Source: a virus
UHGV virus genome: UHGV-0205610
Reading direction: 5' to 3' (one strand)
Length of the DNA stretch: 43,268 nt
The translations under genes and the position numbers were made by a program. Every line of letters starts with the position of its first letter. Positions within the stretch are counted from its first letter, which is position 1. Below the pieces are notes generated by a model that saw only the letters and a list, made by a program, of their open reading frames with translations, had not been told where the DNA came from and made no database searches. This document shows positions 1 to 43,268 of the stretch, one piece after another.

Positions 1-1500
1 ATTGAATCGGCAATGTGTTTACGCTGGCTTTCCATTGCGACAAAACTGAAGGAGCTGATTGTCTTGAACGCAGTAGGTATTGATGTTGCTAAAGGTAAAA
101 GTGTTGTTTCGATTCTCCGACCTTTCGGTGAAGTGATCTCTAGTCCCTTTGAACTCTGTCATACTTCTAGTGCCATCGACGACTTCATTCATTCTCTTTC
201 AAACCTAGAAGGAGAAGTTAGAATCGTCTTGGAATACACTGGACGCTATCACGAACCCATTGCTCGTTGGCTCTCGGATGCGGATTTTTATGTCAGTGTG
301 GTCAATCCAAAACTCATTAAAGATTTTGGAAACAATTCTCTTCGTAAAGTGAAATCTGACAAAAAAGATGCACTCAAAATTGCTCGTTACGCTCTTGACA
401 ACTGGAATGACCTACGACAGTATTGCTTTATGGACAAGACAAGAGATCAACTAAAAACCATGAACCGACAGTTTGATTTTTACATGAAACATAAGACCGC
501 TCTTAAAAATAATCTCATTGCTCTTTTGGATCAAACCTTTCCTGGAGCGAATACTTTTTTCACCAGTCCTGTTCGAAAAGATGGCAGCCAGAAATGGGTT
601 GATTTTGTCGCCTCTTTTTGGCACGTCGATTGTGTTCGCAAGGTCTCTTTGAGTGTGTTCACTGAACGTTATCGGAAGTTCTGTGTGCGTAAAGGTTACG
701 ACTTCCATCCAGATAAACCAGCGCAAATTTTCGAAGCCTCTAAAGAGTTGATTGCTCTTTTACCTAAAGACAAAATGACCAAAAACTTAATTATGCAAGC
801 AATTGAACAGTTAAACACTCTTTCTAGGACTATTGAGCAGTTACGCCTACAGATGGATCAAACAGCTGCACAATTACCAGAATATCCTGTAGTTATGGCT
901 ATGAAAGGTGTAGGTCCTTCTTTAGGTCCACAGATCATGGCAGAGATTGGCGATGTTCGCCGCTTTTCACGTCGAGGCGCCTTGACTGCTTTTGCAGGGG
1001 TTGATCCAGGTGTCAATCAATCCAGCACCTATAATCAGAAAAGTGTACGAACTTCTAAACGTGGATCTGCTCAACTGCGTAAATCACTGTTTCAAGTAAT
1101 GGACGTTTTAGTGAAAACATCACCCGAAAATGATCCAGTTTACGCATTTCTTTCTAAGAAACGAGCAGAAGGAAAACCGTACTATGTTTACATGACTGCT
1201 GGTGCGAATAAGTTTTTGCGTATATATTACGGTCGAGTAAAAGAGTATCTGGCTTCACTTTCAGAAGAGGAATGATTTTTGTTTTTGAGAGCATAAGTTG
1301 AAACCAGCGATTATCGGTGGTTCTATTTGTCATGCCTTCAATCCAGATAGCTCTCTTTCCAATTTTTTGCTTGACTTTTTATTTGCAGGCTTTATCTATG
1401 CAATCGCTTCGGTTACCGGATCTTTAGTGATACAGCATATTTTGGCTGACTATGTTAATTTCAATTATCCTGAACAAGTTTCCTTCACTAGATAAATGAT
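1..1500 (+). mobile_element. IS110-family insertion sequence, truncated by the left window edge; right boundary approximate
   Basis: Contains a DEDD-type IS110 transposase gene. The downstream minus-strand ORF 1424..1609 reads sensibly only for about 40 codons before it runs into this region, so the IS probably ends near 1480-1500. IS110 elements lack terminal inverted repeats, so the end cannot be fixed by eye. Confidence 0.5.
64..1275 (+). CDS. IS110 family transposase (DEDD/RuvC-like), about 403 aa
   Basis: The ORF-track protein contains LNAVGIDVAKGKS near its N-terminus; starting there (TTG 64, preceded by AAGGAG at 49-54) gives the classic IS110 start MxxVGIDVAK. Conserved central and C-terminal regions are present. 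The track start at 13 is probably a 5-prime over-extension. Confidence 0.8.
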   Translation: MNAVGIDVAKGKSVVSILRPFGEVISSPFELCHTSSAIDDFIHSLSNLEGEVRIVLEYTGRYHEPIARWLSDADFYVSVVNPKLIKDFGNNSLRKVKSDKKDALKIARYALDNWNDLRQYCFMDKTRDQLKTMNRQFDFYMKHKTALKNNLIALLDQTFPGANTFFTSPVRKDGSQKWVDFVASFWHVDCVRKVSLSVFTERYRKFCVRKGYDFHPDKPAQIFEASKELIALLPKDKMTKNLIMQAIEQLNTLSRTIEQLRLQMDQTAAQLPEYPVVMAMKGVGPSLGPQIMAEIGDVRRFSRRGALTAFAGVDPGVNQSSTYNQKSVRTSKRGSAQLRKSLFQVMDVLVKTSPENDPVYAFLSKKRAEGKPYYVYMTAGANKFLRIYYGRVKEYLASLSEEE

Positions 1501-1609
1501 CTACGTAAAACGCACTTGCTTCTTTTCCCGTAGTAAAAGTTTCAGGAAATAGTTTCCATGGCTTGCCTACTCCTGCGCATGTCATGATTCCATAGCAGTC
1601 AACATTCAT
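1424..1609 (-). pseudogene. Probable 5-prime remnant of an early phage gene interrupted by the IS110 insertion
   Basis: Starts MNVDCYGIMTCAGVGKPW with the same coupled RBS/ATG junction as the two upstream genes. After about 40 codons the reading frame continues into IS-adjacent sequence with no sensible protein. Confidence 0.3.
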
Positions 1610-1869
1610 TCCGCCACCTCTTCAAGCGCTTTAATAGTATCTAGGCCGTCCACCTCAACAAACTCGCCTGAGTCCATTAGAACAACCGCTTGCGCGCGTC
1701 TATTATCGGTAAATTGAGTTATTTGGATTAATGTTCCGAATTCCCCTGTAGGCTCATATCTTTTTTCGATGTTATACCAGTGACTTTGCGGTATGCTCTC
1801 ATTCCCAAAAGCAAACTCATCCTTGACGCTTTTTTCAATCCTAGCTAACAGTTCTACTCTAATGTTCAT
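1606..1869 (-). CDS. hypothetical early protein (87 aa)
   Basis: ORF with GAGGTGG RBS embedded in the upstream gene's 3-prime end; translationally coupled ATGA overlap. Confidence 0.5.
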   Translation of the reverse strand: MNIRVELLARIEKSVKDEFAFGNESIPQSHWYNIEKRYEPTGEFGTLIQITQFTDNRRAQAVVLMDSGEFVEVDGLDTIKALEEVAE

Positions 1870-2078
1870 TCCGCCACCTCTTTCAGTAAAATTGCAGGTC
1901 CACAGGCTACTTCATGATTGTACTGATGGATATCTATTTTAATTTGATCGACGATACAATCATCAACCCGTTCGTGCATTTTAAAGTCATACCCCTTACA
2001 TTGATTAAACGCATCTAACCAGTTTTGATCTTCTGAATCCGCTGTAATGATAAACTTGCTCATTGCTTCATTCCCCAT
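1866..2078 (-). CDS. hypothetical early protein (70 aa)
   Basis: ORF; C-terminus LKEVAE plus the coupled junction is identical in 18 bp to the junction at 1605-1622. Confidence 0.5.
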   Translation of the reverse strand: MGNEAMSKFIITADSEDQNWLDAFNQCKGYDFKMHERVDDCIVDQIKIDIHQYNHEVACGPAILLKEVAE

Positions 2079-2449
2079 TCGGCGAGGGCTGCTAGGAGTT
2101 GGAATTGTTCTAATTTGTTTAGTTGATCATGGGCAGTAATGATGTGCTCAGCAGCCATACTATTTCTTTTTGCAAGCTCATATATAAGTCCTGTTGGCGT
2201 TCCCCATTCGGAATTTTTCTTCAACCACTCCAACACGACCTGCTGGTTTTCGTTGAGTTCGGGGTTTATCTTTTCCATTATCGAATCAGTTAAATCAGCA
2301 ACATCACTATCAGTCCATTCCTCGAAGTCATCTAATGTTACTGTTCCAACTGAAAATGAACTTTTTTCCCTAGTTAAGAAATATGCATAAGTATCCTCAA
2401 TATCAATATGTTCATTTATTGCTGAGTGTATTTTGTCTCTAGTATTCAT
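2060..2449 (-). CDS. hypothetical early protein (129 aa), acidic
   Basis: ORF in an operon of small early genes. Confidence 0.5.
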   Translation of the reverse strand: MNTRDKIHSAINEHIDIEDTYAYFLTREKSSFSVGTVTLDDFEEWTDSDVADLTDSIMEKINPELNENQQVVLEWLKKNSEWGTPTGLIYELAKRNSMAAEHIITAHDQLNKLEQFQLLAALAEWGMKQ

Positions 2450-2457
2450 TCAGCCAC

Positions 2458-2958
2458 CTACACTTTCTCGACTGTGCCGCCAGTGATATATGCGGTATAC
2501 AATGCCGTTTCCTCGTTATCAAAGAGGATCGGCTTTTTCTTCGTACTGTCGAAAGCCCAATGTAACGAGTTGCCATATCCTGCTTCTATTGATGTCAGAC
2601 AATACTTTTGATCATTAATTATTTTCCACTTCAGCTCTTCCTCGATCTCGTCTGGAATACGAAGTTCAGTAAAATGTGTCTTATACTTTGGAAAATCGTC
2701 ATCTAGTGGTGTGCCGCAATATGGTGGTTCTTCGACTGGAAAATTCCACCAGAGAACAGGACCAATGTCTTCGTGCCATTTTTCGGCTATTTGAGCGATC
2801 ACTTTCTGCGGTTCGTCTAGTTGCTTGATAATATCTAGAATGTCATCGGAGGCATCATTGTATCCTTCCTTATAATCCGAACTGTCGAGTGACGTTTCAG
2901 GTTTTGAAAAATCATATTTTTCTTTTTTAATTCCTTCGATCAACTTTTGTTTATTCAT
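2458..2958 (-). CDS. hypothetical early protein (about 166 aa)
   Basis: The ORF track gives 2458..3006, but AGGAGG sits 6 nt before the internal ATG (MNKQKLIEG...), which favours a start at 2958. Confidence 0.45.
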   Translation of the reverse strand: MNKQKLIEGIKKEKYDFSKPETSLDSSDYKEGYNDASDDILDIIKQLDEPQKVIAQIAEKWHEDIGPVLWWNFPVEEPPYCGTPLDDDFPKYKTHFTELRIPDEIEEELKWKIINDQKYCLTSIEAGYGNSLHWAFDSTKKKPILFDNEETALYTAYITGGTVEKV

Positions 2959-3031
2959 TCCATACCTCCTAATTTCTATGTGATCAAAAAGTTGATTAAT
3001 GATCACATAGATTCTTACTTGATAGGCTGAG

Positions 3032-4276
3032 TTACCGGAGCTTCAATCTTCTTGCTATGTCGAAAATCACCGCTACAGTAACGCTATTTCCTGCTTGTTT
3101 ATATAACTGACTCGCTGAATTTACTGCGGCCGCACGATCAAACGCCCAATCAGGAAAAGTCTGTAATCTCCAACATTCTCGTGGGGTCAATTTTCTAATA
3201 TGCAATTCCTCAGTAACTACACCTTGCTTTTCTCCAATCACCAATGTATTAACGATCTTTTTCCCTACACGACCTCGACGAGTTTTAGAATTCGGATGAG
3301 AGATATTTACGCCATCCCCTGGTTCCGCTACTGTATATCCTTTTGATGTTGCCTCTTTAATCAGTATTTTTGGTTCCTGCCCGCCTCCTTGCATCGTTGA
3401 TAAGGTTGGCGCTAACCCCTCGGAATTATAAACTCTAGAATTTTGGTCATGATTTCCAGGTAATTTCCCCGCAATCATAATGCCGTGTCTGTCCTGAGCC
3501 GTGAGAGTAAACATTTCTTCCCCGTATTCTTTGAATCGCCTACCATTTTGACGCTTTTCTGCTCGATCAGGTGTTAAAACAGGAATTGCTATTTTCAAAG
3601 GATCCTTTTGAGTAGTAGTGCTGCACATAGTTGGAGAAATGCTATCAATCGATACTACATCTCCGCTTTGAGAAGAACCCTTTTTTCTTATGTTTCCGAT
3701 TTTTTTGATTCTAAATTGTCTATCAGTCTCTGAGTCATCGCTTCCGAAAGGAAATATTTTTTCGGTACCTGCTCCTCTAAGATGTCCGATAATGAAAACT
3801 CGCTCCCGGTTTTGTGGAACGTAGTCCTTAGAGTTAAGCACTTGCCATTCCACATCATACCCGAGTTCATCCAAGGCTCTGAGGATTGTCTCGAACGTAG
3901 CCCCTCCTTCGTGATTAAGGAGTCCTTTGACGTTCTCAAGGAATAAATAGCTTGGTCTGAGAATAGATGCGAACCTTGCAATTTCAAAGAAGAGAGTTCC
4001 TCTAGTATCCTCGAAACCTTGTCGCTTTCCTGCAATTGAAAAAGCCTGGCACGGAAATCCTCCACAGATAACGTCGACACTTCCGATTCCTCGAATAAAC
4101 TCATCTGTAATTGTTGTGATGTCATACATTTCAACCTCGTTTTCTGTATCAAATATTGCTTTATAGCTTTTTCTAGCAAATTTATCTTTTTCGCAAAAGC
4201 CAACACATTTATGCCCGGCTTGTTCCATTCCGAGACGGAAGCCGCCGATCCCTGAGAATAAGTCTAAAAACTTCAT
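3032..4276 (-). CDS. DNA (cytosine-5)-methyltransferase, orphan
   Basis: C5-MTase motifs in order: FSGIGG (motif I), GGFPCQAFSIAG (motif IV, PCQ), ENVKGL (motif VI), QxGNSV near the C-terminus. No adjacent restriction endonuclease gene. Confidence 0.9.
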   Translation of the reverse strand: MKFLDLFSGIGGFRLGMEQAGHKCVGFCEKDKFARKSYKAIFDTENEVEMYDITTITDEFIRGIGSVDVICGGFPCQAFSIAGKRQGFEDTRGTLFFEIARFASILRPSYLFLENVKGLLNHEGGATFETILRALDELGYDVEWQVLNSKDYVPQNRERVFIIGHLRGAGTEKIFPFGSDDSETDRQFRIKKIGNIRKKGSSQSGDVVSIDSISPTMCSTTTQKDPLKIAIPVLTPDRAEKRQNGRRFKEYGEEMFTLTAQDRHGIMIAGKLPGNHDQNSRVYNSEGLAPTLSTMQGGGQEPKILIKEATSKGYTVAEPGDGVNISHPNSKTRRGRVGKKIVNTLVIGEKQGVVTEELHIRKLTPRECWRLQTFPDWAFDRAAAVNSASQLYKQAGNSVTVAVIFDIARRLKLR

Positions 4277-4506
4277 GCTCCCATCTCCTTTTCTTTATTC
4301 GATCTTCATAGAGATTAGCTGTTTCAAGTTAATCCCAACTCCTGTCTGATCAGGATTTAAACTAAAACTTTCAGGAGTGCACATTACTTTGTGGCCTTCG
4401 GTTGTGATCCAAAGATATAAATCTGCATCATCTGGAAAATCATCCAAAAGTTCTTTTGCTTCTCCAACTTTCATATAATCGGTCCTTTTCTCCTTAATTG
4501 GCGTGG

Positions 4507-4875
4507 TTACCGGAACTTTGTCTCGAAGATATTATTAACAACTACACTGCGGAAACTTACATTCGCAAGTAAATTGTCATCACCTGCCATAAAAGCTCCG
4601 TTGTGGAGGATGACTTCTTCATTCCAACCAAAACCAGTATCTTTTTCCTCATCATCGATGACCGTGATAATATCTCCTACATAAATTTCAGTACCATTCT
4701 TATCACTCAATCCAGTTGATTGCGTGAGAACAATTTGATCGGTCACATCAATAGTGCTTTCGGATAAACCAATATCACCAGCGAATATTTTTCCTGTCCT
4801 CAAATCTAAAACCAAATCACCATAATTTATAAATGATTGGGTTTTCTTGTTCCACGCTCTATATTTTGGTATCAT
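4507..4875 (-). CDS. YopX family phage protein
   Basis: N-terminus MIPKYRAWNKKTQSF is the typical K(Y/F)RAW(D/N)K YopX signature; about 120 aa. Confidence 0.65.
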   Translation of the reverse strand: MIPKYRAWNKKTQSFINYGDLVLDLRTGKIFAGDIGLSESTIDVTDQIVLTQSTGLSDKNGTEIYVGDIITVIDDEEKDTGFGWNEEVILHNGAFMAGDDNLLANVSFRSVVVNNIFETKFR

Positions 4876-5081
4876 TCGCCGTCCTCCTTGGAATGTGTAT
4901 TTTGAAAATAATCCACAGCTAGTTGTGTTTGAAGCTCATCCAAATCCAAATAGACTTTGTTTATAAGTGTCTGTGTGAGATTGTTTTCAACTAAGTATTC
5001 GTCTATTTTTTTCAACAACTCGCGAATTTGTTTATATCGCAAGCGATTCTCACATTGTTTAATAAAACGTTTATCGTCCAA
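4872..5081 (-). CDS. hypothetical protein (69 aa)
   Basis: ORF; start overlaps the stop of the upstream gene region. Confidence 0.45.
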   Translation of the reverse strand: MDDKRFIKQCENRLRYKQIRELLKKIDEYLVENNLTQTLINKVYLDLDELQTQLAVDYFQNTHSKEDGE

Positions 5082-5113
5082 GTTAAACCTCCTTGATTGT
5101 TGTCGTTAGTGGA

Positions 5114-5566
5114 CTAAATACTACCTGTTTGAAAACCATAATGTGCAGTTTCAACGCCGTCATAATCACTTATTTCCCACTCAGCCCCATCGGGTATATC
5201 AACGACTTTAAGACTTGCATATGGTCCACTGGCCTCACTTCCTAGTTTTTCGACAACAGCAACGAGGTCCTTATCACCTCTGTTTGAATCACTTGAAAAA
5301 CTGGAATCATCAGCAATTCCGTACAGTCGGTCAATTTCGCTATAAATTCCTGTAACTTTGTCGATTTTCGGGTCTTTTTTGAAATAGTAGATAAAATCCA
5401 TCGAACCTAGCTTTTGGCCTGTGTGTCTCGTGTATTCATCATCTGAGTCATAGCTAAAGTTATTGATGTATGGGAATACTTCAATATTTTTTCTTTTAAA
5501 AATTTCCATTTTTGCTTCATGGCTCAACCCAAAGCCACCAAAACATTTATTTAATACAATCTTCAT
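5114..5566 (-). CDS. hypothetical phage protein (150 aa)
   Basis: ORF MKIVLNKCFGGFGLSHEAK...; no family recognised. Confidence 0.45.
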   Translation of the reverse strand: MKIVLNKCFGGFGLSHEAKMEIFKRKNIEVFPYINNFSYDSDDEYTRHTGQKLGSMDFIYYFKKDPKIDKVTGIYSEIDRLYGIADDSSFSSDSNRGDKDLVAVVEKLGSEASGPYASLKVVDIPDGAEWEISDYDGVETAHYGFQTGSI

Positions 5567-5591
5567 TACTTTTCCTCCTTTGTTTACTTCG

Positions 5592-6062
5592 TTAGCTGAA
5601 TTTTTTCATAAACACAAGCCAATGTGTTTTGCTTCGTTTATTACCAAACAATGGCTGTTCTCCAATAGCCTCTAACACCTCAGAAAGTGGAACCTGATCC
5701 TCGTTCCATTTAAAAATTAGTGTTCCAGCCGGCCGCAGAACTCGCATACATTCTGCAAAGCCTTGTCTTATGTCTTCTGGCCATAGTTCATCTAGTCGAC
5801 CGTATTTCTTTGCCAACCAAGAGCTTTCACCAACGTTAATAAGATGCGGCGGATCAAAAACAACCATGTCAAAAACGTCATCTTCAAACGGCATATCTCG
5901 AAAGTCAGCAACAATATCTGGATCAACATTGACCACGTGGCCTGTTGGTAGTTCTTCGTAATACTGCCGGCAATCCATGAATGTTACGTCTGGATTTTCC
6001 TTATCAAACCAGAACATCCGGCTGCCGCAACAAGCATCTAAAATTCTGGGCAAACCAGTCAC
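5592..6062 (-). CDS. small SAM-dependent methyltransferase, probably DNA N6-adenine/N4-cytosine type
   Basis: ILDACCGSR matches SAM-binding motif I; VVFDPPHL matches the DPP(Y/H) catalytic motif IV of amino-MTases. 156 aa, as in small phage orphan MTases. Confidence 0.5.
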   Translation of the reverse strand: MTGLPRILDACCGSRMFWFDKENPDVTFMDCRQYYEELPTGHVVNVDPDIVADFRDMPFEDDVFDMVVFDPPHLINVGESSWLAKKYGRLDELWPEDIRQGFAECMRVLRPAGTLIFKWNEDQVPLSEVLEAIGEQPLFGNKRSKTHWLVFMKKFS

Positions 6063-6109
6063 TCCTTCCTACGTGATAGCCCCAGCTTCGGTTGTAGAGC
6101 TTGCTTTTT

Positions 6110-6439
6110 TTAAATCTTGTCAACGAATAACCGCCAATTGTTCATTTCATTGATACTATTTTGACGCCAATCTGTGTTATGTCTCCACACTTGATTTGGA
6201 TATGTTAAATGAAAATCTTCACGAATTTCTCGATCATACTCAGCATACCAACGAATGTCTTTTCGACAATGCTTGCCCTCAAGCCACAAAATTCGCCTCC
6301 ATCTCCGTTTACCATTCTGTTTTTTAAACAAAATATTACCTCCTTTTTCCTCTGCTAATGCGCCAGTTAGCGTACTAATCTTCTTTCTCTGGAACCATGT
6401 CAATGATTTCAATAGCGACAATGTAGTCTGATAAATCAT
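6110..6439 (-). CDS. hypothetical protein; start uncertain
   Basis: ORF; basic, Trp/Arg-rich C-terminal half. Confidence 0.35.
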   Translation of the reverse strand: MIYQTTLSLLKSLTWFQRKKISTLTGALAEEKGGNILFKKQNGKRRWRRILWLEGKHCRKDIRWYAEYDREIREDFHLTYPNQVWRHNTDWRQNSINEMNNWRLFVDKI

Positions 6440-6703
6440 CCCACTCGCCTTCCTCTAGTAGTTCCTCACCATTTTTATCTTTTAATACCATGCTGTACCA
6501 CTCATCACCAAGGTCTTTGAGTTGTGCATCATTGTCTTCAAATGACATATCATACAAATCGTCAGCATCAACTCTTAATAGACTTGCGCCCTTCGTATTG
6601 CCTTTGACACGATATGTCACATATCCTTTATATTTCCATACTTGAAAAGTGACTTTAATAGTTTTAATTCCCCAGTGAATGTTTAAATCATAATTTTCCA
6701 TAT
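6375..6703 (-). CDS. hypothetical protein (about 109 aa)
   Basis: The ORF track gives 6375..6803. GGAGGAAAAAT sits before the internal ATG (MENYDLNIHWG...), which favours a start near 6703. Confidence 0.4.
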
Positions 6704-6748
6704 TTTTCCTCCTTGATTGCGCCAGTTTGCGGAGTTTTTTCTTATGTC

Positions 6749-6991
6749 CTAACCAATCCTCCGCCACTTTCTCAACGTCCCTTTTCTTCCATGCGCCTGA
6801 CAACCTAGAAGGTCAAACCTCACTCCTGCACGGCTTGGTTTTCGCTTACGATTCCTATCGATCGTGTCTTTGTGAACCACGTGTTTGTCACCGTTAGAAT
6901 CCTCCACGATAATAATATTTTTGTAGGGTTGATCTAGATATTCGATTTCTTCACCCACGATAGACTCGCCGTAGATATTTGCTATATGCAT
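6749..6991 (-). CDS. hypothetical protein (80 aa)
   Basis: ORF; ATGA overlap with the upstream gene. Confidence 0.35.
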   Translation of the reverse strand: MHIANIYGESIVGEEIEYLDQPYKNIIIVEDSNGDKHVVHKDTIDRNRKRKPSRAGVRFDLLGCQAHGRKGTLRKWRRIG

Positions 6992-6992
6992 G

Positions 6993-7481
6993 CTAATCCT
7001 CCATTTCGTTTATCACATAGTTTCTTTCAATTCCGTATTTCCGCATCCATTGATAAATCGTTCCTTGGGACGCACCAAAATCTCGACTCGCTTTCTTCCA
7101 ACCGCCGCTTTTGTATGACTTTTCTAATTCTTCGGCAGTAGGAACCACTAGCTTTCTAAATTTTGGTAACTGGTGTTTGTGCCTCACATAAGCAAATATC
7201 TTACGATCAATCGTGTATACCTCATGAATCTGAGCTATTGTTTTCCCCTGTCTAATCATTTCAACTATTTTCTTCTCCATCCCTGGACGTTTGTTCAAAT
7301 AGTCCTGATATTTTTCTTTTTTCGATTTTGAGGAGTCGTCTTTGTCATCCGCTAATATGATTTTCATAAGCGTTTTATGCCTATCACTTTTTTCCCTGTC
7401 TAAATACCACTCTGGATCATTGATCAATAATAACAATTCGCTCCACGCCGCTTGTTGTTCTGGTGTTTTACGTCTACTCAT
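6993..7481 (-). CDS. hypothetical DNA-binding protein (HTH-like C-terminal region)
   Basis: ORF; the C-terminal segment GASQGTIYQWMRKYGI resembles a helix-turn-helix. Confidence 0.4.
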   Translation of the reverse strand: MSRRKTPEQQAAWSELLLLINDPEWYLDREKSDRHKTLMKIILADDKDDSSKSKKEKYQDYLNKRPGMEKKIVEMIRQGKTIAQIHEVYTIDRKIFAYVRHKHQLPKFRKLVVPTAEELEKSYKSGGWKKASRDFGASQGTIYQWMRKYGIERNYVINEMED

Positions 7482-7491
7482 TTAACCCCTC

Positions 7492-7950
7492 CTAAAATGG
7501 CAGATCATCGTCACTGCTGTCGATTGACGAACCACTGAACGGGTCGCCTGTATATTTATCGTTATTTTTATTAGACATTCCTTGTCCGTCAAAATTATTC
7601 ATATCGTTATTTTTTCGTTGTTCATTCGCACTACGTGATTCAAGCAATTGGAAGTTCTCAGCAACTACTTCTGTTACATAGACACGTTGTCCTTGCTGAT
7701 TTTCATAGTTTCTTGTTTGAATGCGGCCAGTCACACCTAGCAGCGTTCCCTTTTTAGCATAATTGGCTAACGTCTCTGCTGACTTCCGCCAAATTACGCA
7801 GTTAATAAAGTCTGCATTTCTATTCCCATCTTGATTGGTAAAGTTTCTGTTCACTGCAAGAGTGAATGTTGCTACTCCAGTGCCACTCGCTGTGTATCGT
7901 AAGTTTGGATCAGCCGTTAACCTTCCTACTAGAACCACATTGTTTATCAT
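7492..7950 (-). CDS. ssb: single-stranded DNA-binding protein
   Basis: Canonical OB-fold SSB N-terminus ([18 protein letters not shown]...), Gly/Asn/Gln-rich linker and acidic C-terminal tail DDDLPF. Confidence 0.9.
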
Positions 7951-8363
7951 TTGTTTTCCTCCAAGCTTGTAATTTCAATTTCTATTCGCGGATTTAACGA
8001 ATAAAGTTTTTGTGACGATAGTGCAGCTACCTGCCCATCATCTTTGAAGAGTATTTCATTGCTACAGTCCAAAACAGCTTTAATATAGTTATCTATGTCT
8101 GGTCGCTTATCAACATAAATCGCCTCTGATTCGAGTTCTAAGCGTTTCTTTTTCACCTCGGCTATCCGTTTAGGTGGATAGATGTAAAATGTCATAGAAA
8201 CAAATATAGCGCCCTTCTCGATAATTTTAGGGTTCATCAATCTAAGCTGACTCTCGCAATTGTGCTTCCACTGTTTCATCTTTTTGTCTTCATAGGTGCC
8301 ATATCTTCCAAATCGAGGTCTTGACTGCGGCTTAGGTTCTAAATGTAATGTGTAGAATGTCAA
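7947..8363 (-). CDS. rusA: RusA-family Holliday junction resolvase
   Basis: About 138 aa with an N-terminal P..SRPRF segment, the catalytic [12 protein letters not shown] (DxDN) motif and DDGQV. Sits next to ssb in the recombination/replication module. Confidence 0.65.
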
Positions 8364-9292
8364 TTCGGTTCTCCTTGTTTCGCAATGTATTGTTTCAGTT
8401 CCTCGACTTCTTCTGTTTTCAATTTCTTTCGTTTTGCATATTCAGTTAGAGTTAATCCAGAATCGAATTGCTTCTCACGAATGAACACTTCATACTGCAT
8501 AGCTACGTAACTCTCTGATCGTGGTTTCCTATTACCAGCAGGTTGTTTACTTTGCTTGTTAGCAGTTTTTATATCTTCGGATTTCACTTGTTTCACCGAT
8601 GTAAACTTTCGTTTTTCCCAGTCCTTTAGTATTGAATTGACATAGGAATATTTTCTGACATTATTGTCAATTGCTATTCCAAGAGCATGAATGATCATTT
8701 CTCCTGCATCTTCATCAGTAGCTCCGATATTTATTAAATCCTCCAGCCAATAAGCGAAGTCGGTAATTGTTTTGTGAGTGATGGAACCAAATCCATTATT
8801 TTCGTAGTAGTCGTGAATTTTTTTCTGTATTACTACTAACCTATCCTTACCTAACCTAACCTTACCTAACCTAACCTGTGTATCCATTTGGTATACCGGT
8901 TGGTTGTCAATTGGTATACCAACATTTTCATTTGGTTCTAAAACGTTGGTACTAAAGGTATAAGCCTTACTTTCTTTATCAGTCAGCATTGCTTTTTCTT
9001 CTTGATATAAGGTCGGCTTATACCTATCGTTGCGAATGTAGTTGTGGATTTTCCAATGCTTGATCACAATTACTCCACTCTCAAAAACTAAGATGAATTT
9101 CTTCGCCATCAAAAGCTTTAAATCATCATCCCCACATCCAACCATTCGTTGAATTTTCTTTGGATTATTTATAAAGCCATCATCATCAGCGCGCATAGAT
9201 AAATGAAAATATAAAGCTTGACTTGATAGCGGCATATCTAAAAAAGCATCACTATCGATAATTGTTTTTGCGAACATTCTGCGTTCTGCCAC
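8360..9292 (-). CDS. phage replisome organizer / replication initiation protein
   Basis: N-terminus MFAKTIIDSDAFLDMPLSSQALYFHLSMRADDDGF is typical of the phage replisome-organiser N-terminal domain. The gene contains DNA iterons (next feature). Confidence 0.7.
   Translation of the reverse strand: MAERRMFAKTIIDSDAFLDMPLSSQALYFHLSMRADDDGFINNPKKIQRMVGCGDDDLKLLMAKKFILVFESGVIVIKHWKIHNYIRNDRYKPTLYQEEKAMLTDKESKAYTFSTNVLEPNENVGIPIDNQPVYQMDTQVRLGKVRLGKDRLVVIQKKIHDYYENNGFGSITHKTITDFAYWLEDLINIGATDEDAGEMIIHALGIAIDNNVRKYSYVNSILKDWEKRKFTSVKQVKSEDIKTANKQSKQPAGNRKPRSESYVAMQYEVFIREKQFDSGLTLTEYAKRKKLKTEEVEELKQYIAKQGEPN
8837..8877. repeat. Iteron array: about 9 tandem pentamers (CTAAC/CTTAC/CTATC), i.e. 2x 15-bp TTACCTAACCTAACC; putative phage ori inside the replisome-organizer gene
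   Basis: Direct tandem repeats read off the sequence. They encode RLGKVRLGKDRL in the protein. Confidence 0.6.
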
Positions 9293-9293
9293 T

Positions 9294-9500
9294 TTATCCC
9301 TCCTGCAAAGCTCTTAACCAATATATTTTTCCGTCATCAGCTCGAACGAGTACATGGGGCTGACCGAATTTATCATAGGCTGTTTTTGCTTGAATACTTT
9401 TTATTTTTAGGGCTTTTCCATACCAGAAAAATGTTTCACCAACTGTATAACCTGATTTCTCAAAAACCATTCCTATCCCGCCCTTTCTGGCAATTGCCAA
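9294..9500 (-). CDS. hypothetical protein (68 aa)
   Basis: ORF with ATGGC start 1 nt after the replisome-organizer region. Confidence 0.4.
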   Translation of the reverse strand: MAIARKGGIGMVFEKSGYTVGETFFWYGKALKIKSIQAKTAYDKFGQPHVLVRADDGKIYWLRALQEG

Positions 9501-10225
9501 TCCTTTATTTCATAATCTGGGTTATCATCCAATTGTTTCATTTGCTTTTCGCTCATCAGTCCGAAGTCTAGAATTTGTTGATCAGAGAGTTTGATTGCTC
9601 CTACATGCCATTTTTGACAAAACTCGTCATATCCAAGTTGATGAATCTCATTGTGTAATTCGGCTCTAAGTATCATGTAATAGCGCCCACGATGATCAAC
9701 CTTAGAACGTTTTCCCATCCCGACGGCGTTTACGTGGTGTATGTGTAGCACCGCATCTTGTCGGCGTGCTTGAGTGACGAAACAACGGTTGTGAAGCGCC
9801 GACAAGAACATTTTTCTATTCATATCGTGAACTAGATATAAATCCTTTCCATCAAATGGAATGTCATAATGAAAACAGTATTCAACTAACCATGAGATAA
9901 ATTGTGTTGCTAAATCTTTGCTGCAATTCGATAATGAGAATAGTTTTTCATAAGGCAGTCCTCGATCAATACAAAACTTAATCTTTAGATCATCTTCGGT
10001 ATTTTGAATAAACCACTCATTATCCGTATAGCTATCAATGTCTCTAATCAACGCATGAGCGATTTTCTGTTGCGGGCGTGTTACTTTATTCGGATTGAAT
10101 GCTTGAGCCGTCAGCAACGTTTTACGTCGTTTGACGAGCAGTTCTAACTCTTCTTTACTGTCATCAATCGGTCGAACAACAAAGTCGCCGTTAGACTGCT
10201 TGCCTACGATTCTTATGTTCAACAT
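9473..10225 (-). CDS. hypothetical protein with His-rich (possibly HNH/metal-binding) motif
   Basis: 250-aa ORF; the segment LHIHHVNAVGMG...DHRGRYYMILRAELHNEIHQ looks like a metal/nuclease-type motif. Family not firmly recognised. Confidence 0.45.
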   Translation of the reverse strand: MLNIRIVGKQSNGDFVVRPIDDSKEELELLVKRRKTLLTAQAFNPNKVTRPQQKIAHALIRDIDSYTDNEWFIQNTEDDLKIKFCIDRGLPYEKLFSLSNCSKDLATQFISWLVEYCFHYDIPFDGKDLYLVHDMNRKMFLSALHNRCFVTQARRQDAVLHIHHVNAVGMGKRSKVDHRGRYYMILRAELHNEIHQLGYDEFCQKWHVGAIKLSDQQILDFGLMSEKQMKQLDDNPDYEIKDWQLPERAG

Positions 10226-10229
10226 TTCA

Positions 10230-11228
10230 TCACTCTCTTACAGGTGGTTTGTCCTTATCGAACAATTCTTCTTGTTTTACTTCTTCATCCTCTTTAGGAT
10301 CGTCAGCTTTAGGTTCTTCCGTTCTTTCAAGAATCCCTTTTAAATTTTTCAAACTCTTTATTGGTAAATCATCAATTCTTCTTCCGTTAGCTTTCCCCAT
10401 CATTTCATCGAAGACAGACTTTCTCGCTGATGATTCTTCAGACATGCCTATGATATCCATCACTAATTCCCGTCTCTGTTTTTCTAGATCGATTCCCTGA
10501 TCAGACCAATCATAAATTTTCCGTCCAGTTTCCAATGACACGTTAAACGGAAGATCAAACATATTAGAGTTATCTTTCGTTGCTTCGGCAATATGGTCTT
10601 GATCCATCCTCAATGCAATAGCGAATTCATATTCAAGGGCATCTTTTTGGTCTGGCTTAAGCCCCATTTTTACTATCTTCGTTTTACCTTTTTCATCCTT
10701 ATCGAAATCATAGGCTTGTTTGCTTCGAGATGTAGCAATCACATAAACTGAGTTGCCAGTCACTAGTTTAAGAAATTCTTTTTCCAGTGGTTTTACTTTC
10801 GCCCAAGCCTGCATATTTTTACTTGAATTACCTTTGGTAAAACTTTCTACTTGTTCCAAAATCCCGCCTTCACCGCTCCAAGCGTGAGAAATTGAATCAA
10901 TTATCACTACTTCGATGCCTTCAGCTTTCATTAACCGAAATGCCTGAATATAATTGTTCACTGTGTATGGAGGCTCAAAGTCCAAGTGTAAGAATTCTCC
11001 GATATATACACCAGCCACAGTGGACTCTGCATATAAAAGTGCTCTCTTATGTTCCGTATCAATAACCCCGATTTTCAACCACTGTTCCTCGTCTGATAAA
11101 TCGGGATACATTTTTTCAACGATCCCTTTTGCAATTAAAAGAGCTGATACTGTTTTTCCGCTGCCGCTTGCTCCAGTGATCATAATGGGAACTTTTAGCT
11201 TTTCCCGCTTCGCCTTTTTAACTTCCAT
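10230..11228 (-). CDS. AAA-family (RecA-like, Sak4/AAA_24-like) ATPase
   Basis: Walker A ITGASGSGKT, Walker B-like VVIIDSIS. Position between a Gam-like gene and ssb is typical of phage single-strand-annealing/recombination modules. Confidence 0.7.
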   Translation of the reverse strand: MEVKKAKREKLKVPIMITGASGSGKTVSALLIAKGIVEKMYPDLSDEEQWLKIGVIDTEHKRALLYAESTVAGVYIGEFLHLDFEPPYTVNNYIQAFRLMKAEGIEVVIIDSISHAWSGEGGILEQVESFTKGNSSKNMQAWAKVKPLEKEFLKLVTGNSVYVIATSRSKQAYDFDKDEKGKTKIVKMGLKPDQKDALEYEFAIALRMDQDHIAEATKDNSNMFDLPFNVSLETGRKIYDWSDQGIDLEKQRRELVMDIIGMSEESSARKSVFDEMMGKANGRRIDDLPIKSLKNLKGILERTEEPKADDPKEDEEVKQEELFDKDKPPVRE

Positions 11229-11229
11229 G

Positions 11230-11769
11230 CTATTTTTCCACCTTTACGGATAATTTTTCGCCTTGCGGAATAACCTTAACCGCTTCAATTACTTCACCGT
11301 CACTATTTACAATTCGTCCACCTTCAAGAACCGATACCGATTTCTTAAATGCTGCTTTATCAACTTCTTCATTAATCCTCACGTATTCAGTCATCCCTAA
11401 TTTTTTCAACTCTGCAACAGCCTCTGAAGAGTATTCCCATTTATCGGGAACTTTCCTTGTCCCAACTGTTCCATGTGGCGTTTTGATTCGAGCTTTAGGA
11501 TCATCTTTCCGTAATTTATTTAAGTATTCACTTAGCTTCTTTTCGAAAAAACTGATTCTCTCGTTATTACTTTCGGTTTCTTTTGTCTCCCAACTCGCGA
11601 TTCTTTCTCGTTCCAAATCAGCGAACTTCTTAATTTCATCATTTTGACTTTGAAGAGCTGAAATTTTTCTTAGTGCCCAATCTGCGCCACCGATATCATC
11701 GATGGTCCATCCTTCTACTGAAGTTTGCTCCAAATCTTCTAATTCATATTTTTCTAAGATGTTCATCAT
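11230..11769 (-). CDS. Mu Gam-like host-nuclease inhibitor protein (tentative)
   Basis: About 179 aa with a coiled-coil N-terminal half and a KTPHGTVGTRKVPDKW segment resembling the conserved h.HG.vgfRk.p motif of Gam-family proteins. Confidence 0.45.
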   Translation of the reverse strand: MMNILEKYELEDLEQTSVEGWTIDDIGGADWALRKISALQSQNDEIKKFADLERERIASWETKETESNNERISFFEKKLSEYLNKLRKDDPKARIKTPHGTVGTRKVPDKWEYSSEAVAELKKLGMTEYVRINEEVDKAAFKKSVSVLEGGRIVNSDGEVIEAVKVIPQGEKLSVKVEK

Positions 11770-11852
11770 CCTTACCCTCCAATTTCAGTCCGCAAATCGA
11801 ACAAAACTTATGATCGTCTTTGATACGTTCGTTTCTACATCTTGGGCATTTT

Positions 11853-12191
11853 CTATTCACAAGCTAACGTCCCTTCTATTTTCTTTCGAAGATACTCTTT
11901 GCCTTCGATAGCAAAGCTGTAATCTTGATATTCAATGCCGACATCATCAATTAATTCCACATAGTTATCAATCGTCACATATTTCGCGAACGTAATTGTT
12001 GTTAAGCAATCATTTGCTACTTTTCGTTTCTTAAAAACTACTTTCATAACTAAATCATCCGGCAATACTTGAGTGCCAAAATCATCATACATATAGTCAT
12101 ATTCTGATTTATCATTTTTAATTTGCGTCTGATTAACATTCGTAAAAACATGATTATCAGGATCTGATATTGCTTTATCGTAATCAAACAT
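11853..12191 (-). CDS. hypothetical protein (112 aa)
   Basis: ORF. Confidence 0.4.
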   Translation of the reverse strand: MFDYDKAISDPDNHVFTNVNQTQIKNDKSEYDYMYDDFGTQVLPDDLVMKVVFKKRKVANDCLTTITFAKYVTIDNYVELIDDVGIEYQDYSFAIEGKEYLRKKIEGTLACE

Positions 12192-12396
12192 GGTATATTC
12201 TCCTTGAAAATAAAATATTGTTTGCTCACTAATTGCTTGCCGGCGTAGTGAGCTTTTTTTGTTCCCAAGCTTTTCTTCGCTCGATGTTCTGTTTTGCTAG
12301 AATCGTTGACTCGTTATGATGCCACCATCGATCAGCAATGATTTTCCCAATTTGTAATGCTTCTTTTTTACTCATACTCTCCTCACCCCTTTCAAT

Positions 12397-12406
12397 TTGA
12401 TATAAT
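12397..12406 (+). promoter_or_regulatory. Extended -10 promoter element TTGATATAAT upstream of the plus-strand moron 12421..12852
   Basis: TGATATAAT matches the TGnTATAAT extended -10. The same decamer recurs at 14674..14683. Confidence 0.45.
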
Positions 12407-12420
12407 GGTTTAAAAACTGG

Positions 12421-12852
12421 ATGGTGATTTTTTTGAAACTAGATTTATCATTTACAATTACAGCGATCATTGCACTTTGTGCACTAATTACCCCCTTGTT
12501 AACGACTTATTTAAACAACTCACATCAACGAAAATTGAGAGAATTAGAATTCCATCAACAGGAGCAAACTCAAGATTTTTTATATGTCCGTGAAAAAATG
12601 GATAGCTATCTCGAAACAGTTGGGCAATTTATTGGAAGTGGCACAACCATCAATCAAGCTGCTTTCGAAGAAGCTCATTTTTCTTTATTGCCTATCATTC
12701 CAATTGAAATGATCCCGATATTCGAACAATTCTATAAAACATTAATTGTCGAGCATAACTTGCAAAAGACTAGAGATGATCTTCATAAAGTCATTATTCC
12801 CTTTTTAAAATCCATAAAAATGGGCCCAGCTCCAAAGACAGAAAACAATTAA
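12421..12852 (+). CDS. hypothetical membrane protein (moron, opposite strand to the early operon)
   Basis: 143-aa ORF with a hydrophobic N-terminal helix (ITAIIALCALITPLLTTYL) and an own promoter. Confidence 0.5.
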   Translation: MVIFLKLDLSFTITAIIALCALITPLLTTYLNNSHQRKLRELEFHQQEQTQDFLYVREKMDSYLETVGQFIGSGTTINQAAFEEAHFSLLPIIPIEMIPIFEQFYKTLIVEHNLQKTRDDLHKVIIPFLKSIKMGPAPKTENN

Positions 12853-12968
12853 AATGAGAAGAGCGTAATACTTGTACCAATAATTCTTCGAGGCTATCCT
12901 CATCATTAGCATTATGCATACTAATGTTATGAAACATGAAATAAATAATATAGATGGAAAAATCATTA

Positions 12969-13121
12969 TTAGTCAGCCCCCTCGGTTGGCTTTTTCTTTT
13001 CCCATCCAATTGCTAGGAGAAAGATTCCGATATAGCCGTATGCTGCCAACATACTAAATTTTGAAAAAACTGGGATAGCTAACATGCAGATGATCGTTGT
13101 TGCTAAGTTGATTTGTTTCAT
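12969..13121 (-). CDS. small hydrophobic protein (about 50 aa), not in the ORF track
   Basis: Translates as MKQINLATTIICMLAIPVFSKFSMLAAYGYIGIFLLAIGWEKKKPTEGAD. AGAGGAA RBS 6 nt upstream. Starts 16 nt downstream of the Rha gene stop. Confidence 0.4.
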   Translation of the reverse strand: MKQINLATTIICMLAIPVFSKFSMLAAYGYIGIFLLAIGWEKKKPTEGAD

Positions 13122-13136
13122 TTCCTCTATTCCTTC

Positions 13137-13850
13137 CTATGCAGTTTCTAAATTCAAGCTCATTTGTCGCACTTGCATCTTTGTTGCTGTGGACGGTTCC
13201 CAATCATTGATGAAATCTAAGACTGTTTCATAGTGTCTGTTTCGTAACTGAGTTCTTGTTGATACTCCAGTTACTGCTTTAACACCTGAATTGATATCTT
13301 TATGGAGTTTTCCTCGTTGTTCTTGAGTAAGTTTTCCAAATCCTCTGGCAACTTCCGAAACTCGTTGATTGATTCGACGACTGATATATCCGTAATCGCC
13401 AGCGCTGAGCACCGTGTTCTCTTCTAAATCAGCAACACGAGTGTCTAGTTCATCAACACGCTGATTCGTTTCTTCGCCAGCGGATAAAGCTAGTAACGCC
13501 AAATCTCTTGGTGTTGATGGGATTTTCACTTGTTGCTTGATGTGTTCCTCCATTTGATCGAACGCGTCGATGTATTTCAATTTGAACGAATCTGCTTTGC
13601 GCCCTGAAAAGCCAACTGCAATAAAAGTCCAACCGGCACGATTCATGTAGTACATTTTTTGTTTTCTTCCACGAGAATCTACATAAGAACCTAAAGCAAA
13701 CATCTTTTTGTAATGAGCTGAATTTTCAGCCGATTGAATTTTGGCTTCAATTGCTTGTATTACATTCTTGTGTTCTTTCTCAAAACTTTCTGCCAAGTTC
13801 AAACTTGTCGTGACCGCTTGACGATCCTTCATGATTACTAAATCTTTCAT
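13137..13850 (-). CDS. Rha-family phage regulatory protein / antirepressor
   Basis: N-terminus MKDLVIMKDRQAVTTSLNLAESFEKEHKNVIQAIE is the typical Rha N-terminal domain. AAGGAGG RBS. Confidence 0.8.
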   Translation of the reverse strand: MKDLVIMKDRQAVTTSLNLAESFEKEHKNVIQAIEAKIQSAENSAHYKKMFALGSYVDSRGRKQKMYYMNRAGWTFIAVGFSGRKADSFKLKYIDAFDQMEEHIKQQVKIPSTPRDLALLALSAGEETNQRVDELDTRVADLEENTVLSAGDYGYISRRINQRVSEVARGFGKLTQEQRGKLHKDINSGVKAVTGVSTRTQLRNRHYETVLDFINDWEPSTATKMQVRQMSLNLETA

Positions 13851-13881
13851 TTTTTTGTTCCTCCTTACTGTTAACTCTTTG

Positions 13882-13890
13882 TGTTATAAT
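13882..13890 (+). promoter_or_regulatory. Extended -10 (TGTTATAAT) for the NDT-like moron
   Basis: TGnTATAAT match 30 nt upstream of ATG 13920; GAGG RBS at 13906-13909. Confidence 0.45.
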
Positions 13891-13919
13891 TTATAAAAAC
13901 GAAATGAGGTAAATTCATT

Positions 13920-14411
13920 ATGGATACTCTTAAAAAGTGTTTTTTCATCACTCCAATGGGTAAGAAAGATTCTGAAAGCGATTTGCGTTCAAAACAAATT
14001 ATTAAGAATCTGAATCAGCTGTTCGCTAAAAATGATGTTTTTATCAAAATTCAAAGAACCGATCAATATAATCGAACTGGTGTAATGACCGATAATATCC
14101 ATAACCAAATTAAAGAATCTGATTTGGTTATTGCTGACTTAACTCGCAATAATCCAAACGTGGCATACGAGCTTGGGTATGCGAATGCCTTCAACAAACC
14201 AATTATCCAAATTTGTTCAACTGACGCCTTTCAATTGTCTTCCGATTGGCGCCACATCTACACGCTGGACTATAATTTGGAAAATGAATGTGCTAATTTT
14301 CAGTTCGAACAAGAACTTCTGGGGGTTATCAAGGGAATCAATTTCGACCCCAATTACACTCCCGTAACTCCTACTCTAGGATTTGTAAGTATAGGAGATA
14401 CTGATGATTAA
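13920..14411 (+). CDS. nucleoside 2-deoxyribosyltransferase-like (NDT / TIR-like Rossmannoid) protein, moron
   Basis: 163 aa. CFFITPMG (beta1, compare the NDT YLAGP element), DLVIADLT, and NPNVAYELGYANAFNKPII closely matching the NDT catalytic-Glu motif (GTAFEIGYA..GKPV). Plus strand inside the minus-strand early operon, with its own promoter. Confidence 0.5.
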   Translation: MDTLKKCFFITPMGKKDSESDLRSKQIIKNLNQLFAKNDVFIKIQRTDQYNRTGVMTDNIHNQIKESDLVIADLTRNNPNVAYELGYANAFNKPIIQICSTDAFQLSSDWRHIYTLDYNLENECANFQFEQELLGVIKGINFDPNYTPVTPTLGFVSIGDTDD

Positions 14412-14635
14412 CCGCGATCGACAATTCCTTTAGCGTACCCTTGTAAATAGCTTATTTGTACACCTAAGTTGGAACGTTCTTTATCAGTCATTCCACTTTT
14501 TTCTCCTAAGCCATTCAAATAAAAACAAATACCAACTAATAGATTCATACAATCCTCTACAGAAGCATCATTTTCTTTCAAAAAATGTTCAGCTTCTGTT
14601 TTGCTTTTTAATACTTTTTTGTTAAATTCTGTCAT
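14408..14635 (-). CDS. hypothetical early protein (75 aa)
   Basis: ORF; its stop overlaps the stop of the convergent NDT-like gene (shared TTAA). Confidence 0.45.
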   Translation of the reverse strand: MTEFNKKVLKSKTEAEHFLKENDASVEDCMNLLVGICFYLNGLGEKSGMTDKERSNLGVQISYLQGYAKGIVDRG

Positions 14636-14673
14636 TTTGTTACCTCCTTTGTTTTTTGTTCATCCCACCTCGT

Positions 14674-14683
14674 TTGATATAAT
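14674..14683 (+). promoter_or_regulatory. Extended -10 promoter element TTGATATAAT for the small plus-strand ORF
   Basis: Identical decamer to 12397..12406. GGAGG RBS at 14695-14699; ATG at 14707. Confidence 0.45.
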
Positions 14684-14706
14684 CAGACTGATTGGAGGTG
14701 AAAAGT

Positions 14707-14868
14707 ATGAGTGTTGATGCTGAAAAATTTGCTCAATCTGTAGTTTCTTCTTCTGACTCAAAACTTGATCTACAGGAAAAATTAAACATGTATATCGAAG
14801 CTAAGAAACTTGCAGAGAAATTTAACCAGCGTGATGAGAATAATTCGAGTACGTTTATACCTTACTAA
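14707..14868 (+). CDS. small plus-strand ORF (53 aa) with own promoter, RBS and terminator
   Basis: Translates as MSVDAEKFAQSVVSSSDSKLDLQEKLNMYIEAKKLAEKFNQRDENNSSTFIPY. Hairpin AAACTGCTGCAACAGTTT plus T-run at 14904-14935. Not in the ORF track (<60 aa). Confidence 0.35.
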   Translation: MSVDAEKFAQSVVSSSDSKLDLQEKLNMYIEAKKLAEKFNQRDENNSSTFIPY

Positions 14869-15092
14869 CTATTAAGAACCTTCATCGACTCGATAAGCCC
14901 TGAAACTGCTGCAACAGTTTTTGGGTTTTTCTTTTTCTTAGCGTAATCAATTACCTCTGCTAGATATTCGTTTAGAGCTACTACATTTTCTCTGTCAATT
15001 AACGAGGTAACCCGATTACCATTGCTTAACAAGTTCAATTCTTTGTCATTTTCTTTTTCCATCCTCTTCACCTCCTCGTGTAGTTGGTTCAT
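14865..15092 (-). CDS. hypothetical early protein (about 75 aa)
   Basis: The ORF track gives 14865..15170. The internal ATG (MNQLHEEVKRMEK...) is preceded by AAGGAGG, so the start is probably 15092. Confidence 0.45.
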   Translation of the reverse strand: MNQLHEEVKRMEKENDKELNLLSNGNRVTSLIDRENVVALNEYLAEVIDYAKKKKNPKTVAAVSGLIESMKVLNS

Positions 15093-15388
15093 TTTGTTGC
15101 CTCCTTGCTTTTTATGTTGTTTTGTATACAAAATTCTAACCAGCATTCCCGAATCTCTGGATACTTCCAAAGCCGCTTAGTTGTTGGTGAACATTCCAAA
15201 GCTTGTACATCCGGAGTATTAATAAAATTTTTTTCTAAATATGTCACACTGTGACTCGTGATTTGTACTAACTTGTTAATATCGATGGTTGCGAACAGAA
15301 TTTCTTTCGGCATTAACTTTTTTACTTCGTCACGGATACACTCTTTCGCATACTCTACTGGATCAAATAGGTTTGGCTGTTCTAACAT
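15089..15388 (-). CDS. hypothetical early protein (99 aa)
   Basis: ORF immediately downstream of the Cro-like gene. Confidence 0.45.
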   Translation of the reverse strand: MLEQPNLFDPVEYAKECIRDEVKKLMPKEILFATIDINKLVQITSHSVTYLEKNFINTPDVQALECSPTTKRLWKYPEIRECWLEFCIQNNIKSKEATK

Positions 15389-15400
15389 ATTAACCCCCTC

Positions 15401-15577
15401 CTATTCCAAGTCCAAAGCAGCCTTGATTTCTTTGATTTTCTCTTTCGGACTTCGTTTTCCATTCATAATGTCAGACATATAAGCAGTTGAAATATTTAAC
15501 TGCTTAGCTAACCAAGCTTGATTCTTTCCTTTCTTTACCAACGCTATTTTGATTTGCGTAATTAAATCTTGCGACAT
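15401..15577 (-). CDS. Cro-like XRE-family HTH regulator (58 aa), not in the ORF track
   Basis: Translates as MSQDLITQIKIALVKKGKNQAWLAKQLNISTAYMSDIMNGKRSPKEKIKEIKAALDLE, with a classic HTH (QAWLAKQLNISTAYMSDI). GGAAGGAGAG RBS. Divergent from the CI-like repressor. Confidence 0.7.
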   Translation of the reverse strand: MSQDLITQIKIALVKKGKNQAWLAKQLNISTAYMSDIMNGKRSPKEKIKEIKAALDLE

Positions 15578-15878
15578 CAATAATCACTCTCCTTCCCTAT
15601 TTTTTGTAAGCTAATAAAATTAGCTAATATGGGTTGATATTTTTATGCAAATGTTTTAGAATGAGTTCATAGCTAAATAAGCCTAGAACGAACCTATTAA
15701 AACAACATTCTTAGTTTGGCGACATCGAATTGTTTATTTTTATTAGGTGTATTTCTTATTGCTTGTTTGCTTATTGAATTAGCTTACACAACATATATTA
15801 AAACATATGCATAAATTAGTCAATGATTTTTACCCATTTGTTTTAATGTATTTGTTAAGCGGTGAGGAGAATGCCGTA
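15578..15878. promoter_or_regulatory. Lysis/lysogeny switch region with repeated ATTAGCT/AGCTAAT operator half-sites
   Basis: Near-palindrome AGCTAATAAAATTAGCT at 15609..15625. Further half-sites at 15671..15676 and 15779..15784. TTGATA...TAGAAT promoter-like elements. AT-rich. Confidence 0.5.
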
Positions 15879-16250
15879 ATGACGCTGTTTGAAAGGTTAA
15901 AATTTTTGGCAAAGAAACAAGGAAAATCAATCAATGACGTAGAAAATGATATGGGGTATTCAAAAAATACATTGTATAGGTTTAAAAATACTAACCCCAG
16001 CGCAAAAAAACTCCAAGAAATAGCTGATTATTTTCAAGTATCTGCCGACTATCTTCTTGGGCGTACTGATAACCCTAACTTAGATCGCGAGAAAATGCCA
16101 AAAGAAATCGATGTCAAAGATGATACTGTCATCATGACCTATGGCGGAAAACCTGTTTCAGATAAAGATCGTGAAATCATTCTTGCAGCAACACGAGCTC
16201 TTGTTGAACAAAGGGCACGTGAAGAGGAAGAAAGAAAAAAATCTAAGTAG
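15879..16250 (+). CDS. CI-like XRE-family repressor
   Basis: HTH (GKSINDVENDMGYSKNTLYRF) followed by a second domain. The ORF track starts at 15807; the internal ATG at 15879 (MTLFERLK) follows GGTGAGGAG. Confidence 0.75.
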   Translation: MTLFERLKFLAKKQGKSINDVENDMGYSKNTLYRFKNTNPSAKKLQEIADYFQVSADYLLGRTDNPNLDREKMPKEIDVKDDTVIMTYGGKPVSDKDREIILAATRALVEQRAREEEERKKSK

Positions 16251-16258
16251 GTGTCTGT

Positions 16259-16669
16259 ATGTTAATTTTTTTGAGGAACTTTGCCAAAAAAATAGGTGTG
16301 GATGTACTCTATTTAGATGATATTGATGAGGATGGGTGCTATCTGCCAGAACACAATGTAATATACATCCATCCTGGATTGTCTGAATACGAAGAAATCC
16401 AAGTTTTGTCACATGAATTATCCCATGCTTCTAAGCATAAAAATTTCTACAACGAGTACAGAGACTCTTATATTTCACATTGTAAAGCGGAAAACGAGGC
16501 AGATATAGAAGCAGTAAAAACTTCTCTATCGCATTATTTAAACAATGCACAAGTGACTGATAGATCACAATTAAACTGGATTTATTTCATGGATTGCTAT
16601 AATATCGATTATTCATTAGAGCCAGTCGTAAAGAAATGGATGCCTATCATTTATCAACAAGTGTGTTGA
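16259..16669 (+). CDS. ImmA/IrrE-family metallopeptidase (anti-repressor protease)
   Basis: HEXXH motif HELSHASKH. Immediately downstream of the XRE repressor, the canonical ImmR/ImmA arrangement. Confidence 0.8.
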   Translation: MLIFLRNFAKKIGVDVLYLDDIDEDGCYLPEHNVIYIHPGLSEYEEIQVLSHELSHASKHKNFYNEYRDSYISHCKAENEADIEAVKTSLSHYLNNAQVTDRSQLNWIYFMDCYNIDYSLEPVVKKWMPIIYQQVC

Positions 16670-16722
16670 TTATTATTTTTTAACAACTGACGAACGTACG
16701 TTCGTTAAAAGGAGGACATTTT

Positions 16723-17967
16723 ATGGCAACATTCAGGAAAAGAGGAAAAAAATGGGAGTATCGAATTCGCTACGTTGATCCAATTACTGGAAAAAAGGCT
16801 GAGCATAGCAAAGGTGGATTTGATACAAAGCCAGAAGCAGAATATGCAGCTGCAGAAGCGTATATTAATGTTAAAGACGGAACCGTGGCTAAAAACCCAA
16901 ATATTCTGTTCAGAGACTACGCAGACAGTTGGTTTGATACTTATAAAGGTTCTGTCAAAGAAACGTCTCTACGATCACGTGAGACCTATTTAAACACACT
17001 CAAAGATACATTTAAACAATTGCGGTTGAACAAACTCACTCACAACCTTTATCAAAAGAAATTGAATGAGCTATCTAAACGATATAAACGGAATTCACTT
17101 ATAGCCGTGAACCAGGTCGCGCAGATGATTGCAAAGCAAGCAGTAAAAGATGGATACTTCAAAGCAAATCCCATTGCCGACATAAAAATACCGCATTACG
17201 AAGATTCAAACGAAAAAATCGAATTTTGGGAATTAGTCGATATCCAAAAATTTAGAGATTATTGCTTATCTGAAATAAATAAAAAGAGAAAAAAAGGTAG
17301 TTACTACATCACATTAGAAAAACAACGCGATCTCGCTTTGTTTTATTTGCTGATTTATGGTGGATTTAGAATAGGCGAAGCTTGTGCACTGCACATGAAT
17401 GATTATTACCCACTGACCAAAGAAATCAATATATCAAAAACATTGGGTTCACCAGCTTCAAATCAATTAAAAAATAGCTATAAGATTTTTCCGCCAAAAA
17501 CAAAAAGTGCTTATAGGACTATTCCTCTACCAGAGATTGCCTATAAGCAACTAGAAAATTGGATAAACCTACGAAATGAATATGTTGAACTCTTTCCGTT
17601 AGTTTTTCAAGAATCACAATTTTTATTTTGTAAAAAAGACGGTTCACCCATGACTCCTAGAGACATGAGAACTAAATTTAACGTGATAATAAACAAAGCA
17701 AATCTAACAAAAATTACATTACATGGCTTGCGCCACACATACACTGCTCTGCAAATCCAAGCGGGGACTGATCCGAAATCATTGCAGATGTTACTAGGTC
17801 ATTCTAATGTAAAAACCACTTTAGACATTTATGCCCACATTACCGGAGACAAACGTAGAGAAACTATTTCGCAATTCGATAAAATGCTTAAGCAACTCGA
17901 TAGCGGGGCAAAAGCGGGGCAAGACGAAAATCAACAAAAAAACAACAGCGAGAATAGCGCTATATAA
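16723..17967 (+). CDS. int: tyrosine site-specific integrase
   Basis: N-terminal arm-binding/SAM-like region. C-terminal catalytic box LHGLRHTYTALQIQAGTDPKSLQMLLGHSNVKTTLDIYAHI (R..HxxR..Y). AAAGGAGG RBS. Confidence 0.9.
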   Translation: MATFRKRGKKWEYRIRYVDPITGKKAEHSKGGFDTKPEAEYAAAEAYINVKDGTVAKNPNILFRDYADSWFDTYKGSVKETSLRSRETYLNTLKDTFKQLRLNKLTHNLYQKKLNELSKRYKRNSLIAVNQVAQMIAKQAVKDGYFKANPIADIKIPHYEDSNEKIEFWELVDIQKFRDYCLSEINKKRKKGSYYITLEKQRDLALFYLLIYGGFRIGEACALHMNDYYPLTKEINISKTLGSPASNQLKNSYKIFPPKTKSAYRTIPLPEIAYKQLENWINLRNEYVELFPLVFQESQFLFCKKDGSPMTPRDMRTKFNVIINKANLTKITLHGLRHTYTALQIQAGTDPKSLQMLLGHSNVKTTLDIYAHITGDKRRETISQFDKMLKQLDSGAKAGQDENQQKNNSENSAI

Positions 17968-18230
17968 AGCCTTTTTCAAGGTACGATTCGACCTTCGTCG
18001 CAATCAAATCGATCTAAAATACGTTAAAACAGTTATATATAAGGGGGCGTACATTCCTTAAGAACAGCTATATCATAACCTTTCTACCCATATTAATACT
18101 TATCAATTTAAAATTGGCGGGGCGAAAGCGGGGCGTTCAGTCAAACTAAATTAGTTAAAACCATGTTCCTTTTCTTCTATAGAATGATAGAATATCAGTA
18201 ATAACTATTCTATCGAAAGAAGGGATTTAC
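17968..18230. other. Candidate attP / regulatory intergenic region downstream of int
   Basis: Paired GCGGGGC heptamers at 18117-18134, matching a copy inside the int 3-prime end at 17903-17920. 10-bp palindrome TTCTATAGAA at 18175-18184. 8-bp inverted repeat GATAGAAT/ATTCTATC at 18186-18193 and 18207-18214. Confidence 0.3.
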
Positions 18231-19436
18231 GTGAAAAAAATTGTCGGGGTTCTTACCTTGCTGTTACTGCCTTTCCTGCTGACAGCGTGCGGGAAAAATA
18301 TAACTGTTGATGATTTAAAAGCTCATAATTGGGTAACTGAAGCTACTAATGATGAACCAAGTATGATCGTCAAATTTACTGATCATATCGTTAGTTTTAA
18401 AGTTGATGTCGACTCAATGAAATCGACTGCGTCGAACGAATGGGAAAACATCGGCGAAGAATTAGGCAAAAGTATTGTCGATGAAATGGAATTTAAATAC
18501 GAATACACTTTAGATAAAAATAATTTGACTTGGATTGATGACGAGGATAAAAACAACAACGCTGTCTATGACCTTGAAAAAGATGGGAATAATTTAGTCC
18601 TAACACCTAACAAAGACGAAAATGAGAAAGATAGAGAAAAATTGGTTTTAAAACCTTACTCGAAAAAAGCTAAGGTAAAGAATAGCTCCACCACTTCGAC
18701 TAAAAAGATAACGAAAGAAGCAGTCGATTTAAATACCGTTGTTGATCAATTCAAAAAGGACGGACTAGAAGTAAACAATCTAAGAAAAATGACCAAAGAT
18801 GATTACGAATCTGCCCCTTTAAAAGCAAAAAACGGAATGATTTTTGGTGTACAAATGGGATCTGACGGAGAATATCAGAATGCACGTATTTTTTCTTTTG
18901 AAAATATAGATGATTTGAACGATACCAAAAAATACTATGACGATCTTGGTAAAGAATCATCTATGACTTTTTCCTATACTGCTGCGAATGAGGATAAATT
19001 AGTGTTAATGCAGTTCAATGGGGATTTGCCAAAAGAAGTCGTCGATAAGTATGTAAATAATGCAGATCTGACCTTAACACCCGTAAGTTTCGATACAAGT
19101 TCTCAAGATACGCAAGTTGATAACACGAATAGTTCTACAGATACTGCTAGTCCAGAACAGCAACAAACACAACAAGAACAAACTGCTCGACAACAGGATC
19201 AAGCTCAGCAAACCCAAGACCAACAGCAACAAGCTAATCAACAAACACAACAGGATCAGCAGCAAAGTGACACACAAAATGATGCCAATGCTCAATACGG
19301 AACTGTTCAACCTGGCGAAGGACCTCAACAAATCGCTGGACGATATGGAATTTCTGTCGATGAACTATTCGATGCAAATGGAATGGATAGAAGCAATTTC
19401 TATTTTGATCCAGGCCAACAAATTCGAATTAAATAA
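18231..19436 (+). CDS. LysM-domain lipoprotein with Q-rich low-complexity linker (moron)
   Basis: GTG start. Signal peptide plus lipobox LLTAC. Gln-rich repeat region (QQQTQQEQTARQQDQAQQTQDQQQQ). C-terminal LysM (QYGTVQPGEGPQQIAGRYGISVDELFDANGM). Confidence 0.7.
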   Translation: MKKIVGVLTLLLLPFLLTACGKNITVDDLKAHNWVTEATNDEPSMIVKFTDHIVSFKVDVDSMKSTASNEWENIGEELGKSIVDEMEFKYEYTLDKNNLTWIDDEDKNNNAVYDLEKDGNNLVLTPNKDENEKDREKLVLKPYSKKAKVKNSSTTSTKKITKEAVDLNTVVDQFKKDGLEVNNLRKMTKDDYESAPLKAKNGMIFGVQMGSDGEYQNARIFSFENIDDLNDTKKYYDDLGKESSMTFSYTAANEDKLVLMQFNGDLPKEVVDKYVNNADLTLTPVSFDTSSQDTQVDNTNSSTDTASPEQQQTQQEQTARQQDQAQQTQDQQQQANQQTQQDQQQSDTQNDANAQYGTVQPGEGPQQIAGRYGISVDELFDANGMDRSNFYFDPGQQIRIK

Positions 19437-19440
19437 AATA

Positions 19441-19487
19441 AAAAAACACCCTCCACAACCACCTAAGGCTGTAGAGGGTGTTTGCTT
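19441..19487. terminator. Bidirectional rho-independent terminator between the lipoprotein gene and the endolysin gene
   Basis: CACCCTC...GAGGGTG stem flanked by an A-run on one side and a T-run on the other. Confidence 0.65.
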
Positions 19488-20501
19488 TTAGTATTTGAAT
19501 CCTTTTATATGTGCTGGATTAATATTGACATCTTTCGCTTTACCCATCTCCTGAATTTCTTTCAAGACGATTGGTGCGTCGTGATCGTTAAAGCCTTCAC
19601 CTTTGACGCGTACATCGTAAGTTCCGTAGCTATTAGCTTCTGCGTACGTTTGTCTATCCAACAATACATCTTTCAGGAAGTTGCGCATATGCCCTTCTAT
19701 TTTTTTGCTTTGTTCATCATTAAGATTCCTAGCTTCAATTTTAATGATAGGTTTATCTCCATCAACAATCGCAATATTTTGCTGCATATAAGTTGGATAG
19801 TATGACTTTAGTTCTTGTTTCAAGCGATTTACAGCGTTCTCGTATTTCCACTTAGAATCACACGAGATTATTAAAGTATAAACCTTGTTCGGCTGAAACA
19901 CTCGTTTTACTTGATCGCGCAATAAAGTCCATGCATATCGTGTTTGAATGCGTTGCACCATTTTAACCGCTTGATCTTTCGACACGTTGTCAATCGCGAT
20001 ACCGTTTTTATTTCCAGTTGCAGGTGTTGTTGTCGCTGTATTCGACGATGTTGAACTAGATGCTCCAGTTTTTAAACGGTACGCATAAAAATAAGGACAT
20101 CCGGCCATCACCCATCGTTGATCGTGATTAGCAATGATCGTAGTCATTTTCCAACCAGTGCATTCAATCCAGTTTTGATTATCTAGTGCTACGCCTGTAT
20201 GACCGCCTGCTCCTGCAGAGTAACCCTTTTTGCCCCAAATAATTACATCGCCGCGTTGCATTGGAAAGTCTGTATTTTCTGCAATCTTTTCATACCCTAG
20301 CTTTAGAAGATAGTCATGTAGTGTTTCAGTGCTAGGAATATATCCATAGTTAAAACCACCAGATTCACGTAAAATACGATAAACAGAGCCTGAACAGTCG
20401 CATGTACCATCTGTGTAATAACGAGAACCATACATGCTGTAGTAGCAATTATTTACAAATTTTTGAACTACAGCTAACCCTTTTTCGATATTAATAGCCA
20501 T
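19488..20501 (-). CDS. endolysin (N-terminal Cys/His peptidoglycan hydrolase domain, S/T-rich linker, C-terminal cell-wall-binding domain)
   Basis: N-terminal CDCSGSVYRIL and GGHTGVAL look like a Cys-His hydrolase pair. Linker TGASSSTSSNTATTTPATG. Position after the holin at the end of the late operon. Confidence 0.65.
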   Translation of the reverse strand: MAINIEKGLAVVQKFVNNCYYSMYGSRYYTDGTCDCSGSVYRILRESGGFNYGYIPSTETLHDYLLKLGYEKIAENTDFPMQRGDVIIWGKKGYSAGAGGHTGVALDNQNWIECTGWKMTTIIANHDQRWVMAGCPYFYAYRLKTGASSSTSSNTATTTPATGNKNGIAIDNVSKDQAVKMVQRIQTRYAWTLLRDQVKRVFQPNKVYTLIISCDSKWKYENAVNRLKQELKSYYPTYMQQNIAIVDGDKPIIKIEARNLNDEQSKKIEGHMRNFLKDVLLDRQTYAEANSYGTYDVRVKGEGFNDHDAPIVLKEIQEMGKAKDVNINPAHIKGFKY

Positions 20502-20619
20502 TATTTTTTCTCCTCTTTTTCTTCTTTGACGTTTTCGATTTCTTTTGGTTGAGGTTGTAGCCCAACATTTTTATCATCTGATTTTTCGTAAAGTTCCTTC
20601 GCTTTTTTCATATCCATTT

Positions 20620-21003
20620 TTATTTTCCCTCCTTTTCAGACGTATCTTTTAATTTAGAAAATCTATCTTTTATCCAATCAGGAAAAGGCACGCCTAGTTG
20701 CCCTAAGTTTTCAACAATTGAAATACCATAAACTGCAATGTAGAAGAATACAAAGCTCGTCGCAATTGCTTCAAATCCCATTATTTTTAAATATGGATAA
20801 GCAACAATTACTAAACAAATAACTAATAGATGCTTAACAATTCCTAGTAATCCTTTCGTACTATTCCCTTCTTTGACAAAAAAACCTTTGCATAATCCAG
20901 TTACGATATCCCCAAAAACAAGCCATACAAAAACCTGTAAATATCCATTACTCAACAAATTCTTAAATTCATGTAGTAAAACTCCGTTGTCTAAAATCAC
21001 CAA
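20620..21003 (-). CDS. holin (phage_holin_4 / LL-H-like family)
   Basis: 127 aa with three hydrophobic segments and a charged C-terminus; directly upstream of the endolysin. TTG start. Confidence 0.65.
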   Translation of the reverse strand: MVILDNGVLLHEFKNLLSNGYLQVFVWLVFGDIVTGLCKGFFVKEGNSTKGLLGIVKHLLVICLVIVAYPYLKIMGFEAIATSFVFFYIAVYGISIVENLGQLGVPFPDWIKDRFSKLKDTSEKEGK

Positions 21004-21065
21004 TTTGTACCACCCTTCCTTAGAATTGAAAAGCCTCGTTCGAAAACGAGACTAAAAAAATAAGC

Positions 21066-21194
21066 CTAAAAGGCTTCTCCAGTAATTCGCTCAAATTGTG
21101 CTTCAGTAATGCAGGTAGGAACAAACTCCCTTACTTGCTTCGTTGTGAAGCATCCCCAGTCAAACATCATCTTAACGTCTGTGTAAGTGAACAT
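21066..21194 (-). CDS. xkdX: XkdX-family small phage protein (42 aa), not in the ORF track
   Basis: Translates as MFTYTDVKMMFDWGCFTTKQVREFVPTCITEAQFERITGEAF, matching the XkdX signature (F.wG..T.eQV...V...ITeeqf..ITGe.f). Start overlaps the stop of the upstream gene. Confidence 0.6.
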   Translation of the reverse strand: MFTYTDVKMMFDWGCFTTKQVREFVPTCITEAQFERITGEAF

Positions 21195-21568
21195 TATTCA
21201 GCACCTCCGATTTGCGTTTTTAGCGTTTCAATTTCTTTATTGATTGCGACATCATTCAGCATTAATTTGGCATTAAGTTGCGCCATCGAATCAGTTTTAG
21301 CAGTTAGTACCGCATTTGATTCTTTTAGAGCAGTGTTATCAACTTGAAGCCCAGCAGAAATGTTTTCCAATAATTCAATTTTCTTCGAATAATCTTGTGT
21401 GACTGCTTCTTCCCATTTCTTCTCTGCAAAATTGTAGAATTGAGATTGAACATTTTTTAGTCCTTCTAGCGGTTTAACTTCAACAAAAGGTAAAACTACT
21501 GGAAAGCCATCTTCCACTTCGTGCGGCTCATATCCTAATGGATACAACACTTTATAAATTGTTTTCAT
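21194..21568 (-). CDS. XkdW-like protein (tentative)
   Basis: 124 aa; position between the tail fibres and XkdX/holin/lysin, as in PBSX-like late regions. Confidence 0.35.
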   Translation of the reverse strand: MKTIYKVLYPLGYEPHEVEDGFPVVLPFVEVKPLEGLKNVQSQFYNFAEKKWEEAVTQDYSKKIELLENISAGLQVDNTALKESNAVLTAKTDSMAQLNAKLMLNDVAINKEIETLKTQIGGAE

Positions 21569-21579
21569 TGTCTATCCCC

Positions 21580-22074
21580 CTAAAGTTTGTTCTTCGCAAA
21601 ATACATTGCAGATCCTGCGTAATACTTATTAGCATCTAATCCCCAAAGAGCGGTAATTTTACCTGATGCATCAATAGTCAATGCTTTATCTTCAGTAACA
21701 TCAACCTGAATCGAATAAGCAGGAATAATATCTGTTTCTAAATTGCCAATCAGATTGCCACCTGAGTTAATATTTGCTGAACGACATTGAAAGTTAAAGT
21801 TAACCAAAACCATATCGCCGTACCGAACGAATCGTACTACCCCAGACTGGATTGAAGAGTCTGTGGCACTTGTGTGATCATATACCTTCTCACCATTCTG
21901 GATCAAAACATTTTTGCTTTTTGACTGCACACCATCTTGGAAATTTTTTACTCCTAAAATAGTCTCATTTCCAGTTGCTTTAACCAATTTACCATCCACA
22001 CCGTCAATCGCATCGGCATGTGTCTTTAGATATTTTGCAACGCCATCTTCTTTTAGTTGTACAATATCCGACAT
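21580..22074 (-). CDS. tail fibre / receptor-binding-related protein (164 aa)
   Basis: N-terminus MSDIVQLKEDGVAKY is paralogous to the N-terminus of the next gene. Confidence 0.4.
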   Translation of the reverse strand: MSDIVQLKEDGVAKYLKTHADAIDGVDGKLVKATGNETILGVKNFQDGVQSKSKNVLIQNGEKVYDHTSATDSSIQSGVVRFVRYGDMVLVNFNFQCRSANINSGGNLIGNLETDIIPAYSIQVDVTEDKALTIDASGKITALWGLDANKYYAGSAMYFAKNKL

Positions 22075-22433
22075 TAAACTTCGCCTACTTTCTCAAATGT
22101 AATATTGTTTAATCCGTCTAACTTAGTCTTATCCGCAGCCGACATCAGTCCATTTGTTGAAGTTGTCGCAACAGCAGTCGTAGTAGCATTTGTTCCAGGA
22201 TCGCCCTTATCACCTTTTGGAAGAACAAAGTTAAATTTTGCAGCTGAAGTCGTACCTGCATTGGTAACTGAAGCAGTCGTTCCACTTGTTACGGTTCCTA
22301 CTGTGATTGTGGCAGCATTTCCCGGATCACCTTTATCTCCTTTGAGTAATGTGGGTTTGCCTTCGATTGCCTCCCAATGTGATTGAGGATAGACCTGCGC
22401 CCCATCCTGTTTCACTTTTACAATATCTGTCAT
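22074..22433 (-). CDS. collagen-like repeat tail fibre protein (119 aa)
   Basis: GDKGDPG collagen-like triplets twice. C-terminal ...ITFEKVGEV. Confidence 0.5.
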   Translation of the reverse strand: MTDIVKVKQDGAQVYPQSHWEAIEGKPTLLKGDKGDPGNAATITVGTVTSGTTASVTNAGTTSAAKFNFVLPKGDKGDPGTNATTTAVATTSTNGLMSAADKTKLDGLNNITFEKVGEV

Positions 22434-22437
22434 TTAT

Positions 22438-23235
22438 TTAAACCTCCCCTACCTTTTCGAACGTCATACTCGGAATCTTAGAGTCTGCATAAGCTTTGGC
22501 GTTTTGATAGGCTTCAGATGCTTTTTCGTCAACATATTCTTGGCTCACTCCGCCGCCTTCACCGCCACCAGTAGCTGAAATCACACCAGTGTTACTAATG
22601 CTGATATTGGCACCAGCCGTATAATTGAATTGAGGATCAGCGCTTAAAGTGCCGTCATCGTCAATAGTCAGACGTTCTCCAACCCTAATGCCACCTTTTT
22701 CTTCAGCCGATGCGGTTGGAAGATTGTATTCTTCTCCGGGCTCGATCACTGCGCTGATGACTCCGTCTTCATCGATATTGATATTTTGTCCGGCAGAATA
22801 GTTTTGAAGAAAATCAAGCTTCTGCTTCATTTCAATAGTGAAGTTATAATCAGTTTGCTTTATAGCGGATAGTGTTCCTGTTTCGTCAATGGTTAATAGG
22901 TCACCGAGCTTAACACCGCCAAGCTTATCTATCCCCGCGACCGGCAATACATAATCTCCGGCCCCACTGTTTAAAATCTTTTGATACATCTCAGCAGTAA
23001 TAATCCCGTCATCAAACTCATTGGCGTAAGGTAATTCAGTAATGACATTACCTAGACCGAGATCTTCTTTTGTAATGACTACCGCTCCAACTTTCCCGTT
23101 TACAGACAACACTTTCGATTGACCAGAAATTATTTTTTCAAGTCCGATTACTGCTGAGATGTGAGTAACTGGAAAGAACTGACGTTGGACACCTGTTTTT
23201 TCATCAGTTTCCATCATGCGTTTTGCTTTAGCCAT
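22438..23235 (-). CDS. tail fibre / receptor-binding protein (265 aa)
   Basis: Internal repeats (GGVKLGDLLTIDETGTLSA / GGIRVGERLTIDDDGTLSA). C-terminal MTFEKVGEV. Confidence 0.45.
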   Translation of the reverse strand: MAKAKRMMETDEKTGVQRQFFPVTHISAVIGLEKIISGQSKVLSVNGKVGAVVITKEDLGLGNVITELPYANEFDDGIITAEMYQKILNSGAGDYVLPVAGIDKLGGVKLGDLLTIDETGTLSAIKQTDYNFTIEMKQKLDFLQNYSAGQNINIDEDGVISAVIEPGEEYNLPTASAEEKGGIRVGERLTIDDDGTLSADPQFNYTAGANISISNTGVISATGGGEGGGVSQEYVDEKASEAYQNAKAYADSKIPSMTFEKVGEV

Positions 23236-24143
23236 TAAATCACCCCAACTTTCTCAAGAGTGAATACGTTCTGTTTTGGATCATCAACAGTTGCAATCAC
23301 CAGTGCACCTTCTTCGATTGGGTAATTAATTGAGCTGACTTTTTCGACTTCGTGATTATCTGAGAATAGATCATCCTGTAGAATGTCCACAACTTCGATT
23401 TCACCATATTCAATCGTAAAGAGAGAAGCTCTAAGTTTTTGATATAAGTAATCTGCATCGGCTAACAATCGCTCTGAAATAGAATTGTGCCGTGTTCCTT
23501 GAATATCCACACGAGCATCCATCAACTCCGCCAACATCGTTCCACCGGGATCAATCCCCTTCAGGATGTCTTTGATTGATTCAAACCAAAGAAGGTAATC
23601 TGATTCTTGACCTGCTCGCCATGATTCAAACGTTTCTTTTTGATATTTGCTCCAAGTCTCAAACTCTTTCTTTCGATCGTTCATCCAATCAGTGAAGTCA
23701 CCCTTGTTTTCATTAAGGAAAGCAATCATGTCGATGATCAAATCTTCAACAGTCTGCCAATATGATCCCATCTCGCCTTCTGTTTTTGAAACAGCACGAA
23801 CGACAAAATAAGTGAAGTCTTGAGTGGTAGCAATCAAGTCCTCACCTTTATAAAACACAAGATTCGCTGTTTGCTTATGAATAGCCTGCATCGAATACTC
23901 ATCAAATGTGTACTGCACTTTACCGTTTTTCGCATCGATGATCTTTGCGGATCGTTGCACCGCTGAGCCGTTAGTCAAAAGGGCTTCAAAGTAAGCCTTG
24001 CACCCAGTCAGGTCGTAGGGCTTACCATTTTCAGTAATCAGAGCTTCCATAACTTCTGAGTTCCTATTGCCGTTTCTAACAGTCATGATCCCAACGTAAT
24101 TGAAGCTGTCTGTCGTGCTTAAGACGACGTTCCATTTTGCCAT
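23235..24143 (-). CDS. BppU-like baseplate upper protein
   Basis: N-terminus ...VVLSTTDSFNYVGIMTVRNGNRNSEVMEALITENGKPYDL resembles the BppU N-terminal domain of TP901-1-like phages. C-terminal FTLEKVGVI. Confidence 0.45.
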   Translation of the reverse strand: MAKWNVVLSTTDSFNYVGIMTVRNGNRNSEVMEALITENGKPYDLTGCKAYFEALLTNGSAVQRSAKIIDAKNGKVQYTFDEYSMQAIHKQTANLVFYKGEDLIATTQDFTYFVVRAVSKTEGEMGSYWQTVEDLIIDMIAFLNENKGDFTDWMNDRKKEFETWSKYQKETFESWRAGQESDYLLWFESIKDILKGIDPGGTMLAELMDARVDIQGTRHNSISERLLADADYLYQKLRASLFTIEYGEIEVVDILQDDLFSDNHEVEKVSSINYPIEEGALVIATVDDPKQNVFTLEKVGVI

Positions 24144-24625
24144 AGGTTCAACACTCCTTTCTCGAAATCTGGTGGAACGCAGATAGAAGCTATTTGTTCA
24201 GAATCGAAGAACTCTCGATCGTATTCTGCAACTATCTCTCCCAATTCCGCATTCTGTTCATAGGTTTGAAAACGCCCACTATTAAGCGATCGTATGACTC
24301 CGGTGTGTCCGAAAGTTTTCGATGCGCACCATGAATCCACCTTTGCCCCTCTCTTCCAATTGATAATCGCTCCGACTTCTAATTGATCATAGGTCGGCTC
24401 ATTGATTACTGACCAAAGATATAATGGCCATTGGTAGGCAGAACCAATATCAGCAGCAGAAAAGACATTGCCGTATCTCACCTTGATTTCATACTTTGTT
24501 CCGGCCCCCATGTCTGGACCAATCATTACACCAGCGTACTCAGCGGAAAGCGCATAGCATTGGTGATTTCCAACTGGCTGATTTATCAGGCTTTTCAAAT
24601 GATTCAATCCTTTTTTATCAATCAT
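24119..24625 (-). CDS. CHAP-domain peptidoglycan hydrolase (tail-associated)
   Basis: Catalytic Cys context NHQCYALSAEYAG and His context GHTGVI. The ORF track starts at 24664; the internal ATG at about 24625 follows AGGGGTG. Confidence 0.65.
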   Translation of the reverse strand: MIDKKGLNHLKSLINQPVGNHQCYALSAEYAGVMIGPDMGAGTKYEIKVRYGNVFSAADIGSAYQWPLYLWSVINEPTYDQLEVGAIINWKRGAKVDSWCASKTFGHTGVIRSLNSGRFQTYEQNAELGEIVAEYDREFFDSEQIASICVPPDFEKGVLNLWQNGTSS

Positions 24626-24635
24626 GCAATCACCC

Positions 24636-27524
24636 CTATTTCTTCGCTCTAGCGATACATACATCGCCGCCGTTTAATAACCAACCAAATGACATATCTA
24701 CACGTCCTACTCCGACACCGCCAGATTGCATTCCACCCATCTCAATGATAGATGTAGTGTAGCCGTGCCAATCCTCAGCTAAAATCGCAGTATGTCCATT
24801 TGATCCAGCTCCTCCGCCTTGGTTTACGATCAACACGTCTCCGGCTTTTCCTTGACTTTGAGGAATCTCAGTAAGCCAGTTTCTAGCGCCACGTGCATCA
24901 CTTGTCATTGATCCTGTGTACCACCCAACCCCTGGAGGTGTGCGATAGCCAGCTTTAGTTAATACTAACCAAACAAAGGAAGAACAATCGGCATAGCCGT
25001 TTCTGTCTGGATTTTCCACTGACCCAAATTGCGTTCTTAACGGCATAGAGTAGTGGAAATAACCTAGCAAACTTTTCGCAGTAGACAAAATACTTCCACC
25101 GCCACCAGATGAAATTTCTAAATCCTTGAACTTGTTGTACCAAGTTACTGCCCAACCTTGACGTTCAGGATGTGTATTTGCTGGACGTTCATAGTTTCTT
25201 TCAAAGGCATACGCTGCTTGAGATGGATCAGTAATCGCTTTGAATGCAGCTTGAGTAGATGGCTGAACAATTCCTAACCACTGACCGTTATACATCGTCC
25301 AATCTAGCAACTTACCTTGAGCAGACATTGTCTTGTAATCCTCTGTGATACCAGCTGCAGCCATCAAGCGCTGCACATATGTCCGCCCATCGTAAGTTGG
25401 AGAACCAACCAACGGATAAGCCGAGCCATCCCATTGAACAATCCCATACGCCGGTCCGCCAATTTGAGCAATATCCGGATTCATGGAAACGCCAGCTTCA
25501 CCTTGTACATTACCTAAGATGCCTGCAGCTGCTGCTTTGGAGTAACCTTTAGAAAGAAGTATCACCCATAGTTCCCAAGCGAACTTGTCCGCTTGAGAAG
25601 TGACTCCTGGTGGGTATTCTCCGTTCCAGCTCCCTCCCGGATCAGTACCGCCACCCTGACCGGGAAACACTTCCTGACCTTTGATGGTTATTTTGCCTTG
25701 AACATCCAAATCACCAAACACTCGCAACTTGCCTTGAATATTCATATCACCGTTATGAATTGTTGTTCCATTTGCGAGCATGATAAATCCTTTGCCTTTA
25801 TTCGGTGATATTAGAATGTACTTTCCGTTACCCTCAGTTCGGATTACCAGTGCGTTATCAGGAATTGGTGTTGGCGTCGAAGCATCTGGAAATGGATTGC
25901 CGGCAGAGTCCGTTGTTCCGATCGTTCCAATTTCTTTGGTGCCACTCCAGAACTGCATCCCTTTTTTCGTTAGCTCCATTATTTTTTTATTACTGTTAAC
26001 GACCTGCAATGCACCTTTTACGAGCTTTAATTGATCACCAACAGCATTAAATGAAGTTTCAAAAATATCAGCTCTAATACGCCCTGACTGGATATAGTTC
26101 GCATTGAAATTACCGTCAATGGTCCATGCGGTCTTGAAATTGGCTTCGTTAAACTTTCCATCAATGAAGCCGATACCTTCCGAATTCGCGACAAGAAAAT
26201 GATTAGAAGTAGCAATCGAATCGCCATTCATCCAAACCATCTGATAAGGCTGCCTCGAAGTTCCTTTTCCTGTATCGGATGGGTTCATCATGATAATTGA
26301 TCCGCCTTTTGCACCGCGGATAATATCAGATTGAAACTTGGAAACTTCGGTAGATTCATAAAAGGTCATTTTAGTGTCATCCAGAGTTTGCAGGGAGTTC
26401 TGAACATTAGACGCTTGACGAGTAGCAGAATTATTCAAATTGTCGCCTAATCCTGTATCTACTTTCCCGGTTAAACGGTTAATCTTTACGCTAAAGATTC
26501 GTGTTTCATAGTGATAGCCGCGATCTTCTCGATGAATCCGTATAGTATTACCTAACTTATCCGCGCCAAAAATAGTCGACTTGAATTGAACGAGCGGCCT
26601 TGAGCAATTCACCAGTTCTTGATAGGTGAGCTGAATCAGTTCAGTCGGTTCCTCGCAGTCTTCAAAAATGACTACTTTTTCTCGTTTGCGACGTTTTCCA
26701 TTTTTTGTTGGAATACCATACTTTGCGGTCATTTCAGGAATTTCCAAATTGATTTGACCTGTCGGTTTGTTGAGCGGATCACCTTTTGACTTAGACCAAT
26801 AGACTTGATCAAACTCAATGCGGCGACCATAACCGTCTCCGACTTCTTCCCCTTTGCCTCTTCCGATTAAGGAGGTAAATAGATTGCTTCGATCGACTTC
26901 CTTTTCGATTGTTAGAGCCTTATCGCCGTAATCGTATCGTTCATTACTGTACTCACCGATTTGTCTATGTACTTCAATCCACTTATCAGTGATTCCTTCA
27001 CCAGTAAGATTGCATTTAAAAAGAATCTCGCAACCTAACGTTTGGAGCATTTTCAATGCTTCTCGGACGCTGCAGTAATAGAAATTCATTGAGACTTTAG
27101 GAAGTGTTGAGTCCAAATAACCAACGCGCCACTCTCCTAACGTATAGTCGATGACTCGCTGAATCGTTTTTTGAAAGAATTCGTTCGCAGGTCGAATATC
27201 ATTGATGATGTAACCCTCAAGCTCATCAGGCCCGAAATTAACCCCGGTAAAGATTAATAGTGAACCTGGATCAGCAATCCCAGCTATTTTGTACATAGAA
27301 AAAGACGACTCGCTTTCGCGAACCGCCATATAAACTGCATCTTTAATTTCTTCATCAAACTTGGTACTGACCGACAATTTGTCATTGATTAATTCTTCTT
27401 TGTTTGGTGTGATTTCCATTTCTTGAATATTCGAGAATAAATTTTCTTCACCTACTACTTTGATGAGTTTTTGATTGTCATCAAAGAAATAGACATCTTT
27501 ATCGAAACTTTCCACTACAACCAC
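24636..27524 (-). CDS. tail-associated lysin / tail endopeptidase (Tal)
   Basis: 962 aa. C-terminal lysozyme-like motif GILGNVQGEAGVSMNP and a Cys/His NlpC/P60-like peptidase (DCSSFVWLVL...GHTAIL). Gly-rich linkers. Position Dit-Tal after the tape measure protein. Confidence 0.75.
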   Translation of the reverse strand: MVVVESFDKDVYFFDDNQKLIKVVGEENLFSNIQEMEITPNKEELINDKLSVSTKFDEEIKDAVYMAVRESESSFSMYKIAGIADPGSLLIFTGVNFGPDELEGYIINDIRPANEFFQKTIQRVIDYTLGEWRVGYLDSTLPKVSMNFYYCSVREALKMLQTLGCEILFKCNLTGEGITDKWIEVHRQIGEYSNERYDYGDKALTIEKEVDRSNLFTSLIGRGKGEEVGDGYGRRIEFDQVYWSKSKGDPLNKPTGQINLEIPEMTAKYGIPTKNGKRRKREKVVIFEDCEEPTELIQLTYQELVNCSRPLVQFKSTIFGADKLGNTIRIHREDRGYHYETRIFSVKINRLTGKVDTGLGDNLNNSATRQASNVQNSLQTLDDTKMTFYESTEVSKFQSDIIRGAKGGSIIMMNPSDTGKGTSRQPYQMVWMNGDSIATSNHFLVANSEGIGFIDGKFNEANFKTAWTIDGNFNANYIQSGRIRADIFETSFNAVGDQLKLVKGALQVVNSNKKIMELTKKGMQFWSGTKEIGTIGTTDSAGNPFPDASTPTPIPDNALVIRTEGNGKYILISPNKGKGFIMLANGTTIHNGDMNIQGKLRVFGDLDVQGKITIKGQEVFPGQGGGTDPGGSWNGEYPPGVTSQADKFAWELWVILLSKGYSKAAAAGILGNVQGEAGVSMNPDIAQIGGPAYGIVQWDGSAYPLVGSPTYDGRTYVQRLMAAAGITEDYKTMSAQGKLLDWTMYNGQWLGIVQPSTQAAFKAITDPSQAAYAFERNYERPANTHPERQGWAVTWYNKFKDLEISSGGGGSILSTAKSLLGYFHYSMPLRTQFGSVENPDRNGYADCSSFVWLVLTKAGYRTPPGVGWYTGSMTSDARGARNWLTEIPQSQGKAGDVLIVNQGGGAGSNGHTAILAEDWHGYTTSIIEMGGMQSGGVGVGRVDMSFGWLLNGGDVCIARAKK

Positions 27525-28300
27525 ACCCCTCGATACTTAATCAAAGGAGTCCCGTTGTCACTTTTGATAACTTCTCCTGTTCGCACAGTGAAACTTTTGA
27601 ATGGGCTAGTCAGATCAAGGACCCGTGTTTTATTCTCTCCGTTGATCAGTATTTTCCCCTCGCGGATTAACATTTCGACACGATCGCCTTTTTTTAGAGC
27701 CGCATTTGAAATACTGATTGTTTGCCGACCATTCGTTACTTTGACGCTGTTATCCTTTGAAGCGGTAAAACTAATGGAATCCGGCACAGAGTCATAAGGA
27801 ATATACTCGAAAATTTCCCCGCCTGTTTCAAATTGTCTAGAATACTTTCGCGGATCTGGGCAGGTAATTGTATAACTAGATACTACGCTGTCTGTATTCC
27901 CCGGAACCTTTTCTGCGGCGGAGTAGCGGCCATAATAAAAAGTGTCGAGTTCATCATTAAAATGAATCTCGACATCTTCTTGTTTGTATAAAACCCGCAT
28001 CAACTTTTTGAAACTTCGCTGAAACTCAACTGGATTTTGTTCAGTTAATTTGTAGTGGACTGTCAACAATCGTTCTGGTAAACGCTGAGCTGAAACGTGA
28101 ACGCCGACGTTCTTCTTATCGGATTCTAGATCAAGAGATATCATTTCCCGGCCCTCAACAAATAGTGTCTGGTAGCCGGGAATAATCTTTTCAATCATTG
28201 TACCGCCGTATATCATCGCAGAAGTCGGAATCCACGATTTGTAAGCGGGACGTTTCGTTGTGTCTCTAAATTGATACATTGGATTTTCCCATTCTTCCAC
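27515..28300 (-). CDS. distal tail protein (Dit)
   Basis: 261 aa immediately downstream of the tape measure protein and upstream of Tal. Confidence 0.6.
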   Translation of the reverse strand: MEEWENPMYQFRDTTKRPAYKSWIPTSAMIYGGTMIEKIIPGYQTLFVEGREMISLDLESDKKNVGVHVSAQRLPERLLTVHYKLTEQNPVEFQRSFKKLMRVLYKQEDVEIHFNDELDTFYYGRYSAAEKVPGNTDSVVSSYTITCPDPRKYSRQFETGGEIFEYIPYDSVPDSISFTASKDNSVKVTNGRQTISISNAALKKGDRVEMLIREGKILINGENKTRVLDLTSPFKSFTVRTGEVIKSDNGTPLIKYRGVWL

Positions 28301-28314
28301 GCTTCATCCTCCTT

Positions 28315-30486
28315 CTAAAATAGTAAGTTGAGATCTGCTACATCTCCTTGTTCGTCTGAAATATCCTGAACAAACGCACTAAACTCTTGCTTGCCTAAAC
28401 GAAGTTTAATTACAGCTGGTTGTTTCGTTGACTGGTTTTCGTTTCTCGTGACAGTGTGCTTCACGCCTAGACTTGCGTTTAAATTGGCAAGCGCAGGAAT
28501 GTCTAAAACTGATTCCATCGCGCGATTAATCTCATCCTGTCCAGAGTAAATCCCTGTTGAGATTGTTCCGCCAAAATTCAACTTATCTAAATCGCTAAGT
28601 GGTCCTTCTTTGGCTGGAGAGAATGGTAAATATTTACGAACTTTTGAAACAACCGCATTGATAGCCTTAGCCGGCAAACTAATTGCTGACCAAATTCCAT
28701 CTGCAATCATTTTTACCAGATTCCAACCGGCATTTTTGAAGGTGGAGAAAAATCCTCTAACAACACCGATCACCGCTTCTAAAGCTCCAACAACAATTCC
28801 GCCGAGTCCATATAAAATTCCAGACGCGGCTTCCACCATTCCTTCCCAAGCCATCGACCAATTCCCTGAAAGTATACCGAGAATAAACTTGATCAAACCT
28901 TGGATTACTCGTAAAGCACCTTCAATCACTGCTGAAATTGCTGTCCAAATCCCTTCGGTTATTCCTTTAATCGCAGTCCATACTCCAACAACGATGCCTT
29001 GAATCACACCCATAGCATTTCGAATAAATTGACCGATTTTTCCATTCCAAATCGTATTTACTGCAGCAGCGATTTCCTCGTTATTAGCTTTCCACCAAGC
29101 AACGACACCGCCAAAAATTCGTTGGATCGTGTTTGATACGGTTTGAACAGCAAATGAAATTGTATTTTTTATAGATTCCCAAATCGTTGTGACAGCATTC
29201 CGAAAACCTTCGCTGATGTTCCAAGCGAAAATAAACGCTCCAACTAATGCAGCAATGATCGCGATTACTATTCCAACCGGTCCAGTTAGAGCTGTAAATA
29301 CCCCACCTAAAGCTGGGAATGAAGTAGAAAGGAATCCGACCGCAACTTTAAGTTTTGCGAACCATACAAGCATTGATCCTCCGACAAAAAGCAGAGGGCC
29401 AATCGCAGCTACTAAAGCAGCGATCGCCAGTGCCATTTTTTGAATAGGCTCCGGTGCATTAACGAACTTTTCAACTAATCCGCCAATTGTATCCGCAACA
29501 CCTCGAATTGCTGGTGCCATGATTTCTTGAATTACTATTGCAGCAGACTCAAAAGCTCCCATCATTTGTTCAATAGATGAGTTCATGTTGTCTTGCATTG
29601 TCCGAGCCATTTCATCAGCAGCACCATTTGAATTCTTTAATGAGTTAGTTAATTCATTTATTGCATTTGGTCCCTTTTCAATTAATGCCATCATTCCTGA
29701 TAGCGATTCTTGCCCGTAAAGAGTCACTAATGCGTTTTGCTGTTGTTCCGGTGTTAATCCTTGGAAAGCGTGTTGCAACATACCAATTTGATGCTCCAGT
29801 GATTTCATGTTGCCTTCAGCATCATAGAAACTCAAACCTAACTCATCCATTTTTGCGATCATTGGATCAGTCGGTTTTGCTAAACGAGATAAAGCTCCGC
29901 GAAGTGATGTCCCTGCTTGTGATCCTTTAATACCAGCATCAGACATGATACCAATCGCTGCGGATGCCTCTTCAAGCGAAATTCCCATCGCATTTGCTAC
30001 TGGAGCGATATATTTCATCGCTTCTCCCATATCTGCAACCTCAGCATTCGTGTCAGCTGCCGCACGTGCAAACACGTCCGCAACATGACCTGCTTGACTT
30101 GCCTCAAGTCCAAATCCTCGCAACGCTGTTGCTGCATTCTCAGATGCCAAAGCCACATCGCCACCAGAAACAGCTGCTAAGTCTAAAAGACCAGGCATTG
30201 CAGCCATGATCTCGTTTGCATCAAAACCTGCAGAGGCTAGGTTTTCCATACCTGCTGCGGATTCTTTCGCGCTAAAGGCCGTTTTAGCACCTAAATCGAT
30301 CGCTTGTTGCTTCAGTTGTTCAAAAGAATCGCCAGTTGCCCCAGAGATCGCTTTTACACGACTCATTTGCTCTTCAAAGTCTCCGCCAATTTTAGCAGCG
30401 GCGACACCAGCACCAAGTATTGGCACTGTAAGAAGTTTTGTCATTGACTTCCCGGCACTTTGCATCGTTGATCCAACAGCCATCAT
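28315..30486 (-). CDS. tail tape measure protein
   Basis: 723 aa, Ala/Gly-rich with predicted helices, N-terminal TMP region (AKTAFSAKESAAGMENLASAGF) and hydrophobic segments. Confidence 0.85.
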   Translation of the reverse strand: MMAVGSTMQSAGKSMTKLLTVPILGAGVAAAKIGGDFEEQMSRVKAISGATGDSFEQLKQQAIDLGAKTAFSAKESAAGMENLASAGFDANEIMAAMPGLLDLAAVSGGDVALASENAATALRGFGLEASQAGHVADVFARAAADTNAEVADMGEAMKYIAPVANAMGISLEEASAAIGIMSDAGIKGSQAGTSLRGALSRLAKPTDPMIAKMDELGLSFYDAEGNMKSLEHQIGMLQHAFQGLTPEQQQNALVTLYGQESLSGMMALIEKGPNAINELTNSLKNSNGAADEMARTMQDNMNSSIEQMMGAFESAAIVIQEIMAPAIRGVADTIGGLVEKFVNAPEPIQKMALAIAALVAAIGPLLFVGGSMLVWFAKLKVAVGFLSTSFPALGGVFTALTGPVGIVIAIIAALVGAFIFAWNISEGFRNAVTTIWESIKNTISFAVQTVSNTIQRIFGGVVAWWKANNEEIAAAVNTIWNGKIGQFIRNAMGVIQGIVVGVWTAIKGITEGIWTAISAVIEGALRVIQGLIKFILGILSGNWSMAWEGMVEAASGILYGLGGIVVGALEAVIGVVRGFFSTFKNAGWNLVKMIADGIWSAISLPAKAINAVVSKVRKYLPFSPAKEGPLSDLDKLNFGGTISTGIYSGQDEINRAMESVLDIPALANLNASLGVKHTVTRNENQSTKQPAVIKLRLGKQEFSAFVQDISDEQGDVADLNLLF

Positions 30487-30599
30487 CGTGCTATTTGAAT
30501 CTTTTTCGAAGGTTTCGACTGCAGATTGAGCATCCTTGAATGTCTGGACAAATCCGCTGTCGGTCGCCTTCAGGTAAGCCTCAACTGAAAATGATTCTG

Positions 30600-30950
30600 C
30601 TATATCGTCCCCCTCCCTTCTCTATACTCACGAAGGTTCCTAGCAATCTGTTTCAACTCATTGATTCGTTTTTCGTCCAATTTGCTTTTATGAAAATCAG
30701 TACCCTCTAATGCCTCATTAATTCGTTCTTCGTAATCATAAAAATCGATGAACTCCTTATAAATCGCGTTGCCTTTTCTATCTCTAGCCCTTACAGAGTT
30801 ATTTAAAAAGGCTTGCTCATGACGTTTCATATCCTCGTCAACTTGAGAAAGCTTGAAAGCAATCATTCGCAATTCAAATTCTCGCAAGGTCATCTGATTG
30901 ATCTCTTTAAACGATTTACAACCCAGAAAACGAAAAGCATTAATCGCCAA
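30600..30950 (-). CDS. tail assembly chaperone-like protein (GT-position ORF)
   Basis: 116 aa; sits between the chaperone and the tape measure protein. TTG start. Confidence 0.4.
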   Translation of the reverse strand: MAINAFRFLGCKSFKEINQMTLREFELRMIAFKLSQVDEDMKRHEQAFLNNSVRARDRKGNAIYKEFIDFYDYEERINEALEGTDFHKSKLDEKRINELKQIARNLREYREGRGTI

Positions 30951-30979
30951 GTCTTCATAAAATTGACGGCTTGTTTTAG

Positions 30980-31333
30980 TTATTTTTGTTTTGCTACCTT
31001 CGCCGCTTGTTTTTTCAACTTTTTGATCATTGCTTTGGTTAAGTCCTGCTTTCCCAATTCATCAATCATTTCCTCCGAAAGCTTTTCGATATCCTGCGAC
31101 ATCAGCCATGCTTCAATTTCTGAACGACCAACTTTTGCCTTGTCTACTTGTAAAGCTTCAATAATATTTCGAAGAACAACAGGGTTATACTGTTGCAAAT
31201 AAACTAACGAAGAACTAACTCCCATGCCGAATTTAGCTCCGCCATTTTGAACTTCATAAACACGATCTAACGCTTCAATCGCTCCAATGGTAAACTTCAC
31301 TTCGATAACTTTTCCGTTAATATCAAGATTCAT
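30980..31333 (-). CDS. tail assembly chaperone (gpG-like)
   Basis: 117 aa immediately downstream of the major tail protein. Lys-rich C-terminus encoded by A-runs. Confidence 0.5.
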   Translation of the reverse strand: MNLDINGKVIEVKFTIGAIEALDRVYEVQNGGAKFGMGVSSSLVYLQQYNPVVLRNIIEALQVDKAKVGRSEIEAWLMSQDIEKLSEEMIDELGKQDLTKAMIKKLKKQAAKVAKQK

Positions 31334-31369
31334 GGTTTTCCTCCTAAAATAAAAAGGCTAGGCGTTTGC

Positions 31370-31879
31370 CTAACCTTGTCCCGATTCTTCTTCACTACCT
31401 GCAGTAGTGTCTCTAAATGCATATTGCGCTTCTTCAATGACTTTATCTGAAACAGTCGCATAGCCTTTAACCGGCTTCCCTTCGATTGTTGCCTCCGTCT
31501 CGATTTCGTCCAAATCTTCAACGTTCGAAGGAACACTCCATTTGCCGACTTTACCGCGAGCGTATCGAGCGGGGTATTTCCCTTCCTTTTGGACTCCTTT
31601 TAAATCAACATCCCAAAACTCTACTGTAGCGCCATCCTCAACAGCGCTCAGCATGTATTCATTTTCGTCATCTCGTGACGCTAATCCCTTCAATGATAGC
31701 GACACTTCTAACCCGCCCGATGTCGGCACAGCTCCATCTTTTGTCTGCTGCGACTTGCTATCGCGTGAGTATTCCCATTTATGTTCAATCTGATAAAGCG
31801 GCTTTGTCGCAGCTGCAGAATCAGCTTCGTCTAAACGACGAACTAATAAAAGCTTGTCTTTACCTTGTATTGCTCCCAT
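31370..31879 (-). CDS. major tail protein
   Basis: 169 aa at the position after the tail terminator. Confidence 0.65.
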   Translation of the reverse strand: MGAIQGKDKLLLVRRLDEADSAAATKPLYQIEHKWEYSRDSKSQQTKDGAVPTSGGLEVSLSLKGLASRDDENEYMLSAVEDGATVEFWDVDLKGVQKEGKYPARYARGKVGKWSVPSNVEDLDEIETEATIEGKPVKGYATVSDKVIEEAQYAFRDTTAGSEEESGQG

Positions 31880-31890
31880 TAATATTCCTC

Positions 31891-32283
31891 CTAGTAAAAT
31901 CGCATCTCTAACGGAATTACACAGTGCCAGAGCGCGGTGTTTGTCGTTGTATCTTGCAGCATTTGTGGCTGTGTATTATTGTTCAATATTTTCCAGTTAA
32001 AGTTTTCCGATTGCCGAAAAGTCCTAAGTTCATGCATAATAGCGCCTTTCATATCAGAAACCTGCTTACGTTTTGTATGCAATCCATAAATGTGAATGGA
32101 TAGTTGAATCGTTCCAAATAGTATTGATTTAGTCGCTGTTGGCAGTTCCTGAGATTCGCCTATGTAAACGAACGGATAAGGCGTTTTATCTGGTGGGAGA
32201 TATGTGAAAACGTTGTATCCCAAACCTTGACAAATCTTGAAAACTTCATCATATAGTTCTTGATCCGGTTGTTTTATCATCAT
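31891..32283 (-). CDS. tail terminator / tail completion protein (DUF3168-like)
   Basis: Gene order and about 130 aa size. Confidence 0.45.
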   Translation of the reverse strand: MMIKQPDQELYDEVFKICQGLGYNVFTYLPPDKTPYPFVYIGESQELPTATKSILFGTIQLSIHIYGLHTKRKQVSDMKGAIMHELRTFRQSENFNWKILNNNTQPQMLQDTTTNTALWHCVIPLEMRFY

Positions 32284-32639
32284 TTCACCAACCTTTGCAT
32301 TTCTGCGATAAATTTGACTTTCTGATAATTAAAAGCATTCGAAATAAAAGGCTGCGCTGCTTGAAATCTTGTTCCATAGTTGACGTAAGGTGCATACTCT
32401 GCTGTTGGTGTTACCATTCCCACTAATCCTCCACTCATGATCGCCATAGTCACAGAACGTCTCATAAAGCCTGTATCAACAGGTGCCTGTTTTTGCATTT
32501 GATTTGCTAACTCAGCGGTGTTCGACTTTACGACCTTCTTTGCTGCTTCCAAACTAATCGCACGCTCAATATGCGCGATCAATGAGTCTGTTCCTTTAAA
32601 CTCAAGCTTTGGTTTCATTAACGGCCACCTCTTGTACAA
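32280..32639 (-). CDS. HK97 gp10-family head-tail joining protein
   Basis: 119 aa; overlapping coupled starts. Confidence 0.55.
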   Translation of the reverse strand: MYKRWPLMKPKLEFKGTDSLIAHIERAISLEAAKKVVKSNTAELANQMQKQAPVDTGFMRRSVTMAIMSGGLVGMVTPTAEYAPYVNYGTRFQAAQPFISNAFNYQKVKFIAEMQRLVK

Positions 32640-32928
32640 TCAGGCTATGCCGTCCTGACGGATTTCTAGCAGTGGTTTCCTTGAATGTCTTGCCATCAAA
32701 CTCGATATGATCAAATTCAGGTAAAGAAAAAAGAGGCATGGTCCGAATGACCTTTGCCCCTTCTCGTATATCACCGAAAACTTTCACACTACGTTCTGTA
32801 CCAAGATCGGTCACATTAGCAACTGTTCCAGTTCGTTTTGCTTCGCCATCAACCCACTCGCCAAGATCTGGATCATATTTTGATTCCTTAGAACCTTTAA
32901 CAAAGGTGATTTCATCTGTGTATCTCAT
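32602..32928 (-). CDS. head closure / head-tail adaptor protein
   Basis: Gene order; 108 aa. Confidence 0.55.
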   Translation of the reverse strand: MRYTDEITFVKGSKESKYDPDLGEWVDGEAKRTGTVANVTDLGTERSVKVFGDIREGAKVIRTMPLFSLPEFDHIEFDGKTFKETTARNPSGRHSLIVQEVAVNETKA

Positions 32929-33251
32929 AAGAATCTCACCTTACCTTTTCGTGGTCCAAATAATCCTTCGTTCTTAAACTCGTCAATTTCTCGACGATAC
33001 TCAGCGAAATCAGAATCAGGAAAAACCATTGACAATCCCTCCTGCGAGTACGATTGCATTCCTTCTTGACCAACTCGATTGAATCGCTTCAATGTTACCT
33101 CATACGAAATATCTTGAAATGATTCAGGAACTGTTTCAACACCGAGCATCCCAGCCAAGCGGCTCTTTGTTCGTCTCTCAATCACTTCCAGTCGATCATC
33201 AATTGAGCCAGAGAGTAACTTTTTAACATCCTCTGCTATTGTTTCACCCAT
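32925..33251 (-). CDS. head-tail connector (gp6-like) protein
   Basis: Gene order directly after the capsid region; 108 aa. Confidence 0.55.
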   Translation of the reverse strand: MGETIAEDVKKLLSGSIDDRLEVIERRTKSRLAGMLGVETVPESFQDISYEVTLKRFNRVGQEGMQSYSQEGLSMVFPDSDFAEYRREIDEFKNEGLFGPRKGKVRFL

Positions 33252-33262
33252 AAGATCACCGC

Positions 33263-33556
33263 CTATCCGGCTGCTTGAGCTGTAACTGCAATTGACGTCG
33301 TCAACGTTCCTGACGTAAAGTTAATTGTAGCTGTTCCAGCTGTAGCGATCGTGGCTTCAAATACTCCATCGCCAGTCTTGGCAACAGTAACGATTGACTC
33401 ATCGCTAGATGCAGCTGTGGTTGCTGCAATCACTGTTGCAGAATCAGAAGCATCAGCTGGATCTGTAGTGATCGTAAACGTCTTAGTATCGCCTACCTTA
33501 CCGGTCCAAGTTTTTTGGCTTGGAACGATTCCGGTAGCAGGCGCTACGCTTTTGGG
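33263..33556 (-). CDS. Ig-like (Big_2) C-terminal extension of the major capsid protein, reached by a -1 programmed frameshift at CCCAAAA
   Basis: The -1 frame relative to the capsid gene is open from the slippery heptamer C CCA AAA (33550..33556, two codons before the capsid stop) to a TAG at 33263. It encodes SVAPATGIVPSQKTWTGKVGDTKTFTITTDPADASDSATVIAATTAASSDESIVTVAKTGDGVFEATIATAGTATINFTSGTLTTSIAVTAQAAG. It has no own start codon or RBS. A GTAGC/GCTAC hairpin follows the slip site. Confidence 0.55.
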   Translation of the reverse strand, partial: PKSVAPATGIVPSQKTWTGKVGDTKTFTITTDPADASDSATVIAATTAASSDESIVTVAKTGDGVFEATIATAGTATINFTSGTLTTSIAVTAQAAG

Positions 33557-34467
33557 CTGATTTTCGCGAAAGCTTCGTCTTTAACGATCATGAAACCTAC
33601 ATCCATCGTGCAACGCAAAGCCAATAATTCTTGTTCGAACAAATTGACTGGCGTTCCATCTTCATTCGTTAATGTTGACAGTTGTGCTTCTTCCGAGATT
33701 TTGAACGAGATATTAAACGGAATACCGTAGAACATATAATCGAAGTCTCCAGCGTAAAGATTGCCTTTTTCTAATGCTTTTAAGTCAGCGACAGGGAAAC
33801 CATCAATCGTATTCGCTGCACGATCATAGATGAATTCTACATTTGAACCAACCGTTTGAGCGGCAGCACGCAGTTCTGTACGGTTTTTCCGATTTGAGAT
33901 AAACGCATTTGGTTCAAACTCGTTTTCTCCTAGCAAATCTTCTAATGCTAAAATATTGTCATAGCTCAATGGACCGTTGATGACATTAGAAGCTGCGACT
34001 ACTGATTCATCTAACGATTGTGGGAATGGATTGTCAGTGTTTAACAATGTCGCTGCGTCAAACTTTTTATAAAATGCTTCAGCAATTTTTGGCTGCATTG
34101 CAGTAAAGAAATCTGACATTTTGTATGTTAAATACTCACGTGAAACAGGAATGATTACACCCAATTTCTTAGCGACCATTGTTGCATTTAACCATTTTGG
34201 TTTAGACGTCTTGATCTTTTCACCTTCACCAACCCAGTATGCGCCAGGACCTTCAGCAAAGTATTCAAATTTCTTTTCCTTGTCAGTCATTTCTTCGTAT
34301 TTCGCTAATTGCATGATTTTAGAGTTTTCCATTACCTCATTCAAAATTAGCGTGTTGTACTTGTCGGGGATTTTACCCTCTTTTGTTTCATAGACGGTTA
34401 CGTTGTCGGGATTCCAAGTCTGAGCAAAGTATTGCAAATTCATATTCATTAATCGTTTGTTTTTCAT
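33544..34467 (-). CDS. major capsid protein
   Basis: 307 aa downstream of the scaffold protein. AGGAGG RBS. Confidence 0.8.
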   Translation of the reverse strand: MKNKRLMNMNLQYFAQTWNPDNVTVYETKEGKIPDKYNTLILNEVMENSKIMQLAKYEEMTDKEKKFEYFAEGPGAYWVGEGEKIKTSKPKWLNATMVAKKLGVIIPVSREYLTYKMSDFFTAMQPKIAEAFYKKFDAATLLNTDNPFPQSLDESVVAASNVINGPLSYDNILALEDLLGENEFEPNAFISNRKNRTELRAAAQTVGSNVEFIYDRAANTIDGFPVADLKALEKGNLYAGDFDYMFYGIPFNISFKISEEAQLSTLTNEDGTPVNLFEQELLALRCTMDVGFMIVKDEAFAKISPKA

Positions 34468-34480
34468 TTAGTATTTCCTC

Positions 34481-43030: not shown

Positions 43031-43268
43031 AAAAATTTCCTCCTACTACAATATATTTATAGGTTATAAGGTACTACTAATCCCATTAGTAATCCCTTTT
43101 ATCTATCATGTTGCTTAAGCTGTTAAAATGAGAGGGCAATGGTCGGGCATATTCCTCCTTGGACTTTGCGTCCGTGATTAAGTCTGCCAACCAGCTGCTC
43201 ATTCACAGCGTTCGTTTTATGCAGGTTGAACTGCTGTTTACCAGTACGTTCGTGTCACACCCCAGTAG

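Follow-up and report, generated by a model that had tools for sequence, protein, structure and literature searches.

A small enzyme gene that is read from the plus strand of a phage genome, against the direction of the early operon around it, raises the question of what its product does and at which stage of the phage life cycle it is made. The gene belongs to virus genome UHGV-0205610, analyzed here as a stretch of 43,268 nucleotides (the window), and the original prediction had described positions 13882-14411 as a stand-alone enzyme resembling nucleoside 2-deoxyribosyltransferases (NDT) and TIR domains, a core observation that was confirmed. The reading that we prefer, tentatively and with slightly less than even confidence, is that of an N-glycosidase defense effector expressed in lysogeny, which the early operon would silence and neutralize upon induction. 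The phage terminase is 80% identical to terminases of Enterococcus phages, and a megablast search of positions 13000-15600 against 50,697 phage records, a collection from which the source phage is absent, returned no match.

Enzyme gene, convergent partner and exchanged cassette

The enzyme gene (13920..14411, plus strand) encodes a protein of 163 aa. Direct reading located an extended -10 promoter-like element, TGTTATAAT, at 13882..13890, without a good -35, and a Shine-Dalgarno-like GAGG at 13906..13909, 10 nt 5' of the ATG, both on the plus strand, so that the gene does carry a promoter-like element and a Shine-Dalgarno-like site of its own, as had been proposed for it. Sites of the type TGNTATAAT occur four times in the window, each on the plus strand upstream of a plus-strand ORF. 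Additionally, equivalent elements (TGnTATAAT with TTAATAAAAA) precede the homologues of Staphylococcus phage SA13 and Streptococcus phage Javan37, and they are present in 22 of the 63 distinct phage homologues. The gene orientations also bore out the placement of the enzyme gene antisense within the early operon. A chance ORF or pseudogene was ruled out by purifying selection and by the occurrence of the exact protein in 94 blocks of the assembly collection.

The enzyme gene converges with an ORF of early-operon orientation (14408..14635, minus strand) for a predicted all-helical protein of 75 aa, which is preceded by a GGAGG ribosome-binding site read directly from the minus strand (14643..14647), 7 nt before the ATG at 14635. 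As had been described, the stops of the two genes overlap, with 4 nt (TTAA) common to both. The term stand-alone holds for the layout of the enzyme gene; the gene is not truly alone, since the convergent gene is a conserved partner within the same cassette. This partner adjoins the enzyme gene in every close homologue, is under purifying selection (dN/dS 0.23-0.25) and co-diverges with the enzyme, its identity being 37% and 60% where that of the enzyme is 66% and 64%. No family match for the partner was obtained in Pfam, PADLOC or PHROG, and a three-helix model was of low confidence (pLDDT 67).

The C-terminal motif of the partner is QISYLQGYAKG, and ISYLxG is common to the partners in Streptococcus and Staphylococcus prophages. 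At 14 of 63 loci, in prophages of Streptococcus, Staphylococcus and others, a convergent small ORF carries the same motif, compared to 14 of 3353 background small ORFs. In this comparison, the counted loci had in part served to define the class 1 motif, and the Staphylococcus, L035 and L110/L156 lineages are the only independent confirmations. Staphylococcus aureus Phietavirus phages of the SA13 type carry an unannotated partner ORF of 39 aa, which places a pair of this kind in a genetically tractable host for tests.

The bounds of the mobile segment were obtained by blastn of positions 12000-16000 against related loci, which delimited a minimal exchanged cassette (13880..14649) consisting of the promoter, the enzyme gene, the partner gene and the partner ribosome-binding site. 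The segments shared were 13845-14649 (L034), 13880-14608 (L031), 13932-14577 (L006) and 13094/13110-14649 (L001, L002 and L012), with flanks that vary among the related loci. Homology with L031 begins at 13880, and homology with other mosaic phages stops at 14649, just past the partner ribosome-binding site. As judged from these alignments, enzyme and partner travel between mosaic phages as one unit. In related mosaic phages, a Tad2-like (PF11195) gene lies a few genes off.

The Rha/ORF6C antirepressor gene (13137..13850, minus strand; PF09669 7e-25, PF10552 1.6e-10) follows further down the early operon. It accompanies the cassette frequently, as in L001-L012, though not in every case, and was rejected as an obligatory third component on account of its replacement or repositioning in L005, L006, L031 and L034. 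A plus-strand gene for a 143-aa membrane protein (12421..12852) was likewise rejected as a second component; it was found only in the identical phage L008 and, being missing from the other cassette carriers, is not linked to the cassette. A consensus scan identified a candidate early (cro-side) promoter, TTGACT-17-TAATAT, at 15795..15823 on the minus strand. Transcripts from this promoter would run leftward through cro and the partner gene and then antisense over the enzyme gene, and no minus-strand terminator-like site was found from the promoter to position 12000.

The pair could also be a module for toxin-antitoxin-like stabilization or for lysis-lysogeny control, with the enzyme as toxin or regulator, the small protein as antitoxin, and an overlap acting mainly through RNA (transcriptional interference, duplex formation), which would stabilize the prophage or tune its induction rather than serve exclusion. 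A convergent, stop-overlapping pair that is mobile as a unit would fit such a module, as would the occupation of the partner position by two unrelated small-protein classes, varying by lineage, in the way of antitoxins and immunity proteins. In three samples the partner is frameshifted into ORFs of 58 aa and 39 aa while the enzyme is still intact, a further point for this module, and a full-length partner is thus not always required. An Rfam search of positions 11500-17000 with permissive filters gave no hits, and the stop overlap is therefore not explained by a known sRNA or riboswitch. However, repression of the early operon would leave a stable lysogen without the presumed antitoxin, which is the opposite of classical addiction logic. 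The long bacterial members of the family have no partner at all, and no DNA-binding domain was detected in the partner with Pfam, PADLOC, PHROG or NCBIfam. Altogether, a stabilization or control module appears improbable.

Superfamily, fold and predicted catalytic residue

The window protein matched the NDT profile PF05014 above its gathering score (score 31.2 bits, cut-off 28.8; E 2.7e-7), the match spanning only residues 53-102 and profile positions 49-100 of 117. The same profile matched 23 of 53 sampled relatives (best 3.6e-8). The outcome for TIR profiles was divided: the Pfam TIR families (PF01582, PF13676, PF08937 and PF10137) gave no match to the window protein at E <= 1, and the PADLOC CBASS 'Effector TIR' model PDLC00733 gave a weak and partial one (3.4e-6, residues 44-109). 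This was the best PADLOC result for the window protein, which therefore has no strong match to a known defense model; the ThsB model scored an E of 0.004. Amongst the sampled relatives, PDLC00733 matched 53 of 53 (best 2e-18), and PF10137, the Cap12/Pycsar TIR family, matched four of 53.

Structural modeling of the window protein, a single domain without a C-terminal coiled coil, predicted a flavodoxin-like alpha/beta fold with five parallel strands that superposes on solved NDT, DNPH1 or MilB structures, and the model is consistent with a TIR fold as well. The placement of the enzyme in the NDT/TIR Rossmannoid superfamily is thereby upheld by the profiles PF05014 and PDLC00733 and by the modeled fold. 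Kinship to SLOG proteins, which had also been suggested, found no support, the nearest relatives being PF05014 and the PADLOC CBASS 'TIR' effector model.

The Glu of the YELG motif is the nucleophile in Rcl. In the window protein, E84 (codon 14169-14171) lies within a YELG that aligns with the YELG of Rcl/DNPH1, is invariant across the family and is placed at the start of the helix following the DxVxAxx strand, as is the catalytic Glu of the NDT family. This position suggests that E84 is the catalytic residue. The alignment to Rcl/DNPH1 came from a PDB profile search with the shallow alignment A1; with the deep alignment A3, most matches were to coiled coils, owing to the C-terminal extensions that relatives carry, and nothing could be learned about the enzyme domain. 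The family-invariant residues kept in the window protein are F8, P12, G14, R46, D73, N78, N80, E84 and D109.

Differences from the known enzymes lie in the N-terminal half. About 50 residues align between the window protein and NDT, DNPH1 (Rcl) or MilB, whereas beta1 and the N-terminal substrate-binding region are not alignable. The beta1 strand, KKCFFITPMG, has the invariant F8 and no Tyr; a beta1 tyrosine hydrogen-bonded to the catalytic Glu goes with 2'-deoxy specificity (PMC11204291). Additionally, NDTs are without a C-terminal coiled coil, whereas most members of the enzyme family have one.

Phage layouts and bacterial contexts

A scan of genome contigs with exact query peptides gave no relatives, and the phage-clade alignment A5 was used instead, which did. 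The phage homologues fall into two layouts, short forms placed antisense in early operons and long forms co-oriented with their neighbors. Upstream genes lie mostly on the opposite strand in 30 of the 63 distinct phage homologues, antisense examples being SA13, Javan37, 315.2, SM1 and a Latilactobacillus phage. The convergent stop-overlapping small ORF is limited to forms that are not co-oriented (antisense or mixed), and motif-bearing convergent partners were found at 18 of 30 antisense loci, four of nine mixed loci and none of 22 co-oriented loci. Such a partner was present at two of 79 bacterial genome loci, both in Firmicute genomes carrying short forms, and at one of these a phage replication gene immediately adjoins.

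The enzyme family comprises 15,137 clusters at 50% identity and is present in at least 450 species representatives across phyla. Most of its members have 230-350 aa and a coiled coil at the C-terminus, which could have a role in assembly; TIR NADases are usually activated by oligomerization. The statement that no function had been described for the enzyme agrees with the databases: NCBIfam has no family for the enzyme or for the 75-aa partner, the matching PHROG 3634 is listed as 'unknown function', and the named homologues are all annotated 'hypothetical protein'. A literature search, limited in coverage, did not tie PF05014, PHROG 3634 or 'deoxyribosyltransferase' to prophage defense of such a kind.

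The bacterial members are singletons, inserted for example between the pheS and pheT genes or into an island that also carries Mrr and ThsB_TIR. The most common immediate neighbors were integrases (6), SIR2_2 (4) and CHAT (4), followed by PIN, resolvase and other families with two to three each, and no fixed partner was found in the bacterial neighborhoods. These contexts bear on the alternative that the enzyme is a genuine N-glycosidase or transferase of the NDT/DNPH1/MilB type serving phage DNA metabolism with no conflict role, for instance by clearing non-canonical or modified (d)NMPs or by salvaging bases. The original prediction had itself named homologues always encoded beside dNK or dUTPase salvage genes as an outcome that would count against it. 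Genes of the dNK, dUTPase and thymidylate-synthase type were absent from every neighborhood examined, including the window, related loci and bacteria; the phage homologues occupy accessory prophage positions, and the bacterial singletons adjoin integrase, SIR2_2, CHAT and PIN genes, an accessory or conflict-type context as opposed to the salvage context of NDT and DNPH1. Also against a metabolic enzyme, the gene is transcribed against the replication and early genes and not with them, the CBASS effector model (2e-18) performs better among family members than PF05014 (3.6e-8), and a conserved lytic-strand partner has no obvious role beside a salvage enzyme. Together with the N-terminal substrate-binding half that does not align with NDT or DNPH1, these observations make a purely metabolic role unlikely.

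An anti-defense enzyme was also considered, one that would hydrolyze an immune signal of the host or the precursor of such a signal (cADPR isomers, His-ADPR or some other nucleotide second messenger) and so counter Thoeris, CBASS or Pycsar. Enzymes acting on NAD-derived nucleotides have the same fold, counter-defense is a frequent role of small accessory genes that phages express from a promoter of their own, and the Tad2-like gene of the related mosaic phages makes Thoeris-type pressure on this phage group plausible. However, lytic growth is when such an enzyme would be needed, whereas 30 of the 63 phage homologues are encoded antisense to the early operon, and a family so overwhelmingly bacterial and chromosomal (15,137 clusters, at least 450 species) is atypical for anti-defense. 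By profile, the enzyme is nearest to an effector domain and not to one that degrades signals, and a convergent partner in the lytic direction fits poorly; we give this alternative little credence. The proposal of a defense or anti-defense gene can thus be narrowed, with a lysogeny-expressed effector favored over an anti-defense enzyme because the gene runs against the early operon, the family is mainly bacterial and the partner lies on the lytic strand.

Proposed role and known systems

According to the preferred reading of a lysogeny-expressed effector, the early operon would be repressed in the lysogen and the enzyme gene would be transcribed from its own extended -10 promoter. The product would be a 163-aa N-glycosidase of the NDT/TIR fold that acts against superinfecting phages by cutting NAD+ or a (deoxy)nucleotide at its N-glycosidic bond, which would exhaust a metabolite needed by the invader or arrest the infected cell. 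When the prophage turns lytic, cro-side transcription running head-on through the enzyme gene would suppress the enzyme, and the same transcription would yield the 75-aa helical protein, a putative inhibitor that would bind and neutralize enzyme already present. The phage would in this way escape autoimmunity. Several points count against the effector reading. The window protein has no sensor domain, its Pfam match is confined to residues 53-102, and its match to defense models is weak. A lysogen, which would not produce the putative antidote, would be poisoned by an NADase that is active all the time. The partner could also simply be a conserved early gene, in which case the overlap would act at the RNA level alone.

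It is also conceivable, at about one chance in three, that the cassette is the founding minimal case of an undescribed prophage immunity system, made of a sensor-less N-glycosidase and a tail-to-tail antagonist, and that the family consists of single-gene conflict effectors. The substrate might then be dNMPs and not NAD+, and their cleavage would selectively starve phages that recycle host DNA via dNMPs. If the proposed role is true, it would give a function to a very large 'hypothetical protein' family (15,137 clusters at 50% identity), and the 163-aa form would represent a minimal catalytic domain with a natural antagonist, handy for studies of how enzymes of the NDT/TIR fold are switched on and off.

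Amongst the known systems, the TIR effectors of CBASS and Pycsar (Cap12/PycTIR) have a cyclic-nucleotide sensor (STING, SAVED or cNMP-binding) fused to them and a cyclase next to them. The window protein is without such a sensor, and no CD-NTase or cyclase was found among the early genes of the window, at related loci or in the other contexts examined. Similarly, the ThsA-like gene (SIR2-SLOG or Macro) that defines Thoeris was not adjacent in the window or in close relatives. Small temperate phages of Streptococcus and Staphylococcus are described to carry TIR and SLATT neighborhoods, in some cases with HTH and zincin genes alongside (Iyer et al. 2022, PMC9503650), and the window enzyme resembles these in being a TIR-class domain in a small temperate Firmicute phage. 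A SLATT association was rejected, as no SLATT domain was detected and the phages named in that survey, Javan281 and SN10, are not among the 60 phage records matching the window protein. In viruses, the survey reported only ARC-type DrHyd domains (PMC9503650), and the enzyme family thus appears to be uncovered there.

The NDT-like effector of retron Ec86 (Eco1) is reported to deplete NAD+ and is a toxin held in check by RT-msDNA (PMC13276650). The resemblance lies in an NDT-like domain acting as an abortive-infection toxin under the restraint of a cognate partner, which is proposed here, with a small protein in place of RT-msDNA. A type II retron NDT effector is accompanied by an adjacent reverse transcriptase and msr/msd; the neighborhood of the cassette has no reverse transcriptase, Rfam finds no ncRNA in 11500-17000, and the PADLOC retron effector models gave no match at E <= 0.01 among 53 family members. 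Inhibition of a TIR NADase by a phage protein is known from Nip, which binds and inhibits SpbK of ICEBs1 (PMC11984713). SpbK and Nip are antagonists from separate elements, whereas both genes lie in one cassette here. The domains of Nip are SH3-like and HU-like, in contrast to the all-helical structure predicted for the 75-aa partner.

The Tha/Ith system of Staphylococcus aureus phage 80alpha offers the closest parallel in architecture. Tha/Ith pairs a defense effector with its small cognate inhibitor; the genes form an antisense 'noncontiguous operon', with expression mutually exclusive between lysogeny and lysis (PMC11087260). The cassette has the same type of architecture in its orientation, promoter element and conserved pairing of a small protein with a larger enzyme, a likeness of architecture alone, and by analogy its logic may be the same, with immunity of the lysogen and no autoimmunity on induction. 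If so, it would be a second, sequence-unrelated case of the Tha/Ith principle of antisense placement with a small cognate inhibitor, and would suggest a general design rule for finding effector/antidote pairs in the early regions of temperate phages. The two systems are unrelated in sequence, Tha being a HEPN RNase and the present enzyme a predicted N-glycosidase of the NDT/TIR fold. Their geometry is mirrored, as the effector of 80alpha lies in the cI operon with its inhibitor antisense, whereas here the enzyme gene is antisense and the small protein is encoded in the early lytic operon.

Genetic setting and fold of the enzyme gene

The window looks like an entire phage genome, and the surroundings of the enzyme gene are the genetic switch of a temperate phage. 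Genes for a cI-like HTH protein (15807..16250), an ImmA-like metallopeptidase (16259..16669) and an integrase (16723..17967) lie on the plus strand, and a cro-like HTH gene (15401..15580) lies on the minus strand. The leftward early genes include a Rha/ORF6C antirepressor (13137..13850, minus strand), Gam, an AAA_24 ATPase, an HNH nuclease and a DnaB_2 replication protein, and a consensus scan placed a candidate early promoter, TTGACT-17-TAATAT, at 15823-15795 on the minus strand. The large terminase was approximately 80% identical to Enterococcus faecalis phage terminases, and megablast returned no near-identical phage record.

The original prediction had described a 163-aa ORF at 13920..14411 (plus strand, N-terminus MDTLKKCFFITPMG) embedded antisense in this early operon, and that observation was confirmed as a whole. 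The promoter-like element TGTTATAAT (13882-13890, plus strand) and a GAGG ribosome-binding site (RBS; 13906-13909, 10 nt 5' of the ATG) can be read upstream of the gene, and its TAA stop (14409-14411) has the TTAA at 14408-14411 in common with a convergent ORF (14408..14635, minus strand). No terminator between the two genes was detectable in a terminator/promoter consensus scan of 12000-16500, which yielded two terminator-like sites, at 12235 and 12971, both away from this junction, and none on the minus strand.

The predicted NDT/TIR fold was upheld by profile matches together with fold comparisons to TIR domains, Rcl and Cap12. Residues 53-102 of the enzyme matched PF05014 (nucleoside 2-deoxyribosyltransferase) at 31.2 bits against a curated cut-off of 28.8, and partial PADLOC matches were obtained to the CBASS "Effector TIR" model PDLC00733 (3.4e-6) and to ThsB (0.004). 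PHROG 3634 ("unknown function") was matched over the N-terminal half of its 237 positions (6.8e-31), and NCBIfam contained no family for the enzyme. In the fold comparison, TIR domains scored 11.9 (IL-1RAcPb), 11.1 (MyD88) and 11.1 (SARM1), followed by Rcl (10.2), Cap12 (9.9), SpbK (9.3) and ThsB (about 9). The YELG motif of Rcl/DNPH1 contains the catalytic glutamate, and a profile of the five closest enzyme sequences aligned residues 56-98 to rat and human Rcl/DNPH1 with YELG falling on YELG. The enzyme sits at the NDT/TIR boundary, as a divergent member of the NDT/TIR (DrHyd-TIR) Rossmannoid superfamily; membership of SLOG/LOG was not favored. The 163 residues include no sensor domain. A 2'-deoxy specificity in NDT/DNPH1 enzymes is marked by a Tyr hydrogen-bonded to the catalytic Glu, a position usually held by Phe or Ala in NADase TIRs (PMC11204291). 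Beta1 of the enzyme has an invariant Phe and no Tyr, a reading taken from sequence alone and not used for substrate choice.

Distribution of the family and its layouts in phages

An exhaustive HMMER search over 1.84 billion representatives recovered 15,137 family clusters at E <= 0.001 and 1,941 at E <= 1e-10, of which few were close relatives (four clusters, 64-98% identity). The typical member has 230-350 aa, with the domain at the N-terminus followed by a C-terminal stretch of low-complexity, coiled-coil-like sequence; in a few, the domain is duplicated in tandem or fused to Sel1/TPR or PP2C domains. Positions that are invariant or nearly so include F8, P12, G14, S18, R46, D73, N78, N80, Y83, E84 and D109, and the window enzyme keeps each of these, the Glu among them. 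All 53 sampled members matched PDLC00733 (best 2e-18), 23 of the 53 matched PF05014, and 4 matched PF10137 (the Cap12/Pycsar TIR family), and every source name was "hypothetical protein" or an obvious mis-call.

Relatives were present in at least 450 species representatives across bacterial phyla, with archaea represented by one MAG. Their contexts include singletons between pheS and pheT or amid housekeeping genes, and an integrated element with Mrr and a ThsB_TIR gene. Among 148 immediate neighbors in 77 genomes there was no fixed partner gene. Raw counts were highest for phage integrase (6), SIR2_2 (4) and CHAT (4), with PIN, resolvase, Trypsin_2 and other families at 2-3 each, and from these raw counts the bacterial neighborhoods have a mobile-element and conflict-system flavor.

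In viruses, tblastn located the domain in 60 phage records and 467 IMG/VR contigs, the former mostly from temperate phages of Streptococcus, Staphylococcus, Enterococcus and lactobacilli, plus Klebsiella and E. coli prophages. The homologue is antisense to early genes in Staphylococcus phage SA13 and its relatives, in Streptococcus phages Javan37, 315.2 and SM1 (gp11) and in a Latilactobacillus phage. A longer, co-oriented form lies between ArpU and terminase in phiEf11, BH1 and a Dorea phage, and in a Klebsiella prophage it adjoins the integrase. Considering 63 distinct phage-borne proteins, the upstream genes were mostly on the opposite strand in 30 (median 219 aa), co-oriented in 22 (median 288 aa) and mixed in 9.

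Conservation of the promoter-like element extends past the close relatives (TGTTATAATTAATAAAAA in SA13, TGGTATAATTTAAATAAAAA in Javan37 and TGTTATAATTTATAAAAA in the window), and TGnTAnAAT occurred within 100 nt upstream in 22 of the 63 phage homologues. The window has four exact TGNTATAAT sites, all on the plus strand; their count alone is not significant (4 observed vs 2.3 expected), and the informative aspect is their placement, as three precede the plus-strand ORFs within the early region (starting at 12421, 13920 and 14692) and the fourth lies about 120 nt upstream of the integrase. This last site (TGCTATAAT, 16595-16603, plus strand) falls within the 3' part of the ImmA-like coding sequence and could give the integrase a promoter of its own. 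In the lineage with a 98%-identical enzyme (P0001), TGTTGTAAT replaces TGTTATAAT upstream of the gene at 6001 (about 5960-5970 in phage locus L001), a variant that suggests expression may be weaker there.

The conserved convergent partner

The enzyme gene had been regarded as stand-alone, a description that did not hold: a convergent partner is conserved, co-diverges and moves with it, so that "two-gene convergent cassette" now replaces that part of the interpretation, while the fold and moron-like layout stand. The 75-aa convergent gene, which points in the lytic direction, adjoins the enzyme gene in all close relatives, among which the replication module, repressor type and integrase vary. 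Two diverged lineages, whose enzymes are 66% and 64% identical, keep the convergent ORF at 37% and 60% identity, respectively, and in both it overlaps the enzyme 3' end. By blastn, the segment common to mosaic phages runs from 13845/13880 to 14608/14649 and holds the promoter, both genes and the partner RBS, with Rha included in some loci only. Purifying selection was evident on the enzyme (pN about 0.2, pS saturated) and on the partner (dN/dS 0.23-0.25), which excluded a chance ORF.

The C-terminal motif of the window partner, QISYLQGYAKG, recurs in convergent, 3'-overlapping small ORFs of Streptococcus prophages (SISFLRGYIKG in Javan37_0054, KISYLKGKVEG in SpyM3_0975 and AISYLRGIVD in SM1 gp10). 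Once defined, it was met in three more places, namely SA13-type Staphylococcus phages, IMG/VR locus L035, and L110, the last being the counterpart of a Lapidilactobacillus genome locus (L156). The SA13 partner is an unannotated 39-aa ORF (MNKILIRFAINYIKYQQKQLREKEARIKYLEGFLKGKGY, motif IKYLEGFLKG; L022 4654-4773, JX094501.1 about 8888-9007, minus strand) with a GGAGAG RBS; its start codon and the TGA of the HNH-nuclease gene upstream are merged in ATGA, and its overlap with the 3' end of the NDT-like gene SA13_16 amounts to 7 nt. Within this ORF lies a hairpin (AAGAAGCCC...GGGCTTCTT, then a T run) that looks like the SA13_16 terminator. Overall, the motif occupied 14 of 63 partner positions vs 14 of 3353 other small ORFs, a comparison that is partly circular for the motif-defining lineages.

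In another clade, the equivalent convergent, overlapping position is held by an unrelated second class of small protein (53-61 aa, FEKSGE...DFLDxMFKEI...F). Partners of either class accompanied 18 of 30 antisense-embedded and 4 of 9 mixed loci and none of the 22 co-oriented ones; in bacterial genomes they were found at 2 of 79 loci, both Firmicute with short enzyme forms, one having a phage replication gene immediately adjacent. Pfam, PADLOC, PHROG and NCBIfam contained no family for the partner, which was predicted at low confidence to form three helices, the last one carrying the motif. A frameshift divides the partner in three independent metagenome samples (L031 8001-8715, also L032 and L033) into 58-aa N-terminal and 39-aa C-terminal ORFs, the latter retaining the motif and the 4-nt stop overlap, with the enzyme gene intact. 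Since the 39-aa ORF matches the Staphylococcus partner in size, the functional core may lie in the C-terminal helix.

The convergent overlap and the diversity of partners would also fit a toxin-antitoxin-like or switch-tuning module, a reading we consider improbable given that its presumed antitoxin would be off in the lysogen.

A second plus-strand ORF (58 aa, 14692..14868, GGAGG; TGATATAAT at 14675-14683, plus strand) is antisense in the early operon, and its stop overlaps by 4 nt that of a convergent 101-aa ORF (14865..15170, minus strand), a tail-to-tail geometry identical to that of the enzyme/partner pair. No family match was obtained, and sister phages have a plus-strand ORF of 53 aa or 74 aa at the 58-aa position. 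In SM1 (L026 2921-3598 and 5239-5919), the small convergent genes gp13 and gp6 overlap the 3' ends of two further reverse-oriented early-region genes, gp14 and gp7, because of which tail-to-tail pairs may be a general design of such regions, not specific to NDT-like genes. A third plus-strand ORF (143 aa, 12421..12852), with one N-terminal transmembrane helix and a terminator-like hairpin 3' of it (12971-12991), looks like a further candidate lysogeny-side moron, e.g., a superinfection-exclusion type membrane protein; as TGATATAAT lies only 15 nt upstream, its leader may be very short. Apart from the window, only the identical phage L008 had this ORF, which is unlinked to the cassette. Additionally, a 401-aa ORF (18231-19436, plus strand; C-terminal LysM domain, weak AhpC/TSA-like match) lies between the integrase and lysis genes, the usual place of lysogenic-conversion cargo beside attP.

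Related phages have an Abi_alpha (PF14337) gene in the early region that is likewise reversed (L031 9947-10738, minus strand in the locus) and, between repressor and integrase, a gene for a 429-aa SNIPE/T5orf172/MUG113 protein (L007 11370-12659; L009, L010, L011); with these genes, the mosaic phages carry several candidate defense morons. In cassette-bearing sister phages, the early operon also encodes a 72-aa Tad2-like protein (PF11195, Thoeris anti-defense 2 family), its gene being a few positions upstream of the partner's (L001 7285-7503, L002 6669-6887 and L004 3771-3989, minus strand); none was seen among the scanned early genes of the window. The Tad2-like genes of sister phages, and the fold itself, are consistent with an anti-defense enzyme that degrades an immune signal, which we nonetheless judge unlikely, as neither the antisense placement nor the mainly bacterial distribution fits. 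Of the two roles originally offered, defense or anti-defense, defense is now favored.

Proposed role and comparison with known systems

We tentatively propose, wholly from comparison, a lysogenic defense enzyme that is silenced and neutralized on induction, a reading we hold to be slightly less probable than not. In the lysogen, the early promoter would be repressed and the enzyme gene transcribed, and the enzyme would block superinfecting phages by cleaving NAD+ or a (deoxy)nucleotide. Upon induction, leftward transcription would collide with the enzyme gene and silence it, and would also yield the partner, which would neutralize enzyme already made. Among the papers that could be searched, none described the enzyme family or the cassette. 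The interest lies in a large unannotated family and a testable effector/antidote pair, and the cassette would be a second case in which antisense gene placement ties immunity to the life cycle of the phage.

The enzyme formally passes PF05014, and it lacks the context features that define CBASS/Pycsar effectors, Thoeris ThsB and retron NDT effectors. In 2022, viral NAD/ADPr domains were surveyed in a study that associated a Firmicute-phage TIR with SLATT and recorded viral DrHyd domains of the ARC type only (PMC9503650); the phages named for that association are absent from our matches, and the cassette has no SLATT domain. In kind, the enzyme resembles the TIR and NDT NADase effectors, for which restraint by another component has been described: the phage protein Nip inhibits the TIR NADase SpbK (PMC11984713), and the NDT-like domain of retron Ec86 is reported to be an NAD+-depleting toxin held back by its partner (PMC13276650). 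Closest in working logic is the Tha/Ith pair of phage 80alpha, a HEPN effector (Tha) and a small inhibitor (Ith) that are placed antisense in a "noncontiguous operon" so that expression of one excludes that of the other. Disrupting this layout leads to loss of immunity or to autoimmunity on induction, and further antisense genes of the 80alpha early region also switch upon induction (PMC11087260). By analogy, the logic proposed here has an experimental precedent in Tha/Ith, whose geometry the cassette mirrors.
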